A stretch of DNA of 64,000 nt, taken from Candidatus Bathyarchaeota archaeon (lineage in GTDB: Archaea; Thermoproteota; Bathyarchaeia; TCS64). Within the stretch, counting starts at the first letter, position 1; the number at the start of each line of letters is the position of its first letter. The stretch covers positions 328,668 to 392,667 of the forward strand of contig CAVYVF010000023.1 of the NCBI GenBank assembly GCA_963771885.1, written 5' to 3'. The notes below the pieces were generated by a model, which worked only from the letters and a program-made list of their open reading frames with translations, searched no databases and was not told the origin of the DNA. The position numbers and the translations under genes were made by a program. This document shows, in pieces, positions 1 through 64,000 of this stretch.

Positions 1-1
1 T

Positions 2-217
2 GAGTGGGCGTTCCTCGCCGTCATAGTGCCCCCCGAGTCGCGTACGATTGCCATCGGCTACATGGAAAGCTTCTGGGACATCGGCAGCAGCGCCGGGAGC
101 CTCCTCGCCGGCGTCGCCATCGGGCTCCTACCCTACCAGACTATCTTCCTGCTTCTCGCAGCGCTTAACCTCCCAGCGATACCCTCCATACTCTTGATGA
201 GGGAGGAGCGGAAATGA
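2..217 (+). CDS. MFS transporter, C-terminal fragment (partial at window edge)
   Basis: Open frame from window start; hydrophobic TM-like sequence resembling the C-terminus of the MFS gene at 825..1382; no start codon inside the window. Confidence 0.45.
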   Translation, partial: EWAFLAVIVPPESRTIAIGYMESFWDIGSSAGSLLAGVAIGLLPYQTIFLLLAALNLPAIPSILLMREERK

Positions 218-289
218 GAGTCAACAGCTTGCTCAGGCACTCGGGCGATCCTCTTCGGCGGCTTCCTAGCCCTCACCGTCCTCGCCATC

Positions 290-1382
290 ATGAACTCCGC
301 CTACAGCTACGTTTTAGGTTCCATCAAGGATGAGATGGCGCTAAGCTACACTGAGAGCGGGGCGCTTATGTCGGCGTACTTCAGTGGGTACACTGTAGGG
401 CAGATCCCGTGGGGGCTCCTCGCAGATCGCTTTGGGAGCAAGCGTATTATGTCGGTGAGCGTTCTCGGCGTCTCCGCGGCGACGGTTCTCTTCGGCTTCG
501 GAGACGACTTCCTCGGGCTGGCTGCGGCACGCTTCGCGGCGGGGCTTCTCGGGGCAGGCGTCTTCGTCCCGGCGGTTAGGCTTATCGCAGGGTGGTACGA
601 GGCGCGTGAGAGGGGAACGGCGCTGGGCATTCTGAACATCGGCGGCAGCATCGGGCTAATAATTGTCACCTGGTCGTCGCCTCTACTCGCCCTCGCCTAC
701 GGGTGGAGGTTCTCAATAATAGTACAGGGCGCCGTAGGCGTGGCGGCGTCAGTGCCTAGTCTGGCTCAGCCTCAAGGACGGGACTCGGAGCGGCAAGGTC
801 TCAGGCGGCGCCGTCGTCTCAGCGATGAAACGCGGTAGCTTCTGGGTGCTCGCCCTGTCCCAGTTCATACGCTTAGGTAGCTACTATACGTTCCTCGCCT
901 GGCTCCCCCTTCTGCTCAAAGAAGACTACGGGTTAGATATGGTGCTCGTCGGCACCGCGATGAGCCTCTTCAACTTCGCTGGTATGGTGTCGAATCCCGC
1001 CGGTGGGATTCTCGCGGACTTCATCGGGGAGAAGAAGGTCCTCGCTGCCAGCTTCGTTCTTCTGTCTATGAACGTCTACGCCCTCACGGTGCTGCCGGAT
1101 GGAACATGGATACTTGTAGCCTCCTTCCTGCTTGGGTGGCTGATCAACTTCGTCAGGAGCCCGGCTTTCACGATAATCCCGCGCTTATTTGGGGCTGAGA
1201 CTGCGGGGAGCCTCTCAGGTTTCCACAACACTTTCGCGAGTCTCGGGGCACTTACATTGCCACTTGTTCTCGGGATAGTCAGAGATGCTACAGCGAGCTA
1301 TGACATAGGCTGGTTTGCGCTGAGCACTCTTATGCTCGTCGGCACAGGCCTGATAGCCGTCATTCGGGTTCCGGATAGCTGA
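290..1382 (+). pseudogene. MFS family transporter interrupted by a single-nt frameshift near 752-758
   Basis: ORF 290..838 (12-TM-like N half) and ORF 825..1382 (C half) are adjacent in different frames. Read by eye, frame 0 continues as ...LVWLSLKDGTRSGKVSGGAVVSAMKRGSFWV from about 756; removing one C at 754-756 joins the two halves into one typical MFS protein. Confidence 0.6.
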
Positions 1383-1426
1383 CAAAACTATACCCTTTTA
1401 AGCTGATTTTTCAACTCCACCATGAA

Positions 1427-1960
1427 GTGAACCGTATGCCGTACTGCCCTAAGTGTGGTAAGGAAGTCAAAGAGGACGCTGTCTTCTGCCCCTACTGCGG
1501 TGAAACCATGAAAGCTGGGGAGCGCGTGGTTTACGCGCGTGCCCGTGACGAGAAGGATGAGAGAGGCGAGAAGGGGGAGAAGAACGAGAAGAATGAAAAG
1601 TCTGAGAAGAACGAAGGCGCCGGCGGCATGTGGAGCGGCGTCATGGGCGGCCTCATACTGCTCTGGCTGGGCGTGACCTTCCTGCTCCGCCAGTACAACT
1701 ACATCGCATCAAACGATTGGTGGAACATATTCCTCATTGGTCTGGGAGCTATCATAATCCTCCGCGGCCTCGCCCTGTACATGCAGCTTAACAACTGGCG
1801 CGCAGCAAGCGGCTTCATAATCGGCGGAGGCATAGTTGCGCTGATAGGCGCGGCGACATTCGTCGGCCTCAGGGACTGGTGGGCTGTGCTACTCGTCCTC
1901 GCTGGCCTATGGATAATCCTCAACGCCTACATGAACAGGAATAAGCACCCGCGCCCCTAA
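1427..1960 (+). CDS. zinc-ribbon (CPxCG x2) membrane protein with Lys/Glu-rich linker and 4 TM helices
   Basis: N-terminal CPKCG...CPYCG motif, an EKGEKNEKNEKSEKNE low-complexity linker, then hydrophobic helices. Confidence 0.5.
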   Translation: MNRMPYCPKCGKEVKEDAVFCPYCGETMKAGERVVYARARDEKDERGEKGEKNEKNEKSEKNEGAGGMWSGVMGGLILLWLGVTFLLRQYNYIASNDWWNIFLIGLGAIIILRGLALYMQLNNWRAASGFIIGGGIVALIGAATFVGLRDWWAVLLVLAGLWIILNAYMNRNKHPRP

Positions 1961-3102
1961 ACCGCCCAGCCGACAAACAATTTCCATAATAGATGTTCTA
2001 GGACCACCTCGGGCTTGTCTCGCCCGAATATCCTGAAGTGGTTCTTCCCCATCGCCTCGACAAGGTCTCCGATGCGGTATCGGGGCAGCATGACGGTGGA
2101 GATTATTATCCGCCCCCATTCCCCCCGCTTCATCTCATGGAGCATCTTCAGGCCCGAGGCCGTCTCGACCTCGAAGAGGTAAACATCGTAGTTGGGTGAG
2201 ACGTAGGGGAGTTCGTTCCTCTGCTGGGCGAAGGCGCCCTCGGTCGCGCTGTATAGCTCCACCACAGGGACGTCGCCGTAGAGGGCTCGCAGCCGCGGCG
2301 CGTACTCCTGCTGTATCTTCGCCACACTCGTGCTGTAGATGACCTTGAGCTTCCAGATGTCCTTGGGTGCGACGCCGTGCTTCTTTTTGACGTATCTCGC
2401 GAAGCCCATCTCGACGGGTGCGACGCCTATTATGCTGGTGACCTCTTTCTCTTTCGCTTTCTGGTAGATGAACTCGTAGCGCTTTTCCCATCCCTCTGAG
2501 GTGAGGTCGGTCTTGAGGGCGTCTATCTCCTCCTGCCGTGGCACCAATGCGAGCCCCATCATCATCGGGTTGAGCTTCGCGTATGTCCCCGAACTGAAGC
2601 CGTAGACCACCTCCTTACTCCCCTGGGTGAGGACTCGCATGTTGCTGGGAAACTGCAGGTTCAAAACACCGCCAGCAAGCAGGTCTAGCCCACCATTGTT
2701 CATCGAAAAGTTGAGAACCGCCCTGGAGCCGCACCTGATGAGATCTTGTAAGTGCTTCGGTGTAACTGGGATGACCTTTGATTCCCCGGTGGAGCCGCGG
2801 GTCATAACCCACGTTATAGGCTCCTCGTCGAGGAAGACGAGGTGCCCCTCGCTGCGCACCCTTTCAAACCACGGCTCTAGATCTCGATACCTGACGGCGG
2901 GGAACCTCTCCCTGTACTCGGCGATGGATGAGATGCCCTCGACGCCGTATGTCCGTCCGTACTCCGTCTTTGCGTAGCCATCTAGCAGTTTGCGCAGAAC
3001 CTTGTCCTGCGCTGCGGCGGGGTCGGCGAGCCCCTGCTCCCATGCGGCGAGGTTCCTTGTGATCCGTCCTATAGGGTCCTCGAACAAATTCTGACGAGCC
3101 AA
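1957..3102 (-). CDS. GH3-like / adenylate-forming enzyme family protein
   Basis: 381 aa; TRGSTGESKVIPVT motif resembles the GH3 acyl-adenylate SSGTSxGxxK P-loop-like motif. Confidence 0.4.
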   Translation of the reverse strand: MARQNLFEDPIGRITRNLAAWEQGLADPAAAQDKVLRKLLDGYAKTEYGRTYGVEGISSIAEYRERFPAVRYRDLEPWFERVRSEGHLVFLDEEPITWVMTRGSTGESKVIPVTPKHLQDLIRCGSRAVLNFSMNNGGLDLLAGGVLNLQFPSNMRVLTQGSKEVVYGFSSGTYAKLNPMMMGLALVPRQEEIDALKTDLTSEGWEKRYEFIYQKAKEKEVTSIIGVAPVEMGFARYVKKKHGVAPKDIWKLKVIYSTSVAKIQQEYAPRLRALYGDVPVVELYSATEGAFAQQRNELPYVSPNYDVYLFEVETASGLKMLHEMKRGEWGRIIISTVMLPRYRIGDLVEAMGKNHFRIFGRDKPEVVLEHLLWKLFVGWAV

Positions 3103-3551
3103 TATTGCGAACTCATCGTTATAGAGATTCGCCCACGCTCAACCCGCGCCGCACACGCTAAAAGAGGGAGGAGTACACAAAATAACTAGAAAAAGATCCC
3201 GTTGGTTGAAAGAAGCTAAACAAATAAGCTTGTTAGAGATCGAAAGTGTACATTTTACACAATGACGCTAAACTATACAAAAAGTGCACTCAAAACGACG
3301 TTTTCGGACACGCTGCCCTACATCGCTGCGAAATAACCCGTTTTCCATATGAACTACAAGCACACCGGTTATAAAAACGGGGTCATCCCAATCGGCAAAA
3401 AAACACGCCGTTCCCTTAGAGGGTTCCGGAAACACCACCAATCTCAACAAAAGAAGCATATACACCCTACAAATCCCCGCAGAGAATCACCCGCACATTC
3501 GACCCAAAATAAAGGCTCCACTTTTTATTCGGAGACCCACCCGATACCCCA

Positions 3552-4304
3552 GTGAAACCCATGAAGAAACAAGTCATCCTCACAGTAGCCGAGTCGAAGA
3601 GGCTAATCGCAAAGGGAGTCGCCGCCCTACCCGAGGTACAAGGCGCAATGCAAGAGGGATACGTCGTAGTCGCCACGGGTACAACTAACGCCTACATCCT
3701 CCAGGAGCTAAAGGGCGAGAAGTTCGACCTACGCAGATACCGTAGCGGAATCACAACCCCACAGGTACCCGAGAAACAGCCAGAGAAACAGGGCGAGCCC
3801 ATCCCCGACGTCGTCTTCCGAAAAGGCGAGGTCGCCAAGGAGCTCGACCGCTACAACGCCGTCAAGGTAATGGGCAAGAACGACGTCTACATCAAAGGCG
3901 CCAACGCCCTCGACTACGTCGGGCAGATGGCAGGGGTCCTCATCGCAGGCGAATCCGGCGGCACAGTCGGCGCCGTCCTAGGCACAATAATCGGCAAGAA
4001 GATCACACTCCTTATCCCCATCGGGCTCGAAAAGCTCGTCTACGAGGACATGAACGAGCTACACATGCTAACCATGGACCCCGACAGCGAGGGACCAGCC
4101 ATCTGGCCCATAACCGGCCTCATCTTCACCGAGATCGAGGCACTCGAGGTCCTCTGCGGTGTACAGGCTACCCTCATCTCAGCCGGCGGAGTCGCCGGAG
4201 CCGAGGGGAGCGTCCGCCTCCTCATTGAGGGCATCGACGAGGACGTGGAGGCCGCCGCTGAGCTCGTCAAGGGCATCAAGGGCGAGCCCCGCTACCTACT
4301 CTAA
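3552..4304 (+). CDS. conserved hypothetical protein (Gly-rich G-x-G-G segments), function unknown
   Basis: 250 aa ORF with protein-like composition; motifs VVVATGTTNAY and AGESGGTVGAVLG; no family recognised. Confidence 0.4.
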   Translation: MKPMKKQVILTVAESKRLIAKGVAALPEVQGAMQEGYVVVATGTTNAYILQELKGEKFDLRRYRSGITTPQVPEKQPEKQGEPIPDVVFRKGEVAKELDRYNAVKVMGKNDVYIKGANALDYVGQMAGVLIAGESGGTVGAVLGTIIGKKITLLIPIGLEKLVYEDMNELHMLTMDPDSEGPAIWPITGLIFTEIEALEVLCGVQATLISAGGVAGAEGSVRLLIEGIDEDVEAAAELVKGIKGEPRYLL

Positions 4305-4307
4305 ACG

Positions 4308-5171
4308 GTGCTCACGGTGCTCAGAGACGAGACCTTAAACCGCCTTGCGAAGCACAGACTAACCGCCGAGGCTACACTCGACGAGCAGCAGCTCATCGAC
4401 GCTGGGGTAATAACTGCCCTCATCGACGCTTCTGGTCTCAAAGCGGAGGATACCGCACTGGAGATCGGACCAGGCGCGGGCAACATCACCGTCGAGCTGG
4501 CGAAGAGGAGTAAAAAAGTCTACACAGTTGAGAAGAACCCAAAGTTCCTCCCACTCCTCAAGGAGAGGCTAGAGGGGAGCAACGTTGAGGTCATACTCGG
4601 CGACGCCCTCACAATCTACCTCCCACAGTTTGACGTCCTCGTCTCAAACCTACCCTATGCAATAATCGAGGCAGTCATGCAAAGGCTAAAGTATCTACAT
4701 TTCCGAGCCGCATCCCTTCTAGTTCCGATCTCACTCGCCAATATTCTCACCGCGAGACACGGCGAGCTACAATACAGCAAGCTAACCCTCGAAGCTAACC
4801 TCTTCTTCCACGTCTCTCTAGTGAAGGTGGTCAAGCAGTCCGCTTACCACCCTGAGCCGAAAACGGAGACCGCCATAATCAACCTGAAGCCTAGGAAGGC
4901 AACCGAAAAAGGCGAAGCCGTCATCTGGCACCTCCTCAAGCAGAGGGACAAGAAAGTAACTAACGCGCTGCGGGAAGCTCTCATCTCCATAGAGGGGTAT
5001 CCCCAAACGAAGAATGCGGCTAAGGAAGCGATCACAATGCTCCAATTGAACAATCAACTACTCGAGAAACGTGTCTACTCCCTCAGCCTCGCAGACGTCG
5101 AGTTGATACGCAGCCGTTTAGACGAGGACGCCGCTAAACACCCGCCAGGCGAGCACCGATATAGCGGGTAG
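4308..5171 (+). CDS. ksgA: 16S rRNA (adenine1518/1519-N6)-dimethyltransferase KsgA/Dim1
   Basis: GTG start; SAM motif LEIGPGAGNIT and NLPY catalytic motif. Confidence 0.75.
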   Translation: MLTVLRDETLNRLAKHRLTAEATLDEQQLIDAGVITALIDASGLKAEDTALEIGPGAGNITVELAKRSKKVYTVEKNPKFLPLLKERLEGSNVEVILGDALTIYLPQFDVLVSNLPYAIIEAVMQRLKYLHFRAASLLVPISLANILTARHGELQYSKLTLEANLFFHVSLVKVVKQSAYHPEPKTETAIINLKPRKATEKGEAVIWHLLKQRDKKVTNALREALISIEGYPQTKNAAKEAITMLQLNNQLLEKRVYSLSLADVELIRSRLDEDAAKHPPGEHRYSG

Positions 5172-5347
5172 ACAGAGCGCACCCAAAACTAGGGCAAGCT
5201 TTGCGATACTCTTCACCGGCATATTCTTCACACATAACAGCCCCGCAGCCACAGTCTTAATCCTAGGGAACCGAACAACCGTTCTAAAACCCCGAACGCT
5301 ATGGCGAAATTGAAATAGTACAGATGCGAAGTGCCTATTGAGAGACC

Positions 5348-5593
5348 TTGAAGGCATACGTACTCTTGAATACTGAGCTAGGGAAGGAACCCGAGGTCAT
5401 CAAGGCGATGAAGGGCGCTAAGGAGGTCAAAAACATATACAGCCTCTACGGCATCTACGACGTAATCGTCGAGGTCGAGGCCGAGACGATGGAGAAAGTG
5501 AAGGAGGTCGTCTTCAACCGCATAAGGCGGCTTGACAACGTGAAGAGCACCATCACCCTGATCACTTACGGCGAACCTGTAACTAACCCGTAG
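5348..5593 (+). CDS. stand-alone Lrp/AsnC-type RAM (ligand-binding) domain protein
   Basis: 81 aa; YVLLNTELGKEPEV...GIYDVIVEVEAE pattern typical of AsnC C-terminal / RAM domains. Confidence 0.5.
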   Translation: MKAYVLLNTELGKEPEVIKAMKGAKEVKNIYSLYGIYDVIVEVEAETMEKVKEVVFNRIRRLDNVKSTITLITYGEPVTNP

Positions 5594-5705
5594 ATGTCTA
5601 CATCTAGACCGCCGACCTCCACACGTTTCTTAGACGACCGACAATACACGCCCGCGAGCCCTCTATAGAGACAATACTCGCAATAAGATACGGTTTTATC
5701 TCTGT

Positions 5706-6812
5706 TTGAGAGTCTCCATCGCGGTAAAGAACATGAGCAACGGTGGAGCAATAGGCTTCGGCGGATTCCTCCTCGGACTTGGGGCCGGATACCTTGTGTT
5801 CAGGGAGCTCAACCTCGCGGTGAATAGCCTCGCGTGGATACTGATGATAATCGGGGCGACCATCATACTCTCAGCCTTGATACGCTATGCAAGTCCAAAC
5901 CTCGGGATACACAGGATAGTCGGCGGACTCGCCGGCGGACTCGTCTTTGCCCTATTCCTCACCCAGGGATTCAACTTCTTCTCAGGAATATTCAACACAG
6001 GCAACACCCTCCTACCCTACTCGACGACAGAGGTAAAGACCTATACGGGACCCAGCCCAAGCGACTCCATCTACCTCCGCCTCGGCTCGATAAACGGGCA
6101 GATCATGCTCAGCACATGGGACAAGCCCGAGTACAGCATCGAGGCGACAATCATCGCCCGCGGCGCCACCCAGTCTGAGGCAGATAGCAACCTCGCCGCC
6201 CTTAACAAGGAGCTCACAACGGAGGAGACTACCGCCCAGCAGAAGCTCACACTCCTCTACACATCCAACCTCCTCAACAACCCTCACCAGATCAACGTTG
6301 TAGTCACGCTCCCCGCATCAGCTACCCTCGATCTCGACCTCACGAGCAGCAACGGCGACATCACTCTCACAGATGTAGACGGAGGTTCCGTTGTCGTCCA
6401 CACGAGCAACGCAGCGCTACAGCTCGACAACGTGCGCGCTGACACCATCCGCGCATCGACATCCAACGGTGCTATAACGGGCACAGTCGACGCCTCAAAC
6501 TGCATACTCGACACCAGCAACGCACGCATCAACATACAGGTCCTTTCTACCACCAGCGGGTCATACACACTTGACACGAGCAACGGCGCGGTGAATCTCA
6601 CAGTCGGCTCATCAGCCTCCTACAGGCTCAATGCCGAGACAAGTAACGCCGACGTCACTTTCACCCTCCCCAACTTGACATACACACGCGACACCAGAAC
6701 ATCCAAGGTAGCCCAGACAGTCGGCTACGACACTGCGGACACTAAGATAACCGTGAACATCCAAACCAGCAACAGCGACGTAACAGTGAACAGGAACGTC
6801 GCTGGCATCTAG
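5706..6812 (+). CDS. DUF4097-like putative adhesin / beta-helix repeat membrane protein
   Basis: N-terminal TM helices, then at least 7 periodic repeats of TSNG(D/A)(I/V)TL-type beta-strand units (TSSNGDITLTDV, STSNGAITGTV, DTSNGAVNLTV, ETSNADVTFTL, QTSNSDVTVN). Confidence 0.55.
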   Translation: MRVSIAVKNMSNGGAIGFGGFLLGLGAGYLVFRELNLAVNSLAWILMIIGATIILSALIRYASPNLGIHRIVGGLAGGLVFALFLTQGFNFFSGIFNTGNTLLPYSTTEVKTYTGPSPSDSIYLRLGSINGQIMLSTWDKPEYSIEATIIARGATQSEADSNLAALNKELTTEETTAQQKLTLLYTSNLLNNPHQINVVVTLPASATLDLDLTSSNGDITLTDVDGGSVVVHTSNAALQLDNVRADTIRASTSNGAITGTVDASNCILDTSNARINIQVLSTTSGSYTLDTSNGAVNLTVGSSASYRLNAETSNADVTFTLPNLTYTRDTRTSKVAQTVGYDTADTKITVNIQTSNSDVTVNRNVAGI

Positions 6813-6946
6813 ACAACGTCACGATAAGTTCCACGCACCGCCTCGATCACGCCCAGAGGAGGCTGATAGCGTAGAGAACAAGTATGGGACAATTTTAGGT
6901 AACGTTTTTATGTTCAACAGTTACAAACTGTCGGGAGATTTCCGCA

Positions 6947-7435
6947 GTGTCAAGGGAATTCAACTATATAGTAAGGCTACACGGGACCAACCTCGACGGT
7001 ACAAAGGCGGTCCCCTATGCCATCTCCGCCATCAAGGGAGTTGGCAGCCGTATGGCTTTATCCTTGACCAAGGCGGTTGGCGTAGATCCGACCCAAAGGT
7101 TGGGGAGCCTCTCCGACGCCGAAGTCAAGCGTCTGGAGGAAGCACTCGACAACCCAGTCAAAGTAGGGCTGCCGACGTGGATGCTCAATCACAGGAAGGA
7201 TCCAATAACAGGCGGTGACCACCACCACCTCGCCTCCGACTTGGACATAAGGACCAAGGACGAACTCGAGCTCATGAGGGAAACCCGGAGCTGGAAGGGA
7301 GAACGCCACGCAAGAGGCATCAAAGTCCGTGGACAACACACAAAGACCACGGCGCGCAAGGGCCGTAGCGTAGGTGTCACCAAGAAGCAGCTGCAGCAGC
7401 CAGGCGGCGCAGCAGCCGCGAAGAAGGAGGAATAA
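6947..7435 (+). CDS. rps13: 30S ribosomal protein S13 (uS13)
   Basis: EFNYIVRLHGTNLDG...GIKGVG archaeal S13 signature; first gene of the S13-S4-S11-rpoD cluster. Confidence 0.85.
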   Translation: MSREFNYIVRLHGTNLDGTKAVPYAISAIKGVGSRMALSLTKAVGVDPTQRLGSLSDAEVKRLEEALDNPVKVGLPTWMLNHRKDPITGGDHHHLASDLDIRTKDELELMRETRSWKGERHARGIKVRGQHTKTTARKGRSVGVTKKQLQQPGGAAAAKKEE

Positions 7436-7439
7436 ACGC

Positions 7440-7991
7440 ATGGGAGACCCAAAGAAGCAGCATAAGACGTACACGACTCCACGCGTTCCCTACGACACCG
7501 AGATGTTCATGGAGGAGCTAAAACTCCTCGGCGCATACGGACTACGCAACAAGCACGAGCTCTGGCGAGTCAGGACACACCTGAGTGACCTCCGCCGCAG
7601 AGCACGCAACCTCCTCGCCCAGACTGCCACCGAGCGCGAAAAGCAGGAGAAGGAGATGATCTCCAAGCTCCACAAGATGGGGCTCGTCCAAGAAAACGGA
7701 ACACTAGACGACATACTCACCCTCAGCATAGAGGATCTCATGGAGCGCAGACTCCAAACCTACATCTTCAGGAAAGGCATGGTAAAGAGCCTATGGCAGG
7801 CACGCCAATTCATCACACACGGACACATCAGCATAAACGGCAATGAAATAAAAGTACCCGGCTACCACGTCCTCATAGACGACGAGAAAACCATCGAGTT
7901 CACAAACGTCAGCCCATTCAACAACAAAGACCACCCCCTCCGCAAGGAGATGTCAGTAAACGAGATCGCAGGAGGAAACAGAGTTGAGTAA
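7440..7991 (+). CDS. rps4: 30S ribosomal protein S4 (uS4)
   Basis: Internal ATG at 7440 gives [19 protein letters not shown]..., the canonical archaeal S4 N-terminus; S4 RNA-binding domain follows. Confidence 0.85.
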
Positions 7992-8445
7992 CGAAACTGA
8001 AGCCACTCCGAGCCCGAACGCAACTCCAGCGCCGACACCAGTCACGACGCCTCCGCCAGCAGGCGACAAGTGGGCAATAGTCCACGTCTTCAGCAGCTTC
8101 AACAATACTATCATACACATGACAGATCTCACTGGCGCCGAGACCTTCGGCTTCGCAACCGGCGGAATGTTCGTCAAGGCAGATAGGCTCAAACCGAGCC
8201 CCTACGCCGCGATGAAGGCCGCCCAGCAGATAGCCGACTGGGGCCGTGACAAGGGCGTCACAGGCATACACATTAAGGTTCGCGCGCCTGGAGGCAGCGG
8301 GTCCAAGACCCCCGGCCCAGGAGCGCAGGCAGCGATCCGTATCCTCGCCCGAAGCGGCTTCAGGATCGGTCGCATCGAAGAGGTCACCCCCGTCCCCCAC
8401 GATGGCACACGCAAGCCCGGAGGAAGGAGAGGCAGAAGGCCGTAA
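7984..8445 (+). CDS. rps11: 30S ribosomal protein S11 (uS11)
   Basis: TTG start overlapping the S4 end; [23 protein letters not shown]...[14 protein letters not shown]11 signature; Pro/Thr-rich N-terminal extension. Confidence 0.85.
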
Positions 8446-8460
8446 GCTGGTGGTGCTGCA

Positions 8461-9405
8461 ATGAAGGTAACAGTGCTAAGCGTAAACGAGGACACCATCC
8501 GCTTCACGGTAGATGGAATAGACAACGCATTCGCTAACGCACTACGCAGAACCATGGTCAGCGAAGTCCCAACAATGTCCATTGAGGACATCTTCTACTA
8601 CGACAACACGAGCGTCGTCCCCGACGAGGTTCTTGCACACAGGATAGGCATGGTCCCCCTCAAGACCGATCTAGAACACTATAGGCTTCCATCTGAGTGC
8701 GACTGCAAGGCCGACCTCGGCTGTCCCAAGTGTCGAGTCACCCTCAGCCTCAGCGTGAAGGCGGAAGACGAGAAGAGGACAGTCTACTCCGGCGATCTGC
8801 AGCCAGTGGACCCCGCCATCACACCCGTCAGCCCCTATATACCTCTGGCGAAGCTGGCCGCGGGCCAGTCGATAAGCCTCGAGGCGTACGCACAGCTCGG
8901 GAAGGGGCGCTTCCACACCAAGTGGAGTCCCGTTGCGATGGCGATCTACCAGAACGTAGCAGAGATAAAGACGGATGCGGCGACCGCCGCAAAGTGCGCG
9001 GAGGAGTCGCCCAAGGGCGTAGTTCTAGCCAAGAAGGACACAATAAAAGTCGTTGACATTCAGGCCTTCAACCGCAGCCCCACATGTGCCAGCCTCCTGA
9101 AGGAGGAAACCCTCAAGAGCCACATGAAGATGGACGAATTCGTCTTCATCGTGGAGTCGACTGGCGCACTCGCACCCGAGAAGATAGTCACAGAGGCTGT
9201 AAAGATCCTCAACGCGAAGCTCGAGGAGCTCAAGCGGAAGGTAGACGCGGGCGAGCTGCACGAGGAGATTGAGGACTTTGAGGCTCCCACAGAGGTGGGC
9301 AGGCGCCTCTACAGCATAGGCTCCGGTGAGTTCGACGAGGAGGAAGAGGGAGAGGAAGGCGGCGGCGCAGCAACAGGAAGTGAACCAACATATGATGAAC
9401 AGTGA
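8461..9405 (+). CDS. rpoD: DNA-directed RNA polymerase subunit D (Rpo3) with ferredoxin-like Cys-rich domain and acidic C-terminal tail
   Basis: RFTVDGIDNAFANALRR N-terminus; CDCKADLGCPKC and AAKCAEESPKG...TCASL cysteine clusters; C-terminal EFDEEEEGEEGGG tail. Confidence 0.85.
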   Translation: MKVTVLSVNEDTIRFTVDGIDNAFANALRRTMVSEVPTMSIEDIFYYDNTSVVPDEVLAHRIGMVPLKTDLEHYRLPSECDCKADLGCPKCRVTLSLSVKAEDEKRTVYSGDLQPVDPAITPVSPYIPLAKLAAGQSISLEAYAQLGKGRFHTKWSPVAMAIYQNVAEIKTDAATAAKCAEESPKGVVLAKKDTIKVVDIQAFNRSPTCASLLKEETLKSHMKMDEFVFIVESTGALAPEKIVTEAVKILNAKLEELKRKVDAGELHEEIEDFEAPTEVGRRLYSIGSGEFDEEEEGEEGGGAATGSEPTYDEQ

Positions 9406-9739
9406 ACTTGAGAAGACTATAAGGGAGTTAAAGACGGCGAAGAAGAAGACGGGTCAGCCCATATGGGGTGCCCTCGCCGAGGAGCTCGACAAGCCGAAGA
9501 GGATCAGGGTAGACGTCAACCTGAGCAGTATAAACAGGCTCACAAAGGAAGGTGAGGTAGCCGCTGTACCCGGCAAAGTCCTCGCAACAGGCAAGCTAGA
9601 GCACCCCGTAACCGTCGCAGCGTTCTCCTTCAGCGACGCAGCCAAGGAGAAGATCGAGGCGGCGGGCGGAGTCGTCAAGTCCCTCACTCAACTGGCCGGT
9701 GAAGGCGTCGAGCCCTCAAAGGTCAAGTTGATCAAGTAA
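9392..9739 (+). CDS. rpl18e: 50S ribosomal protein L18e (eL18)
   Basis: MMNSELEKTIRELKTAKKKTGQPIWGALAEEL...; overlaps the rpoD stop by 14 nt; conserved position after rpoD. Confidence 0.8.
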   Translation: MMNSELEKTIRELKTAKKKTGQPIWGALAEELDKPKRIRVDVNLSSINRLTKEGEVAAVPGKVLATGKLEHPVTVAAFSFSDAAKEKIEAAGGVVKSLTQLAGEGVEPSKVKLIK

Positions 9740-9809
9740 CCTACCCCACTTTTACCGGCCTTCGGGCTGAAACGTTTAAATTTGGACGCTTGCATGAGTG
9801 TTGGCGGTT

Positions 9810-9886
9810 GGGTTCGTAGCTCAGCAAGGTAGAGCGGCGGCCTCTTAAGCCGTTGGCCGAGGGTCCGAATCCCTCCGAACCCGCCA
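9810..9886 (+). tRNA. tRNA-Lys (anticodon CUU), genomically encoded CCA
   Basis: Manual cloverleaf: acceptor GGGTTCG/CGAACCC; D-arm GCTC-AGCAAGGTA-GAGC; anticodon stem GCGGC/GCCGT with loop CTCTTAA (CTT); T-arm GAGGG-TCCGAAT-CCCTC; discriminator G plus CCA. Confidence 0.8.
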
Positions 9887-10034
9887 TTCTTATACACTCT
9901 CGCTTATGCCGTGATACTGCGCATATGCCAAAACTATTCGTAATATTTAGGGACTCGGCGATAAGAGTCTATATTATGATATAAGAGCCGGCTTTTAAAA
10001 AGGCAAATGAGAATATTGGGGAGGTATTGCACGT

Positions 10035-12764
10035 CTATTTCCAGCGCCAAATCTTCCTGCCGTAGAAGACCTCGGGCAGTATCAGCAGCCCCGTCATGGA
10101 TGCTGCAAATACTATGACCCAGTCCATCGGGTTGGTCAGCCAGACCATACCGAAGACGCCGAAGTAGGGCAGGAAGACGGTCAACACCATCGAGACCACC
10201 ACCGCGCCGAGCAGGAACTTGTTCGACGTGAACCCGGTCACGAAGGCGTTGTGCTTTTCAGACCTGCAGTTCCAGACGACGAAGAGCTCCTGTAGCGAGG
10301 CGCGCATGAACGCCATCGTCCTCGCGTATGCGAGCTTGTCGGGCGTGAGCGGCCCAGGCGCTATGTAATACTGATAGTAGAACAGCCCACCGGTGAGGGA
10401 TAGCTGCAGTATGAAGGTCACGATTATCGAAGCCATCCGGCCGTGTAAGATTCCCTCGTTGGGGTCGCGCGGCGGGCGCTGCATTACGTCTTTCTGCGGT
10501 GGATCCATCGTCAGTGCGAGGGCGGGTCCTCCGTCCGTGACTAGGTTTAGCCATAGAATCATTGCAGCCGTGAGAGGTAGCTCCAAACCTGCGAGCGCAA
10601 AGACGCCTATGATGGCGAGTTCGTCGAAGTTGCACCTCATGAGGAAGAACGTGAACTTCCTGATGTTGTCGTAGATGGTTCTGCCGCCCTCGATCGCGCT
10701 CACGATTGTGGCGAAGTTGTCGTCGGCGAGGACCATATGGGATGCCTCCCTCGTGACGTCGGTGCCGGTGATGCCCATGGCGATACCGATGTCGGACTGC
10801 TTGAGCGCGGGGGCGTCGTTTACGCCGTCGCCGCTCATGGCGACGATATTGCCCTTCGCTTTCAAGGCCCTAACTATCTTGATCTTGTGCTCAGGCGAGA
10901 CCCTAGCGTAGACATTGACGTCCGAGACAATCTTCTGGTAGGTCTCGTCGTCCATAGCGTCTAGCTCGGCACCCGTCAGGACCTTGCCCTCCTTGAGGAT
11001 TCCGAGCTCCTTCGCCACCGCCTCGGCGGTCAACTTGTGGTCGCCGGTGATCATCACCGTCTTGATGCCCGCCTCGTCGCACTTCCTGACGGCGTCCTTG
11101 ACCTCCGCCCTAGGCGGGTCGATCATGCCGATGAGTCCGACGAATGTGAGCGTCGCCTCAATCTCGTCCTCGCTTAGCTCGTCAACCTTTGAGTCGGGGA
11201 GGTTACGGTACGCAACGCCGAGGACGCGTAGCGCCTTGTGTGCCATCCTCTCGTTTGCCTGCAGGATCTCCTTCCTCTTCTCGTCAGTGAGCTTTACCGA
11301 TTTTCCGTTCACCATCACCGCCGAGCAGCGTTCGAGCACGAGCTCTGTCGCACCCTTGACATTGCACACGAGGGTATCTCCCTCGTGCTTGTGGATTGTG
11401 GACATCCTCTTCCTCTCAGAGGAGAACGTGATCTCGTGGACGCGTGGAGCCTCCTTGTCCAGTTCAGGTTTGTTCAGCCCGAGCTTCGCCGCCGCAACGA
11501 TCAGCGCGCCCTCCGTGGTATCTCCGATGACCTTTGTCCCATCGAGGATCGCGTTAGAGCATAGAGTCGAAGCCCTCAGGATAAGGTCCAGACTGGGCTT
11601 CTCACCCTTCTTCAGGCTTTTACCCTCGAGGAGGAACTCGCCCTTCTGCTCGTAGCCCACGCCGGTGACCTCTATCGTGTCATGGTCGACGTAGATCTCG
11701 CGCACCGTCATCTCTCCCTTCGTCAGCGTACCCGTCTTGTCCGAACAGACTACTGTGACGGCGCCAAGCGTCTCAGCGGACGAGAGCTTCCTAAGAACCG
11801 CGTTCCTCTTCGCCAGCTCCCTCGCACCGAGTGCGAGCGAGATCGTGACGACAGCAGGTAAGCCCTCTGGGACCGCCGATACAGCTAGTGACACAGAGAC
11901 CATTAGGGAGTCAAGTATCGACTCGATTCCGAAACCGCTCCTGAAGATCTCGACTACAAAGATGAGTATGACGATGCCGATGATGATCTTACCGAGCTTA
12001 GTAGCGAAACTCTCCAGCTTCTGTTGTAGGGGGGTGTCCCCCTCCTCAACACTCTGGACGAGCTCTGCGATCTTTCCGAACTCGGTCGTCATACCTGTCC
12101 CGGTTACGACCGCTTTGGCACGCCCATATGTTGCGTAGGTCCCCATGTACACCATGTTCTTCCTGTCGGCCACAGGGGTGTTATCGGACATCACGCCGCG
12201 CTTCTTGCTAACTGGCGAGGATTCACCCGTGAGGGCAGCCTCCGCCGTCATAAGATCGGTCGACTCGATCAGCACGGCGTCGGCTGGGATATGGTCGCCG
12301 GCTTCCAGGATCAGGATGTCGCCGGGGACTACTTCCCTCGCTGCCAGTACCGTTGGTTTACCATCCCTCAGTACATGGGCGCGCGGGGCCTGGAGCTTCT
12401 TCATAGCCTCGATCGCCTTCTCCGAACGATACTCCTGGACGAAGCCGACCGCCGCGTTTAGGACTACAATGAGACCGATGGTTATGGCATCGATGTACTC
12501 GTTCATCGACTCCTCGCCGCCGCTCTTGTACCAACCGATGGCGACCGAGACAACTATAGCTACGAGGAGCATTATGACGAAGATGTCCTTAAACTGGTTG
12601 AGCAGTATCTGGAGTGGGGTTATCCGCTTCTTCTCAACGAGTTCGTTGTAGCCGTATTGTTTGATTTTTGCCTCGGCTTCGGAGGATGTGATGCCGTTCT
12701 CATTGGTTTTTAGATCACTCAGTATTTCATGAACATCTCTTGTGTACCATTGCTTCTTCTCCAA
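10035..12764 (-). CDS. cation-transporting P-type ATPase (P2-type, Ca2+/Mg2+-like)
   Basis: 909 aa; DKTGTLT phosphorylation motif, TGES actuator-like motif, MITGDH and GDGVNDAPAL hinge motifs, 10 TM segments. Confidence 0.85.
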   Translation of the reverse strand: MEKKQWYTRDVHEILSDLKTNENGITSSEAEAKIKQYGYNELVEKKRITPLQILLNQFKDIFVIMLLVAIVVSVAIGWYKSGGEESMNEYIDAITIGLIVVLNAAVGFVQEYRSEKAIEAMKKLQAPRAHVLRDGKPTVLAAREVVPGDILILEAGDHIPADAVLIESTDLMTAEAALTGESSPVSKKRGVMSDNTPVADRKNMVYMGTYATYGRAKAVVTGTGMTTEFGKIAELVQSVEEGDTPLQQKLESFATKLGKIIIGIVILIFVVEIFRSGFGIESILDSLMVSVSLAVSAVPEGLPAVVTISLALGARELAKRNAVLRKLSSAETLGAVTVVCSDKTGTLTKGEMTVREIYVDHDTIEVTGVGYEQKGEFLLEGKSLKKGEKPSLDLILRASTLCSNAILDGTKVIGDTTEGALIVAAAKLGLNKPELDKEAPRVHEITFSSERKRMSTIHKHEGDTLVCNVKGATELVLERCSAVMVNGKSVKLTDEKRKEILQANERMAHKALRVLGVAYRNLPDSKVDELSEDEIEATLTFVGLIGMIDPPRAEVKDAVRKCDEAGIKTVMITGDHKLTAEAVAKELGILKEGKVLTGAELDAMDDETYQKIVSDVNVYARVSPEHKIKIVRALKAKGNIVAMSGDGVNDAPALKQSDIGIAMGITGTDVTREASHMVLADDNFATIVSAIEGGRTIYDNIRKFTFFLMRCNFDELAIIGVFALAGLELPLTAAMILWLNLVTDGGPALALTMDPPQKDVMQRPPRDPNEGILHGRMASIIVTFILQLSLTGGLFYYQYYIAPGPLTPDKLAYARTMAFMRASLQELFVVWNCRSEKHNAFVTGFTSNKFLLGAVVVSMVLTVFLPYFGVFGMVWLTNPMDWVIVFAASMTGLLILPEVFYGRKIWRWK

Positions 12765-12879
12765 GCAATCACCGCGTGTCCCTTTCCTAGAAATTCAGTA
12801 CCCCTAAAAAGATTTGGGCTGATATTTTTCGTGGATAAAATCTGTTATAGGCTGTAACTGCATCGTTATTCTGACTGTC

Positions 12880-13542
12880 TTGGTTAAGAAAGCGAAAGTC
12901 GATTTGGCTCTGATCAGGGAGAAACTAAACTCAAGCCTACTTAGCGACGTACTCGACGGAATGGGTATAAGGAATCAATGTATGTCTCAGGGGATCCGTC
13001 CCGCCTACCCGGGCGCAAAGGTCGTTGGGTGGGCGCACACGATGCTCATGGTCGACCAGCACGAGCCGGAGCAGGACACATTCAAGCTGCAGCTTGAGGG
13101 GATCGACTCCCTGAAGGGCGACGACTTAATGATCGTCGCTTCGAACGGCTCGACCTCCGCAGCACTCTGGGGCGAGCTTCTCTCCACAGCCGCACGGTGC
13201 AGGGGTGCGACAGGCGCAGTCATCGACGGTCTCGTCCGCGACATAAGCCAGATCGAGGAGATGAAGTTCCCCGTCTTCGCCTCGGGGATTCGCCCGATCA
13301 GCAGCAAGGGGCGTGTCATCGCGATAGGCTATGGTTGCAGAATAAGGTGCGGGGGTGTAAACGTCGAAGAGGGTGACCTCATCGTCGGTGACGTCGACGG
13401 GGTGACCGTCGTCCCGGACACGGCGGTTGAAGAGGTGGTGAAACGGGCATTTGAGAGGGCAAGCAGCGAGAGAAAGACGCGCAAGGAACTCCTCGCCGGA
13501 TCCACGCTCAGCGCCGTGTACCAGAAGTACGGCACGATCTAG
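12880..13542 (+). CDS. RraA-like / 4-hydroxy-4-methyl-2-oxoglutarate aldolase family protein
   Basis: 220 aa; ALWGELLSTAARCRGATGAVIDGLVRD pattern typical of the RraA/MenG-like swivelling beta/beta/alpha domain family. Confidence 0.5.
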   Translation: MVKKAKVDLALIREKLNSSLLSDVLDGMGIRNQCMSQGIRPAYPGAKVVGWAHTMLMVDQHEPEQDTFKLQLEGIDSLKGDDLMIVASNGSTSAALWGELLSTAARCRGATGAVIDGLVRDISQIEEMKFPVFASGIRPISSKGRVIAIGYGCRIRCGGVNVEEGDLIVGDVDGVTVVPDTAVEEVVKRAFERASSERKTRKELLAGSTLSAVYQKYGTI

Positions 13543-15494
13543 CCGAAGCCGAGAAATACCAGAACCCGGAAGATTACACCTCCCAGAGCAACAGCTAGAA
13601 AAACCTCTACCAAGCTTATCACCGCAGCTGTCCTCGTACCGAACTCCTTGGCGAGCACCGCAATGGTCGCGAGGCAGGGTAAGTAGAGCATCACGACAAA
13701 GGCGAAGACGAACATCTGTGCCGGTGTCAAGATAAGGGCAAAGTTCGTAGTCCCCATGATAGACGCGAGGAGGATGAGTGTCAGCTCTTTTCTAAGGACG
13801 CCAAAGATAAGCACGACGCCAGTCGCGGCGGGTAGCCCGAGCCACCACACCGTGACCGGGCTGAACAAATCCTGCACCACATTAAGTAGCCCCAACGTGT
13901 TTGCGACATAGATCACAAGGTTCCCAGCGACCATAATCGGGAACGCCTCATAGACAAAGTCCTTGACCCTGAACCAAGTCCGCTGCGCCGTAATCTTCGA
14001 TGAAGGGAGCTTGTAAACAGGCATTTCCATTATCAACCCAACTGGTTCCCCGGGGAGCACCTTGAAGGCAACCCTACCCAGCGCAAAGATGATGATGAAG
14101 TCGATGAGGTAGAGGGCGACCGCCCACTCGAAGCCGAGGTACGTTGCGACGAGACCCATGATGACGATGCTCCTCGCAGCGCAGGGCACGAGGCTTGATA
14201 CAAAGGCGCAGATTAGGCGTTCCCTCTCCGTCTCCATAATGCTACAGCCGAGGCACGCTGGTACGTTGCACCCGAAGCCAAGCATCATTGGGATGAAGCC
14301 CTTCCCGTGCAACCCGATCTTATGCATAAGAGAATCCATTAGGAAGGCTATTCTAGCGAGGTAGCCCGAGTCCTCGAGGAGGCTCAGGACGAGGAAGAAC
14401 GGGACGATGTATGGGAGCGCAATCGAAACGCCGGCTATCACGCCCTCAATCAGACCCGTCCATATGAACGCTTGAATCACGCCGTCACCCAGCGAGGCGA
14501 AGTACACGTTTTTGAATGTCTCGAAGACATTGCCAAGTATTCCTGTCACAAAGTCCCCGACCGCGAAGATCGAGAGAAATGTCGCTAAGACGACGCTGAT
14601 CATGATTGCGTATCCGATAACCGGGTGGCTCGTCGCGTCCTCAAGTTCCCTCAGGATATTTCTCCTCGACTCGACGTGTATCGAAGCCTCGGCTGCTATC
14701 CTGCTCGCTTGGATGTACCGCTCCGAAGTTATGACACTGGCTGCGTCGTGACCGTGTATTTCCTCCATCTTGCGCCTCGCGGCTGCGACCCGCCCTTCAC
14801 ATGCGGGGCAGTTTGGGTAGACGAGCTTCTCAATCTCATCATCGCCCTCAAGGAGCTTTATCGCGACCCAACGCCGGGGGTAGGGGGACTCGACGCCCTC
14901 GAGTATCGTCATTATTTCACTGACGGTCTTCTCTACCTCGGTGCCGAAGGGGAGCGGTCGGGAAACCGGGGAGTCGTTAACATGTATCTTAATCGCCTCG
15001 TCCATTAACTCGTGCAGCCCAAGGTTCTTCACCGCCGTCGTAGCGACGACAGGGACTCCGAGGAGGGTGGAGAGCCTTTGAGCGTTGACGCGTATGCCCC
15101 GCTTCTCGGCAACGTCAACAAGATTCAACGCGACGACGAGGTGTGGCTCAAGCTCGAGGAGCTGGGCCGTGAAGAAGAGGTTCCTCTCTAGCGCTGAGGC
15201 GTCGACGACGTTTATGAGGGCGTCGGGGTGCTCTACAGCGATGTATTCCCTGCTGACCTGCTCCTCTAGGCTGTAAGTGCTCAGGCTGTAGATGCCGGGA
15301 AGATCGACTACATCGATCGTGTAACCATCATGTACAAGTGTCCCCTCAGCCCGTTTCACTGTCTTACCCGGCCAGTTGCCGACATGTTGGTGGAGTCCCG
15401 TGAGCTGGTTGAAGATAACGCTCTTGCCGACGTTCGCGTTACCCGCAAGGGCGACGGTCAGCAACCATTCATCTTTGTGGATTATATTCGACAA
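13539..15494 (-). CDS. feoB: ferrous iron transporter FeoB
   Basis: N-terminal G-domain GNANVGKSVIFNQLTG, DLPGIYSL, NxxD; large C-terminal membrane domain. Lies 10 nt downstream of dtxR on the same strand. Confidence 0.85.
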   Translation of the reverse strand: MSNIIHKDEWLLTVALAGNANVGKSVIFNQLTGLHQHVGNWPGKTVKRAEGTLVHDGYTIDVVDLPGIYSLSTYSLEEQVSREYIAVEHPDALINVVDASALERNLFFTAQLLELEPHLVVALNLVDVAEKRGIRVNAQRLSTLLGVPVVATTAVKNLGLHELMDEAIKIHVNDSPVSRPLPFGTEVEKTVSEIMTILEGVESPYPRRWVAIKLLEGDDEIEKLVYPNCPACEGRVAAARRKMEEIHGHDAASVITSERYIQASRIAAEASIHVESRRNILRELEDATSHPVIGYAIMISVVLATFLSIFAVGDFVTGILGNVFETFKNVYFASLGDGVIQAFIWTGLIEGVIAGVSIALPYIVPFFLVLSLLEDSGYLARIAFLMDSLMHKIGLHGKGFIPMMLGFGCNVPACLGCSIMETERERLICAFVSSLVPCAARSIVIMGLVATYLGFEWAVALYLIDFIIIFALGRVAFKVLPGEPVGLIMEMPVYKLPSSKITAQRTWFRVKDFVYEAFPIMVAGNLVIYVANTLGLLNVVQDLFSPVTVWWLGLPAATGVVLIFGVLRKELTLILLASIMGTTNFALILTPAQMFVFAFVVMLYLPCLATIAVLAKEFGTRTAAVISLVEVFLAVALGGVIFRVLVFLGFG

Positions 15495-15504
15495 GTTGAC
15501 CGCC

Positions 15505-16254
15505 TCAGTGGATTACATGGTGGGGACCGTGTGGGTGTGTGGTCGGCGCGGTTGCCTCACCGACCTCGATGTAGACTTTGTCGGCAAGCCCCCTTCCAAT
15601 TGCGAGTCGGGTTCCCCTGACCTCTATTTCGACGGGTCCTTGAAATGGTGCGGCATTTATTACCTTGACCTCAGCGCCGGGGCAGAGGCCCATGTCACCA
15701 ATCCTCTGGCAGGCGGTGCCACCGCCTTTCGTGAATGCGACCTTGCCTGAGTCCCTCGGTCTCATCCGCGACAGCTGCGCGAGGAGGCGCGGACGCCCGC
15801 TCTCCCTCTCCCTTAGGTTCTTGCAGTCCTCACAGCTACTGTAGTCGAGTGTACAGGGGGGGATTGGGTTGCCGTCGTCTGGACACGTCGAAGGATTGTT
15901 GAGTTTCTCGCAGAGCGCACAAGCAACCTCGTCACTCACACTGTGCTCGAGCCTGCAAGCCTCGTCATGCACCTTTTCCTTGGAGAACCCGAGAGAGTCG
16001 TGTAGGAACCTCTCGAGGAGCCTGTGCTTCCTGACGACCTTCTGAGCCCTCGCGTTGCCTACGCCAGTGAGTAGAACGCCCTTGTATGGCTCATATGTTA
16101 CGAGTCCCTCGTCGGCTAGCTTTTTTATCATCTGTGTGACGCTGGCAGGGGAGACATGAAGCTTCTCGGCGAGGTCCTGGTTTTTAGCTAGTTCGCCTTT
16201 TTCATTGAAAGTGTAGATTGCTTCTAGGTATTCCTCGACGCTGTCGCTCATCAC
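15505..16254 (-). CDS. DtxR/IdeR/MntR-family metal-dependent transcriptional repressor with C-terminal FeoA/SH3-like domain and Cys-rich insertion
   Basis: N-terminal wHTH (ELAKNQDLAEKLHVSPASVTQMIKKLADEGLV); C-terminal FeoA-like VAFTKGGGTACQRIGDMGLCPGAEVKVI; inserted CxxC...C...C...CxxC segment. Confidence 0.7.
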   Translation of the reverse strand: MMSDSVEEYLEAIYTFNEKGELAKNQDLAEKLHVSPASVTQMIKKLADEGLVTYEPYKGVLLTGVGNARAQKVVRKHRLLERFLHDSLGFSKEKVHDEACRLEHSVSDEVACALCEKLNNPSTCPDDGNPIPPCTLDYSSCEDCKNLRERESGRPRLLAQLSRMRPRDSGKVAFTKGGGTACQRIGDMGLCPGAEVKVINAAPFQGPVEIEVRGTRLAIGRGLADKVYIEVGEATAPTTHPHGPHHVIH

Positions 16255-16266
16255 GCCTCAGTCTTT

Positions 16267-16305
16267 TTAGGCATGCCTAAAATATAAAGTTTAGGCTTGC
16301 CTAAG
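16267..16305. promoter_or_regulatory. Two DtxR-box-like palindromes flanking a TATA box, upstream of dtxR-feoB
   Basis: TTAGGCATGCCTAA (perfect 14-bp palindrome, 16267-16280) and TTAGGCTTGCCTAAG (16291-16305) resemble the TTAGG...CCTAA iron box; AATATAAA (16281-16289) between them lies 27-35 nt upstream of the dtxR start on the minus strand. Confidence 0.6.
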
Positions 16306-17347
16306 AAAGAAGGTGATATAAGAAGCGAGGCGTCCTTAGGCAGCAGCCCTCCGCTCGGTAGTCGATCTTCTTAGATATCCTGCCCGCTGCGATCAGCTCA
16401 TCGAGCACCTCGATGAAGGGATTGACTATGCTGACTCCGTAGTCGCGGCGTAAGGCCCTCCATTCATCCAGCTCTATGCCGTATGCCTTCGCCCAGTGCG
16501 TCCTGTCGAGTGCGTACCAGAGGCGATAGAAGTCGAGGTCGCTTGCGCCGAGGATGCTCGTGATGCCCTCCTTGAGTACCCTTTTGTTTAGCTTCATGTC
16601 ATGCATCTTATAGTTCGTGTCGAGGACGGAGACCTCCGCCTTGCCCCGAGTAAGCTTAATGAGGCTGTTCTTCGGCGGCTGGTAGACCTTCTTCAATTCG
16701 TCCTTTATCGGTTCCATGCCGGCAAGGCTACTAGTCCAAATGACCTCGTCCTTGCCTATTCCTATGCAGCAGGGCTGCCACCTATTAGCGAGCCAGATGG
16801 TATCAGGCTCGGACTCGCTTATGAGGCAGAGGAGGACTTGCCCCGTGAGCTTGGGCATGACTGTATGTAGCGCCTCGTCGAAGCCTGCGCCTTTCTTGAT
16901 TTCGTCGTCGATCATATGGACGGCGACCTCGCTATCTGTGATCCAGTCGATGGCGGGGTTGTACGCCTTGAACTTGTGGCTCGGCTTGAGGCGCGCCCAG
17001 TGCTCCTTGAAGTTGGAGATGTCTCCGTTGTGCATCATAGCGATGTCGCCAGCGTCGTTGGTGAAGGGGTGGCACATGTTGTCTGCGTCGTACCGGGGGT
17101 CCTCGCGGGCGTAGGCGCTGTACCGGCTGTGACCAATCCCGATGCTGCCCCTTAGCTTTGCGATCTTGGTGGTTTTCTTGACCATGGCGACTGGACCGGT
17201 CGCCTTCTGGAGTTGTATCTTACCCTTGGCGTCGATGACGCCTATACCCGTCGCGTGGGCGGCGAAGTAGGGTTCTTGGATTTCTAGGGCCTTGAGAACC
17301 AGAGACGCTATGGGTCTGTCCCCTATGTATCCGACAAGTTGGCACAT
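16301..17347 (-). CDS. class II (Ntn) glutamine amidotransferase domain protein
   Basis: Begins MCQLVGY (Cys2 nucleophile after Met removal), a GATase-2 hallmark; 348 aa with an uncharacterised C-terminal domain. Confidence 0.5.
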   Translation of the reverse strand: MCQLVGYIGDRPIASLVLKALEIQEPYFAAHATGIGVIDAKGKIQLQKATGPVAMVKKTTKIAKLRGSIGIGHSRYSAYAREDPRYDADNMCHPFTNDAGDIAMMHNGDISNFKEHWARLKPSHKFKAYNPAIDWITDSEVAVHMIDDEIKKGAGFDEALHTVMPKLTGQVLLCLISESEPDTIWLANRWQPCCIGIGKDEVIWTSSLAGMEPIKDELKKVYQPPKNSLIKLTRGKAEVSVLDTNYKMHDMKLNKRVLKEGITSILGASDLDFYRLWYALDRTHWAKAYGIELDEWRALRRDYGVSIVNPFIEVLDELIAAGRISKKIDYRAEGCCLRTPRFLYHLLS

Positions 17348-17439
17348 TGGGGGAGAGTACGCCTCTGCGTGTATTAAAAACTGAGTATAATCGGAGCAAA
17401 ACTATGAATAAAAATGGCTAATTTTTTTATCTAACTGCG

Positions 17440-17934
17440 CTAGGCGAGCCTCATATTTCCCCGCTCGATGGCGGCTGCGCCGGTCCTGCTCATCTCCTCT
17501 ATGCCGATGGGCGCGATCTTCTTGAGGAACTCATCGATCTCGTCGGTGGGTCCCGTGACCTCTGCGATGAGTATGTCCGGCTCCACATCGAGGATGAGTC
17601 CGTGGTATGCGTTTACAGTGTTGACTGCCTCGATCCTTGCGATCGGGTCCGATGTCTTCATTTTAATAAGCAGTAATTCCCTGCTGAGTGTCCTGATTGG
17701 GTCGAGGCGTTTCACCTTGACGACATCAACCATCTTGTCGAGCTGTTCGACTATCTGGTTCAGTATCTTGCTCTCAGCGTCTACTACGACCGTCATTCTA
17801 CTTAGCGGGCTACCCTCAACTGGGCCGACTGTGAGGCTCTGGATGTTGTAGCCTCGGCGCCGGAAGAGGTTGGCGACTTTGAAGAGGACTCCCGGTTTGT
17901 TTTCGACGAGGAAGCTGACTGTGTGTAGTGGCAT
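17440..17934 (-). CDS. ilvH: acetolactate synthase small (regulatory) subunit
   Basis: ACT domain start SFLVENKPGVLFKVANLFRRRGYNIQSLTV; immediately downstream of ilvB. Confidence 0.85.
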   Translation of the reverse strand: MPLHTVSFLVENKPGVLFKVANLFRRRGYNIQSLTVGPVEGSPLSRMTVVVDAESKILNQIVEQLDKMVDVVKVKRLDPIRTLSRELLLIKMKTSDPIARIEAVNTVNAYHGLILDVEPDILIAEVTGPTDEIDEFLKKIAPIGIEEMSRTGAAAIERGNMRLA

Positions 17935-17935
17935 C

Positions 17936-19619
17936 TTAGACGCCTCCTAGGAGGATGTCCTTTAGCCCCATGCCCGGCGGGATCATAGGGTAGACGTTCT
18001 CCTCTGGGTCGATAGGGACCTCGATGACGGTCGTCTGCTTGTCTTTGATGCTCCTCTTTATGGCTGACTCTATCTGCTTCGTGGACTCTGCCTTGATACC
18101 TACGGCTCCGTAGGTCTCGGCGAGCTTGGCGAAGTCGGGGTGCTTCGGTCTCGTTATTGTGCTGTATCTGCGGTCGTAGAATAGGCGCTGCCACTGTGCG
18201 ACCATGCCGAGGACGCCGTTGTTTAGTATGACGACGGTTATGGGGAAACCCTCATCCACAGCGAGTGCGAGGTTGTTCTCCGTCATGGCGAAGCTGCCGT
18301 CGCCGCTGATGTTGAGGACGGGGAGGTCAGGGCGCGCTGCCTTGGCGCCGATGGCTGCTGGCGTCCCCCAGCCCATCGTACCGAGACCGCCACTTGTGAA
18401 GAACTCGCCGGCGCCGTGTACGTCGTAGTGCTGGGCCGCCCACATCTGGTGCTGGCCCACGTCGGTCACGACTATGCTCTTCGCGGGCATAGCTCTCCGT
18501 ATCGCACGGATAACCTCTGGGCCAGAGAGTGGCGAGGTGTTGAGTGTGTTCGTCTGCGCCCGTAACTCAGCGATCCTCTTTATGAGCGCCTCGTCCTTCT
18601 TGCCGGTCTTCCTCTGCTGGGCGACCTTATCTCCTATCCCGCGTAGGGCGAGCCTTGCGTCGCCCGACTATCCTCGTGATGCTGTCGACGTTCTTGTCTA
18701 TCTCACTCCTGTCGACGTCGACATGGATGATACGAGCGTTCGGGGCGAAGCCCCTGAGCGAGCCGGTTGTGCGGTCGCTGAAGCGCGCGCCGACGACTAG
18801 GAGGACATCCGCCTCAGGGACCACATAATTCGCCTCGCAGCGCCCGTGCATCCCGCAGAGCCCGAGGCTGAGCGGGTGGTCGCTGGGTATGGCGCCCTTT
18901 CCCATGAGGCTGTGGGCTACGGGTGCCTGCAGCATCTCGGCAAGCTCGATAAGCTCCGACGTTGCCCCTGCTGCGACGGCTCCTCCACCGGCGATGATGA
19001 CGGGTCGGTGCGCCTTCGAAAGAAGCGTCGCGGCCCAGTGTATCTCCTGAGGGTTGGGCTCAGCGCTCGGGTGGTACCCGCGGAACTCGACCTTGTCCGG
19101 GAAGACCATCTCAGCCCTATCCGTCTGGGTGTCCTTTGGGATGTCGACTAGGACAGCGCCCTTCCTGCCGGTCGATGAGATGTGGAAGGCGGACTTGATC
19201 GCGTGCGGTATCTCCGCCGCCTCCATGACCTGTATGTTGTGCTTAGTGACGGAGGCGGTGATGCCTATGATGTCGACCTCTTGGAAGGCGTCGGTTCCCA
19301 CCATGCTGAGTGGGACCTGCCCCGTGAGGGCGACGACGGGCGACGAGTCGAGCTGCGCCGTTGCGAGCCCAGTCACGATGTTGGTCGCGCCGGGTCCGCT
19401 GGTCACCTGCACGACGCCAGGTCTCCCGGAGACGCGCGCGTAGCCGTCCGCCATGTGGGTGGAGCCCTGCTCGTGGACGCCGCCCACGTAGCGGATCTTC
19501 GACTTGAGCAGCTCGTCGCATATCGGGATAATAGCGGCGCCGGTTATACCGAACAGGTACTCGACGCCCTCCTTTTCAAGCGCCTTGACGTAAGCCTCGG
19601 CGCCAGTCATCTCAGGCAT
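17936..19619 (-). pseudogene. ilvB: acetolactate synthase large subunit (copy 1), disrupted by a 1-nt frameshift near 18665
   Basis: N fragment 18627..19619 (TPP-enzyme N and central domains) and C fragment 17936..18490 (GDGSF TPP-binding motif) are in different frames. Alternate-frame reading of 18600-18670 gives IVGDARLALRGIGDKVAQQRKTGKK...AMPAKSIVVTDVGQHQMW, which parallels copy 2; one extra G in a GGG run (plus-strand cgCCCgac) explains it. Confidence 0.7.
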
Positions 19620-19848
19620 GCATGGAATCCTCCAGTTGTTGAATTTTCTAGGATCATTGATCCAGTTGTCTCTGACGGGAATCTAGGGACTAAGAATACG
19701 ATTCCCCATTCAGCTCTCCCCCGCGCTCGGGGGCTCGACAAAGCAATACCCCATGTTCCATCCTCCCTTGCGGGATGTAAGCTAACCAAACTACGGATCG
19801 AATAAAAAGGTTTGGAGTAACAAAAACCCAACAAAATTTGACTTGTAG

Positions 19849-21477
19849 TCACTTCAGGTTTTTCAGGATCGATGAGATGAGACCCTCCTCGGTCTCAGCG
19901 TATAAAACGTGTATCTGGTAGAGTTCAGCGAGCCTAAGCTCCTCCGAATTAGGCGGTATTAGGGAGGCGAGGACGAATCTAGCCGACTTCAGGTCAGAAT
20001 GAAGGCTACTTCTCTCCACTATCCTGTTGAAAACGGAGCCGTCCGTCAGTACGTCTATGCAGAGGCTTGCCTCCATCTTCGGGTTCTTGGCGAACACGTC
20101 AAAGAGGTAGGACTTCGATGCACCTTGCAGTGTGCCCGGCACTTCGACGGACCATTTCTTGTCTTCTAGGGCGTCCCTGATCTTGGTGGCGAGCGTTTCC
20201 ACCTTGATGCGTTGGGCGACCTGCTTCAACTTTTCCTGTATCGGCTGCCCGAGCTGCCAATAGTCCCTGAACATCAGGAGCATCGTCTCGACGTAGGCGC
20301 TGATGTTTGACCATACTGTGCGTTTCTGGAGATCCATGTAGGGGACGTTCATCAGCGCCTCCTTTGCGTCGATGGTAAGGAGGATGAGGTCGGTCGAGGC
20401 GGCGTTCTCCGCGATGATCATGTCTTCGCCGGCGATGTTGGCGAGGTAGGGTAGGTTCTTCGGGTTAGTCTTTGTCAGCACCCTCGTCTTTACACCCTTG
20501 ACCGTGATGTCATCGATCTCATCGAGAGGCAACGGTAAGGCAGTCGAGTCGTTCGCCATGATATCAACTGCTTTGGTGGCTCTCCCTATCATGTCTCTGA
20601 AGAGCTTGGTGTACTCCTCGTTCGTCATGTAGGTGATTATTTCCTGACTTGGTTCCCCGGTCTGGATGGATTTTATCATGGACTCCGCCTCGGGGGCGAG
20701 GCTCCAGAGGGCGTCGAAGAATATCCTCATCGCCGCGACATAGCTCGAGGCGTTTGTCCAGAGCCCGGTGTCTGCCTTCGTCGTCATGCTCATCGAGTCG
20801 TCCATGGCGACTGTCGTGAGGGTCTCCCTCCCGTCGATTATTGCGAACCTTATTGGCGCCGAGAGGATCACGTGGCGGGCCTCGACCAGCCCCAGATATG
20901 GCTCGACATTTTTCAGGCCTTCCACATCGATCTGCGTGAGCACTCTAACCTTCTTCCCATTCTGAGTGAGCGCCTTGAACCTATCGTCAACCCCCCAGAG
21001 CGAGAGACGTGCTAGGTCACGCGTCGTCGTGACGAGTCGCACCTCTTCCTCCGCCTTGTCACACATCTCCAGTAGGAGGTCGAAAACCTGCTGTCTGCCT
21101 TGGAATATTCGGAACTTGAACTCCTCGTCTGTTGGCTGTGCGGCACCACTTGCGAGGTTCTTCCACTCCTCAACGAGGGTACCGCTGTTCTGTTCGAGGT
21201 CCGTTAGGCGCTGCTTAAGCCCACCTTTCTGCCTGTTTAGTACGTCGATGAGTGGTGTCGCGACGTACCTTATGGGACGCCCAATGAGGCTTTGCACGAG
21301 CCCCTTGTCCTCGAGCGTCTTCAGGCTCCTGTATGCCTTCATCCTGTTGAGGTTGAATCGGCGGGAGACTATGCGGGCGGGTGACGGCCCCATCGCCGAG
21401 AGGAAAACGTATAGCTCCGCTTCGTTTTTTTCAAGCCCAAGTTCCTGTAGGCGCTTCGTTAGCCTCTCGGTGGACAT
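19849..21477 (-). CDS. TrmB-family transcriptional regulator (unusually long, 542 aa)
   Basis: N-terminal TrmB wHTH (LGLEKNEAELYVFLSAMGPSPARIVSRRFNLNRMKAYRSLKTLEDKGLV) plus an extended C-terminal effector-type region. Confidence 0.6.
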   Translation of the reverse strand: MSTERLTKRLQELGLEKNEAELYVFLSAMGPSPARIVSRRFNLNRMKAYRSLKTLEDKGLVQSLIGRPIRYVATPLIDVLNRQKGGLKQRLTDLEQNSGTLVEEWKNLASGAAQPTDEEFKFRIFQGRQQVFDLLLEMCDKAEEEVRLVTTTRDLARLSLWGVDDRFKALTQNGKKVRVLTQIDVEGLKNVEPYLGLVEARHVILSAPIRFAIIDGRETLTTVAMDDSMSMTTKADTGLWTNASSYVAAMRIFFDALWSLAPEAESMIKSIQTGEPSQEIITYMTNEEYTKLFRDMIGRATKAVDIMANDSTALPLPLDEIDDITVKGVKTRVLTKTNPKNLPYLANIAGEDMIIAENAASTDLILLTIDAKEALMNVPYMDLQKRTVWSNISAYVETMLLMFRDYWQLGQPIQEKLKQVAQRIKVETLATKIRDALEDKKWSVEVPGTLQGASKSYLFDVFAKNPKMEASLCIDVLTDGSVFNRIVERSSLHSDLKSARFVLASLIPPNSEELRLAELYQIHVLYAETEEGLISSILKNLK

Positions 21478-21494
21478 TATGTGAGGGTTGGATC

Positions 21495-21512
21495 TCTATA
21501 TTTTTAAATGTT
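21495..21512 (-). promoter_or_regulatory. TATA box / promoter of near-leaderless trmB
   Basis: TCTATATTTTTAAATG, AT-rich in a 60% GC background, 18-35 nt upstream of the trmB start codon at 21477 (minus strand). Confidence 0.5.
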
Positions 21513-21606
21513 CGTTCATTGAGTGCAAGCATTCTGCACGTGCATTTGTTACACACCGATCGTTTTCCCCTACACGTAGGACCTTGGATGCAGAGGTGTG
21601 TAGGTC

Positions 21607-21870
21607 ATGAAGAGGCTCATTATAAAGGGGAAGGATCGAATGTGGCCTACCGTGATCTGGCAGGGGTCGCAGCTCGTCGTCTACTATCTAGGCGAGGACG
21701 AGAGCGATGTTAAGGTGAAGGAGGCGAACGGCATCGATTTCGAGGAGTTCTTCCTTCACCTCGATCGCGGGGGCTCTGTGTTCGTTACAATGAAGCCCAG
21801 CGACAGCAATGTGATCGACAACGCCCACGCTGCAGAGGTAGCTGCCGACGACCTCTATGAATACGCATAA
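21607..21870 (+). CDS. hypothetical small protein upstream of tfb
   Basis: 87 aa ORF; coding-like composition; function unknown. Confidence 0.3.
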   Translation: MKRLIIKGKDRMWPTVIWQGSQLVVYYLGEDESDVKVKEANGIDFEEFFLHLDRGGSVFVTMKPSDSNVIDNAHAAEVAADDLYEYA

Positions 21871-21887
21871 TATGGGAGAGATGAAAA

Positions 21888-22856
21888 ATGGAACAGGAAT
21901 ATAATCACGAGTGTCCAAAGTGTCACAGTTCGCAGATAATTAGAGACAACGAGGCGGGTGAGGAGGTCTGTAGTCAATGCGGCCTCGTCATCTCCAACAT
22001 GGTTGACTCGGGCGCTGAGTGGAGGGCCTTCGAGTTCAGCGAGATGGGCAGGTCGCGCGCGGGTCAGGCACTAACCCCCTCCCTCTGGGACCAAGGCATG
22101 TCTACGAGCTTCAACTGCCTCAGAGACGGCACTGGGAAGCCACTCAAACTCGACGCGATCGACAAGATGTACCGCCTAAAGAAGTACGATAATAGGTCGA
22201 AGGTCAATGACACTCAGGCGAGGAACCTCAGCATCGCTATGGCGGAGCTGAGCAGGCTCTCGACTGCGATCCACCTCCCGGAGAACGCGAAGAACGATGC
22301 AGCGACCCTTTACAGGAAGGCCCTCAACAAGGATATGATTAGGGGGCGCAGCATTGACTCCTTCATTGCGGCGTGCGTCTATGCGACGTGCAGGCTACGC
22401 GGGATACCACGCCCACTAAAGTCAATAGCCACGGAGAGCCGCAGAGACATGGGTGACGTCGCGAGGACCTACCGTCTCCTAATCCAGGAGATGGGTCTCA
22501 AGATGCCCATCAACGAGTCCGAGAAGTTCATCCCTGGGATCGCCGCCAAGCTGGGGCTGAGGAGGCAGACCGAGCAGCAGGCGGTCGAGATACTCCGCGA
22601 GGCAAGGGCGAAGAATCAACTATCGGGCAAGGACCCAAGAGGCTTGGCTGCGGCGTCCCTGTACCTATCGTGCATCCGCAACCACGACAAGAGGACGCAG
22701 AAGGACGTCGCCGAGGCAGCCGGCACAACCGAGGTTACCCTCCGCAACAGAGTGAAGGGGCTCGAGGAGTCGATGAACAGGGACGCGATGAACGCGATGC
22801 GCCCCGAGGACCAGCCGGCGATGATGGTAGATCCCCTATACAGCAAGGCCGACTAA
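21888..22856 (+). CDS. tfb: transcription initiation factor IIB (TFB)
   Basis: N-terminal Zn ribbon CPKCHSS...CSQCGLV, B-reader/linker, two cyclin-fold repeats. Confidence 0.9.
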   Translation: MEQEYNHECPKCHSSQIIRDNEAGEEVCSQCGLVISNMVDSGAEWRAFEFSEMGRSRAGQALTPSLWDQGMSTSFNCLRDGTGKPLKLDAIDKMYRLKKYDNRSKVNDTQARNLSIAMAELSRLSTAIHLPENAKNDAATLYRKALNKDMIRGRSIDSFIAACVYATCRLRGIPRPLKSIATESRRDMGDVARTYRLLIQEMGLKMPINESEKFIPGIAAKLGLRRQTEQQAVEILREARAKNQLSGKDPRGLAAASLYLSCIRNHDKRTQKDVAEAAGTTEVTLRNRVKGLEESMNRDAMNAMRPEDQPAMMVDPLYSKAD

Positions 22857-22871
22857 ACAATACCCTTTTTT

Positions 22872-23804
22872 TTAGATTTGACGGAAGACCTCGTCTCGGA
22901 GAACCGCGCAAGTCTCCTTCATCTCGGAAAGCTTTCCGCTTCTCGGGATGGCTATCATCATCTTGTAGCCGCCATCCTCTACGGCTCGCAACTTTTCGAT
23001 GAGGACCTCTGGGGTGCCTACGAAGACATCTTCGGCGACCTCCTTGATGGGCTTGTCCTTGGCGATCTTCTTGACTATCTCCTCGGTCTCCACGTCGTTC
23101 TTTGTGGGGGTTATCGTTGCGAATCCGTGGAGGTAGAAATCCTTCATTTTCCGCCCGTTCTTCTCAAGCTCGGGCTCCAGTATCTTGAGGTAGCCTTTTA
23201 TCGCGTTTTTATTGCCGCTCCCGTTCATGCCGTCGGCGTACTTGGCGGCGATGCTTATCATGCGCTGCTGGCGGGCACCGACGCTGAGCCTCATCGGTTT
23301 CTGGACGGTACCGGGGACGTTGACTGCGTCCTTGAGCTTCCAGTACTTCCCCTCGTAGCTGAAGACTTCTTTGTCGAACATGCCTCGGAGTATCTGGACG
23401 GCTTCCTTAAGGCGAGTAACGCGCTCGCCTGCCTCGGGTATCCCCCTGCCTTTCTCCATGAGGTCATAGCCCTTGTACTCGGGGTCGTTCCAGCCAGCGC
23501 CGATGATGGTCTCGTATCGGCCCCCTGTCATGATGTCGAGTGTCGTGATCATCTTGGCGAGGACGGCAGGGTTGCGCATACTGTTGAAGAGGGTTATATG
23601 CCCGACCCTGATCTTCTTGGTCTGCATCGCTATCCCTGCAATCGTTGTCCACGCCTCGAGGGTGGGTTCCTTGCGGTCTCCACCAAGCCCCTCGAAGTGG
23701 TCGTTCAGGAAGACGCCGAATAGCCCGAGCTCCTCCGCGTAGCGGGACACCTCGAGCATCGCCGGGTATGTGCCGGCTGGTCTTATGTATAGTCCGAAGT
23801 CCAT
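22872..23804 (-). CDS. LLM-class flavin/F420-dependent oxidoreductase (luciferase-like)
   Basis: Likely start at internal M (MDFGLYIRPAG...); TIM-barrel LLM features. The longer N-terminal ORF extension looks like non-coding run-on. Confidence 0.6.
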   Translation of the reverse strand: MDFGLYIRPAGTYPAMLEVSRYAEELGLFGVFLNDHFEGLGGDRKEPTLEAWTTIAGIAMQTKKIRVGHITLFNSMRNPAVLAKMITTLDIMTGGRYETIIGAGWNDPEYKGYDLMEKGRGIPEAGERVTRLKEAVQILRGMFDKEVFSYEGKYWKLKDAVNVPGTVQKPMRLSVGARQQRMISIAAKYADGMNGSGNKNAIKGYLKILEPELEKNGRKMKDFYLHGFATITPTKNDVETEEIVKKIAKDKPIKEVAEDVFVGTPEVLIEKLRAVEDGGYKMMIAIPRSGKLSEMKETCAVLRDEVFRQI

Positions 23805-24462
23805 GGGGGCATGAATCCAGTTCGCCGTATTTAGGGATAACCAGTGGATAGGTGACACTGGTATACGGCTCCTCAATCTCCTTAAACGGCTGCGCCAAGC
23901 GTCACCCGACCAACTTTGTGCAGTCATGATGTTTATGCAGCTAAAAAAGTAAAGCCGAGAAAGTCAGCGAAGATACGCAACCCCGTCGAGGACAAAGTGG
24001 TGGATGTGGAGTACATTAGCGCCTCCGCGAGACTTACCGAGGCTGTGGAGATTCTGCGTAAGTAGCTATTCCGCGCAGTCAGAGATAATGCTCCAAGCGG
24101 CGTGCGCGAGCAATTTCACTTCTATCATTGGTGAAATGGGAAAGATAGTCAAGTTTCCCATCACCTCGTTTCTCGGCATAATAATCTATTTACACTAGTC
24201 TAAAATTTGCGAAAGGGACATGGGAAACGGGGAAACCAGGGGAAACATCACAGATCTGGGAAAAATGTATCTTTCGGAGGGAAAAATGGGAAACATACCT
24301 CTTAGGCGTGGGAAAAACGGGAAAAGGCAAACCGAGTTGTTCGCGCGATAAAATGTGGCGCGCGCAGCTCCTCCTACCTAAGCTGTGAAGATCTTGGGTA
24401 TGTGGTCGCTCCTACGCCGTCAGGGATATAGCTCCTAGCGGAGTCTTTGAATCAGACAGACA

Positions 24463-25854
24463 TTGGCAAGAAAGCCGCACCCCTATATCCCAAACTCGGT
24501 CCCAGGCGTAAAGGCGGAGATGCTTCATGCCGTTGGAGCATCGAGCGCCGACGAACTCTACGCGGAGATGATACCAAACAGACTGCTCTTCAAGGGAAAG
24601 TTGGATCTACCCGAGGCTCTCCCAGCCGAGTACGACCTGAAGAGACATGTCGCCGGGATGCTGTCTCGCGACAAGACAACGAGGGACACAGTCATATTCC
24701 TAGGTGGAGGCTGCTGGAACCACTTCGTGCCTCAGATTTGTGATGATATCGCTGGGAGAAGCGAGTTCCTCACCGCTTATACAGGGGGGTACTATAGCGA
24801 CCTCGGGCGCTTCCAGGCAAACTGGGAGTTTCAGAGCCTCATCTGCGAGCTCGTAGGGATGGAGGTCAGCGGGATCCCCACATATGATTGGGGGAGTGCT
24901 GCGGGGAACGCGGTGAGAATGGCTTCACGCCTCACGGGTAGGCGCGAGGTAATCGTACCCGCGCACATGAGCCCAGCGCGCCTCAGCATCGTCTCCAACT
25001 TCTGCAACCCAACTAGGATGCCTGATGCAATCAAGGTCATCAAGGTAGCATATGATAATACGACGGGAACACTCGACATCAATGACTTGAAGAAGAGGAT
25101 CAGTGATAAGTCGGCGTGCATCTACTTCGAAAACCCCGGCTACCTCGGCACCATTGAGGACCAGGGCGAGGAGATTTCTGAGATTGCTCACAGGGCTGGA
25201 GCGGAGGTTGTCGTAGGAGTTGATCCGATAAGCCTCGGTGTCCTGTCCCCACCGAGCGATTACGGAGCTGACATAGTCTGCGGTGAGGTTCAGCCGCTGG
25301 GCGTTCACATGAGCGCAGGCGGGGGACTTGCAGGCTTTATAGCAAGCAGGGACGAGGAGAGGTACGTGGCGGAGTACCCGCTGCGCCTAATCAGCGTCAC
25401 CGGCACCACTGTGGAGGGGGAGCGCGGCTTCGGTCAGGCAAAGTACGAGCGCACAAGCTACATGGCGCGAGAGAAGGCGAAGGATTGGGTCGGTACCACC
25501 ACCGCCCTTCACGGCATTATTGCGGCGGTTTATATGAGTCTACTCGGACCCGATGGGATGAGAGATGTCGGGGAGGCGATTCTACAGAAGAGCCATTACG
25601 CGGCGAGGAGACTCAGCGAAATAGCCGAGGTTAAGTTCCCTGGCTTCTTCAAAGAGTTCCCTCTGTGCTTCGATGCGTCGAAGAAGAAAGTCGGACAAGT
25701 GAATAAGGCCTTACTCAAGAGGGGAATCCTCGGGGGAAAAGATGTCTCCCGAGAGTTCCCAGAACTAGGACAGTCGGCGCTAACGTGCTTCACCGAGGTG
25801 CACTCAAAAGCGGACATAGATGGATTCGCCGACGCGCTAGAGGCGATACTATGA
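24463..25854 (+). CDS. gcvPA: glycine dehydrogenase (decarboxylating) subunit 1
   Basis: KPHPYIPNSVPGVKAEML N-terminus and overall GcvPA architecture; stop overlaps gcvPB start (ATGA). Confidence 0.85.
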   Translation: MARKPHPYIPNSVPGVKAEMLHAVGASSADELYAEMIPNRLLFKGKLDLPEALPAEYDLKRHVAGMLSRDKTTRDTVIFLGGGCWNHFVPQICDDIAGRSEFLTAYTGGYYSDLGRFQANWEFQSLICELVGMEVSGIPTYDWGSAAGNAVRMASRLTGRREVIVPAHMSPARLSIVSNFCNPTRMPDAIKVIKVAYDNTTGTLDINDLKKRISDKSACIYFENPGYLGTIEDQGEEISEIAHRAGAEVVVGVDPISLGVLSPPSDYGADIVCGEVQPLGVHMSAGGGLAGFIASRDEERYVAEYPLRLISVTGTTVEGERGFGQAKYERTSYMAREKAKDWVGTTTALHGIIAAVYMSLLGPDGMRDVGEAILQKSHYAARRLSEIAEVKFPGFFKEFPLCFDASKKKVGQVNKALLKRGILGGKDVSREFPELGQSALTCFTEVHSKADIDGFADALEAIL

Positions 25855-27395
25855 TGACTTGTCCGAAGGTTCGACCATATCACGCAACGGTCTGGAGCGA
25901 GCCCCTCATCCACGAACTCGGACGCGAGGGGGAGAGAGGCGTCATCCTCCCAGCCGTCGAGGCGGAGATAACGGAGAGCGTCGGTGAAGTCGAGTCGCTC
26001 ATTCCCAAGAAGATGAGGCGGAGGGGGAAGCCGGAGCTCCCCGAGCTCAGCCAGCCCCAGGTCCTTCGCCACTGGCTACACCTGAGCCAGATGACGCTTG
26101 GCATGGAGGGGGACATCGACCTCGGCGTCGGCACATGCACTATGAAGTACAGCCCCAAGGTGAACGAGGAGCTCGCCGCAATGATCTCGGGGATGCATCC
26201 CGACCAGCCCGAGGAGACGATGCAGGGGCTACTGGAGTTAGCGTGGCGCTTCGGCGACGTCTACCTCCGGGAGATCAGCGGGATGGAGGCGTTTACGTTC
26301 CAGCCTCCGGGCGGCTCGGCGGGTGCCTTCAACAATGCCGCCATCATGAGGAAGTACCACGAGCTGAACGGTGAGTTGGGGCAGCGGGACGAGGTCATCA
26401 CGACAATCTTCAGCCACCCGTGCGACGCTGCGTGCCCCGCGACGGCGGGCTTCAAGGTGGTTACTCTGTATCCGGACGAGGAAACGGGACACCCCAGCGT
26501 CGAGGCGCTTAAGGCGGCGGTCAGCAAGCACACAGCGGGGATATTCGTCACCAACCCCGAGGACACGGGCATATTCAACCGCGACATTGACGAGTGGACG
26601 AGGATAGTCCACGAGGCAGGTGGACTCTGCGCCTACGACCAGGCGAACCTCAACGCGGTGATGGGCGTAACACGGGCGAGGGAAGCGGGCTTCGACATGA
26701 GCTTCTTCAACTTGCACAAAACGTTCAGCAGCCCACACGGTTCGTCTGGGCCGGGGTCGGGGGCGGTAGGCGTTACCAAGGAGTTGGAGGACCTGCTTCC
26801 CATCCCCGTAATCGTGAAGAAGAAGGAAAAGTTTCACCTCGACTATAATCGCCCGAAGAGCATCGGGCGTGTACGCGACTTTCTCGGTAACCTGCAGGTT
26901 GTCGTACGCGCCTACGCGTGGGCGGTGGCGATGGGCGCCGAGGGGCTCAGGGAAGCGGCTGAGGTCAGCATGATAAACAACCAGTACCTCAGCGAGAAGA
27001 TGAGGGAGGTTCCTGGGGTCTCTAAGCCCTACGGTGGGATGCGACTCGACCAAGCGCGGTGGAGCCTCGAGAAGCTCAAGAAGGAGACGGGCTGCGGGAT
27101 TGGCGACGTAAACAAGCGTGTCATCGACTATGGTGTACAGAGCTTCTTCACTAGCCATCATCCCTGGATAGTGCCCGAGCCATTCACCCCGGAGCCATGC
27201 GAGACCTACAGCAAAGCTGACATCGACTACTGGGTTACCGTGCTTAAGCGGGTCTGCGAGGAGGCTTACGAAGACCCGAAGATATTGAAGAATGCGCCGC
27301 ACAACTCGTCGATACACACGATCGACGTGGCGCCGTTAGACGATCCGATGCGTTGGGCGATGAGCTGGAGGGCGTACAGGAGGAAAATGAAGTGA
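25851..27395 (+). CDS. gcvPB: glycine dehydrogenase (decarboxylating) subunit 2 (PLP-binding)
   Basis: Start at internal ATG 25851 (MMTCPK...); NLHKTFSSPHGSSGPGSG PLP-lysine region. Confidence 0.85.
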   Translation: MMTCPKVRPYHATVWSEPLIHELGREGERGVILPAVEAEITESVGEVESLIPKKMRRRGKPELPELSQPQVLRHWLHLSQMTLGMEGDIDLGVGTCTMKYSPKVNEELAAMISGMHPDQPEETMQGLLELAWRFGDVYLREISGMEAFTFQPPGGSAGAFNNAAIMRKYHELNGELGQRDEVITTIFSHPCDAACPATAGFKVVTLYPDEETGHPSVEALKAAVSKHTAGIFVTNPEDTGIFNRDIDEWTRIVHEAGGLCAYDQANLNAVMGVTRAREAGFDMSFFNLHKTFSSPHGSSGPGSGAVGVTKELEDLLPIPVIVKKKEKFHLDYNRPKSIGRVRDFLGNLQVVVRAYAWAVAMGAEGLREAAEVSMINNQYLSEKMREVPGVSKPYGGMRLDQARWSLEKLKKETGCGIGDVNKRVIDYGVQSFFTSHHPWIVPEPFTPEPCETYSKADIDYWVTVLKRVCEEAYEDPKILKNAPHNSSIHTIDVAPLDDPMRWAMSWRAYRRKMK

Positions 27396-28198
27396 ATAGG
27401 CTTGAGGGCAAAGTTGTGGTTGTTACGGGTTCGGCGCAGGGCATAGGCGCCGGTATTGCGAGGGTGCTCGCCTCACACGGAGCGACCGTCTGCCTCGCCG
27501 ACATACAGGAGAGCGTCGAGCAGACGGCGGAAACTATCCGCATGGTTGGAGGTAAGGCGAGCGCATACAGGATCGACGTGACTAAGTCAGAGAGCGTCGA
27601 GGCGACCTTCGAGAAGATATCAACAGACCACGCACGCATCGACGTACTCGTCAACAACGCGGGCATCTACCCCCGGCGCAGGCTGTTGGAGATGGACGAG
27701 GAGTTCCTTCACCGCCTCTTCGAGATAAATGTCTTCGGTATGTTCCGCTGCGCGAAGGCGGTGCTTCCCGGGATGATGGAGAGGCGCTACGGGAAAATCG
27801 TGAACATGAGCAGTGTAACGGGACCGATGGTGGGGACACCGGCGGGGGGTCAGACTGCATACGGCTCCTCGAAAGCGGCTGTGATAGGCTTTACGAAGGC
27901 CCTCGCCCTCGAGACGGCACAGTACATGATCAACGTCAACTGCATACTCCCCGGCTACGTCTACAGCCCGAGCGCATTCGGTATAAGGGGAAGCGCGGGA
28001 GGTGAGGATGCTGAGGCGGCAATGCACGAGTTCGGGCGCAAGATACCCATGTGCAGGCAGGGAAACCCCGAGGACGTCGGAAACCTCGTCCTATTCCTCG
28101 CGAGCGACGAGGCGAGCTACCTCACCGGCTCTGAAGTAGTAATCGACGGGGGGAACATTCTACAGGAGGAGTACCTGGGACCCTACTCCCAAAAGTAG
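27392..28198 (+). CDS. SDR-family short-chain dehydrogenase/reductase
   Basis: GTG start overlapping the gcvPB stop; TGSAQGIGAGIA Rossmann motif; YGSSK catalytic YxxxK. Confidence 0.75.
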   Translation: MNRLEGKVVVVTGSAQGIGAGIARVLASHGATVCLADIQESVEQTAETIRMVGGKASAYRIDVTKSESVEATFEKISTDHARIDVLVNNAGIYPRRRLLEMDEEFLHRLFEINVFGMFRCAKAVLPGMMERRYGKIVNMSSVTGPMVGTPAGGQTAYGSSKAAVIGFTKALALETAQYMINVNCILPGYVYSPSAFGIRGSAGGEDAEAAMHEFGRKIPMCRQGNPEDVGNLVLFLASDEASYLTGSEVVIDGGNILQEEYLGPYSQK

Positions 28199-28498
28199 GG
28201 TAGTTGCGAATACATGTCTCGTGGCTTGTATAGAGCCACCAGGAGCTTTTCCTCAACTACCCAGATTGCATCGTTTTCGACTTGTTTCATTTTTTGAAGC
28301 TTTTTAATAGTAGTTTATTGGTGGTTGGCGACGGAGGTTCGGTGGCGTAGCTGTCAATGCGTGGCGCGCAGCCGCTTCCTCTGGGATAGCGACGATAATT
28401 ACTAGCTTTATTTACTGAGTTGGGGGGGGGCGAACGCGTCATACTCCTATAGCCACACTATCACGTTTTATATCCTTCACGGGAAAGTTACACTCGGG

Positions 28499-29812
28499 TT
28501 GTCCCCGGATCCCATTCTGGCTCAGACCCTTTGCTGGTCGGGGCTTCTCTCTTTGCTTGGGTTAGCAGTAGTCTTGAGGCATAGGGCGTCAGGAATACCT
28601 GATTTCTCGATCACTGTGTACATCGGGTTGGGGGTGGTGATGTCTGCCGTCGCTGTGACTATCGGGCTAAACCTTTACGTCGGGCCGGTGTTCGCCTTCG
28701 CGGCAGGTTGCCTCCTGGGTCTCGGCCACTACCGTGGAGTTATTGGGATGATGGAGCGGAGGGGCGATGATGCGGTGAGGCGCTCCTTGGGGGCGATCGG
28801 CTTCCAGATCATTGGCAGCGCGCTCCTCGCCTGCATAGCTTATGGGTTCGACACGCGTCCGGGGGAACGCCTTTACATTTTCCACAGCTTGCAACAGTAC
28901 GACTTCACGGTAATCGATACAAAGGGCATCTTCCTAGTCGTGCCACTCGTCTGCATAGCCGTATACTTCGTGATTCTGGCGCTGTCTCGGAGGACTATAT
29001 TGGGGTCGCTGATCACCGCCTCGGGTGAGGCTCCCGAACTGGCGATGATTCAGGGTGTGAATCCGTGGAGGGTGAAACTCAACGTATGGGTTTTCTCGGG
29101 TGGTCTAGCGGCGCTCGCTGGCTCGCTATTCCCGCCGTTCTGGCATATAGATCCTGGATGGGAGGCCCCGTTCCTTTTACCGATCTTCGCCGTCGGCGTT
29201 CTAAGCGGCTTTGAGTACCTGCTCGTCGCTGTCATCGCATCTTACATCGTCGGCATCACTGAGATAATGGGCACACTCTGGGGGCAGGTCAACTTCGGTA
29301 CATGGGTTGGGGCGTTCAGGCCGCTCTTCTCTATGGCGTTCATCTACTTCGGGATGCTGCTCATCCCCCGCGGCCTCGTCGAGGTGAAGGAATTATACAC
29401 GGACATAAGGGGAGGCGTCAAGCCCATCAGGCGAAGGCTTTTCGTTGTCTACCTCATCGTACTGGCGCTCGTAGGGATGGCTATCGTATCCGACGTCGTC
29501 TACGTTAACTCCAAGGAGGCCTCGATGGTGGATACAACGGCGGGCTGGGTGAACGCCGCTAACAGGGTGGGTGTCGCCGGGGCGAGAATCTATCCGGATA
29601 CTCAAGACCCCCGTCTACTTAACAGCCAATACTTCGAGAACGTCTACCCGCCGGATCAGGTGTACACGATCTACTCTATCCGAGAGTTCATGGAGATCAT
29701 CAAGGTCAGGGAAGCAACCATCGTCTATATGCATGATAACGCCCTCTACCTCATCGTCGACCAAACACTCGGCTACGTCTACTACCCAAGCTACGACAAC
29801 TTCGGGCGCTAG
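28499..29812 (+). CDS. orphan LivM-like ABC-transporter permease domain protein with C-terminal soluble extension
   Basis: RRTILGSLITASGEAPELAMIQGVNPWRVKLNVWVFSGGLAALAGSLF matches the branched-chain amino acid permease signature; no ATPase or binding protein adjacent; about 130 aa non-membrane C-terminus. Confidence 0.45.
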   Translation: MSPDPILAQTLCWSGLLSLLGLAVVLRHRASGIPDFSITVYIGLGVVMSAVAVTIGLNLYVGPVFAFAAGCLLGLGHYRGVIGMMERRGDDAVRRSLGAIGFQIIGSALLACIAYGFDTRPGERLYIFHSLQQYDFTVIDTKGIFLVVPLVCIAVYFVILALSRRTILGSLITASGEAPELAMIQGVNPWRVKLNVWVFSGGLAALAGSLFPPFWHIDPGWEAPFLLPIFAVGVLSGFEYLLVAVIASYIVGITEIMGTLWGQVNFGTWVGAFRPLFSMAFIYFGMLLIPRGLVEVKELYTDIRGGVKPIRRRLFVVYLIVLALVGMAIVSDVVYVNSKEASMVDTTAGWVNAANRVGVAGARIYPDTQDPRLLNSQYFENVYPPDQVYTIYSIREFMEIIKVREATIVYMHDNALYLIVDQTLGYVYYPSYDNFGR

Positions 29813-30924
29813 ATGGTCTTGATGCGGTAGACGACGCGTCTGCCGTAGTCGGTGACGACCTTCGCGTAACCGGTGAGCTCGGTGTCGAGTGCCGGGTCGC
29901 CCGTGTCAACTAGGAGTGGCTTGCCGTGGAGAGTGGCGAGCTTCGCCGGCGTCGCCGCTATGACTATGTTCTTCAGACCTACGGCGCGTATGACGCGTGG
30001 GCTTATTTGCTGATTGCCTCGTCCGAAGACGAATCCCTGGCCTCCGATGGCAGTAACTATAATCTTAGCTTTCTTCCCCGAGACCAGCTTGAGGAGCTGC
30101 TCCTCGTTCACGTCCGAGGCGACTATCCTGCGATCTTTCACGACGTCGACGCCGAGGAGCGTCTTCACGAGTCCGAGGTGCTCGGCGACGCTGCTTACCG
30201 TAGAGCCAGGACCGAGGACATATAACGTCTCAGCGTCCATCTCGTCGGTGAGGTCCACCGCGATCGCCCTGAGGTTCTCCCCCTCGTCGACGGGGTTCGC
30301 CTCCTTACTCCCTTGAATGTACGCCTCATCCCGGGGTACGCGTAGGTAGCCGTAGAGGCGGGCGCTTAGCCGGTTGTCCCTGAAGGCGTCTTCATCGATG
30401 TCCATGACCTCTGCAAGCTGGACAGACCTCACCTCTTCGCGTAAGTACTTGGTTGCGAGGTCGCCAGCGGCGGCCGGCGAAACGGCGTAGACACCCGAGT
30501 GAATCTTGACACCTGTGGGTATACCGAGGGCTACTACCCTGCCGTCCACTACCTCGCAGATGTCCCGCGCCGTGCCGTCGCCACCAGCGAATAGGAGAAG
30601 ATCGACGCCAAGCCCCATCATCTCTGATGCAGCGGCCTTAGTGTCGGCAGAGGTCGTCTTGCCCGCTATTATCTTGCCTATGACCCTGGGTGCGAAGCCC
30701 GCCGTGCGCGCTTCGTCCTCCCCCATCTCCCTAGGGTAGGTGACAATTTCGACATCCTTCACGGTAGCGAGGTGCCTGAGTGCTTCCGTAGCCCTCCCCG
30801 GCGAGGTCTCAATGGCGCCCAGCTCCCTCGCCATCCTCAGTGTCTCCGCGCCGTCACTACCCTTAAGCCCGACGCGTCCACCCATCCCCGCAACTGGGTT
30901 AACGATCAATCCGAGGCGCTTCAA
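29809..30924 (-). CDS. ATP-NAD kinase (NAD kinase-like, PpnK family) protein
   Basis: GGDGT motif (LLFAGGDGTARD), N-terminal GMGG, about 370 aa two-domain archaeal form. Confidence 0.65.
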   Translation of the reverse strand: MKRLGLIVNPVAGMGGRVGLKGSDGAETLRMARELGAIETSPGRATEALRHLATVKDVEIVTYPREMGEDEARTAGFAPRVIGKIIAGKTTSADTKAAASEMMGLGVDLLLFAGGDGTARDICEVVDGRVVALGIPTGVKIHSGVYAVSPAAAGDLATKYLREEVRSVQLAEVMDIDEDAFRDNRLSARLYGYLRVPRDEAYIQGSKEANPVDEGENLRAIAVDLTDEMDAETLYVLGPGSTVSSVAEHLGLVKTLLGVDVVKDRRIVASDVNEEQLLKLVSGKKAKIIVTAIGGQGFVFGRGNQQISPRVIRAVGLKNIVIAATPAKLATLHGKPLLVDTGDPALDTELTGYAKVVTDYGRRVVYRIKTI

Positions 30925-31060
30925 CTACCCCTCAAGGAACAGTGGAGGCGGGAATTTAAACTCCACCCGCCCCAATTATTGAGTATATAGAAACTATTTG
31001 GGTTGCACTTATACACCCAGAAATGTGACTCTTAACTGAAGATAGGAGGAATTAAAAACC

Positions 31061-32911
31061 ATGTCGCTATTCGGTTCGGCAGGTGGTTCAATGGTCACAT
31101 GGCTAATTATAGCCATAGTGTTACTCGTATTGCTACTGATCTTCATCCTACCCGGCTTCGCCCTGGTCCGGGACAACGAGGTAGGCATACTAACAAAGAA
31201 GATGTCTGGAAAGAAGCTCCCGCAGGGTAAAATTATCGCCTCGGAGGGCGAGATCGGTGTCCAGGCTGACACCCTGATGCCTGGGCTATACTGGCGATTC
31301 CCAATAATCTGGAAAATAAACAAGAGCCGGGTCACCCAGATACCCCAGGGCAGCATTGGCATAATCGAGTCAATAGACGGCCAACCCCTACAGAAGGGCA
31401 GACTCCTCGCCGACGACGTCGAGTGCAACTCCTTCCAGGACGCGAGGGCATTCCTGAGGAATGGGGGTAGGAAGGGGCCGCAGGTAGCCATCCTCCTCCC
31501 CGGTACCTACCGCATCAACACGGCGGTCTTCAGGATAGAGCTCACCCCAGCCCTTCAAGTGCCGAAGGAGATGGTAGGCGTAGTAGTCGCAATGGATGGC
31601 ACGCCGCTCCCATCCGGTTACATTGTCGCACCCGCGCCAAAAGGGGATCATAAGCACTTCCAGGACGGCCAGGCTTTCATCAGTGCTGAGGGATATAGGG
31701 GGCCACAGCTTGAGACCCTCCAGCCCGGTGAGTACTACATTAACAAGCGTCTATTCGCAGTCACCCTCTATAGCGTCGCCGTCGTCCCGCCGGGCTACGT
31801 CGCTGTGGTGATCTCCAGTGTCGGCAAGGAGCTCGCCAGCTCCCCCATGGCGCCCAGTATAACTATCACGCCCGACCTCAGTCAGCCCCTACACGAGGCC
31901 GTTGAGTCCCTGCTCATCACCGACAGGAACGAGCGCGGTATATTCAGGGATCCCATCGCCCCGGGCACGTACAACCTCAACATGATCGCCTACAAGGCTG
32001 AGCTAGTACCAACCAGCGCCATCACCATCGACTGGGCCAGCTCGCAGGGACCCGCCGAGACGAAGATAATTGGCCACCAGAAGGAGGAGGTGGGCCAGAG
32101 CGCCAAGATAACCGAGTTCTTCAAGTTCAGCCAGCTCAAGGTCACATCGAAAGACGGCTTCCAGTTAGACGTCGACGTAAGGCTCATCATACGCATCCCA
32201 CCACCGAACGCCCCATTCGTCATCGCCCGCTTCGGAACCGTGAGCAACCTCATCGAGCAGGTCGCCCACCCACTCATCGACAGCAGCTTCCGTAACGAAG
32301 CAGGCAAGAAAGCGGCGATGGAGTTCGTGCACAGCCGCACCGAACTCCAGCTGCAGGCCCTCGAGAAAGCGCGTGAGGAGTTCAGCAAGTACCACGTCGA
32401 GGTCCAGGGACTGCTCATCGCCTATATCAACGTCGACACGCAGCTCCTCGAGACCCAGACAAAAAAGGAGATCGCTGTACAGCAGCAGAAGCAGTACGAG
32501 CAGGAGGCGCTTGCTCAGGAGCAGCGCATCGCCGTTGCCGAAAAAACCGCTAGGGCTAACCAGCAGGAGAATGTCATCTCTGCCAAACTCAGCATCGAGA
32601 TCGCTGCGGACCGCGCCGAAGCAGCGCGCCGCGAGGCCGAAGGCATACGCGATGCAACCAAGACCAAGGCCGACGGTACCGCCTACGAGAATGAGCAGGT
32701 AGGCGAAGGTCTAGCTGCCGCGTACAGGGCGCAAACCGAGGTGCTCGGGCAGCAGAACGTCGCCGCACTCAAGCTCTTCGAGGAGATAGCCAACGGCAAG
32801 ATAGTGATAACCCCCGAGGTACAGGTCACTGGGGGTGGAGAGAACTCGGGCAACCTCGTAAACGCCTTACTAGCTACGATGCTCAAAAAGAGCAAGACGA
32901 CTACCCAATAA
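31061..32911 (+). CDS. flotillin-like SPFH/band-7 protein with long Ala/Glu/Gln-rich coiled coil
   Basis: N-terminal TM, SPFH core, then EA-rich repeats (QQQKQYEQEALAQEQRIAVAEKTARANQQ...). Confidence 0.6.
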   Translation: MSLFGSAGGSMVTWLIIAIVLLVLLLIFILPGFALVRDNEVGILTKKMSGKKLPQGKIIASEGEIGVQADTLMPGLYWRFPIIWKINKSRVTQIPQGSIGIIESIDGQPLQKGRLLADDVECNSFQDARAFLRNGGRKGPQVAILLPGTYRINTAVFRIELTPALQVPKEMVGVVVAMDGTPLPSGYIVAPAPKGDHKHFQDGQAFISAEGYRGPQLETLQPGEYYINKRLFAVTLYSVAVVPPGYVAVVISSVGKELASSPMAPSITITPDLSQPLHEAVESLLITDRNERGIFRDPIAPGTYNLNMIAYKAELVPTSAITIDWASSQGPAETKIIGHQKEEVGQSAKITEFFKFSQLKVTSKDGFQLDVDVRLIIRIPPPNAPFVIARFGTVSNLIEQVAHPLIDSSFRNEAGKKAAMEFVHSRTELQLQALEKAREEFSKYHVEVQGLLIAYINVDTQLLETQTKKEIAVQQQKQYEQEALAQEQRIAVAEKTARANQQENVISAKLSIEIAADRAEAARREAEGIRDATKTKADGTAYENEQVGEGLAAAYRAQTEVLGQQNVAALKLFEEIANGKIVITPEVQVTGGGENSGNLVNALLATMLKKSKTTTQ

Positions 32912-33360
32912 TTTTTTTAACCCTTCTCGGGGGCTTACCCGTGAAAACGTTGACACCTGTTACTGGGCTCCCTGCGAGCCTCTTGAAGCTGTTTATCTGC
33001 CCCGTAAACGTCAGGGCGTCCGAGAACGGACCATTTACCATGTTCCCGAACGGCTTATCACGTATACGGAGCCTGTTAAGTCCTCGTCGCTTATCGCCAG
33101 CGCGCACGCGAGGCGCTCACCCAGTTCACGAGTTCCCAGATGTATAAGACGAGTTCCCCAACACTCATCATGTCATCGGCGGGGCGAAAGGAGAAGTCAT
33201 CTGGGCGTAGCCATTTAGTGGCTCAATAGAAGCGGAACCCGAGACCGTCGAGCATTCGCTGAAGCACAGATGTGCCCGAAATGTGATCAGGGTGTTCAGG
33301 AATTCTATAGTAATCGTCCATCTTTCTCACGTTCGCGCCTTTCCCTAAAAATTTGAGTGG

Positions 33361-34614
33361 CTACTGCTTATTGCACCAGCGGAGTATACTGATGGCGTAA
33401 GTCTTCGCTGCCGCCTTGAGGCTGTCGATGCTCACGGACTCGTTAGCGGTGTGCGCCTGCCGCAGTTCTCCTGGGCCGAAGATCATCGTTGGTGTATTTC
33501 CAAGGTTGACGAGTAGGCGCATATCGCTACTGTACGTTTTCCCCTCGACCTTCGGCGTGGAGCCTGAGACGTCCCTGTACGCCGCCTTGACAGTCTCCAT
33601 AATCGGGTGGTCGCTAGGTATCTTGGCGGGGTCGAAACGGTAGCCGTTCCAGTCGACCACTGGCTGGTGTGTCTTGAGCCAAGGGTCAGCGTCAGCCGCC
33701 CTCTTCACCGCGGACTCTACCTGCCTCTTGACCAGATCGCAGGTCTCGTCGGTGTGGACACCGACGCGTCCCTCGAAGTAGAGGTTCTCGGGGACGGTAC
33801 CAGGCCACTCGCCGCCTACTATCTTGCCTATGCTGAGGGGGGAGGGTACGTCGAAGCTGGCGTATAGGGGGTCCTTGATGCGGGCATTCCTCTCTGCCTC
33901 GAGCCTCTTCAGTGCCTCGTAGAGGGGGAGGAACTTGTCAATGGCACTTACGCCGTCTGTGCGGAGGCTGGCGTGCGCTGCTTTGCCCTGGACGGTGACG
34001 CGGAATGCCATGACGCCGGCGTGGGCTGGGACGGCACTGAGCTCGCTGGGTTCGGGGACTATCGCAGCGTCCGCCCTGTAGCCCCTGAGAACCGCGTCTA
34101 GTGCGCCTACGCCGCCGTCCTCCTCGCCGATGACAGTCTCAAGCATCATCTTACCCTTAAGAGGCGTGCCCGAGTCTACGATTGCCTTCATAGCATATAG
34201 TGCGGCGACTATTCCTCCTTTCATGTCGGCGGAGCCTCGCCCGTAGACACGCCCTTCGGAGATAGTTCCCTTCCACGGCGGGTACCTCCACTTCGACTCG
34301 TCGCCGGGGGAGACTACATCTATGTGCCCATTGACCATCAGGCTTGGTCCCTTTCCCTCGCCGTAGCTTGCGAGTACCCCGATGCCCTCCTTCCGGGGGA
34401 TCGGCATGCTGAATGCGGGGTGGTGCTTGATCTTCTCGAAGTCGACGTCCCACGTCTCAACGGCAAGTCCCAACTCCCTCATGTTAGCGGCGATGTTCCT
34501 CTGAGCGGCCGTCTCCTGCCCTCCAACGCTAGGCACCGAAATCAGCTCGCAGAGATACTCAACGAGTCCGTCGACGTCGATTGAGTCCAGAACCCGCCTC
34601 TCAACTTCCCTCAT
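33361..34614 (-). CDS. M20 family metallopeptidase (ArgE/DapE-like deacylase)
   Basis: NGHIDVV, GRGSADMKGG and GEEDGG metal-ligand motifs. Confidence 0.75.
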   Translation of the reverse strand: MREVERRVLDSIDVDGLVEYLCELISVPSVGGQETAAQRNIAANMRELGLAVETWDVDFEKIKHHPAFSMPIPRKEGIGVLASYGEGKGPSLMVNGHIDVVSPGDESKWRYPPWKGTISEGRVYGRGSADMKGGIVAALYAMKAIVDSGTPLKGKMMLETVIGEEDGGVGALDAVLRGYRADAAIVPEPSELSAVPAHAGVMAFRVTVQGKAAHASLRTDGVSAIDKFLPLYEALKRLEAERNARIKDPLYASFDVPSPLSIGKIVGGEWPGTVPENLYFEGRVGVHTDETCDLVKRQVESAVKRAADADPWLKTHQPVVDWNGYRFDPAKIPSDHPIMETVKAAYRDVSGSTPKVEGKTYSSDMRLLVNLGNTPTMIFGPGELRQAHTANESVSIDSLKAAAKTYAISILRWCNKQ

Positions 34615-34718
34615 AAGCTTCAGGAGTATGGGCGCCGCCTAAGCATTATAGCCTTACCCGACGTGCGCGAAGCGTTAAAACCGGCACGAAGACTCATTCA
34701 TGGTATAGGTGCCACGAG

Positions 34719-35744
34719 ATGCGCACAGTTGTTAAGAGCAAACCCGCCCCCGGCGTTGAGTTCGCCGAGGTACCCAAACCAGAGATCGCCCCCGACGAGG
34801 TGCTAATAGAAGTAAAGGCAGCCGCCATTTGCGGCAGTGACCTCGGCATCTACGACTACACCCCCGCCTACTCGAAGATGAGGCTCCCCGTCGTTATGGG
34901 ACATGAGTTCTCGGGCAGGGTCACCGAGGTGGGGAAGGAGGTAAAGGGTTACAAGGCGGGCGACAGGGTCCTCGCCGAATCCGTAAAGGCATGCGGAGTA
35001 TGCATCTACTGCCGCTCGGGGTACGAGAACCTCTGCGACGCCTCTACCCTATTCGGCATACACGTCGACGGCGGAATGGCGGAGTACGTCGCCGTCCCCT
35101 GCAAGCTCCTGCACAGGCTCCCTGACGAGCTCGACTATGACATCGGCGCCTTAATCGAGCCTCTGAGCAACGCCCTCCACTTCGTAAAGGACTGTACCCC
35201 CGTCAAGCTCGGCGATCAAGTCGTCGTCCAAGGTTGTGGCCCCATCGGCCTATTCAGTGCCCAGCTCTTCCGATTAGCAGGGGCTGAGGTCATCGTCACG
35301 GGCGTCAACGTAGATACGGAGCGGTTCAAGATTGCGGAGGGGCTCGGCTTAGAGACAGTGAACGTGGAAAAGGAGGATCTCGCTAAAATCGTGTTGGAGA
35401 AGACGGGTGGGCGTGGTGCCGACACAGCCTTCGTCGCCACCGGTGCGCCACCCGCTGTCGCACAGGCAGCCCAGATAGTAAAGAAGAGAGGCCAGATTAC
35501 CGTCATAGGAATATTCGGGCGCCCCGTCGAGCTCCCCCTAACCCAGATGGTGCGGAGAGAGATCACCCTAAGCGGCGCATATGACGCGAAGCCAGAGAAC
35601 TTTGACCAATCCATAGAGCTCGCGAAGAGCGGCGCCGTTAAGGTCGAGGATCTCATCACACACCGCTTCCCCCTCGAAAATGCAAATGAGGCGTTCGAGG
35701 CGGCAAAGAGCCGCGTCGGTTGCAAGGTCCTCTTCGTTCCCTAG
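34719..35744 (+). CDS. zinc-dependent alcohol/threonine dehydrogenase family (Tdh-like)
   Basis: GHEFSGRV catalytic Zn motif, CGVCIYCRSGYENLC structural Zn motif, GCGPIG Rossmann. Confidence 0.75.
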   Translation: MRTVVKSKPAPGVEFAEVPKPEIAPDEVLIEVKAAAICGSDLGIYDYTPAYSKMRLPVVMGHEFSGRVTEVGKEVKGYKAGDRVLAESVKACGVCIYCRSGYENLCDASTLFGIHVDGGMAEYVAVPCKLLHRLPDELDYDIGALIEPLSNALHFVKDCTPVKLGDQVVVQGCGPIGLFSAQLFRLAGAEVIVTGVNVDTERFKIAEGLGLETVNVEKEDLAKIVLEKTGGRGADTAFVATGAPPAVAQAAQIVKKRGQITVIGIFGRPVELPLTQMVRREITLSGAYDAKPENFDQSIELAKSGAVKVEDLITHRFPLENANEAFEAAKSRVGCKVLFVP

Positions 35745-36086
35745 ACCTAATTAGCGCCATTTTCAGCCTCGAATCGGTCACGTTGTTCAGGATCGAGAGG
35801 TCGATAGCCGCCTGAGGTGACGGATGGGCGTCGCGTCCTCATCGACCGGTTCAGACCCATAGGTGTCAGTAAGGAGAGGGCAAGGATAGACTAGTGGCTC
35901 AAGGAGACGGCGCTAGACAACCAAGCTGTCGCCTTTAAAGCACTCCTCCTAACTTCCAAAAGTATATCACCTGCAGGGCAGAGATCCTCTTCCCATTCTT
36001 GACGAACCTACTCGCCAGTTGACTATATATCCTATATTTTCTACGTCGCCAAACCCTATAGCCCAAGGAAAGCACGTCTATATTAG

Positions 36087-36344
36087 GTGAATGAAATGGA
36101 CGCGGCGACTACTGCGGCGGTTGCGGCTGAGGCCCACGCTAGCGGCTACAGGCTCAAGTTTGACAGGGAGGATTTCCTCCAACTCGTCGACATAGCCAAG
36201 CCCCGTATCATCTATCGGCGAGGCAAAAACCACCTATTCTCCTACGACGGCTTCGTCATGTATAGCCAGAAGTGCAGCGACGAGGACTTAAAGGCCAAGA
36301 TAATCCACGCCATCGAGTTCAGCAACTACAGCTGGGAGACCTAG
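36087..36344 (+). CDS. hypothetical small protein
   Basis: 85 aa ORF in the intergenic space upstream of rpl13; no recognisable family. Confidence 0.25.
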   Translation: MNEMDAATTAAVAAEAHASGYRLKFDREDFLQLVDIAKPRIIYRRGKNHLFSYDGFVMYSQKCSDEDLKAKIIHAIEFSNYSWET

Positions 36345-36462
36345 TACCCGTTCTGTCCCATCGGGGCGTGACCATCACCGCCCCGATGCGAGCATCAGCC
36401 GTTGGAAAACCTTTATAATATCAGACGTGATGTAGGCAGGGTGCATCAGGCAGCCTGAGCCG

Positions 36463-36921
36463 ATGAAAGTGGTTGAATCACCGATGAGTACAAGGACAGT
36501 CATAGACGCCGACGGCCTCATATTGGGTAGGATGGCCAGCGTCATAGCCAAGAGGCTTCTAGCCGGCGAAACGATTGAGCTAGTGAATGCGCAGAACGTC
36601 GTCATCTCCGGTAACAAGGGCAAGCTGGTCGAGGAGTGGAAGGAGTTCGTCCACGTCGGAGGATTCGGCAAGGGCCCGGTCCATCACAGGAGGCCCCACG
36701 AGATCGTCCGCAGGACCGTACGCGGTATGCTCCCATACAGGATCCCGAAGGGCGAGGCCGCCTACAAGAGGCTGCACGTCCACCTCGGCATCCCCGATGA
36801 GTTCGCTAAGGCGGAGATGGAGAAGATGCCCGAGTACCACAGCAGTAAGCTCAACCACAGAGGAGTCACAGTCGGCGAGCTCGCGGAGAGCATCGGCTGG
36901 AACAAGATGGGAGTAGAGTAA
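36463..36921 (+). CDS. rpl13: 50S ribosomal protein L13 (uL13)
   Basis: VIDADGLILGRMASVIAKRLLAGE... uL13 signature. Confidence 0.85.
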   Translation: MKVVESPMSTRTVIDADGLILGRMASVIAKRLLAGETIELVNAQNVVISGNKGKLVEEWKEFVHVGGFGKGPVHHRRPHEIVRRTVRGMLPYRIPKGEAAYKRLHVHLGIPDEFAKAEMEKMPEYHSSKLNHRGVTVGELAESIGWNKMGVE

Positions 36922-36922
36922 G

Positions 36923-37351
36923 ATGTCCGCAGCACCAGCAGCAGTCCCCAAGAAAAAGTCCACGATCACAACCGGCAAGCGCAAGACCGCGAAGGCACGC
37001 GTCGCTGTAACCGAGGGCAAGGGCAGGGTAAGGATCAACAACATTCCCGTCCACCTACACCAGCCCATAATGGCACGCGAGATGGTTCTCGAACCATTCC
37101 TCATCGCGGGTGACATCGGGACCAAGCTCGATGTTGACATTCAGGTCCAGGGCGGCGGCCCCCTCAGTCAGGCGGAGGCGGCGCGCATGGGGCTAGCACA
37201 GGGGCTCGTTAAGTACACGAAGAGCAAGAGGCTCAAGAGCACATTCATCGAGCACGACCGCACGATGCTCAGCGGAGACGCGCGCAGGAAGGAGCCGAAG
37301 AAGTTCGGTGGACCAAGCGCACGCAGGCGTAAGCAGAAGAGCTACAGGTGA
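36923..37351 (+). CDS. rps9: 30S ribosomal protein S9 (uS9)
   Basis: GKRKTAKARVAV...GGGPLSQAEAARMGLAQGLV...RRKQKSYR C-terminus. Confidence 0.85.
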   Translation: MSAAPAAVPKKKSTITTGKRKTAKARVAVTEGKGRVRINNIPVHLHQPIMAREMVLEPFLIAGDIGTKLDVDIQVQGGGPLSQAEAARMGLAQGLVKYTKSKRLKSTFIEHDRTMLSGDARRKEPKKFGGPSARRRKQKSYR

Positions 37352-37356
37352 CCTGA

Positions 37357-37659
37357 ATGCCCAGCTTTATTTCGCCTATGGTTTTCCGCCCCGAGACTGT
37401 TCGTGAGGGTCGAGGCTTTAGTCTCGCAGAGATTCAGGCCGCTGGTTTGAACGCTGGCGAGGCGAAGATCCTCGGCGTCCCAGTGGACTTGCGCAGGAAG
37501 TCGAACCATGAGGAGAATGTCGAGATTCTCAAGGACTTCGCCGCACAGGCGAAGGAGAGCGGCGTAAAGATGCCGAAGCCGAAGCAAACCTCGAAGGGTC
37601 AGCGTGGCAGGGCGCAGCGCAGCGTCACCAAGGCCGGACACAAGAGTAGGGGCATCTAA
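37357..37659 (+). CDS. rpl13e: 50S ribosomal protein L13e (eL13)
   Basis: [46 protein letters not shown] aligns by eye with the eukaryotic eL13 core (RGFSLEELRVAGI...[27 protein letters not shown]). Confidence 0.6.
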
Positions 37660-37737
37660 ACCCCCTTATCTTCTCGAAAGCATCTACACCCTCTACGGTG
37701 TAGTGGGTTGAAAATGAAAAAATGAGCCTCTTCGGCT

Positions 37738-38958
37738 CTACTTGTTCTTTACTGCTTTCTCAATCCTGTCGAGGGCCTCGCCGAGGATGGACTCGCTTGT
37801 AGCGATGGTCATCCTCATGTGCATCTCGCCCTCTGGACCGAACTCTGTTCCTGTGCCGAGGCCGACTTTCGCCGTCTCCATCATGAGCTTCTCGAGTTCC
37901 TTGTGGGTCATCTTCACGTTGAATTTGGGGAACATTAGGTAGGTGCCCTGCAGCTCGGGTACGGTGCAGCCCATCTCGGTGAAGCGCTTCGTAGCGATTC
38001 CCCTGATCTTGTGGAGGTGGTTCATGATGTCCTTGACCCAGTACTCGCTGTGCCTATCGAGTGCAGCTTGGGCGGCGACGAGGCTGAGCGTTGTGGTGCC
38101 GCGGAGCACGCCCTTGGCGCGCTTCTTGAGGCTCTCCATCACATTCGGGGTGGCGGTCAGGTAGCCGCACTGGAGGCCGGGGAGGCCCCACGTCTTACTG
38201 ATGCCCCAGCTCGTCACCGTGAGGTCAGCGACCTCGGGGCTGAGCGTTGCGAGGCTGACGTGCTGCCTGCCGTCGAAGACTATGTCGTCCCAGAGCTCGT
38301 CGACCATGATGTTGATCTTGTTGTCGACTGCGATGTCGGCAATGCCCTTGAGCTCTTCCTTTGTCATGACACGGCCACTGGGGTTGTGGGGGTTGCAGAC
38401 GAAGATGAGCTTCGTCTTATTCGTGACAGCTTTCTTGAGTCCTTCGATGTCGAACTTGTAGCCGTCCTCCTCATGGATCTTCCAGTAGCTGGGCTTCATC
38501 TGGCAGGTTTCAACGGCGGTGAAGAATGGGTAATACATGGGGTCGGTGACTACGATCTCATCACCGGGCTTCGCTCCGCTGTTCTGGATGGAGAGCCACA
38601 TCGCTGGGATGACGCCCTGCGTGACGTAGATGTCATCCTTGGTGAGCTTGAAGCCATTCTTCTTGTTGACCCTCTCCGCCATCGCGGCGCGGGCCTTGTC
38701 GTCGGTGTTGTAGAGCAGGTCCTCGTCCTGAACCGCGTTGATGAGCGCCTTCTTGATCATGGGTGCAGTCGCGAAGTCGGGGTCCGCGAGCCACATGCCG
38801 ATGACATCTGGGGGGTCGCGGTGCCACTTTATGCCGGGCGCCGCGAGCATGCCCTCGATGGTTGATGAGTTGAGTACATCCTCGTTGTACATAATCCGTT
38901 CACTCTTAGCGATTGAAGTGTCCAGCGGATGGTAATAATCGTTTTGATGGGTTTTCAA
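37738..38958 (-). CDS. class I/II PLP-dependent aminotransferase (MalY/PatB C-S lyase-like)
   Basis: NPHNPSG motif, SKTWGLPGL PLP-lysine region. Confidence 0.7.
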   Translation of the reverse strand: MKTHQNDYYHPLDTSIAKSERIMYNEDVLNSSTIEGMLAAPGIKWHRDPPDVIGMWLADPDFATAPMIKKALINAVQDEDLLYNTDDKARAAMAERVNKKNGFKLTKDDIYVTQGVIPAMWLSIQNSGAKPGDEIVVTDPMYYPFFTAVETCQMKPSYWKIHEEDGYKFDIEGLKKAVTNKTKLIFVCNPHNPSGRVMTKEELKGIADIAVDNKINIMVDELWDDIVFDGRQHVSLATLSPEVADLTVTSWGISKTWGLPGLQCGYLTATPNVMESLKKRAKGVLRGTTTLSLVAAQAALDRHSEYWVKDIMNHLHKIRGIATKRFTEMGCTVPELQGTYLMFPKFNVKMTHKELEKLMMETAKVGLGTGTEFGPEGEMHMRMTIATSESILGEALDRIEKAVKNK

Positions 38959-39024
38959 TCATCTTTGAAGGGCGGAAAACGATAACGATATAAGAGTAAT
39001 GGCAAACGCTTACGGGAGAATGGT

Positions 39025-39303
39025 ATGAAGATTCTCCTCTACTTCGACTGGGCGGGCAGCAGAAAGGAGCTTAGGGAGCATGATAAGAGGATGCAGAAGG
39101 CCGCCAAGGAAGTCGGCGTCGAGTACATGGGTATCCACGGCTCCATGAATCAGAAGTGGAACTACTGCTGGCTCTTCGACGCCCGCAGCTATGACCATTT
39201 CATGGAGATGACCGCCAAGATTCCGAGGCCACCTCAGATGACTCACTACGTTACAGAGCACCTCATTCCCGTAAAACTCCCAGTCGACGAGCCAAACATG
39301 TAG
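39025..39303 (+). CDS. hypothetical small protein
   Basis: 92 aa ORF; function unknown. Confidence 0.3.
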   Translation: MKILLYFDWAGSRKELREHDKRMQKAAKEVGVEYMGIHGSMNQKWNYCWLFDARSYDHFMEMTAKIPRPPQMTHYVTEHLIPVKLPVDEPNM

Positions 39304-39316
39304 GAGCCCCGCTTTC

Positions 39317-40231
39317 TCACGGGCTATTAGCAGTTACCCTTGCACCTACTTCATCGATCCCCACTACCACCGACTCTGAGCCGGGGAACCTTTTCTCGAT
39401 CAGTGTCGCTGCTTCGAGGGCCCTGCTCCTCTCCATGATGGCGAAGGCGACCTCTCCGAACATCGCCATCGTGAACGTGTAGCCCTCAGCGTCCATCACG
39501 TCAAAGACGGCGCGGAGACGCGGCGTGACCAATCCAACGTGCTCGGTGAAGGCGCGGCTCAGCCTCATGAACCTCTCCGCCTCCGGGTGCGAGGCGAGTT
39601 CGTCGACGGATTTGCCGCCGAGCTTGTTTATCTTTGCCCTTAAGGCGGGGTTGCTCAGCGCCTCCTTCGTCGGTATGGGACCGTAGTAGATGTAGACGAC
39701 ACGGAACCTCTTGGCGCCGGGGTAGCTTAACGCCTCGCCGATGCCGGGGGCGCCTGGTTTCGTAAGTATGCCGAATCCTCCCCTCTCCGCGGCGAAGACA
39801 CTGCCGAGGCCCGTCTTGCACTCGATCTCCGCGACGTGAGCAATCTGAGCCGCCTCGACCTTCGTGAGCCCCGCGTCTGCAGCCTCGTTTAGGGCAAGGG
39901 CAAGACTGAGAGCTCCCCCGCCGCTACTGCCAAAGCCGGCGACTGAGGGCGTCTCGACGACGTGTTCAACTGCGAGCTCCTGCGGCTTGATACGCCCCTT
40001 AAACTTGTTGAGGACGTACTCGGAGACGAACGCTTCTCTCGTCTGATTACCGTTGATCTTGACTTTCCAGTTAGTCGCCACGGCGGGTTTAACAGTGACC
40101 GTGGTGTAGACACCGAGATCGAGGCTGATGCCTGAGCCCCGTGCGCCTCTCTGGAGGAGGTCAGCGGCCTGGTCGCATATCTGGAATAAGCCGGTGAGGT
40201 GTCCGGGGGCGAATGCCGTGGCTCTTCCCAT
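39317..40231 (-). CDS. GHMP kinase, pantoate kinase-like (COG1829); homoserine kinase not excluded
   Basis: Start at internal ATG (MGRATAFAPGHLTGLF..., resembling the PoK FVPxHITGFF N-terminus); GHMP P-loop SVAGFGSSGGGALSLA; adjacent to thrC. Confidence 0.5.
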   Translation of the reverse strand: MGRATAFAPGHLTGLFQICDQAADLLQRGARGSGISLDLGVYTTVTVKPAVATNWKVKINGNQTREAFVSEYVLNKFKGRIKPQELAVEHVVETPSVAGFGSSGGGALSLALALNEAADAGLTKVEAAQIAHVAEIECKTGLGSVFAAERGGFGILTKPGAPGIGEALSYPGAKRFRVVYIYYGPIPTKEALSNPALRAKINKLGGKSVDELASHPEAERFMRLSRAFTEHVGLVTPRLRAVFDVMDAEGYTFTMAMFGEVAFAIMERSRALEAATLIEKRFPGSESVVVGIDEVGARVTANSP

Positions 40232-40274
40232 AGCGAATCGCGTCAGGGGTGTTGCCCGGCCGGGATAAGCGTTG

Positions 40275-41495
40275 CTACTTGAGGGAGTGATAGTCGAAGG
40301 GCTTCTTCGGGTCGGCGACAGGCGCCTCGACGGTGAAGAGGTCCGTGTACTTGAGGCCGGAGCCAGTGTTGAAGAGGACGACGCGCTCGTCCCTGTCGAC
40401 GTGGCCCTGCTCAACCATCTTCCTGAGCGCCGAAATTGTTGCCGCGCCTTCTGGGCACGCGAATATTCCCTCAAGGCGGCTGATAAGGCGAACATCCGCT
40501 ATCAACTCCTCATCGCTGACCGCTATCGCCTCGCCTCCGCTCTCCCGAACAGCCTTTAGGATGAGGAAGTCGCCTAGTGCCTTGGGGACGCGCAGCCCAG
40601 CGGCGACTGTATTCGCTCCGGTGAAGAACTCGCTCTCCTCCTTTCCCTCCTTGTACGCCTTGACAATTGGGCTGCAGCCCTCCGCCTGTACGCTTATCAT
40701 GCGTGGGCGCTCGCCGCCTATCCAGCCCATCTCCTCGAGCTCGTCGAAGACCTTCCACATGCCGATGATGCCCGTGCCGCCGCCGGTGGGGTAGATGATG
40801 ACATCTGGGAGCTTCCAGTCGAGCTGCTCTGCGACCTCGAGGCCCATCGTCTTCTTTCCCTCGACCCTGTAGGGCTCACCGAGGGTGGCGACGCTGAACC
40901 AACCCATCTCGGGTATGCCGTCTTTAACGAGCTTGCCAGCGTCGCTGATGAGCCCCTTTACTAGGACGACCTTTGCGCCGACTACGTCGGACTCGACAGC
41001 GTTGACCTTGGGGGCGTCTTCGGGCATGAAGACATAGACCTCGAGGCCTGCGCGTGCGCCGTATGTAGCCATGGCGCCCGCTGCGTTGCCGGCGGAGGGA
41101 AGGGCGACGCGCTTCACGCCGAGCTCCTTCGCTTTACTGATCGCCGATGATAGGCCTCTCGCCTTGAAGCTGCCCGTCGGGATAATTCCCTCGTCCTTGA
41201 CGAGCAGGTTCTTCAGACCGAGCGACTCGCCGAGCTTGGGCGTCGGCGTGAGGGGGGTCCAACCCTCGCCAAGGGTGACGACGTTCTCCGCCCTTCTAAC
41301 GGGGAGTATCTCCCTGTACCTCCACATCGAGGCGACCCTACCCACCAGCTCACGCTTCGTGATCGTCTCCTTCGCCGCCTCAAGGTCGTACCTAGGAAAG
41401 AGCGGTTTCCCACACTTACTGCAGACCGTCTGCACGACATCCGCGTCGTGGTGGGTGCAGCACTTCGAGCACTCTAGGTGTGTCATCTTACTCAA
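40275..41495 (-). CDS. thrC: threonine synthase
   Basis: N-terminal Zn-ribbon (CSKCCTHH...CSKCG) form; PLP lysine region GSFKARG; 406 aa. Confidence 0.8.
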   Translation of the reverse strand: MSKMTHLECSKCCTHHDADVVQTVCSKCGKPLFPRYDLEAAKETITKRELVGRVASMWRYREILPVRRAENVVTLGEGWTPLTPTPKLGESLGLKNLLVKDEGIIPTGSFKARGLSSAISKAKELGVKRVALPSAGNAAGAMATYGARAGLEVYVFMPEDAPKVNAVESDVVGAKVVLVKGLISDAGKLVKDGIPEMGWFSVATLGEPYRVEGKKTMGLEVAEQLDWKLPDVIIYPTGGGTGIIGMWKVFDELEEMGWIGGERPRMISVQAEGCSPIVKAYKEGKEESEFFTGANTVAAGLRVPKALGDFLILKAVRESGGEAIAVSDEELIADVRLISRLEGIFACPEGAATISALRKMVEQGHVDRDERVVLFNTGSGLKYTDLFTVEAPVADPKKPFDYHSLK

Positions 41496-41825
41496 CGGGG
41501 CTCAACCTACGTGTTACAGACGGTCCGCGGGGGTGTTAAGCGTAGCGCAGCGGCGTTGTGTGTACCGTGAATATTTTCACAAACCTTTTATTCGGAGGTG
41601 CGGCTGTTCCCCCTACATACCGTTGGAGATTGGTGTTATGGGGTATCGCTTTATCATGGCCGCCGAGTGGAGGGTGGCGTAGATGGGGAATTGCTTTATT
41701 CGGTAGTTCAAGCCCAGCGAAGGACTCTCAAATAGCGGTTTGGAAACGTTTCTCGACACAGGAACCATCCTCGACAGGGATGGGTTCCCGATACTATGCC
41801 TCGGAGGTGCAAGCGCTTGGTTGAG

Positions 41826-43509
41826 ATGCCCGGTACTCGTGCCGTCGTAAGGTCACTCGAATTGGAGGGCGTCAAGCACCTCTTCGGGCTTCCAGGCGGC
41901 GTCGTAATCCCGCTTTGCGACGAGATGTTGAAGGCGGACTTCCGCTTCATACTCGCGCGCCATGAGCAGGGTGCGGCGCACATGGCGGACGGCTACGCGC
42001 GGGCCACTGGCGGCGTCGGCGTCTGCCTCGCGACATCGGGGCCAGGCGCCACGAACCTCGTCACAGGCGTCGCGACTGCGAACATCGACTCAAGCGCAGT
42101 CGTCGCACTCACGGGGCAGGTCACACGCGCCACGATTGGTACAGATGCCTTCCAGGAAGTCGACATCATCGGCTGCAGCGCCTCCGTCACCAAGTACAAC
42201 ATGCAGGTCAGGAAGGCGAGCGAGATTCCACGCGCCGTCAAGTCGGCTTTCCGCATCGCCTCGACGGGTCGCAGGGGCGCGGTGCTCCTCGACCTACCCA
42301 AGGACGTAACAACGGACGTCGAGGACATCGTCTTCCCCGAGAACGTTAAACTCAGGGGCTACCGCCCTAACCACCAACCCGACCCGCGTGAGGTCGAGTG
42401 GGCGTCGACGCTCCTCGCCAAGGCTCAGAGGCCGGTCGTCGTCGCGGGTGGAGGCGTGATCAACGCTGGGGCGACACGTGAACTGGTGGCTCTCAGCGAG
42501 TACCTAATGGCTCCGACGGCGACCACCCTCATGGGCAAGGGCGCGTTCCCCGCCGACCACCCGCTCAGCCTCGGGCTCTGCGGGATGCATGGAACTCAGG
42601 CGGCGAACAACCTCGTCCCCGAGGCGGACGTCCTCCTCATAGTGGGGGCACGCCTCAGCGACAGGACAACTGGCGCGGTGAAGAGCTTCGCCCCCAACGC
42701 CAAGGTCATACACCTCGACATCGACAAGAGCGAGATAGACAAGAACGTGGAGACGGTGACGCGCGTCGTCGGAGACGCTGCCCTCGGGCTCCGCGGGCTC
42801 CTCTACAACGTCAGCAAACTCCGCGCGCAGGGCGACGCGGGCGCACAGTGGAGCAAGAAGGTCTCCGAGTTCAGGTGCCAGGTCCAGCCAAACGGGAACG
42901 GGCACAAGTCCGGCTACCTGCGCGCCCCCGACGTAGTCAAGACCATCCGCAAGACGCTGCCCCGCGAGTCCGTCGTCACGACGGAGGTCGGGCAATGCCA
43001 GATGTGGGCGGCGCTACACTACGACGCATACGACCCGCGCACGTTCTTCACAAGCGGTGGCCTCGGCACGATGGGCTGGGGCTTCCCCGCAGCAATCGGC
43101 GTCAAGGCTGCTCGCCCGGACGTACCCGTCCTCGACATCGCGGGCGACGGCAGCTTCGGCATGACCGAGAACAACATGGCAACCAGCATCGAGGAGGGGC
43201 TCCCCGTCATCGTCGTCGTGCTCAACAACCAGATGCTCGGCATGGTCGCACAGTGGCAGCGCCTCTTCTTCGACCACCGCTACTCCGCGGTCAAGCTCAA
43301 GGGCAACCCCGACATGGTCAAGCTCGCTGAGGCGTACGGCGCCGAGGGAGTCAGGGTCGACACCCTCGAGGGGCTCGAGGCGGCGATACAGACGCGCTAC
43401 GAAGAGCGACGTCTCAACCGTTATCGACGTCCCCATCGACCCGGAGGAGAACGTCTACCCAATAGTGCCGCCCGGCGCGGGGCTCAAAGACGCGCTACTG
43501 GAGGCATAA
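41826..43509 (+). pseudogene. ilvB: acetolactate synthase large subunit (copy 2) with 1-nt frameshift near 43386
   Basis: Annotated ORF runs into RYEERRLNRYRRPHR... junk after EAAIQT; the +1 frame reads ATKSDVSTVIDVPIDPEENVYPIVPPGAGLKDALLEA and stops at 43507-43509, 4 nt before ilvH. One extra C in acgCgct restores the frame. Confidence 0.7.
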
Positions 43510-43512
43510 GAG

Positions 43513-44013
43513 ATGAGCGAGAGACACGTAGTCGCGTTCCTCGTCGAGAACAGGCCAGGGGTGCTATTCAACATAAGCAACCTGTTCCGGCGCAAGAACT
43601 TCAACATACACAGCATCACCGCCGGCACCGTCCTCGACGATGACACCGTGAGGATCACAATCGTCGTCCAGGCGGACGCCCACGGAGTCAACCAGGTAGT
43701 CGAGCAGCTCGACAAGATGGTCGACGTAGTTGAGGTCAAGCGACTCGACCCGCTCCGCACGGTCAACAGGGAACTGATGCTGGTCAAGCTCACTACAACT
43801 GACCCGATGGCACGGGAGGAGGCGCTCAAGTTGGTAAACGATTACCATGGGCTCATCCTGAACATCGAGCCGGACAACCTTATAGCCGAGGTCACTGGTG
43901 AGTCTGAGGATGTAGACGCCTTCCTCGAGGCAGTCAAGCCCATAGGGGTCGAGGAGGTCTCGAGGACAGGAGTGACAGCCGTCGAGAAGGGGCGGCTCAA
44001 GCTGGAGAAGTGA
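43513..44013 (+). CDS. ilvH: acetolactate synthase small subunit (copy 2)
   Basis: ACT domain VAFLVENRPGVLFNISNLFRRKNFNIHSIT. Confidence 0.85.
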   Translation: MSERHVVAFLVENRPGVLFNISNLFRRKNFNIHSITAGTVLDDDTVRITIVVQADAHGVNQVVEQLDKMVDVVEVKRLDPLRTVNRELMLVKLTTTDPMAREEALKLVNDYHGLILNIEPDNLIAEVTGESEDVDAFLEAVKPIGVEEVSRTGVTAVEKGRLKLEK

Positions 44014-45009
44014 ATGAATATGGTGAAGGTATATCACGAGAAGGACATAGACGACAAAGTTCTGAAGGGCAAGACCGTCGCCGTCATCGGCTATGGAAGC
44101 CAGGGCAGGGCTCAAGCCCTTAACATGAAGGACAGCGGGGTCGACGTCGTGGTCGGCCTCCGCCCCGGAGGTAAGAGTTGGAAGAAGGCCGAGGCTGACG
44201 GCGTCAAGGTGACGACAGTCCTCGAAGCGGCGCAGGAGGGCGACATCGTGCTGATGCTCGTCCCCGATATGGCGCAGCCGACCGTTTGGAAGGAGGAGGT
44301 CGCCCTCGCGATGAAGAAGGGTAAGACCCTCCAGTTTGCCCACGGCTTCAACATCCTCTACGGCGCCATCAAGCCGCCGAAGGACGTCGACGTCATCATG
44401 GTCGCGCCGAAGAGCCCAGGCGCCGAGCTGCGCCGCCAATACGAGGCGGGCTTCGGAGTGCCGGCGCTTGTCAGCGTCCAGCAGGACGCCTCGGGCAAGG
44501 CGCTACAGACAGCGCTTGCCATCGCTAAGGCGCTGGGGAGCGGAAAGGCGGGCGTCCTCGAGACCTCGTTCAAGGATGAGACCGAGGAGGACCTATTCGG
44601 CGAGCAAGCTGTCCTCTGCGGAGGCGCCGACCAGCTGATCAGGCGCGGTTTCAAGGTGCTCGTGGACGCCGGCTATCCACCGGAGCTCGCGTACTTCGAG
44701 GTCTGCAACGAGCTCAAGCTCATCGTCGACCTGATCTATACATCGGGTATCGGTGGCATGTACCGTGCAGTCTCCGACACGGCGAAGTGGGGCGGACTCA
44801 CTGTCGGCCCGGTGATCGTCGATGACCGCGTCGAGGAGAACATGAGGAAAGTGCTCAAGGACGTCCAGAGCGGCAAGTTCGCGAAGGCGTGGATGCAGGA
44901 GTACAAGGACGGCTCCAAGCACTTCAAAGCCCTCATGGATGAGGTCGACGGGCTCGAGATCGAGAAGGTTGGCAAGCAGATCAGGAAGATGAGCGGGCTC
45001 GAGAAGTAG
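44014..45009 (+). CDS. ilvC: ketol-acid reductoisomerase
   Basis: GKTVAVIGYGSQGRAQALNMKDSG Rossmann motif; class I KARI length. Confidence 0.9.
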   Translation: MNMVKVYHEKDIDDKVLKGKTVAVIGYGSQGRAQALNMKDSGVDVVVGLRPGGKSWKKAEADGVKVTTVLEAAQEGDIVLMLVPDMAQPTVWKEEVALAMKKGKTLQFAHGFNILYGAIKPPKDVDVIMVAPKSPGAELRRQYEAGFGVPALVSVQQDASGKALQTALAIAKALGSGKAGVLETSFKDETEEDLFGEQAVLCGGADQLIRRGFKVLVDAGYPPELAYFEVCNELKLIVDLIYTSGIGGMYRAVSDTAKWGGLTVGPVIVDDRVEENMRKVLKDVQSGKFAKAWMQEYKDGSKHFKALMDEVDGLEIEKVGKQIRKMSGLEK

Positions 45010-45318
45010 CATACTCTTCTTGAATCGTTTAATTGTCTCAGAAATTTCCTTTTTCTGTACTACTACTAGTTACGCCGTACCCTGCTACTAGGTACAACGT
45101 TTTTTTCCCCTTTTTTGTCGCGGTGACTGGGGCGGGCTTGGTGTTAGCGGGGGAGGGGTTTTTGTTGCCATTCGTCGTGGGTGGTAATTTTTTCCCTGCT
45201 ATACTTGATAAGGAAAAAACTATTTTTACTGTAACTGGGAGCAGGGTTTTATACTCTTCGCAGGGCTGCTTATCCTTATTATTACCGTAAGTCTTAGGAG
45301 CATTTGTGGTAAGGGCAT

Positions 45319-45942
45319 TTGGATTTCTATGAAGCGATAGACCGGAGGCGGAGCGTAAGGGAGTTCCAGTCGAGGCCCGTTGAGGAGGAAAAGATTCGGA
45401 GGATCCTGGAGGCGGGGCTCAAGGCCCCCTCGAACAACCACCTGAGGCAGTGGGAGTTCATCCTCGTCCGGGATCCCGAGCAGAGGGAGAGGGTCGCGGA
45501 GCTGGTCTCGAAGGGGAAGAACATTTCGAACGAGATGGAGCTCGAGAAAGCACTCCATAACTGGTCGGATGAGACGCAGAGGGAGATGTATCGCAAGGCT
45601 CTGCCGGTCCAGGTGGAGATGCTGGTGAGCCCGCCCGAGCTCCTCGTCATCTGTTACAGGCTGAGGAAGCCTCTGAAGGAATGCGAGATATTGTACGACC
45701 TCAACGACTTGGCTTCAGTATGGATGTGCATCGAGAACCTTTTGCTTGCGATGGCGGCGGAGGGGCTATACGGGGTCACCGCCGTGCCCCGCGAGACGGC
45801 TGTACTCAAGAGGGTGCTGGGCGTGCCAGAGGGTTATGAGGTGGCGGCAGCGATCCCGATAGGCTACCCCTTGGACTACTCCGTGAAGCAGAACGCCGTG
45901 TACCTCGAGAAGAAGCTGCACATCGATAGATGGGTTTCCTAG
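45319..45942 (+). CDS. nitroreductase family protein
   Basis: RRSVREF N-terminus and nitroreductase fold motifs. Confidence 0.7.
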   Translation: MDFYEAIDRRRSVREFQSRPVEEEKIRRILEAGLKAPSNNHLRQWEFILVRDPEQRERVAELVSKGKNISNEMELEKALHNWSDETQREMYRKALPVQVEMLVSPPELLVICYRLRKPLKECEILYDLNDLASVWMCIENLLLAMAAEGLYGVTAVPRETAVLKRVLGVPEGYEVAAAIPIGYPLDYSVKQNAVYLEKKLHIDRWVS

Positions 45943-45967
45943 GCATCGGTTATATCTGGATTGGCTT

Positions 45968-46627
45968 GTGTGTGTATCCATGCCTGAAAGGGGTCTCCAC
46001 GCGGAGCTGAAGGAGTGGCTGCGTGAGCCGGGGGACCTCGTTGAGGGCACTGTCTGGGGCTACCGGGCGGACATCATCCGGGGCGACCTGCTCATCGAGA
46101 TCCAGACGGGAAACTTTCCCCAGATCAGGGCGAAGCTAACGAAGCTGCTCAAGGGGTACCGCGTCAGGCTCGTCCATCCCGTCCCGGAGAGACGCTGGAT
46201 CATTCGGGACGTCGACGGCAGGAGGCAGCGCCGCGTCTCGCCGCGCGTCGGCCGCGTCGAGGAGGTCTTCAACGAGCTCGTCTACTGCCCCACCCTTCCC
46301 CTTGACCCAAACTTCTCCCTGGAGGTGTTGATGGTCCATGCCGAGGAGGCGCAGGCTGTCAGGTGGAGGGGAAAAAGGAGGACACGCTACACAGTCACCG
46401 AGAGGCACTTCGTCAAGGTCGTGGGCAGGGAGGTCTTTGAGAAGCCCGTAGATTACCTTCGGTTGATCCCCAACATGCACGGCGCCTTCACGGCGCGCCA
46501 GCTCAGCAAAGCGTCCAAACTCAGGATCACACTCGCCCGCCGCATGGTCTACTGTCTATCCAAGATGGGTGTTATAGAAGAGGTCGGTAGTGTCGCTAGG
46601 GCGAAGCTATATCGCGTGAAGCCTTAG
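45968..46627 (+). CDS. hypothetical protein, possible PD-(D/E)xK-like nuclease fold plus C-terminal winged helix
   Basis: GYRADIIRGDLLIEIQTGNF resembles a D...E-x-(K/Q) restriction-endonuclease-like core; basic Arg-rich middle; C-terminal helix-rich RITLARRMVYCLSKMGVIEE. Confidence 0.3.
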   Translation: MCVSMPERGLHAELKEWLREPGDLVEGTVWGYRADIIRGDLLIEIQTGNFPQIRAKLTKLLKGYRVRLVHPVPERRWIIRDVDGRRQRRVSPRVGRVEEVFNELVYCPTLPLDPNFSLEVLMVHAEEAQAVRWRGKRRTRYTVTERHFVKVVGREVFEKPVDYLRLIPNMHGAFTARQLSKASKLRITLARRMVYCLSKMGVIEEVGSVARAKLYRVKP

Positions 46628-47880
46628 CGGGGTATGTCTAGGTGGTCGATGGGTGCTTCGTATGGGCCGAGGCTGCTCTTCTGTTTGACTAGTATGGTCT
46701 TGTCTAACGTTTTCGGGTGTTTGCCGTCAAGCTCGTCGCGGAGCCAGTCGGCGATATAAGGGTATATCTCGATGCCGCCGATGCCCTCCCGGAGACTGAT
46801 GCGGTGGAACTCGTTCTCGAGGACCCAGAGCTCCTTGGGGCACTTGAGCTCCTTGAAGAAGTCTTCGGCTGCCTCTAGGTGACAGAGGGGGTCATACTCG
46901 CCCATCGTAAGTAGGGTTGGGCACTTGATCCTCTCGGCGAAGCCCGCGGTGTCCATCTTCTCAGCCATCGCGTCGAAGTCGGCCTCGTCGGTCTGCCCCG
47001 CCATGTACATGAACATCTGCTTGAAGCGGGGCGACGCTTCGCCGAAGATGGCTTTCTTGGGACCGACGACGGCGTATGTGGTCGCGAGGGCGCGGACGCG
47101 CTTGTCGACCGCCGCTACGCGTACTCCCCAGTGGCAGCCGAAGCTGATACCAACGATAACGATGTTGTCGGGGTCGACCTCGGGGCGGGAGACGAGCCAG
47201 TCGATAGCCGCTGATGCGGCGCGCTCGTAGTTGTCAGCGGTGACCCTGATCTTGCGGAGGTTGCTTATGCCCTGCCCAGGGCCGTCGATGCTGAGTACGT
47301 GGAAGCCCCTCCTGGCGAAGGAGTTGGCGAGGGGGTTGGGGATCGCCTCCTTAGTCATGTCCATGCCGGGGAGGAAGAGGATCGCCGGCGCCCTCCGCCT
47401 GTCCCTCAGGAGGTGCCACCTGCCCTGGATCTGGGCTCTCTCCCAGGGTATCTCCACCTTTTCGACGGGGTAGTCGGCGTACTGCGCTACCTTGTCGGCG
47501 CATTCTACGTGCTTCCCATGGAGGAAAATCTTCTCAGTGTTGTCGTCCTCGAAGATGCTGTGCTGCGCCTCGTGGTAGACTGCCTGTGCGCGACGGTACA
47601 GCTGGCGAGCCGTGTCGGTGTGCCCCGCCGCTTCCGCCGCCTTGGCGATGCCCTCGATGTGGCTCGCCTCCTTGTATAGGACACGCGGTATCATCCTGTA
47701 CGACTTGACCTCGGGGGGTAGGTCCCTCTCGTCGTTGGCGAGGTTCTGCACCCTCCCTGAAGTCTTCACAATCCAGTCCAGCACCCACTGCTGGTCGTCC
47801 CTCTTGAGCTTAGGTCTAGTCAATTCTATCGGGGCATAAGCGCCTCGCCCCCGTGAAGAAACTTTCGACGCCTCCGACAT
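46624..47880 (-). CDS. alpha/beta hydrolase (dienelactone hydrolase/S9-like) with N-terminal extension
   Basis: GISFGCHWG nucleophile elbow (GxSxG), HG oxyanion region. Confidence 0.6.
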   Translation of the reverse strand: MSEASKVSSRGRGAYAPIELTRPKLKRDDQQWVLDWIVKTSGRVQNLANDERDLPPEVKSYRMIPRVLYKEASHIEGIAKAAEAAGHTDTARQLYRRAQAVYHEAQHSIFEDDNTEKIFLHGKHVECADKVAQYADYPVEKVEIPWERAQIQGRWHLLRDRRRAPAILFLPGMDMTKEAIPNPLANSFARRGFHVLSIDGPGQGISNLRKIRVTADNYERAASAAIDWLVSRPEVDPDNIVIVGISFGCHWGVRVAAVDKRVRALATTYAVVGPKKAIFGEASPRFKQMFMYMAGQTDEADFDAMAEKMDTAGFAERIKCPTLLTMGEYDPLCHLEAAEDFFKELKCPKELWVLENEFHRISLREGIGGIEIYPYIADWLRDELDGKHPKTLDKTILVKQKSSLGPYEAPIDHLDIPR

Positions 47881-48111
47881 AGGCTTAAAACCCCTCGACT
47901 ACAGCCCCCTCAGTTCGGCGAGGTATTTCGAGCCCATGACGGCGCTGCTCACCCCCCTCGGCTACGAGCAGGGGAGGGGGACAGGCATAGGCTTCAGGAT
48001 AACCGAGGCCTAGTTGCCCCTTTTGCGACATTCTACACCTTTTCCACGACATCTATGCCGCTAAATTAATAATGGGCACGTCTCACCGGGAGAAGCATCG
48101 AAGGGTACTAT

Positions 48112-49089
48112 ATGGTCAGCAGATACACGGCAGCCATCGTCCAGTATATGCGCGTAAACCCCGAGGAGATCCCGGACATTAACGAGAGGAAGAAGGTCAA
48201 CCTCGCCAAGGTCCTCGCCTGCTTCCAGAGTCTCGAGACGTGGGAGGAGACGATCCCGGTGAAGCTCACCGTCTTCCCCGAGAACATCCTCCGCCACGAG
48301 TACGACGAGGCGGATCCCAAGCAGGACCAGAAGGCGAGGGTCGCCTCGGCGATCGAGATGCCCGGGCCTGAGACGGACGCCATCGCGGGCATGGCGAAGA
48401 AGTGGAGCACCTACATCTCCGCGTCGCTGCATGAGCGGGACCCCGAGTTCCCCGACTACTACTTCAACACCGCATTCATCATGAACCCAAAGGGCAAGAT
48501 AATCCTCAAATACAGAAAGGTCAACCCGTGGATTCCCCTCGAGCTGACGACGAGCCCCCATGACGTGCTTGATGACTACAAGGCGCCCCTCTTCCCCGTG
48601 GCGAAGACGGAGCTCGGCAACCTAGCCTGCATGGTATGTTACGACCAGTTCTTCCCCGAGGTGGCGAGGCAACTTGCCTTCAACGGCGCCGAGGTCATCC
48701 TAAAACCCACCGTCTTTCCCCCATACCCGCAGGAGCTCATGTTCGAACCATACGACTGGTACACGGTCGTGAACAAGATGAGGAGTATTGAGAACATGGT
48801 CTATGGCGTCAACGCGAATGAGGCCAAGTACGGCAATAGCATGATAGTCGACTTCATGGGCAGGACCATCGCTGTCGCCGCGAAGGGGCGTCAGATGACG
48901 ATAGGCGCAGTCATCGACGTCGATGAACTCCGCGATTACCGCAAGACGACGAAGCTCCACAACCCCCTCCAGCAGAGCCGAAGCGAGTGCTACACCTACC
49001 TCCAGAAGCCGATGTGGCCGAAGAACAAGCCCCTGCTCAGGAAGGTCGATTACCCGGCGTGGGCGCCGAAGCCCGATTTTTACAAGTAA
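48112..49089 (+). CDS. carbon-nitrogen hydrolase (nitrilase superfamily)
   Basis: Glu (VFPE), Lys (KYRK) and Cys (MVCYDQ) catalytic triad motifs in the correct order. Confidence 0.7.
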   Translation: MVSRYTAAIVQYMRVNPEEIPDINERKKVNLAKVLACFQSLETWEETIPVKLTVFPENILRHEYDEADPKQDQKARVASAIEMPGPETDAIAGMAKKWSTYISASLHERDPEFPDYYFNTAFIMNPKGKIILKYRKVNPWIPLELTTSPHDVLDDYKAPLFPVAKTELGNLACMVCYDQFFPEVARQLAFNGAEVILKPTVFPPYPQELMFEPYDWYTVVNKMRSIENMVYGVNANEAKYGNSMIVDFMGRTIAVAAKGRQMTIGAVIDVDELRDYRKTTKLHNPLQQSRSECYTYLQKPMWPKNKPLLRKVDYPAWAPKPDFYK

Positions 49090-49128
49090 GGCGCAGGCTA
49101 GATAAGGCATAGAGCCGCCTTCATTCCT

Positions 49129-49848
49129 ATGACAGACGTCCTCGCACGCGTCAAGTGGGGCGCACCCGCGCTTAGCCTCCTCGCCGATGCTAAGCGGCTC
49201 GCGCCGGGGAAGCCGGCGATCATCCACATCCGCCACACAGAGCGCCCCGGGGTTACGGGGCCGAACAGCAACATGCTCCTCTCGACGCCGAACGGTAAAG
49301 CGGCCGCCATCGAGTTCGGCGAGAACTTGCCCGCGGAGAGGAGTTACCGTCTCTACTATACAGCCGTCAGCCGCTCAAAGGAGTCGGCGCAATCCATAAT
49401 CGAGGGGATCAGGAGCAGCAATGGGAAAGCGGAGATCGTTGGTGAGTTCCCATTCCGCACATCATTCGACCCGCAGGCCCTCGATGACTATATTGACCGC
49501 GTGATTAAGAAGTGCGGGGACGAGGACGCCGCCGTGGCGGAGATGATGAACAGGTGGCTCTCGGGCCTCGCGCCGCCGGACGTGTTCCGCCCCAGCGACG
49601 AGTTCGCCAGGCTTGTCGCAGACTACGCCATCGCTCGCCTCGACACCGCGACGCCGGACACAGTCGACGTATATGTGACCCACGACACGTGGGTTGGTTC
49701 ATGCCTCTTCCACTGGTTCGGGATACCGATGCCTCTGGACGGCGTCAGGTTCCTTGACGGCTACCTGCTGCAGCCCCTCGACAGGGAGATGGCTGTGTGG
49801 TTCAGGGGCAAGGCGATGAGGATTGAGTACCCCCACTGGTGGGCTTAG
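49129..49848 (+). CDS. histidine phosphatase superfamily (phosphoglycerate mutase-like) protein
   Basis: IIHIRHTER (RHG/RHxE catalytic motif) near the N-terminus. Confidence 0.55.
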   Translation: MTDVLARVKWGAPALSLLADAKRLAPGKPAIIHIRHTERPGVTGPNSNMLLSTPNGKAAAIEFGENLPAERSYRLYYTAVSRSKESAQSIIEGIRSSNGKAEIVGEFPFRTSFDPQALDDYIDRVIKKCGDEDAAVAEMMNRWLSGLAPPDVFRPSDEFARLVADYAIARLDTATPDTVDVYVTHDTWVGSCLFHWFGIPMPLDGVRFLDGYLLQPLDREMAVWFRGKAMRIEYPHWWA

Positions 49849-50552
49849 AGACCCTTCCTCAGCGCCTCGACGTCGGATGGCGGGTAGCCCGAGTAGAACT
49901 TGCTGAAGTAGCCGTAGGCGTCACGCCCCTCTCCGAGGTGTCTTTTCACCTTCCCCGCCCACTCGGCGGTCTCCGCCGCCTTGTCCACCTGCACCTCCCC
50001 CCTCTCGGCGACCACCGCCTTCCTATCTCCTTCCCAGCGGAAGTAGGCGAAGCCCGCCGTATCCACCTTGGGCGCCTCCGCCCTGTTTGTCGAGGCGAGG
50101 GCGACGCCGTGGTCGCGCAGCAGCTTGTACGTCTCCTCTGAGAACCAGCCCCGGTTCCTGAATTCGGCGGCGACCAGGCGCTTCCTCGGCAGGGCTTCGA
50201 GCAGGTCGTTGAGGGCTTTGTACTCGGGCTTGAGGAAGGGCGGGAACTGTAGGAGGAGTGGCCCCAGCTTGTTGCCCATCACCTCCATGTGGCGGAGGAA
50301 GACGTAGAGCCTCTCAGCGTCGTATCTGAGGCCGGGAACATGAGTCACGGTCTGGGGGAACTTGGCTGCGAACCTGAACTCCTCGGGTACCGAGTCTCTC
50401 CACGCCTCGATGGTGAAGACGCTTGGTATCCTGTAGAACGTGGCGTCTATCTCGACCGAGTTCATAGTCTTCGCGTACTCGGCGAGGTACCTCGTCGGCT
50501 TCGTGCCTTCGGGGTAGAGTTTGCCTACCCAGAACCTGTAGCTCCACCCCAT
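49845..50552 (-). CDS. DUF72 (YecE-like) family protein
   Basis: WSYRFWVGKLYPEG...YFSKFYSGYPP pattern typical of DUF72; sits directly downstream of the LigD ligase gene on the same strand. Confidence 0.55.
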   Translation of the reverse strand: MGWSYRFWVGKLYPEGTKPTRYLAEYAKTMNSVEIDATFYRIPSVFTIEAWRDSVPEEFRFAAKFPQTVTHVPGLRYDAERLYVFLRHMEVMGNKLGPLLLQFPPFLKPEYKALNDLLEALPRKRLVAAEFRNRGWFSEETYKLLRDHGVALASTNRAEAPKVDTAGFAYFRWEGDRKAVVAERGEVQVDKAAETAEWAGKVKRHLGEGRDAYGYFSKFYSGYPPSDVEALRKGL

Positions 50553-50566
50553 CGTGCCGAGGTAGG

Positions 50567-51958
50567 CTACTCCCGGCGCTTGAAGAGGAGCCAGTTCTTC
50601 TCACCAGCCTTAGTGAAGTGGACGAGCTCGTAGCCGCCCCTGAGACGCTCCCCGTGGATGACTATGGAGACCTTCTCCGGCGTCCACTCGACGGTCTCGT
50701 AGGTGCCCCTGTCCCAAATCTTGACGGTGCCCGCACCGTACTCACCCTTCGGGATCTCTCCCTCGAAGCCACCATAGTCTAGGGGGTGATCCTCCACAGC
50801 GACGGCGAGGCGCCTCTCCCCCGACTTCTCGGGCGGCCCCTTCGGCACCGCCCAGCTCTTCAGCGCACCGTCCCGCTCCAACCTGAAGTCCCAGTGCAGG
50901 TGGCTCGCGTGGTGCTCCTGGACGACATACATGTTTCCCTTCAGTTTCGTGCCTTCGCCGACGGGCTCGGGGCTCTTCGAGAAGTTCCTCTTAGAATTGT
51001 ACTCTTCGAGGGTCAAGGGCTTCACCTGCGATAGTGTGCAGTCGCGGGGGGTTTTATCGGTTCTCAGTCTGATGAACCGGGGGGCACGCAGGCGGTCGTC
51101 GTCGGTTAGGTTCTGGTAACCGACCTCGGCGACGACGCTTGGTTTGAGCCATGTGGAGTACGCGGGGATGTCTGGGGCGTCGACCTGTTTCTCCTGCGTC
51201 TCGTATGGGCGGAAGGCGGCGATCAACTCGCGGAGCTTCTTCTCAGTGAAACCCGTACCCACCCTGCCAACGAAGGTCAGCTTATCCCCTTCGTAGAGCC
51301 CGAGTAGCAGCGCCCCGAAGGAGTCCGCCCTGTTACCCGTCCCCCTCGTGTAACCAACGACGACGCAGTCCGCCGTCTTCACCCTCTTCACCTTTAGCCA
51401 TTCCTTGCTCCTCTCCCCCGGGCGGTAGAGGCTGCGTAGCTTCTTAGCGACGACGCCTTCTAGCCCTTTCGCGGCGGCCGCCTCGTAGTAGGCCTCCCCC
51501 TTCTCCTCGACGTAGCTTGAGACGACGACATGCTCCCCGTCCCGGAGCGATTCTCTGAGTATCTTCTTACGCTCGTTCAGTGGCTTCGAGGTTAGGGGTT
51601 TTCCGTCCTTTTCGAGTATGTCGAAGACGACGTATGTGCTCGGCGTCTCCCTTGCCTCCCTTTCTATGTCGCGGGGCTTGGACGCCTGCACCCGCTTAGC
51701 GACCGCTTGGAAATCAGGGCGCCCGCCCTTCATGACGATAATCTCGCCGTCGACGACGACGTTCGACGCCAGCTTGGTGAGCTCGGCGAGTTCGGGAAAC
51801 TTCATCGTGATGTCGTTGTCATTCCTACTAAGTATCTGTAGTTTCTCGCCGATGTGGGCTATGGCGCGTATGCCGTCCCACTTTACCTCGAAGAGCCATC
51901 CACCCCGGCTAAAGGGGGCGTCGGCGGGCTCCGCGAGCATCGGCTGGTACTTCATCAC
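50567..51958 (-). CDS. ligD: ATP-dependent DNA ligase LigD, ligase domain fused to C-terminal 3'-phosphoesterase (PE) domain
   Basis: N-terminal KWDGIR adenylation motif I, EGVVAKK motif V, OB domain; C-terminal VVQEHHASHLHWDFRLE...WAVPKGP...EDHPLDY...WDRGTY PE signature. Confidence 0.8.
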   Translation of the reverse strand: MMKYQPMLAEPADAPFSRGGWLFEVKWDGIRAIAHIGEKLQILSRNDNDITMKFPELAELTKLASNVVVDGEIIVMKGGRPDFQAVAKRVQASKPRDIEREARETPSTYVVFDILEKDGKPLTSKPLNERKKILRESLRDGEHVVVSSYVEEKGEAYYEAAAAKGLEGVVAKKLRSLYRPGERSKEWLKVKRVKTADCVVVGYTRGTGNRADSFGALLLGLYEGDKLTFVGRVGTGFTEKKLRELIAAFRPYETQEKQVDAPDIPAYSTWLKPSVVAEVGYQNLTDDDRLRAPRFIRLRTDKTPRDCTLSQVKPLTLEEYNSKRNFSKSPEPVGEGTKLKGNMYVVQEHHASHLHWDFRLERDGALKSWAVPKGPPEKSGERRLAVAVEDHPLDYGGFEGEIPKGEYGAGTVKIWDRGTYETVEWTPEKVSIVIHGERLRGGYELVHFTKAGEKNWLLFKRRE

Positions 51959-52749
51959 TTCTTCATCTGCGCCAGTGTCTGCTCTAAGGCTACCATCAGT
52001 TCCTTGACCTCCTCCTTCTTCTCGGGTTTTTCGACGTGGATAGTCTCGCCTTTGAGCTTCTTCTTGATCAGCTTCTCAACGTTCTCGCGGTAGGTGTCCT
52101 TGTACTCGGTTATGTCGAATTCGCCAGTAAGGTTATCAAGTATCTTGTAGGCGAGCTCCAGTTCCTTCTTGCTCGGCTGCTTCAGCTCCTTCAGGTCCTT
52201 GACCGTCATCGGCTCTATGACCTCGTTTGGGTAGCGTAGCGTCGTGAGTATGAGGGCGCCTTTGTAGCTGTGTATAAGGACGGGGTACTCCTTCGTACGC
52301 ATTGTGTAGCGCCCCACCCCCGCCATGCCTTTCTTCTCCAAAGCTGAGTAGAGGAGCCCGTAGGCGTCCACGCTCTTGTCGGGGCCGAGGATGTAACTGC
52401 TAAGGAAGTAGAGGGGATCGACGCCCAAGTACTGGACGAACTTGTCAATCTTAATGCGGCGGTCGGACTCGGGGCGTATGGCGTCGAGCTCCTCCTTCGT
52501 GAAGGTGACGAACTCCCCCTTCTCAACCTCGTAGCCGCGTGCCACGTCCGACCATTCCACGACCTCGTTGTCGTAGGTGCAGACCCTCTGGTACCTCAGC
52601 GGACACCCGTCCTTCTTACGTAGGAAGTGGAAGCTGTAGCTCTTGTCCCTGATCATCGTGTATAGCTTCACGGGCACGTTCACGAGCCCGATGCTTATCA
52701 TGCCACTCCAAAAGCTCCGTCCGGCTGGCGCCTGCTCCTCATCGCTCAA
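51955..52749 (-). CDS. ku: Ku protein (NHEJ DNA end-binding)
   Basis: RSFWSGMISIGLVNVPVKLY Ku core start. Probable TTG start around 52749 (or ATG at 52701); the long ORF to 52926 is likely non-coding run-on. 4-nt overlap with ligD. Confidence 0.75.
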   Translation of the reverse strand: MSDEEQAPAGRSFWSGMISIGLVNVPVKLYTMIRDKSYSFHFLRKKDGCPLRYQRVCTYDNEVVEWSDVARGYEVEKGEFVTFTKEELDAIRPESDRRIKIDKFVQYLGVDPLYFLSSYILGPDKSVDAYGLLYSALEKKGMAGVGRYTMRTKEYPVLIHSYKGALILTTLRYPNEVIEPMTVKDLKELKQPSKKELELAYKILDNLTGEFDITEYKDTYRENVEKLIKKKLKGETIHVEKPEKKEEVKELMVALEQTLAQMKK

Positions 52750-53254
52750 TGGTAACCCCGGTTTGAACCTCGGAAGCCATGAGTTTAACCTTTTCACACA
52801 ATGAAACTGAATAGGGTATTTGTCCGCCCCATCGCGAATGAGAAGATTACGAGCCCAGAGAGTATTATTGCGACTACATCCATCAGTGTCTGGTACCTCG
52901 CGTCTAACTTGCTGAACCACCGCCACCAGATGAACCAGGAGAAGACAAACGCTAGCAACACGAAGATCGAAATGTCGCTAACGTCGATGAATATTGTGTC
53001 ACTCACCGGGTGTCAAGCTGGTTCTTAGAACTCGCCGCTTTAACGGTTTTCTTTGCTTTGGGAAATTATTGGGTGTGTTATTTGGGATGGGTTATCAGCC
53101 GCCGTTCACTCGGACCTCTGAAGGCGTGGAAGCGTGAAGAAGCCGACGAAGGAGCAACTGAAGAAGGGATGCGTCATCTGCGTGAAGTTGATGACGGGTG
53201 ACTATCACGGCGCGGTCATTGACCTTAGCCACGATGCAGGCTTCTTTGACAAGC

Positions 53255-54124
53255 TCATGAGGATGCCTTGGATTCGCGGCTCTTCCACTTCTTAGAAGCC
53301 CAGAAGTCCTTCCAGTGGTCCTGCCTCTCCGGGACGTTCTTCAGAGTGAATCTTATGGGATCGAGGTCGTCTAGCTCCTCCCACGTGATGGGTGTTGAAA
53401 CAGTCGCCGATGGCGTTGCTCTAAGGCTGTAGGGGCACGCCATCGTCCGCCCCCTCCCGTTCTGCGGGTAGTCTATGTAGATCGTCCCCGGCTTCTTCTG
53501 CCCCTTTTCAGAGGAGACTATGCCCGTCTCCTTTGCGAGCTCCACTCCGACGCTGTGGGCGTATGCGCGGGTCGCCTCGTAGGTCTCGCTGCGGTCGAGG
53601 CGGGCGACGACGTGGAGCCCCCTCTTCCCCGAGGTCTTCACACACGCCTCGAAACCCCTATCCTTTAGCTTACCTCTGATGAGGCGTGCCACCTTGACCA
53701 TCTCTGGGATGCCCGCGGGGGGCTGAGGGTCGAGGTCGAAGAGCACCATGTCGGGGTGATCAGGTTTATCGATCCTCGCTAGGGGGATGTGAAGCTCAAG
53801 TGCTGCGAGGTTCGCGAGCCAGATGAGTGTGTCGAGGTCGTCGCAGATAATGTAGTCGAGCTCCCTCCCCGCCGCCTCGGAATAGGTATGATGGAGGCGG
53901 ACCCAGTCCGGCGTCCCCTGAGGCGCGTCCTTCCCGTAGAAGCCCTCCGTCTCGACTCCGTCGGGGTAACGCGTCACAACAAGCGCCCGCTCCTCGAGGA
54001 AGGGCAGCATCCTAGGCGCAACGATGATGTAGTACTTCACGATGTCGAGCTTTCTCACCTCCGCGGCGGGGTAGAGGACCTTGTCTAAGTTAGAGAACTG
54101 GACCTTGGTGAGCTTCTCCATCAA
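53255..54124 (-). CDS. LigD primase-polymerase (Pol) domain protein
   Basis: KVLYPAAEVRKLDIVKYY..., DLDP and SGKRGLHV archaeo-eukaryotic primase motifs typical of the NHEJ polymerase domain. Confidence 0.8.
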   Translation of the reverse strand: MMEKLTKVQFSNLDKVLYPAAEVRKLDIVKYYIIVAPRMLPFLEERALVVTRYPDGVETEGFYGKDAPQGTPDWVRLHHTYSEAAGRELDYIICDDLDTLIWLANLAALELHIPLARIDKPDHPDMVLFDLDPQPPAGIPEMVKVARLIRGKLKDRGFEACVKTSGKRGLHVVARLDRSETYEATRAYAHSVGVELAKETGIVSSEKGQKKPGTIYIDYPQNGRGRTMACPYSLRATPSATVSTPITWEELDDLDPIRFTLKNVPERQDHWKDFWASKKWKSRESKASS

Positions 54125-54155
54125 TAGGGCTATTGGAACGGTGGCTGATAAGAAG

Positions 54156-54578
54156 CTAGGCTAGGGTTATCTCCGGCTCGAGTGTGACCTTCGCCTTTAT
54201 TGACTGCCAGATTAGGCTGTACTTCTCCGCCAGCTCCAGGGCGCGCCTCACCTTCTCTTCGGTGCAGCCGCGTATAACGATCTTCGGCCTGAGGGTAACT
54301 GCGTCGAACGTAGATGTCCTGTCTAGGAACTCCTCGACGTGCCCCTCGGCCTCGCATGTGTAGCTTATGAGGTCAATCTTGAGCCTCTCGACACTCCAGA
54401 TGAACATTAAGGCGTAGCATGTGTTCAGGGCAGCAACGAAAGCGTCCTCGGGAGTAAGCACCCCTACCACTCCCTTGATGTCGGCGGGCGCCGAGAAGGG
54501 GAGAACGGGGCCGTTACTCAGCGATACCTCGCCGCTGTGACCCCCCGTCCACCTGGCTGTGGTCCTGTAGGTCACCAA
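54156..54578 (-). CDS. OsmC/Ohr family peroxiredoxin-like protein
   Basis: 140 aa; two conserved Cys (NTCYALMF and RGCTEE) in OsmC positions. Confidence 0.65.
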   Translation of the reverse strand: MVTYRTTARWTGGHSGEVSLSNGPVLPFSAPADIKGVVGVLTPEDAFVAALNTCYALMFIWSVERLKIDLISYTCEAEGHVEEFLDRTSTFDAVTLRPKIVIRGCTEEKVRRALELAEKYSLIWQSIKAKVTLEPEITLA

Positions 54579-54980
54579 CTACGCGGCCTCCTGAATCTCA
54601 CCAATCTTCAGGGCGAGCAACTCGGCTATTCGACGTGCCGCTTTCAATCCTTCGGAGTCGAGTGTCCTCCTCCCCTTCGGTAGCTCGGCCCCCCACTCAT
54701 TGAGGAGCGCCTCGACGTCAACGCCCGCGGCGGGCTCCTTGCTGTATTTTGTTATCGCCTTGTAAGCGCAGTGCTTCCCGCAACCGTCCACCGCGATCGT
54801 CGGGTGATCCTTGGCGAAGCTGTGCTCCTGCTCCTCCCCTGCGAAAAAGAGGGGCAGGCAAATGGTCACGGTCTGATCTGATCCCTCAAGTGCTAGGCGC
54901 GTCGCGACCCTGCTTAACGTCCCCAGACCGCAGCACTCTCCACTGCAGGAGACGACGCCTATCTTCGGCTTTATCTTCAT
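54579..54980 (-). CDS. DGC-domain protein (putative Zn/thiol redox)
   Basis: VVSCSGECCG...CLPLFFAGEEQE...IAVDGCGKHCA; the conserved DGC motif plus extra Cys. Confidence 0.55.
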   Translation of the reverse strand: MKIKPKIGVVSCSGECCGLGTLSRVATRLALEGSDQTVTICLPLFFAGEEQEHSFAKDHPTIAVDGCGKHCAYKAITKYSKEPAAGVDVEALLNEWGAELPKGRRTLDSEGLKAARRIAELLALKIGEIQEAA

Positions 54981-55381
54981 GGCTGTGCCTCCCAGAGCTC
55001 GTCGACCTTCACCGCTAACTTTTCGGCGAGTATCTTGGAGAGCTTCTCACCGTCCTCGTCGAGTGTGGTGACTGTGCGTGGGCGTAAGCCGCGGTTCTCC
55101 CTAAGCAGGTCCATGACTCGGAAGTGGGCAGCGATCCTGCCCCCACTATGCTCGACGTTGTTGCCGGAGCATTCGAGGGTGCATCCGTCTACGGCGATGC
55201 ATGTGCTCCCTGCTACCTTGCGTCTCGCCTCCTCGTCGCCCATGACGAGCAGCGAGAGGCAGAGCGTATCCGCCTTCCCCGGGCGCAGTTCATCGCAGAC
55301 ACGGAAAACGGCGTCTCGGCTTATCGAGCCGAAGGACTTCCCTATGCCGCTGCAGGGGATGACGAGTATCGGCTTCTTCAA
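54977..55381 (-). CDS. DGC-domain protein paralog
   Basis: VIPCSGIGKSFG...CLSLLVMGDEEA...IAVDGCTLECS; a tandem paralog of the previous gene. Confidence 0.55.
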   Translation of the reverse strand: MKKPILVIPCSGIGKSFGSISRDAVFRVCDELRPGKADTLCLSLLVMGDEEARRKVAGSTCIAVDGCTLECSGNNVEHSGGRIAAHFRVMDLLRENRGLRPRTVTTLDEDGEKLSKILAEKLAVKVDELWEAQP

Positions 55382-55382
55382 G

Positions 55383-55835
55383 TTACATCCCCTTTATCTT
55401 CCTAAGCTCCTCGACGACCTTGATCTTCATCGACTCAAAGTAATCTTCCGCGGAGATGAGGACGCTCAATCCGGAAGCTGGTTTGATGACCGCCACCCAG
55501 CCCCCACCGTAGGGGTCACGGTTGATGACCTCGGGCTTTGACTCGATGGTGGGGTTGACTTCAACTATCTCTCCGTCGGTTGGGCTCAGTATGTCCTGCA
55601 CCATCTTCACTGTCTCGTAGCTGCCGATGAAACCCCCGTTAGTGATCTTGGTTCCGACTGGCCGAGCCTCCGCGAAGACAAGGTCGCCAGCTCTCCTCTG
55701 CGCGAAGTCGGTTAATCCAACCCTGATGCTTTCATCGGCTTCGCGTTTCACCCAGACCTCATCCCGGGAGTATAGTAGGCCCTTCTTGGCCTTGAACACG
55801 AACTTGTCAGCAGTTGTCTCGTAGTATTCACTCAT
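55383..55835 (-). CDS. glycine-cleavage H-protein-like lipoyl-carrier protein
   Basis: Start at internal ATG (MSEYYETTADKFVFK...); lipoyl-lysine motif SYETVKMVQDILSPTDGEIVEVN and GcvH-like C-terminus DPYGGGWVAVIK. Confidence 0.65.
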   Translation of the reverse strand: MSEYYETTADKFVFKAKKGLLYSRDEVWVKREADESIRVGLTDFAQRRAGDLVFAEARPVGTKITNGGFIGSYETVKMVQDILSPTDGEIVEVNPTIESKPEVINRDPYGGGWVAVIKPASGLSVLISAEDYFESMKIKVVEELRKIKGM

Positions 55836-56887
55836 CACTTCTTCTCCTCCACCTTCCCAATTCCTTTCCGGTTGCGGGGGAAGTAGCCGCATGTGTGCAG
55901 CCCGAAGCGCACTAGGCTGAGCATCAGCGGGACCTCGAAGAGGGGTCCGATGACGGTTGCCAGTGCAGCGCCACTGCCGATGCCGTACAGCGTTGTTGCC
56001 ACGGCTATGGCGACTTCGAAGTGGCTGCTCGAGCCGATGATTGTACAGTCAATGGCCGTGGGGTAGTCCCAGCGCATATACCAGGCGAGGGCGTAGGTCC
56101 ATACTATCATAACGGCGTAGTGGATGAGGTTGGGTACGGCGATGAAGAGGACGAGCAGGGGATCGCTGAGTATTATATTGCCCTGGAGGCTGAAGAGGAC
56201 GATGAGAGTGACGAGGAGGGCGAGGAAACTGACCTTACCCGCCTTGGCGCGGAATACGTCGTCGAACCACTCCTTGCCCTTGGCTGGGATGAGTATCTTC
56301 CTCGTGAGTGCGCCAGCGGCTACGGGTACGAGTATGAAGAATACGACACTCATGACGATGAGGTCCCAAGGTACAGGGATGCCACTGACGCCTAGGTAGA
56401 ACGCCGCCATAGGTGCGTAGAGGAGTATCATGAGTACCGCGTTTACAGCCGTGTTAATGAGCCCCTGCGCCATATCTCCCTTGGCGAGGAGCATCCACCA
56501 CATCACCATCGCTGTGCACGGCGACAAGCCAAGCAGTATGACGCCGGCTATGTAGTCGGGGTGCCCCGCGAGGAAGACGTTGGCGAGCAGCGTCATCAGC
56601 GCCGGCGCGATGACCCAGTTTGCGAAGACCGTGAACATTATCGGCTTCGGGTTTTTCGCCGCTTTCTTCACATCCATGAAATCGATACCGAGGATCGTCG
56701 GGTACATCATGAAGAAGAGGCAGATTCCGATGGGGATCGATATCTGGGCAAACTTTAGCGAGTCGAGGTACTGCCCGAAGCCGGGGGCGAACTTGCCTAG
56801 GAGTAGTCCGATCGCTATGCATATTCCGATCCAGACTGTTAGGTACTTTTCTATTATGCCGAGTTTCTTCTCCGACACGGCGATCAC
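55835..56887 (-). CDS. arsB: arsenite efflux transporter ACR3
   Basis: ACR3 family 10-TM protein with conserved Cys in LGLSPCTAMV and typical N-terminus KYLTVWIGICIAIG. Confidence 0.8.
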   Translation of the reverse strand: MIAVSEKKLGIIEKYLTVWIGICIAIGLLLGKFAPGFGQYLDSLKFAQISIPIGICLFFMMYPTILGIDFMDVKKAAKNPKPIMFTVFANWVIAPALMTLLANVFLAGHPDYIAGVILLGLSPCTAMVMWWMLLAKGDMAQGLINTAVNAVLMILLYAPMAAFYLGVSGIPVPWDLIVMSVVFFILVPVAAGALTRKILIPAKGKEWFDDVFRAKAGKVSFLALLVTLIVLFSLQGNIILSDPLLVLFIAVPNLIHYAVMIVWTYALAWYMRWDYPTAIDCTIIGSSSHFEVAIAVATTLYGIGSGAALATVIGPLFEVPLMLSLVRFGLHTCGYFPRNRKGIGKVEEKK

Positions 56888-56979
56888 TTTTCATCAACGT
56901 TACTACACCCTAACATATTAAGTTATGTGGATATGTGGATGGATGTATGTTTAAACACCTCGCCTCCCAAGGGACGCCT

Positions 56980-57393
56980 ATGGTCAGCGTACTGTTCATA
57001 TGCGTCCACAACGCGGGCAGGAGCCAGATAGCGGAGGCGATCTTCAACAGCCTCGCAGACGGGCGCCACCTCGCCAAGAGCGCTGGCAGCAAACCAGCAG
57101 ACCAAGTTAACCCCGTCGCAGTCGAGGCTCTGAAGGAGATAGGTATAGACATCAGCGGCAGGAAGCCAAAGAAGCTGGACGCCGACCTCGCCCTCGGGGC
57201 GGACCTAGCTATCACAATGGGCTGCGGTGACGAGCCCTGTCCCGTAGTCACCGGCGAGTTAAGGGACTGGGACCTCGAGGACCCCCATGGGCAGCCCATC
57301 GAGAAAGTCAGGGAGATCAGGGACGAGATACGACGGAGGGTCGAAGCTCTCGTCGAGGAACTCGATAAATGGTCTATACCCTCCCCGGATTAA
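56980..57393 (+). CDS. arsC: arsenate reductase, LMW-PTP family (thioredoxin-coupled)
   Basis: VLFICVHNAGRSQIAEA CX5R P-loop; downstream Cys (GCGDEPCP). Start at internal ATG 56980. Confidence 0.75.
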   Translation: MVSVLFICVHNAGRSQIAEAIFNSLADGRHLAKSAGSKPADQVNPVAVEALKEIGIDISGRKPKKLDADLALGADLAITMGCGDEPCPVVTGELRDWDLEDPHGQPIEKVREIRDEIRRRVEALVEELDKWSIPSPD

Positions 57394-57489
57394 ATCCTCC
57401 TCAACCATCTCCCAATTAACACAGTATTACCAACGCATGCCCCAGTTATGGCAGCTTTTATATCGCGCCAAACCTTTCCATCAAACGTT

Positions 57490-58821
57490 ATGGTCAAGAA
57501 AGCGATAATCATGGGCGCCGCGGGCCGCGACTTCCACAACTTCAACACCCACTTCCGGGACAACCCCGCCTACGAAGTTGTCGCCTTCACGGCTGCCCAG
57601 ATAAGCGAACTCGACGCTACCGCAGGAATCGAGAAGAGGATCTATCCCCCGGAGCTCGCTGGGAAGAGGTACCCGAAGGGAATACCCATCTACCCAGAGT
57701 CCCAGCTCGAGAAGCTCGTCGAGGATCTCGACGCCGACGAGGTCTTCTTCAGCTACAGTGACGTGAGCCATCAGTTCCTCATGAACGAGGGAAGTAGAGC
57801 TCTCGCCTCGGGCGCTAGTTTCACCCTCCTCGGCCCTAAGGAAACCATGATCACTTCGCAGAAGCCGGTGATCAGCGTCTGCGCCAGCAGGACGGGGAGC
57901 GGCAAGAGCCCCACGAGCAGATGGCTCGTCGACCGACTCAAGGCGCAGGGCAAGAAGGTCGTCGTCATCCGCCACCCGATGCCCTACGGTGACCTTGTAA
58001 AGCAGCGTGTCCAGCGCTTCGCCACCCTAGCGGACCTCGACAAGCACGACTGCACGATCGAGGAGCGGGAGGACTACGAACCACACATTGAGAGAGGTGC
58101 TATCGTCTACGCGGGCGTAGACTACGAAGCAATCATCCGGGAGGCGGAGAAGGAGACTGATATCGTAGTCTGGGACGGCGGCAACAACGACTACCCCTTC
58201 TACTGGCCAAAGGTACATATCTGCATCGTTGATCCCCACAGGGCTGGCAACGAGTTGACCTACTACCCTGGCGAGGTTAACGTTCGCATGGCGAACGTCG
58301 TCGTGATAAGCAAAGTCAACACGGCGCCGCCGGGGAGCGTTGAGCTGGTTCGGAAAAACGTCCAATCAGTCAACCCTTGGGCGCAGGTTGTGGAGACCGA
58401 TATGGTCATCACCGCTGACGACGAGGCTCGGCTCCTCGGCAGGCGCGTGCTTGTCGTGGAGGATGGTCCCACCGTCACCCATGGGGGAATGGGCTACGGC
58501 GCAGCAACGATAAAAGCGCGTGAGTTGGAGGCGACCATCGTCGACCCACGCCCCTACGCTAAGGGTACCATCAAGAGCGTCTACGAGCAGTACCCCCACC
58601 TCAAGAACGTGCTCCCTGCAGTCGGCTACAGCCCCAACCAGGTGAGGGAACTCGAGAAAATTATCAACGATACGCCCTGTGATCTTGTCCTCCTTGGCAC
58701 ACCTACCGACCTCCGCAGGTACCTGAAGCTGAACAAGCCCGCTATACGGGTTCGCTACGAACTAAGGGAGCGTAAGAAGGGCGAACTTGAAAAAGCTGTA
58801 CTTGGCAGGATGGAGTCCTAG
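57490..58821 (+). CDS. COG2403-type P-loop protein, possibly cyclic 2,3-diphosphoglycerate synthetase-like
   Basis: About 445 aa; Walker A VCASRTGSGKS in mid-protein; size and architecture resemble the CpgS family. Start at internal ATG (MVKKAIIMGAAGRDFHNFN). Confidence 0.35.
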   Translation: MVKKAIIMGAAGRDFHNFNTHFRDNPAYEVVAFTAAQISELDATAGIEKRIYPPELAGKRYPKGIPIYPESQLEKLVEDLDADEVFFSYSDVSHQFLMNEGSRALASGASFTLLGPKETMITSQKPVISVCASRTGSGKSPTSRWLVDRLKAQGKKVVVIRHPMPYGDLVKQRVQRFATLADLDKHDCTIEEREDYEPHIERGAIVYAGVDYEAIIREAEKETDIVVWDGGNNDYPFYWPKVHICIVDPHRAGNELTYYPGEVNVRMANVVVISKVNTAPPGSVELVRKNVQSVNPWAQVVETDMVITADDEARLLGRRVLVVEDGPTVTHGGMGYGAATIKARELEATIVDPRPYAKGTIKSVYEQYPHLKNVLPAVGYSPNQVRELEKIINDTPCDLVLLGTPTDLRRYLKLNKPAIRVRYELRERKKGELEKAVLGRMES

Positions 58822-59042
58822 AGGACGTCGCTGGCGTCGTAGACCTTGACGCGTTGGAGACGCTCTACCTCGGTCAGTTCCCTCGCGTGTTTGACGGCGT
58901 GTTTCTCGTCCTCGTCCGACCAATACTTGCGTTCATCAAGCTATCGCAGTCTCGAGCTGCCTTAGGTACACCACTGATACCAATAGAAAACCGAGAGCCC
59001 GAGCGCCGCTAATTTATAGCGTTAATCGAGTGAAAATATGGA

Positions 59043-60269
59043 TTAGTTCGGCTTCCACAAGCCCCTCGCCACGGCGGGGACGAAACCACGGACGGAGTCG
59101 GGGCTGAACTTCAGCGTCTTTCCCTCCTCCGCCGACTTATAGGCGTGCATCATAAGCCTGGTAACGAGCAGTCCGTCGTGCCACGTCTCCTCAGGCCGCT
59201 CACCCTCCGCGAAGCACTCGACCATATGCCTACACTCCGCAGCGTAGCCGTAGGCCGCCGCCTCATCTGGCACAATGGGCATGAGCCCCTGCTCGGCCGC
59301 CTGCTTCTCGACGAAGTCCTCGCCCTGTTTGGCTTGGATGTTCCTGCTCAGGAAGACGCTGAGTTCCTGCTGGAGGCTGTTCATGGCGACGCTATACTCG
59401 GGTCCGAAGACTTCCATGCTGAGGCGGAGCCCGGGGCCCGTGTAGCACCAGCTTACCTTCGCCTCGGAGAGCACCTGATCCTCTCCGTCCTGGTAGGTGA
59501 TGTTGACGCTGGCGTAGTCCTCGGCGGGGGCGACGGAGTAGTCGACGCCATACTGCTTCTTAAGCTGGCCCATGGCTGGCTCGTGCGTCCATTTGAGGCT
59601 CCGAATGTCCCCCTGAACTGAGACTGGCTTGAGGCTTCCTGGCCTCTCGGGGTCTGTGAGCAGGTATCGTGATGCCTCGATGCTGTGGCACGCCATGTCT
59701 AGGAGGACACCACCGCCGCTCCGACGCGGGTCCCAAAACCATGGCATGTGCGGTCCGCCGTGCTCCTCTGCTGCGCGCCCAAGGTAGGGCCTACCTGCCT
59801 TTCGGGCGCCGTGGCGCCAGAGCGCGTCGCGTCCCCTGACGACGCTTGGCGAAAAGACCTGGTTCTCGAGGTAGCCGTGGAGGAGCTCCGTCTTCTCGAC
59901 GAGCTTGACCATCTCCTCGGCCTCGTCAGCGGTTCTGCCTAGTGGCTTTTCGCAGGCGACTCCGATGAGGTTGCCCTTGCCCTGCAGCGCCTCCTCGGCG
60001 ATCACCTTTACAGTATCTAGGCGCGCGTAGTTGGGGTTCATCACCCAGACGGCGTTGACCGCCTTGTCAGCAAGCATCCTGTGCAGATCGGTGTAGATGT
60101 TCGGGTTTCCTATGCCGAGGCCGTTGCAGTACGCGGCAAGCTTTCTCGCCCCCTCGGGGTGTGGGTTGTATATCGCGGTGATGTCGGCGCCCCTGACCGA
60201 TGTCCATCCTTGGGCCATGAACCTGGCGATGAAGCCCGAGCCGATGAATCCGACTCCCAGCTTGTCCAT
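59043..60269 (-). CDS. Gfo/Idh/MocA family NAD(P)-dependent oxidoreductase
   Basis: Start at internal M (MDKLGVGFIGSGFIARF, Rossmann GxGxxG); EKP motif (ACEKPLG). Confidence 0.7.
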   Translation of the reverse strand: MDKLGVGFIGSGFIARFMAQGWTSVRGADITAIYNPHPEGARKLAAYCNGLGIGNPNIYTDLHRMLADKAVNAVWVMNPNYARLDTVKVIAEEALQGKGNLIGVACEKPLGRTADEAEEMVKLVEKTELLHGYLENQVFSPSVVRGRDALWRHGARKAGRPYLGRAAEEHGGPHMPWFWDPRRSGGGVLLDMACHSIEASRYLLTDPERPGSLKPVSVQGDIRSLKWTHEPAMGQLKKQYGVDYSVAPAEDYASVNITYQDGEDQVLSEAKVSWCYTGPGLRLSMEVFGPEYSVAMNSLQQELSVFLSRNIQAKQGEDFVEKQAAEQGLMPIVPDEAAAYGYAAECRHMVECFAEGERPEETWHDGLLVTRLMMHAYKSAEEGKTLKFSPDSVRGFVPAVARGLWKPN

Positions 60270-60300
60270 GCCTGAGAATCCGCCCGTGGCTCGGATAAGA

Positions 60301-60726
60301 CTACCCACTACGCTTGCCTACGCGAAGGAGCCTACCATCCCTGACCCTGCCGAGGTCGAGGGCGTGCCCCGCGGAGAAGACGATGTGGTGCTCCTCAGTC
60401 GCCTCGACCACAATCGGCTTTCTGTCGATGAAGGCAGCGGCGTCTCCGTGTGTGAGAATTATCGAGTCGCTCCGGGAGCTGGCGAAGAGCTGCAGCCCCG
60501 CGACTGTAGGCACTGTTTCAGCGCCACGTGCAACCAGTATGCCGACAGAGTCCGTCTTCAGCTTCCGTAACGGCAGCGTAATGACTTTAGGCGAGACCGC
60601 CCAGATTCCCTCCTCGCCCTCAAGCACCTCGCATCCGGCTAATGCATCGACATCGAACCCATATCGCTCGACTAGGTGGGCCAGCAGCAGGCGCCTCTCT
60701 TCCCCAGCGATCAGCCTCAGCGACAT
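60301..60726 (-). CDS. PUA-like domain protein, probably the C-terminal domain of the upstream NSUN methyltransferase (separate ORF, or split by frameshift)
   Basis: 141 aa; resembles the RsmF-type C-terminal RNA-binding domain; 10-nt overlap with the NSUN stop; its frame stays open upstream of the annotated Met. Confidence 0.4.
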   Translation of the reverse strand: MSLRLIAGEERRLLLAHLVERYGFDVDALAGCEVLEGEEGIWAVSPKVITLPLRKLKTDSVGILVARGAETVPTVAGLQLFASSRSDSIILTHGDAAAFIDRKPIVVEATEEHHIVFSAGHALDLGRVRDGRLLRVGKRSG

Positions 60727-61643
60727 CTCTGTATCCTCGCTACGAAGAATCCCTGCGTCTTATGGTGGTGAGGGTAGAGGCGGACGCATCTCGACACTCT
60801 ATCGTCATATCTTATGCCTCTCCACTCCGTTTCCCCCTCGGTATGCCTGAGGGGATTGATTGAGATCTCTTTTACGTCAGCGTCCCTATGCCTTCTCAAC
60901 AGAGAATCTACGACCCCCTCGTTCTCCTCCGGCGACAACGTGCAAGTCGAGTAGATCAACATACCCCCGGGGGCGAGAAGACCGAAGCAGCTCTCGATGA
61001 GCTTTTCCTGTAGTCGGCTGCACCTCTGCACCCTGGAGGGCTTCCAGAGAGCGAGCGCCTCGGCATCATCTCCTATGCGTCCCTCGCAGCTACACGGCGC
61101 ATCGAGCAGCACCTTATCGAATATCTGTCCCACGTCGGGGTGTACACTCATGTCGAGCGTCGTCACCGCTGCATTCAGGACGCCCATGCGGCTTAGATTG
61201 AACCGGAGGACACGCGTCCTGTGCACGTCCACCTCATTCGCGGCAACGGCGCCACCGTTTTCCATGAGAGCGGATATGTGCGTCGTCTTCCCTCCGGGGG
61301 CTGCTGCAGCGTCCAACACAACACTCTCAGGGCTCGGGTCGAGTACCTCGGGTGGAAGGAGAGAGGCGGCGTCCTCGAGGTAGAATAGGCCTTGGAAGTG
61401 GGCGACTGAGTCGCCGAGACCATGCCCACGTTCACTTATCCAGAAACCAGTCGGGCACCAGGGCACGGGGTCGAGTGCGAGTCCCGCTTCCCCTGCGAGC
61501 CCCTTCACCTCCCCCACAGTCGCTTTGAGCGTGTTCACCCGTAGGCAGGGCCGCGGCGGTGAGGCCAGAGCATCTTTGTATTCGCTGTACTCGTCGCCAA
61601 GAATTTCGGCGAGGCGACCGGCGAGGGTGGGAGGGAGCGTCAA
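60717..61643 (-). CDS. NOL1/NOP2/Sun family RNA (cytosine-C5)-methyltransferase
   Basis: SAM motif DAAAAPGGKT, motif IV DAPCS, motif VI TCT(L)SPEENE; ends at the GFFVARI motif typical of the MTase domain end. Confidence 0.8.
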   Translation of the reverse strand: MTLPPTLAGRLAEILGDEYSEYKDALASPPRPCLRVNTLKATVGEVKGLAGEAGLALDPVPWCPTGFWISERGHGLGDSVAHFQGLFYLEDAASLLPPEVLDPSPESVVLDAAAAPGGKTTHISALMENGGAVAANEVDVHRTRVLRFNLSRMGVLNAAVTTLDMSVHPDVGQIFDKVLLDAPCSCEGRIGDDAEALALWKPSRVQRCSRLQEKLIESCFGLLAPGGMLIYSTCTLSPEENEGVVDSLLRRHRDADVKEISINPLRHTEGETEWRGIRYDDRVSRCVRLYPHHHKTQGFFVARIQRCR

Positions 61644-61684
61644 GCTGTCCTAAGAATGGATTAATGTGCTTAAAGGTGCCTCGG

Positions 61685-61945
61685 CTAGCGGACCATCCGT
61701 TTAAGCTCCTTCGAATTTATCGCGACCCTGTAGGCGTCTCGCATCTGCATCTGCTTGTAATCCTCGTAACTCATGTGGGTGTTAGGGTAGAGCTGCTTGT
61801 ACCTCTTGTAGGGGAGCCTTATATCCCCCTCATGCTGCTGGATGAGCCGGTCCCTGGGGCGCGCAGAGATGGCTAGGGCTACGAACTCTAGCACGAGGAT
61901 TGGTATGGCGATCCAGAGCAGGGTCGCTGTGATGTCCCCGCTCAC
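61685..61945 (-). CDS. small single-TM membrane protein downstream of stomatin
   Basis: 86 aa; TM ATLLWIAIPILVLEFVALAISA; 4-nt overlap with the stomatin gene. Confidence 0.4.
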   Translation of the reverse strand: MSGDITATLLWIAIPILVLEFVALAISARPRDRLIQQHEGDIRLPYKRYKQLYPNTHMSYEDYKQMQMRDAYRVAINSKELKRMVR

Positions 61946-62853
61946 TGCTTCGCCGCCTCCCCACTGGTCTTCTTGAGGGGGAGGACCGGCGTCCCCTCGA
62001 GGCCGAGGACGTTGAGCACATCTGAGTTCGACGGAACGACGATCTTCGTCTGGTTGGCGAATGTGTCCCTGATGACGTCGAGCTTCTTGTTGATCTGGGC
62101 GTTCTCCTTGAAGTACTCGTTGGCGGCCTCGGAGACGAGCTTTATCGCCTTGGCGTCCGCCTCGGCGACGAGGAGTATGCTCTGGCTCCTGCCCTCCGCG
62201 ACGAGGATCGTCGCCTCCTTGTCCTGCTCGGCGGCCTCCTTACGGCCCGTAGCCTGCAGCCTCGCCTGGCGGCGCTCCTGCTCGGCTGTCTTCTGTTTGT
62301 GCATCGCCTCCTGTATGTCCTTGGGCGGGTCGATGCGCTGCACCTCGATCCTGTTCACCTTGGTGCCCCACTTGTCCGTTGCCTCATCGAGGATCTGCCT
62401 CAGATCCGTGTTGATCTTCTCACGGCTCGTCAGGCAGGTGTCGAGCGTCATCTCGCCGACGACGTTCCTCAGCGTCGTCTGGGCGAGCTTGACTATCGCC
62501 ATCTCGAAGTCCTCGATCTCGTATATGGCGCGCTTCGGGTCCATTATCTGGTAGTAGACTACAGCATCAACGTTGACGACGACGTTGTCCTCTGTGATGA
62601 TCTCCTGGGGGGGCACGTCGATGACTTGTTCCCTCATGTTTACGCGGTATAACCTCTGCATGATCGGCACGATGGTCCTGAGGCCGGGGCCTACGGTCTT
62701 GCTGTATGCGCCCCAACTCTCAACGAGACCCCTCTCGTACTGACCGACCACCTTTATGCCCGCAACGGCGAAGGTGATTACACCTAGGACAACGACTAGC
62801 GCTATCACCGCTACCTGTATCTCGAACACAGTTAACCCCAAATTAACAATCAT
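61942..62853 (-). CDS. stomatin/prohibitin-like SPFH (band 7) protein
   Basis: N-terminal TM, SPFH core (GQYERGLVESWGAY...NVDAVVYYQI), coiled-coil tail. Confidence 0.8.
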   Translation of the reverse strand: MIVNLGLTVFEIQVAVIALVVVLGVITFAVAGIKVVGQYERGLVESWGAYSKTVGPGLRTIVPIMQRLYRVNMREQVIDVPPQEIITEDNVVVNVDAVVYYQIMDPKRAIYEIEDFEMAIVKLAQTTLRNVVGEMTLDTCLTSREKINTDLRQILDEATDKWGTKVNRIEVQRIDPPKDIQEAMHKQKTAEQERRQARLQATGRKEAAEQDKEATILVAEGRSQSILLVAEADAKAIKLVSEAANEYFKENAQINKKLDVIRDTFANQTKIVVPSNSDVLNVLGLEGTPVLPLKKTSGEAAKQ

Positions 62854-63317
62854 TCTTCATCTCCCCCTTCTACCTGCTCCACGATGAGGCTAACCCCCTC
62901 GACCCTAAGGACTCTGACGGCGGAGCCCTTGGGTATCAGGTCGTCCCCTTCGGCGCGTGCGAACCACTTCTCTCCAAAGAGCTTGATCAGCCCGCCCTCC
63001 ACAGGCTTGATGTCGGTCTGCGCCAGCGTCTCACGCCCGATGAGCGAGTCGACGTTCGTCGGGGTGAAGTTGGCCTTCGCGTCCCGGACGTGGGGATTAC
63101 CCACCATCTCGACAATCTGGTACTTCGACCCCTTGATCAGGTTAATGCGCCTAACGAGTTCGCCGAAGTCGTCGGTTTTAATTCTGAGCGTGAATCCCTC
63201 GTCGCATCTGACGAGGCTGTAGCTCGCCTCGTGCTGCTGGCTGAACTTGTCGAGGACTTGGTAGAGCTTGAACTCGTCGGCCTCTACCTTGAGCGCGACC
63301 ATCGTGGACATATCCAA
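62850..63317 (-). CDS. NfeD-like (stomatin operon partner) OB-fold protein, soluble short form
   Basis: C-terminal beta-barrel KPVEGGLIKLFGEKWFARAEGDDLIPKGSAVRVLRVEGVSLIV typical of NfeD; 4-nt overlap with stomatin. Confidence 0.6.
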   Translation of the reverse strand: MDMSTMVALKVEADEFKLYQVLDKFSQQHEASYSLVRCDEGFTLRIKTDDFGELVRRINLIKGSKYQIVEMVGNPHVRDAKANFTPTNVDSLIGRETLAQTDIKPVEGGLIKLFGEKWFARAEGDDLIPKGSAVRVLRVEGVSLIVEQVEGGDEE

Positions 63318-63426
63318 ATGATCCTTTGTAAAGGGATGTATATAGGGTTATCGAGGGTTATCTATTATCATTTATTGTGGTCTATGTGGGCTCAGTACTT
63401 TATAGGGGGACAGCGAGTATCCCCCA

Positions 63427-63885
63427 ATGGTCAGGAGCATCGTAATCGAGTTCCCATCCGTGCACTCTTCCGTGTGCGCCGACCTATGGGAGGAAGTGGA
63501 GCCAGAGCTCTGTGAGACCCTTTGGGGAAACCTCGCGGAGCCCATTAAGATGGTGTGCAGACACCCGGTTAGCAGCGGACAGGAGTTCAGTGCCGAAGCG
63601 CGCCCTCCGAGGCACCCCGTCAAGTCAGGCCTCGGCGTCGGGCGGAAGAGGTATCTTTACACGACGGTGCCTCTCGGCGGCGTCGTCTACGCCGTCACCG
63701 GCGGCTTCGGCGGCCTCAGCCTCTACTACGGGCCATGCACAGAACCCCTCCAGATCAGGGGAAGCGTCGTTGCACAGGTAATCCCCGAAGACCTCCCAAA
63801 GGCTGCGAAGGCGGGCAAGGCGGTCTGGGACGCTCAAGCGCTGGAGCACAAACCGATGACGATAGTCGTGAGGAGGGCACAGTAA
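63427..63885 (+). CDS. hypothetical protein
   Basis: 152 aa ORF; coding-like; no family recognised. Confidence 0.3.
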   Translation: MVRSIVIEFPSVHSSVCADLWEEVEPELCETLWGNLAEPIKMVCRHPVSSGQEFSAEARPPRHPVKSGLGVGRKRYLYTTVPLGGVVYAVTGGFGGLSLYYGPCTEPLQIRGSVVAQVIPEDLPKAAKAGKAVWDAQALEHKPMTIVVRRAQ

Positions 63886-64000
63886 TGAGGGACTGGCGAA
63901 CGGTCAAGGACGAGATTGAGAAGGACCTAGACCGCATCTTCTGGGACGAGCCCGTCGAGGTGGAGATGTGCCGTCTCGGAGTCTTCCCGAGCGGGGCGGA
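63885..64000 (+). CDS. hypothetical protein, N-terminal fragment (runs off window)
   Basis: ATG overlapping the previous stop by 1 nt; open to the window end. Confidence 0.3.
   Translation, partial: MRDWRTVKDEIEKDLDRIFWDEPVEVEMCRLGVFPSGA

Follow-up and report, generated by a model that had tools for sequence, protein, structure and literature searches.

Does an archaeal operon for non-homologous end joining (NHEJ) hold, next to Ku and the three enzymatic activities of polymerase (Pol), phosphoesterase (PE) and ligase (Lig), a further gene that belongs to the pathway, and what might its product do? Accounts of end joining in prokaryotes usually name either two proteins, Ku and LigD, or four activities. 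Archaeal NHEJ has been described as rare, with its genes, according to one preprint, not in one operon. The question arises from a 64,000-nucleotide stretch of a Bathyarchaeia contig, hereafter the window, in which the end-joining genes are followed by a gene of the DUF72/YecE family. We think it probable that this region is a chromosomal, Ku-dependent NHEJ operon in which Pol, a spacer with a promoter-like motif, Ku, a Lig-PE fusion and DUF72 follow one another, the last being a conserved, co-inherited part and a putative accessory DNA-processing enzyme.

Layout of the operon

The four minus-strand open reading frames (ORFs) that a preliminary description had placed here are all present at their positions (Table 1), and its reading of the region as a complete archaeal NHEJ locus is borne out, every domain model scoring far over its threshold and the PE catalytic residues being intact. 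GC content is even across the window, the genes beside the operon are ordinary ones of metabolism and transport, and an Rfam search over the whole length returned a single tRNA. Named close homologs point to Bathyarchaeia: a Lig-PE from Bathyarchaeota (82% identity) and the Bathyarchaeia locus L008.

Table 1. Features of the operon in transcriptional order, with positions in the window.
Feature	Position	Strand	Models or remark
Pol (stand-alone LigD-type primase-polymerase), 289 aa	53255..54124	minus	PF21686, TIGR02778
Pol-Ku spacer, 505 nt	52750..53254	minus	particular to the sublineage of the window
Ku, 264 aa, TTG start	51955..52749	minus	TIGR02772, PF02735
Lig-PE, ligase module (nucleotidyltransferase + OB), aa 1-312	51023..51958	minus	PF01068, PF04679, TIGR02779
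Lig-PE, C-terminal PE domain, aa 313-463 + stop codon	50567..51022	minus	TIGR02777
DUF72/YecE-family TIM-barrel protein, 235 aa, final operon gene	49845..50552	minus	PF01904

Ku, a homolog with the beta-barrel ring domain, scored 258.8 bits with TIGR02772 (NCBIfam, cut-off 150) and 133.5 bits with PF02735 (Pfam), and its product is identical to a called protein whose cluster-mates are named 'DNA end-binding protein Ku'. The start had been put at about 52749, rightly so: the TTG codon (MSDEEQ...) is kept in L001, a close relative of the window with the same flanks, and in L008, and we rejected a longer ORF from 52926 in its favour, the conserved start giving the called protein. Because Ku begins at this codon, its distance from Pol is 505 nt and not the 330 nt given earlier. 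The 14-nt gap between Lig-PE and DUF72 was likewise correct, but the 4-nt overlap claimed between Lig-PE and the Ku stop codon is probably 1 nt, as Lig-PE probably starts at ATG 51955 (462 aa, as in homologs) rather than at GTG 51958.

Pol scored 273.9 bits with PF21686 over aa 25-275 (Pfam) and 247.9 bits with TIGR02778 (NCBIfam, cut-off 214.7); DLD and SGxxGxH motifs are visible in its translation, and in L001, L003, L005 and most archaeal loci the conserved cluster begins with it. The spacer behind it is only 1-2 nt long in L003 and L005, while L001 and L008 have one of about 300 nt. Comparison of the window with L001 and L008 showed conservation limited to the Ku start region and the promoter-like motif TGTGAAAAGGTTAA (52785-52798), which may be a BRE/TATA promoter; scans for sigma-70 promoters and terminators, whose models do not apply to archaea, gave background level only. 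A hydrophobic ORF of 70 aa in the spacer (52794-53006) was rejected as a gene because neither L001 nor L008 conserves it.

The Lig-PE fusion among end-joining systems

The ligase half of Lig-PE matches DNA_ligase_A_M (PF01068, aa 6-191) and DNA_ligase_A_C (PF04679, aa 211-302) in Pfam and the NHEJ ligase model TIGR02779 in NCBIfam (279 bits, cut-off 227.75), and alignment A4 shows no variation at its residues of ligase motifs I, III, IV and V (K26, D28, G29, R31, F112, D113, E167, G168, K172, W187, K189 and K191, with K26 as the KxDG lysine). The claim that its C-terminus carries a full PE domain is confirmed by both profile collections, with LigD_N at aa 347-446 (Pfam) and TIGR02777 over aa 317-462 (NCBIfam, 190 bits, cut-off 144). 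The best solved relative of this domain is the PE of Methanosarcina barkeri (MbaPE; 3p43, E 7.8e-49), whose catalytic residues H36, H42, D44, R46, H78 and Y82 (PMC3082917) align with H349, H355, D357, R359, H391 and Y395 of the window protein, so that all six are present.

The fusion had been called unusual, which holds against characterised enzymes only: uncultured archaea of one large clade (Bathyarchaeia, Methanoperedens and Methanosarcinales) have it as a rule, in no fewer than 120 clusters at 90% identity, and the automatic annotation at JGI already reads ligase/phosphoesterase. The contrast with bacterial LigD stands. Bacterial LigD (PE-Lig-Pol in Pseudomonas, Pol-PE-Lig in Mycobacterium), which acts with Ku, has the same domain families and the same PE catalytic residues as the window, but PE precedes Lig in one polypeptide with Pol, whereas in the window PE follows Lig and Pol is a separate gene. 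All 23 bacterial-type loci with both domains are PE-before-Lig; most of the best 150 representatives at 50% identity match in non-collinear order, and those scanned among them (P0379, P0383 and P0480) also have PE before Lig. The window ligase is 38-43% identical to those of bacterial-type loci.

The NHEJ system of Methanocella paludicola, composed of Ku, Pol, PE and Lig (Bartlett et al., PMC4797286), has the same four activities as the window, with homologous PE, Pol and Lig, and presumably the same mechanism of ribonucleotide-dependent filling, trimming and sealing. That its enzymes are separate proteins agrees with the Methanocella-type contig L169, in which three genes lie in the order PE-Lig-Pol, the PE sharing 96% identity with that of M. 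paludicola, unlike the fusion in the window; the window proteins are 47% (PE), 36% (Pol) and 38% (Lig) identical to those of this contig. The 8.6 kb of L169 include no Ku and no DUF72, whereas the window has Ku within the operon and DUF72 appended to it. In M. arvoryzae the PE gene stands alone.

Linkage and descent of the DUF72 gene

The tight linkage of DUF72 to NHEJ genes, singled out earlier as foreign to described systems, extends beyond this genome to dozens of genomes and metagenome contigs with differing flanks, and the literature searched contained no paper tying DUF72 to end joining. In a DUF72-seeded scan of species-representative genomes, repair genes lay directly upstream on the same strand in all 14 assessable archaeal loci, which come from Bathyarchaeia (including the complete Ca. 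Bathyarchaeum tardum genome), Methanosarcinales and Methanoperedens, and in 0 of 65 bacterial loci. A ligase-seeded metagenome scan, which is unbiased for DUF72, found the gene 21-56 nt downstream in 32 of 41 assessable archaeal-type operons and adjacent in 0 of 21 bacterial-type loci (Fisher p 8e-10, descriptive only). Archaeoglobus and other Ku-positive lineages lie outside both scans. The order Pol-Ku-Lig-PE-DUF72 is conserved in L001, L003 and L005, among which the flanking contexts are unrelated (QRPTase and thiolase genes in L003; ribosomal and rRNA-methylase genes in L005, a Ca. Methanoperedens locus), and in the archaeal loci DUF72 always comes last, right after the ligase. It persists in loci that have lost PE by deletion (L012, L128 and L130); a Lig-DUF72 fusion, considered as Rosetta-stone evidence, was rejected in these three loci, where the two are separate ORFs. 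DUF72 is missing from 9 of the 41 archaeal-type loci, with no consistent replacement gene among the neighbours, which comprise HTH regulators, PPK2, an isocitrate/isopropylmalate dehydrogenase-family gene and one AP_endonuc_2 gene.

All NHEJ-linked DUF72 proteins fall into one clade of a neighbour-joining tree (bootstrap 72/100): the linkage is of single origin and restricted to the Lig-PE archaeal clade. Since it arose once, the many linked loci do not count as independent events. Pairwise DUF72 distances correlate with those of Lig (r 0.905), PE (0.856) and Ku (0.847), as tightly as the distances of the NHEJ proteins do among themselves, and the linked gene has been retained across divergence up to a p-distance of 0.70 and in two archaeal kingdoms. 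Its dN/dS of 0.14 indicates purifying selection; the values for Ku, Lig-PE and Pol are 0.04-0.12. The gaps between ligase and DUF72 are tiny or overlapping, which implies co-translation.

Residues, fold and possible role of the DUF72 protein

The DUF72/YecE family (COG1801) is widespread in bacteria, E. coli YecE included, and crystal structures have existed since 2004. PF01904 is the only Pfam match of the window protein and covers profile positions 1-216 of 217 (180.8 bits, E 4.9e-53, cut-off 25.3). The gene may extend in the 5' direction to about 50594; in the window and L001, no canonical start codon was found that would take in the conserved first strand. At 235-250 aa, the archaeal proteins are shorter than the family, and compared with solved members (1vpq, Tm1631; 1vpy and 1ztv, EF0366) the window protein belongs to a distinct archaeal clade fixed in the NHEJ operon. 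Ten residues reach 90% conservation or more in the archaeal as well as in the bacterial group (E34, F39, Y40, K64, H71, Q102, E130, R132, Y170 and R172), and six of them (F39, Y40, K64, Q102, R132 and R172) align with Tm1631 residues proposed to hold DNA. The archaeal clade has residues of its own (R41, R177, D227 and K218, the last position being Asn in 98% of bacterial sequences), among which R41, R177 and K218 are added basic residues.

The fold is that of solved family members, a xylose-isomerase-like TIM barrel that appears generic rather than specific to nucleases, and its fold neighbours are mostly sugar isomerases and epimerases. A profile search of the PDB returned DUF72 structures only and no nuclease by sequence. 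For Tm1631, DNA binding in the manner of Endonuclease IV has been modelled computationally, and the solved DUF72 structures contain no metal (PMC3828134). Compared with the TIM-barrel repair nucleases Endonuclease IV and UVDE, DUF72 gives no sequence-profile match (AP_endonuc_2, UvdE), and their His-rich trinuclear metal site is not evident in it; in structure it appears no closer to Endonuclease IV than to sugar isomerases or MbnB, and its top 60 fold neighbours do not include UVDE. Literature searches turned up no DUF72 protein with an experimentally shown activity. No consistent DNA-repair neighbourhood surrounds the closest bacterial DUF72 genes, and the nearest flanking ORFs of about 65 loci, annotated with Pfam, were set aside as a functional clue, being heterogeneous without usable signal; synteny with SURF1 was seen within Gemmatimonadaceae, and DinB_2, DNA_alkylation or AP_endonuc_2 neighbours occur sporadically (1-2 of the ~65 loci).

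By analogy with the bacterial and Methanocella systems, a Ku homodimer would encircle the broken ends and recruit the enzymes, Pol would fill gaps with a preference for ribonucleotides, PE, tethered to the ligase C-terminus, would remove 3' ribonucleotides and 3'-phosphates to leave a ligatable end, and the ligase domain would close the break. For DUF72, both a part in end joining and the kind of chemistry are inferred: translationally coupled to the ligase, it may process DNA in an accessory capacity, with phosphodiesterase or nuclease as the likeliest activity, and would clean damaged or blocked ends or lesions near the break. In favour of a DNA-related chemistry we count the ten shared residues, the basic residues added in the archaeal clade, the Tm1631 model and a published enrichment of DUF72 near damage-inducible polB2 operons (PMC11791011). 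Because it travels with repair genes across many archaea, DUF72 is a testable candidate repair factor. We go one step further only tentatively, with a proposal that may well prove wrong, namely that DUF72/YecE is an unrecognised class of DNA-processing enzymes and here a dedicated fifth activity beside Ku, Pol, PE and Lig, cleaning end chemistries or near-end lesions beyond the reach of PE.

DUF72 might instead be a passenger, captured once beside the ligase and carried along by operon inheritance or whole-operon transfer, with a function of its own unrelated to end joining, such as that of a metabolic TIM-barrel enzyme. The single origin of the linkage is consistent with this, as are the loss of DUF72 from ~22% of archaeal-type loci, the heterogeneous neighbourhoods of bacterial homologs that are never NHEJ-linked and the predominance of sugar isomerases and epimerases among the fold neighbours. 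Yet a passenger would hardly be expected to persist to such divergence in two kingdoms and in varied genomic contexts, to keep gaps that imply co-translation, to survive the precise deletion of the neighbouring PE domain or to be under purifying selection that we rate as strong as that on Pol and Lig-PE, and we consider this explanation rather unlikely.

A role in repair outside the end-joining complex is a different matter: DUF72 could be a general DNA-damage or stress enzyme, acting on non-break lesions, damaged nucleotides or ribonucleotide-containing DNA and co-regulated with NHEJ for survival of dormancy or stationary phase. In other lineages DUF72 is reported to be enriched near damage-inducible polB2 translesion operons and SRAP genes (PMC11791011), which fits such a role, as do the few bacterial neighbours of the DinB_2, DNA_alkylation or AP_endonuc_2 type and a core pocket shared by NHEJ-linked and unlinked members. 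Those neighbours are rare, however, the position of DUF72 behind the ligase is fixed, and the clade-specific R41, R177 and K218 suggest adaptation to the NHEJ context; we consider this explanation quite improbable. We judge it highly improbable that these genes form a mobile module or one for anti-phage defence and not a housekeeping repair operon. Two archaeal kingdoms that are far apart share the operon at ~55% identity, as if it had been transferred horizontally in one piece, and NHEJ has reportedly been tied to anti-phage defence in mycobacteria (PMC12848934); but PADLOC models were matched by 0 of the 4 proteins, the even GC and the metabolic and transport neighbours speak against such a module, no integrase or transposase was found in the window, and housekeeping genes flank the operon in other genomes.

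With DUF72 regarded as an accessory part of the operon, the window and about 50 related loci show that a large group of uncultured, environmentally abundant archaea has its NHEJ genes in a compact operon, with the distinct Lig-PE architecture and one additional conserved gene, and suggest that an end-cleaning step may be missing from the present picture of prokaryotic NHEJ. The compact archaeal cassette could also serve genome-editing tools in archaea. The operon gives a cheap, concrete experimental handle on DUF72/YecE, a large orphan family, for which a DNA-processing activity, if true, would be the first functional assignment.

Genes and boundaries of the operon

All four co-directional ORFs of the preliminary description (Pol, Ku, Lig-PE and DUF72) were present on the minus strand at the positions it assigned to them, and every domain call was backed by Pfam or NCBIfam. 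Pol matched PF21686 (274 bits) and TIGR02778 (248 bits), Ku matched TIGR02772 (259 bits) and DUF72 matched PF01904 (E 4.9e-53). The claim of a full 3'-phosphoesterase (PE) domain in the C-terminus of the ligase was borne out: PF13298 lies at aa 347-446, C-terminal to both DNA_ligase_A_M (aa 6-191) and DNA_ligase_A_C (aa 211-302), and TIGR02777 scores 190 bits (cut-off 144) over aa 317-462. Six residues defined by mutation in the Methanosarcina barkeri PE (H36, H42, D44, R46, H78 and Y82; PMC3082917) pair one-to-one with H349, H355, D357, R359, H391 and Y395 of the window protein, and the ligase-motif residues are invariant across the homolog alignment; judged from these alignments, the catalytic residues of PE and ligase look intact. 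The core system is of a known kind, Ku/LigD-type NHEJ.

Features of the operon and its surroundings (window positions)
Feature	Positions	Strand	Remarks
ORF converging on DUF72	49129-49848	plus	239 aa
DUF72	49845-50552	minus	235 aa
GVAYLGT-coding stretch	50553-50594	minus	
Lig-PE	50567-51958	minus	463 aa
Ku	51955-52926 (ORF)	minus	264 aa; true start 52749
Pol-Ku spacer	52750-53254	minus	
TGTGAAAAGGTTAA	52785-52798		
Hydrophobic ORF	52794-53006		70 aa
Pol	53255-54124	minus	289 aa
OsmC	54156-54578	minus	upstream of Pol, 31-nt gap
DGC-domain gene	54579-54980	minus	
DGC-domain gene	54977-55381	minus	
GCV_H-like gene	55383-55892	minus	
ACR3/SBF-type transporter	55835-56887	minus	
LMWPc/ArsC-like phosphatase	56935-57393	divergent	

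Ku starts at a TTG (52749) that is kept in the related loci L001 and L008, and its product is identical to a called protein. This start, the overlap of Lig-PE with the Ku stop and the 14-nt gap between Lig-PE and DUF72 all stood, but the distance between Pol and Ku, previously given as 330 nt, is 505 nt because of the Ku start. L001 and L008 have a spacer of approximately 300 nt, and in L003 and L005 it is 1-2 nt long; Pol and Ku abut in other lineages, and the long spacer belongs to the sublineage of the window. Across the window, L001 and L008, only the Ku start region and TGTGAAAAGGTTAA, which lies 36-49 nt 5' of the Ku start, are conserved in the spacer; a plausible reading of TGTGAAAAGGTTAA is a BRE/TATA promoter of archaeal type serving Ku-Lig-PE-DUF72. 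The hydrophobic ORF in the spacer has no counterpart in L008, and in L001 only 29 aa of it remain.

Operon-linked DUF72 genes mostly start with M-x-x-L-H-[IVL]-G-T-[M/I]-G-W-S-Y. Directly 5' of the window's DUF72 ATG, an in-frame ...GVAYLGT, a homolog of the first strand (hHhGT) seen in other DUF72 proteins, is kept in L001, L008 and L163; in the window and L001, the homologous AYLGT peptide is conserved in frame inside the 14-nt spacer. Since no ATG, GTG or TTG able to initiate AYLGT was found in the window or L001, the predicted N-terminus of DUF72 (ATG at the 50552 end), including whether the first strand is made, is uncertain. Where L163 has TTG, the window has CTG.

The closest named homologs belong to Candidatus Bathyarchaeota/Bathyarchaeia, including a protein 82% identical to Lig-PE, and all five modules of the Bathyarchaeia locus L008 are 63-82% identical to those of the window. 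GC content is even along the window, which shows no sign of a mobile element; its other genes are ordinary ones for transport and metabolism (among them a P-type ATPase, FeoB, glycine cleavage proteins, a TrmB regulator and a TPP enzyme). PADLOC defence models gave zero matches to the operon proteins. The OsmC, DGC, GCV_H-like and ACR3 genes share the strand of Pol with short gaps, an arrangement that, together with the divergent phosphatase, is the same in L001; a single transcript may join Pol to this cluster of redox and arsenic-type genes. On the other side, the 239-aa ORF converges on DUF72 with a 4-nt overlap of its stop codon; it matches neither Pfam nor PADLOC, and is kept beside DUF72 in L001 and L007 and not in more distant operons.

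The Lig-PE fusion

The Lig-PE fusion is unusual among characterised systems, as had been claimed, yet it is not rare in nature. The comparison with known systems held: a Methanocella-type contig, with a PE 96% identical to that of M. paludicola, carries three separate genes (PE-Lig-Pol, no Ku nearby), M. arvoryzae has a PE gene by itself, and in a ligase-seeded metagenome scan PE precedes Lig in 23/23 bacterial-type loci with both domains, whereas the order is Lig-then-PE in all 44 such archaeal-type loci. No description of the latter order was found in the literature searched. At 90% identity, full-length Lig-PE proteins (~462 aa) fall into at least 120 clusters, 55-89% identical to the window protein, and the named clusters are assigned to Bathyarchaeota, Thermoproteota, Methanoperedens or 'uncultured archaeon'. 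JGI annotation already names these proteins ligase/phosphoesterase. These clusters and the uniform order in archaeal-type loci show that the fusion characterises a single large lineage of archaeal NHEJ, most of it uncultured.

Among the best 150 cluster representatives at 50% identity, drawn from 1.84 billion proteins, very few show Lig followed by PE in collinear order: P0377, P0378, P0515, partial P0414 and P0507. In most of the remainder the match is broken into two or three stretches and the ligase part comes later in the protein; P0379, P0383 and P0480, the three that were scanned, are PE-then-Lig. P0507 (809 aa) is a three-domain Lig-PE-Pol LigD (PF01068 and PF04679, then PF13298, then PF21686), an order unlike both textbook bacterial arrangements. 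A long-linker subclade (L106, L108, L110, L114, L115 and L120; also L117 and L119) has 70-154 nt extra between the domains, giving proteins of 475-549 aa, and lacks DUF72 after the ligase wherever downstream DNA is available.

Linkage and descent of DUF72

The linkage between DUF72 and NHEJ genes is real, with several lines of evidence agreeing, and extends well beyond one genome. The order Pol-Ku-Lig-PE-DUF72 recurs in three Lig-PE homolog loci with different flanks: those of L001 are the same as in the window, L003 is flanked by QRPTase and thiolase genes, and L005, from Methanoperedens, by rRNA methylase, Rpb4 and L21e genes. A DUF72-seeded scan of GTDB species representatives yielded 80 loci, 15 archaeal and 65 bacterial; NHEJ genes lie immediately upstream on the same strand in 14/14 assessable archaeal loci, and Ku, Lig, PE or Pol was found within 7 kb of the bacterial DUF72 genes (35-42% identity) in 0/65. 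In the ligase-seeded scan, which is unbiased for DUF72, DUF72 starts 21-56 nt after the ligase gene in 32/41 assessable archaeal-type loci versus 0/21 bacterial-type loci (Fisher p 8e-10, a purely descriptive value given the relatedness of the loci). Of the nine archaeal-type loci that lack DUF72, most belong to the long-linker subclade. In three Ku-Lig-DUF72 loci (L012, L128 and L130), the ligase stops exactly at the Lig/PE junction, PE having been lost, and DUF72 persists in an ORF of its own, 5-60 nt further downstream.

Two other loci deserve mention. L110, without DUF72, has a convergent AP_endonuc_2 gene (xylose-isomerase-like TIM barrel; 2734-3552, minus) 0.8 kb downstream of the ligase. 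On the high-GC, bacterial-type contig L142 (1455-6413), DUF72 (1455-2165, plus) lies 0.9 kb from Ku (3053-3943, minus) and a Pol-PE-Lig LigD (3732-6413, plus), with one 291-aa ORF between; this DUF72 is not a member of the archaeal linked clade, and the proximity, a single case, could be chance.

In a neighbour-joining tree of 110 DUF72 sequences, 43/43 linked copies and one unassessable Bathyarchaeia copy form one clade (bootstrap 72/100). DUF72 has diverged in step with Lig, PE and Ku: its pairwise distances correlate with theirs at r 0.85-0.91, and the NHEJ proteins show r 0.81-0.92 among themselves. Between the window and L001, dN/dS is 0.14 for DUF72; Pol, Lig-PE and Ku have values of 0.12, 0.11 and 0.04, respectively. 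Both Thermoproteati and Methanobacteriati, two archaeal kingdoms, have the operon. The most parsimonious scenario has DUF72 entering the operon once, by capture, with long co-inheritance thereafter and probably transfer of the four genes as one unit.

A possible role for DUF72 in end joining

In the literature searched, DUF72 is the subject of computational proposals only; nothing experimental was found, and no tie to Ku or LigD. One such proposal is an Endo IV-like DNA-binding model of Tm1631, a DUF72 member of solved structure (PMC3828134, PMC4939058), whose proposed phosphate/DNA contacts Y47, Y48, K72, Q114, R145 and R191 correspond to window F39, Y40, K64, Q102, R132 and R172. These six, together with E34, H71, E130 and Y170, are at least 90% conserved in archaeal and bacterial groups alike, and the archaeal clade has the extra residues R41, R177 and K218. 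The conserved residues, fixed operon position and tight coupling suggest that DUF72 is most likely an accessory phosphodiesterase that would process DNA ends or lesions with Ku and Lig-PE. We lean towards a genuine role in NHEJ; nuclease or phosphodiesterase chemistry is put forward more tentatively.

The main rival is that DUF72 is a hitch-hiking gene of unrelated function. Next comes the alternative of a general damage-response enzyme merely co-regulated with NHEJ; one paper reports an enrichment of DUF72 genes near damage-inducible polB2 operons (PMC11791011). On our preferred reading as an accessory end- or lesion-processing enzyme, the proposal of a DNA repair function for DUF72/YecE is open to test, and it is through the Lig-PE architecture and this conserved partner that the operon differs from known Ku/LigD-type NHEJ.

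Follow-up and report, generated by a model that had tools for sequence, protein, structure and literature searches.

A conserved GcvH-like, DGC-domain and OsmC-like gene cassette in arsenic-resistance loci

Why should an arsenite efflux operon encode a lipoyl carrier of the H-protein type, two DGC-domain proteins and a member of the OsmC family? The question is raised by a compact locus (Table 1) in the 64-kb stretch of archaeal DNA analysed here (the window), for which an initial annotation had proposed an undescribed thiol/lipoyl redox module for arsenic. The five minus-strand reading frames and the divergent arsC gene are found where it placed them, as are the ETVKM motif of the GcvH-like protein and the AVDGC motif of the DGC proteins.

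Organization of the locus

The tight packing claimed for these genes is evident at every junction. The OsmC-like and DGCb genes abut with a gap of 0 nt, DGCb and DGCa overlap by 4 nt, and a single nucleotide separates DGCa from the GcvH-like gene. The GTG start codon of the latter lies over the ACR3 stop codon, giving a second 4-nt overlap. ACR3 is the first gene of this unit, and its start may lie at 56878 instead of 56887 (the protein called on a near-identical contig has 347 aa). Two further reading frames had been over-extended: a 169-aa GcvH-like frame reaching 55892, for which the genes called on near-identical contigs encode 151 aa, and an arsC frame starting at 56935, which a gene call shortens to 137 aa. 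An inverted repeat, ACATA-N6-TATGT, and a TTTAAA box can be read from the sequence between ACR3 and arsC, where promoter function is presumed.

Table 1. Features of the arsenic-resistance locus, in window coordinates.
Feature	Position	Strand	Details
OsmC-like protein	54156-54578	minus	140 aa; PF02566 7.2e-13
DGCb, DGC-domain protein, 'SCSGE' subfamily	54579-54980	minus	133 aa; PF08859 9.8e-16
DGCa, DGC-domain protein, 'PCSGIGK' subfamily	54977-55381	minus	134 aa
GcvH-like lipoyl-carrier (H-protein) paralog	55383-55838	minus	151 aa; PF01597 1.6e-32
ACR3-family arsenite efflux permease	55835-56887	minus	TIGR00832 + PF01758
Intergenic region ACR3/arsC	56888-56979		92 bp; presumed divergent promoter
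LMW-PTP-type arsenate reductase ArsC	56980-57393	plus, divergent	137 aa; PF01451 (LMWPc) 1.7e-21

Homologs of ArsR, Lpd, LplA, ferredoxin and the thioredoxin-like protein Trx3 were not detected by tblastn in the 64-kb window. The reported lack of arsR and of an L-protein partner (Lpd) nearby thus holds for the window, with gcvT and gcvP not among the queries. The absence of arsR is a local peculiarity, since ArsR is encoded in 51 of 54 complete related loci.

Conservation and types of cassette

Two independent scans address whether this arrangement is a one-off. A DGCa-anchored scan of species genomes yielded 468 loci, the best 80 of which were read, and a second scan of metagenomes was anchored on the OsmC-like subfamily. 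The gene set was seen in arsenic-resistance operons across the 160 related loci examined, from many phyla of anaerobes. GcvH adjoins the DGC pair in 78 of the 80 best genome loci read (of 468) and in all 54 loci flanked on each side by 2.5 kb or more; the distance from GcvH to DGCa has a median of -4 nt (66 loci). Genes for arsenic resistance occur in 53 of the 54 loci with enough flank (ACR3 in 44). Among OsmC-anchored metagenome loci, GcvH-DGCa-DGCb lies upstream in 46 of the 47 with enough upstream sequence, making this OsmC-like subfamily cassette-specific, and ars genes are present in 26 of 26. Flanking genes vary from locus to locus. Because the gene order recurs in both scans, in the first of them at 80 of 80 genome loci, while the flanks differ, chance is excluded, and the refuting outcome named in advance, a lack of co-conservation of the DGC, GcvH-like and OsmC genes with ACR3, did not materialize. 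The cassette is kept with ACR3, ArsR, ArsC and ArsM in Bathyarchaeia, Chloroflexota, Acidobacteriota, Bacillota, Actinomycetota and others, its order with ars genes being conserved across two domains of life.

The fixed core consists of the GcvH-like protein, DGCa and DGCb. Type I cassettes, including that of the window, add an atypical two-cysteine OsmC-like protein. Type II cassettes instead add an HdrA-N-terminal-like Fe-S protein, a ferredoxin and one or two extra DGC paralogs. OsmC alone was counted 41 times, the HdrA-N-like protein alone 12 times, both once and neither never (p = 3.8e-11), so replacement of the OsmC-like protein by the HdrA-N-like protein and extra DGC proteins is almost mutually exclusive. 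The HdrA-N-like protein, present in 15 of the 80 loci, is homologous to the N-terminal domain of HdrA (PDB 9sfi, 7.5e-5), and a 2x[4Fe-4S] ferredoxin is encoded in 27 of the 80. Other neighbours include a thioredoxin-like protein (Trx3, PF13192), which follows OsmC in Chloroflexota, where operons end OsmC-Trx3-ACR3. DsrE, Sulf_transp and class-V aminotransferase genes adjoin type II cassettes, although sulfur genes occur in only a few loci, and some type II loci lack an ACR3 gene within 7 kb. The nearest ArsR proteins carry an ELCVCE-like CxC thiolate-sensor motif in 64 of 64 cases. A divergent arsC adjoining ACR3 recurs in related loci L006-L017; overall, arsC is near only ~35-40% of cassettes (within 6 kb in 28 of 80 genome loci).

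The claim that the cassette is undescribed stands within the searchable literature, where no account of it was found save one passing mention of a DGC protein in an ars operon. In Pseudodesulfovibrio mercurii (P. mercurii) ND132, a DGC gene of unknown function ends an arsenic-induced arsR-arsP-arsE operon, and unidentified thioarsenicals are made while this operon is induced (bioRxiv 10.1101/2022.10.17.512643). Since the same set occurs in ars loci across phyla and no description was found, the cassette probably represents a branch of arsenic defence, based on sulphur chemistry, that has gone unrecognised.

Features of the encoded proteins

The permease scores 342.1 bits with the TIGR00832 acr3 equivalog model, above its cut-off of 282.8, and matches PF01758 (2.7e-39). 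ArsC has the P-loop CVHNAGRS, and its top NCBIfam matches are arsenate reductase models, with every score under the equivalog cut-off.

The GcvH-like protein has an N-terminal extension of ~20 aa with a DKFVF motif, typical of its clade. Its lipoyl-lysine is K78, within YETVKM, and K78 and E75 are 100% conserved among 65 cassette homologs. Alignment with M. tuberculosis GcvH (3ift, 1.8e-25) also places a lysine at the lipoyl position. The protein exceeds the PRK01202 GcvH cut-off (121.2 against 117) and falls below that of the TIGR00527 equivalog (102.9 against 115.85). Genes for LplA and Lpd occur in 4 and 5 of the 80 genome loci, respectively, and tblastn revealed further metagenome loci with LplA or Lpd labels.

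The two DGC paralogs (domain E-values 1e-14 and 1e-15) are 33% identical. In DGCa, C10, C67, C71, K15 and R22 are invariant and C41 is conserved in 90%; in DGCb, C12, C41, C67, C71 and R24 are invariant and E15 is conserved in 99%. A structural model predicts that the cysteines cluster at strand ends. Bacterial DGCb orthologs have an additional C-terminal domain of ~100 aa with a CxCGSG motif. Four loci from Bacillota and Actinomycetota encode DGC::GcvH fusions, a DGC::Thioredoxin_3 fusion exists (P0252), and several tandem DGC-DGC fusions were found. Structure and sequence searches identified no relatives of known function, and whether these proteins bind zinc, Fe-S or arsenic remains undetermined. 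A permissive Pfam scan of 37 DGC proteins matched DGC alone.

Two cysteines of the OsmC-like protein are invariant, C75 and the peroxidatic-position C54. Ser121 occupies the site of the canonical resolving cysteine (serine in 96% of homologs), and no cysteine lies ~60 residues past the peroxidatic one. The motif GGH puts a histidine where the GGR of Ohr has its catalytic arginine, scores for NCBIfam peroxiredoxin subfamilies are all far under their cut-offs, and KYSL in this protein corresponds to KYCF in Ta0195 (2onf), the closest relative with a solved structure. Judged by its sequence, this is not a canonical peroxidase, and the earlier label 'OsmC/Ohr thiol peroxidase' was overstated because the canonical resolving cysteine is missing.

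Possible functions and related systems

We read the cassette as an As(III)-controlled accessory of ars operons that works as a dihydrolipoyl/cysteine redox relay, with a probability of about 45%; which way electrons flow and what the end substrate is are matters of inference alone. In this scheme the central dithiol/disulfide carrier would be the swinging dihydrolipoyl arm on the H-protein. DGCa and DGCb, probably a heterodimer with a four-cysteine metal or Fe-S centre in each subunit, would couple this arm to an electron source that may be ferredoxin, Lpd/NADH or a thioredoxin-like protein, depending on lineage. The reduced arm could then act on the Cys54/Cys75 pair of the OsmC-like protein, paralleling the reduction of Ohr/OsmC by lipoylated proteins. 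The task of the OsmC-like protein would be to clear something thiol-reactive that arsenic stress produces, for instance a hydroperoxide or an As-thiol adduct, with As(III) export left to ACR3.

This lipoyl/dithiol idea, already present in the initial annotation, is backed by the invariant lipoyl-lysine and cysteine sets, the fusions of DGC to GcvH and Trx3, and the Lpd and LplA genes of some loci, function being inferred throughout. The specific roles put forward in that annotation, supplying ArsC or shielding against As-thiol stress, are hypothetical. The CxC motifs of ArsR and the arsenic up-regulated DGC operon of P. mercurii speak for arsenic control, and the ferredoxin and HdrA-N-like proteins are counted as electron supply. 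In Trichomonas, H and L proteins are thought to support OsmC (PMC5384416). However, the OsmC-like protein does not satisfy canonical peroxidase criteria, type II cassettes without OsmC are still tied to ars genes, so a peroxidase is not the universal output, and no electron donor gene was detected by tblastn in the 64-kb window. As(III) itself binds dihydrolipoyl groups, so an arsenite-induced dithiol relay might be self-poisoned.

That same chemistry suggests a dithiol chaperone or sink, a 'protein-bound BAL', which is possible though in our judgement unlikely. Reduced lipoyl-GcvH would chelate As(III) or methyl- or aryl-As(III) as a cyclic dithioarsinite, and DGC sites of three or four cysteines would take the metalloid by thiol exchange and pass it to ACR3 or ArsP, as ArsD does for ArsA. 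Redox partners would do no more than maintain the arm in its reduced form, or oxidise it so that As(III) is set free at the pump. The high affinity of dihydrolipoate for As(III) is established, and the As(III) sites of ArsR, ArsD and ArsA are S3 sites, which the three invariant cysteines of DGCa (and a fourth in 90%) could match. Translational coupling of ACR3 to GcvH in the window and many Bathyarchaeia loci, the pump at the end of Chloroflexota operons, the lone DGC gene after ArsP and Trx3 in P. mercurii and the persistence of the core without OsmC fit as well. Direct evidence of arsenic binding is lacking, however; ferredoxin, the HdrA-N-like protein, Lpd and two to four DGC paralogs suggest catalytic electron transfer and not stoichiometric binding, and some type II loci have no ACR3 nearby.

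It is improbable that DGC is itself a new cysteine-based reductase of arsenate or pentavalent organoarsenicals, with Cys10 in a glycine-rich loop after strand 1 (C-S-G-x-G-K ... R22), Cys67/Cys71 as the resolving pair, and lipoyl-GcvH or a thioredoxin-like protein as reductant. The pattern recalls the C10/C82/C89 relay of pI258 ArsC: the loop and arginine are invariant, and the cysteines cluster in the model. Fusions to the dithiol carriers GcvH and Trx3 resemble the coupling of ArsC to Trx or Grx, and the scarcity of arsC near the cassette leaves many copies without another reductase nearby. Yet arsC already adjoins the cassette in the window, and four clustered cysteines better fit a metal or Fe-S site. 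As(V) tends to be scarce under anoxic conditions, and sample and isolate names give the impression that the habitats are anoxic.

We give little credence to sulfur trafficking, in which an LbpA-like H-protein would carry sulfane sulfur or electrons and DGC proteins would be Hdr-like catalytic subunits making or breaking As-S bonds (thioarsenates) in sulfidic habitats. The HdrA-N-like protein and ferredoxin, the sulfur genes beside type II cassettes and the thioarsenicals of P. mercurii are compatible with it. The paralogous, sometimes tandem-fused cysteine-rich domains recall the twin CCG domains of HdrB, as a lead only. But HdrB, HdrC, the CCG domain and TusA were not detected, the DGC proteins matched no other Pfam family, sulfur genes are few, and hhalign did not connect the HdrA-N-like protein to DGC (probability 1.3%). 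Accidental placement of housekeeping genes (a glycine-cleavage H protein, a zinc-binding protein and a stress protein) beside an ars operon, suggested by the PRK01202 score and by public annotations as GcvH and 'putative zinc-binding protein', is scarcely tenable, being contradicted by the neighbourhood surveys, the fusions that bind the parts together, the TIGR00527 score, the absence of gcvT and gcvP among recurrent gene clusters of related loci, and the lack of Lpd in the window by tblastn.

The cassette resembles several known systems in part. sHdr-LbpA of sulfur oxidisers pairs GcvH-like lipoate-binding proteins with a heterodisulfide-reductase-like complex; both systems have a dedicated GcvH paralog outside glycine cleavage, an LplA-type ligase of their own in some loci and Fe-S electron-transfer partners including an HdrA-derived domain. 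However, the cassette core has DGC in place of HdrB/HdrC (CCG), full-length HdrA, TusA and DsrE3, and its genes lie in arsenic-resistance and not sulfur-oxidation loci. Thiol accessories of ars operons include the As(III) chaperone ArsD, the ArsT/ArsX thioredoxin system and the Cys10-Cys82-Cys89 relay of pI258 ArsC. Like these, the cassette has small cysteine-rich proteins co-transcribed with an arsenite pump under ArsR and a logic of dithiol/disulfide exchange. In contrast, its pump is ACR3, not ArsAB, and neither the sequence nor the fold of DGC is related to that of ArsD, which has a thioredoxin fold. To our knowledge, a lipoyl cofactor on an H-protein has not been described as the carrier in any ars system.

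Lipoyl-dependent Ohr/OsmC systems (bacterial Ohr with lipoylated E2 and Lpd; Trichomonas hydrogenosomal OsmC with H and L proteins, PMC5384416) likewise encode an OsmC-fold cysteine protein with a lipoylated carrier. The cassette protein keeps the peroxidatic-position cysteine and the 'PE' glutamate, and Lpd is present in a minority of loci. It differs in its resolving serine, its new invariant Cys75 and its histidine at the Ohr arginine position. The cassette, moreover, always interposes two DGC proteins, is under As(III)-type ArsR and replaces OsmC with Fe-S proteins in type II.

GcvH-L of Staphylococcus and Streptococcus is reported to be a lipoyl carrier paralog for oxidative-stress defence (PMC12440151). 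It is also a second H-protein devoted to stress protection and not to glycine cleavage, with no DGC, OsmC or ars context and with different partners. The partners of GcvH-L form a SirTM/macrodomain ADP-ribosylation module.

The P. mercurii operon, arsR5-arsP-arsE(PF13192)-DGC (bioRxiv 10.1101/2022.10.17.512643), differs from the cassette in its single DGC gene, its lack of GcvH-like and OsmC-like genes and its permease, which is ArsP and not ACR3. It shares an ArsR-controlled, arsenic-induced pairing of a PF08859 protein with a PF13192 thioredoxin-like protein, the same family that comes after OsmC in the cassettes of Chloroflexota and that P0252 carries fused to DGC.

Genes of the window operon

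Five adjoining minus-strand genes and a divergent LMW-PTP-type arsC make up the locus, and profile searches confirm all of the families that the initial annotation assigned to them. Counted from the OsmC-like gene to ACR3 in the ORF table, the first and third junctions are gaps of 0 nt and 1 nt, and the second and fourth are 4-nt overlaps. The ORFs, their tight packing and the divergence of arsC all stand as first described, but two start sites do not. The GcvH-like protein had been read as 169 aa and the arsC product as 152 aa; both are over-extended relative to the gene calls on a near-identical contig, which give 151 aa and 137 aa. ACR3 passes the curated acr3 equivalog threshold. The arsC product combines an LMWPc domain with a CX5R loop, and it scores under the cut-offs of all ArsC equivalog models (82 versus 157.6; 72.8 versus 174.3). 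The names of close homologs place the window in the Bathyarchaeia.

Features of the arsenic operon and adjoining genes in the window
Feature	Position	Strand	Evidence or context
DUF72	49845-50552	-	next after the NHEJ set
ATP-dependent ligase fused to LigD 3'-phosphoesterase domain	50567-51958	minus	NHEJ set
Ku	51955-52926	minus	NHEJ set beside cassette
LigD primase-polymerase	53255-54124	minus	about 31 nt past the OsmC-like stop
OsmC-like	54156-54578	minus	ORF table; PF02566 7.2e-13
DGCb	54579-54980	minus	ORF table; DGC profile match
DGCa	54977-55381	minus	ORF table; DGC profile match
GcvH-like	55383-55838	minus	ORF table; GCV_H PF01597 1.6e-32
ACR3	55835-56887	minus	TIGR00832 342.1 bits versus cut-off 282.8
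LMW-PTP arsC	56980-57393 (most likely extent)	plus (divergent)	LMWPc 1.7e-21

Immediately downstream of the cassette, the minus strand continues with a split archaeal set of NHEJ genes (50567-54124). This adjacency is not kept in related loci. On the other side, downstream of arsC, a plus-strand gene (57448-58821) encodes a 457-aa protein with no Pfam or NCBIfam family and only a weak LpxK P-loop match. Its residues 230-318 faintly match cyclic 2,3-diphosphoglycerate synthetase (PDB 9sxb, E 1.9e-4).

Conservation of the cassette with arsenic genes

Contigs with DGCa homologs that are 72-79% identical keep the gene order in different surroundings. One (L001) has ACR3-GcvH-DGC-DGC-OsmC behind a P-type ATPase. 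In two others (L004, L005) ACR3 diverges from ArsR-GcvH-DGC-DGC-OsmC, and ArsP, a thioredoxin-like gene and arsC lie close by; a fourth (L007) has ArsR and arsC followed by ACR3-GcvH-DGC-DGC.

Scanning a collection of one genome per species for the DGCa signature [VI][IL]PCSGIGK (alignment A3) confirmed 468 loci, the best 80 of which were read. As labelled, these comprise 42 Bathyarchaeia, 25 Chloroflexota and 13 others, including Acidobacteriota, Actinomycetota, Armatimonadota, a Proteobacteria MAG, Nitrososphaeria and two cultured Bacillota, Sinanaerobacter chloroacetimidivorans (BAD-6) and Moorella naiadis (AZ13.I). ORF calling was mechanical. Blastp comparison with the window proteins supplied the first labels, and the remaining ORFs were clustered label-free; labels in related loci rest on blastp or tblastn with a handful of queries. 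Among these best 80 of 468 loci, GcvH is found in 78, DGCb in 76, ArsR in 64, the OsmC-like gene in 61, ACR3 in 59, a PF13192 thioredoxin-like gene in 30, ArsC in 28 and an ArsM-like gene in 13. Fifty-four of the 80 are 'complete', that is, they have at least 2.5 kb of flanking sequence on each of the two sides. All 54 carry GcvH, 51 carry ArsR, 44 carry ACR3 and 53 carry at least one ars gene. The sole complete locus without a near ars gene is that of Moorella, whose ArsR and ACR3 genes lie 7 kb downstream.

An independent scan of metagenome contigs, anchored on the OsmC-like subfamily (alignment A6), yielded at least 538 confirmed matches, of which 80 were read. GcvH-DGCa-DGCb is present in 46 of the 47 loci with at least 1.35 kb of upstream sequence. 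Where at least 3.5 kb is available, an ars gene is found in 26 of 26 loci and ACR3 in 21 of 26. The ArsR nearest the cassette carries an ELCVCE-like CxC motif of thiolate-sensing ArsR/CadC repressors in 64 of 64 cases, and the regulators at two further loci also have a CxC motif. Unlike 51 of the 54 complete related loci, the window has no ArsR homolog adjoining its ACR3 operon or elsewhere: tblastn across the 64 kb finds no ArsR, Lpd, LplA, ferredoxin or PF13192 thioredoxin-like gene. The first reading of the locus without arsR is thereby borne out. Its companion claim, that glycine-cleavage T and L partners are missing, holds for the L protein (Lpd), whereas gcvT and gcvP fell outside the window search.

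The proposed module would have been refuted by a lack of co-conservation with ACR3 in related genomes. Both surveys instead keep the cassette with ars genes, ACR3 included in most loci with enough flank, and that refutation fails. The cassette is a conserved, arsenic-linked unit. Chance adjacency of cassette and ars genes is excluded. The existence of the cassette and its arsenic control are far more secure than the relay mechanism considered below, and there are no expression data for this organism. More distant DGC contexts were sampled at two genomic places only, and a tblastn search of PLSDB plasmids with DGCa gave no match.

Sample and isolate names give the impression of sediment, peat and groundwater sources, although habitats were not tabulated. 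The taxonomy of some MAGs among the related loci is doubtful. Two contigs labelled Candidatus Desulfaltia (L020) and Krumholzibacteriaceae (L024) encode cassette proteins 71-74% identical to those of Bathyarchaeia. The latter also carries a DHH-family gene, adjoining archaeal-type S15 and Pcc1 genes, that clusters with the DHH gene next to the Bathyarchaeia-type cassettes of L004 and L005. Both are probably archaeal contigs that were wrongly binned with bacterial MAGs.

Cassette proteins and two architectures

The GcvH-like protein has an H-protein domain with the lipoyl-lysine position in an E-x-x-K hairpin. Alignment to 3ift (1.8e-25) equates K78 with the lipoyl lysine of solved H-proteins, and K78 and E75 are unchanged in all 65 cassette GcvH homologs. 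It nonetheless scores under the TIGR00527 equivalog cut-off (102.9 versus 115.85 bits) and passes only the broader PRK01202 subfamily model (121.2 versus 117). An N-terminal DKFxF extension is present, in fused forms as well. Neither gcvT nor gcvP forms a cluster among the genes that recur around the 80 genome loci. Dihydrolipoyl dehydrogenase (Lpd) is found in 5 of these loci and LplA (2.7e-59) in 4, and several metagenome loci are also labelled LplA or Lpd by tblastn. The LplA-bearing loci give indirect support to lipoylation of the lysine, which itself remains an inference.

The two window DGC proteins are 33% identical and represent two subfamilies, PCSGIGK (DGCa) and SCSGE (DGCb). Both exceed the PF08859 gathering score (58.2 and 54.9 bits versus 27) and contain the DGC motif. 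DGCa has invariant C10, C67, C71, K15 and R22, with C41 in 90%; in DGCb, C12, C41, C67, C71 and R24 are invariant and E15 is found in 99%. The family is small, with 567 clusters at 50% identity among 1.84 billion representatives. An AF2 model of DGCa (pLDDT 93) is flavodoxin-like, and its predicted secondary structure places the conserved cysteines at strand ends or helix starts, the usual cofactor-binding places in such folds. No solved relative was found by hmmsearch of the DGC profile against the PDB (0 matches at E<=10) or by Foldseek (none at E<=1e-3). Scanned against Pfam at E<=10, 37 members matched DGC alone, with no CCG, FlpD/MvhD or ArsD signal, and no function is assigned in Pfam, the PDB or the searchable literature. 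Zinc binding is a conjecture in Pfam. Because ferredoxin and HdrA-N-like genes are neighbours, an Fe-S centre is at least as plausible, the metal content being inferred in either case.

Bacterial DGCb orthologs are longer, at about 240 aa (loci L040-L083, for example L066 8477-9199; proteins P0256, P0257 and P0268). The extra C-terminal domain of about 100 aa has conserved C-x-C-G-S-G-[IV]-P-V and 'V-K-x-Y-N' motifs and no Pfam match.

In the OsmC-like protein, the peroxidatic position (C54) and E44 of the 'PE' motif are 100% conserved, and many further residues are invariant. OsmC/Ohr enzymes are recognized by a resolving Cys about 60 residues after the peroxidatic one (PMC5384416). Here that position is Ser121 (Ser in 96%), within KYSL where the nearest structure, 2onf, has KYCF, and the second invariant cysteine is C75, only 21 residues after C54. 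The 'GGR' loop of Ohr reads GGH (His in 91%). Members of the OsmC subfamily carry their catalytic Arg at another place than this loop, and that position could not be mapped confidently. All curated subfamily scores are below cut-off (Ohr, 37.4 versus 166.15; OsmC, 19.2 versus 88.85; SACOL1771, 17.9 versus 85.8). The original label of 'OsmC/Ohr thiol peroxidase' goes too far, and on the residues at Ser121 and C75 a standard peroxidase is rejected.

Fusions connect several of these components. DGC is joined to GCV_H in Sinanaerobacter, as judged by Pfam domains, and by motifs in Moorella and two Actinomycetota MAGs. Another protein (P0252) is a DGC::Thioredoxin_3 fusion, and there are several tandem DGC-DGC proteins. 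Of the 80 loci, 27 include a 2x[4Fe-4S] ferredoxin and 15 a protein of 123 aa in which five cysteines are invariant. This protein is not a divergent DGC (hhalign probability 1.3%); it is homologous to the HdrA N-terminal domain (9sfi_A, 7.5e-5; 7bkb_A, 5e-4; 5odc_A, 3e-3). Neither the HdrA-N-like protein nor the small ferredoxin occurs in the window.

Two architectures can be distinguished. Type I, that of the window, is GcvH-DGCa-DGCb-OsmC, often followed in Chloroflexota by Trx3-ACR3 (Trx3 being the PF13192 thioredoxin-like gene). Type II lacks OsmC and combines the HdrA-N-like gene and ferredoxin with GcvH and three or four DGC genes. Among the 54 complete loci, 41 have only the OsmC-like gene, 12 only the HdrA-N-like gene, 1 both and 0 neither (Fisher p = 3.8e-11). 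From this complementarity it follows that the invariant core is GcvH plus at least two DGC proteins, and the OsmC-like protein is one of two interchangeable end modules.

Other recurrent neighbours vary by lineage. Three type II loci (L088 5558-8287, L089 5542-8273 and L090) have four consecutive DGC paralogs and then GcvH, preceded by a CxC ArsR, the HdrA-N-like gene and ferredoxin. No ACR3 is found within 7 kb, and Sulf_transp, DsrE and class-V aminotransferase genes (sulfur-related) and SAM methyltransferases lie nearby. A DsbD_TM (CcdA-like) membrane thiol transporter is encoded near the cassette in 11 loci (L035, L053, L064 and other Bathyarchaeia), and a weak Redoxin/AhpC-like protein in 11 loci of Bathyarchaeia. 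Examples of such neighbours are L053 11303-12004 and L035 9730-10431. Bathyarchaeia cassettes also have two small unassigned proteins (89 aa and 109 aa) as repeated neighbours, and XdhC-like genes recur in 5 loci. In seven Chloroflexota loci (L042, L049, L060, L068 and L072-L074) the PF13192 gene stands immediately upstream of ACR3 at the cassette end (OsmC-Trx3-ACR3), resembling the ArsP-Trx3 pairs of other anaerobes. These two arrangements suggest that the small thioredoxin-like protein partners with permeases.

Roles proposed for the cassette

No description of a GcvH-DGC-OsmC cassette was found in the searchable literature, which leaves out subscription-only papers, and the initial proposal is supported to the extent that arsenic operons have a dedicated lipoyl/thiol module that is so far undescribed. 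The cassette is akin to ars accessory thiol systems and to lipoyl-OsmC redox pairs. A preprint on P. mercurii ND132 is the only arsenic context for PF08859 found in the searchable literature. It describes a protein of unknown function from this family encoded last in an arsR5-arsP-arsE-DGC operon that is up-regulated in arsenic-treated cells (bioRxiv 10.1101/2022.10.17.512643).

The preferred reading, to which we give a probability of about 0.45, is a dihydrolipoyl/DGC redox relay, with activities, metal content and lipoylation all inferred. Protein lipoyl groups reduce the disulfide of Ohr/OsmC enzymes, and an OsmC of Trichomonas is believed to rely on the H and L proteins (PMC5384416). In such a relay, the dihydrolipoyl arm of the H-protein would be the central dithiol carrier. 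The DGCa/DGCb pair, for which the fusions and tandem DGC-DGC forms suggest a heterodimer, would couple the arm to an electron source, which might be ferredoxin (alone or together with the HdrA-N-like protein), Lpd or a thioredoxin-like protein. In type I cassettes the arm may serve the C54/C75 pair. Against this, the OsmC-like protein is non-canonical and, being absent from type II, dispensable. Moreover, arsenite itself binds dihydrolipoyl groups.

In another possible reading, protein-bound dihydrolipoate is the arsenic-handling group or else the electron donor to arsenic-acting DGC Cys/Fe-S enzymes; we regard this as tentative and, although its chance is realistic, would sooner expect it to fail than to hold. 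In one version, the dithiol of the lipoylated H-protein would chelate As(III) or organo-As(III). In the other, it would pass electrons to DGC, a putative new class of Cys or Fe-S enzyme acting on arsenic. Redox cycling driven by ferredoxin or Lpd could load and unload the arm at the ACR3 pump. If true, arsenic would be detoxified by a new mechanism, the DGC family would receive its first functional assignment, and lipoate would take on a new role outside metabolism in anaerobes. Lipoyl enzymes are classic targets of arsenite, and a lipoyl carrier recruited to arsenic-resistance operons would reverse that relation.

A dithiol chaperone or sink that serves ACR3 is an unlikely role, though the translational coupling of ACR3 to GcvH and the Cys3/4 sites of the DGC proteins speak for it. 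More doubtful still is the idea that DGC proteins are a new kind of Cys-based enzyme reducing As(V) or organoarsenicals. A Cys/Gly-rich loop with an invariant Arg and fusion to dithiol donors speak for it, and no more than 28 of 80 cassettes have arsC close by. A role in sulfur trafficking or thioarsenic chemistry like that of sHdr-LbpA merits very little credence. That system sets HdrB/HdrC (CCG, 4Fe-4S) and full-length HdrA beside its lipoate-binding protein, whereas the cassettes offer only a stand-alone HdrA N-terminal homolog (15/80) and a small ferredoxin (27/80), and a permissive Pfam scan finds no CCG domain in DGC proteins.

Public annotation calls the GcvH-like genes 'glycine cleavage system H protein', DGC 'putative zinc-binding protein' or 'uncharacterized metal-binding protein', and the OsmC-like gene 'OsmC family protein'. 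With these labels, metabolic reconstructions of the lineages concerned would overcount glycine-cleavage and peroxidase genes. The arsenic context provides a testable lead on the role of the DGC family, and the cultured hosts S. chloroacetimidivorans BAD-6 and M. naiadis AZ13.I make the cassette experimentally tractable. In S. chloroacetimidivorans it sits in a large metal/thiol island (L067 1186-15309). The order there is CDF transporter, split ArsP, Trx3, ArsR, Lpd, XdhC-like, HdrA-N-like, ferredoxin, DGC::GcvH, three DGC genes, LplA, a second ferredoxin, membrane thioredoxin, DsbD_TM (CcdA-like), sigma factor, DUF2703, two ArsR genes and ACR3.
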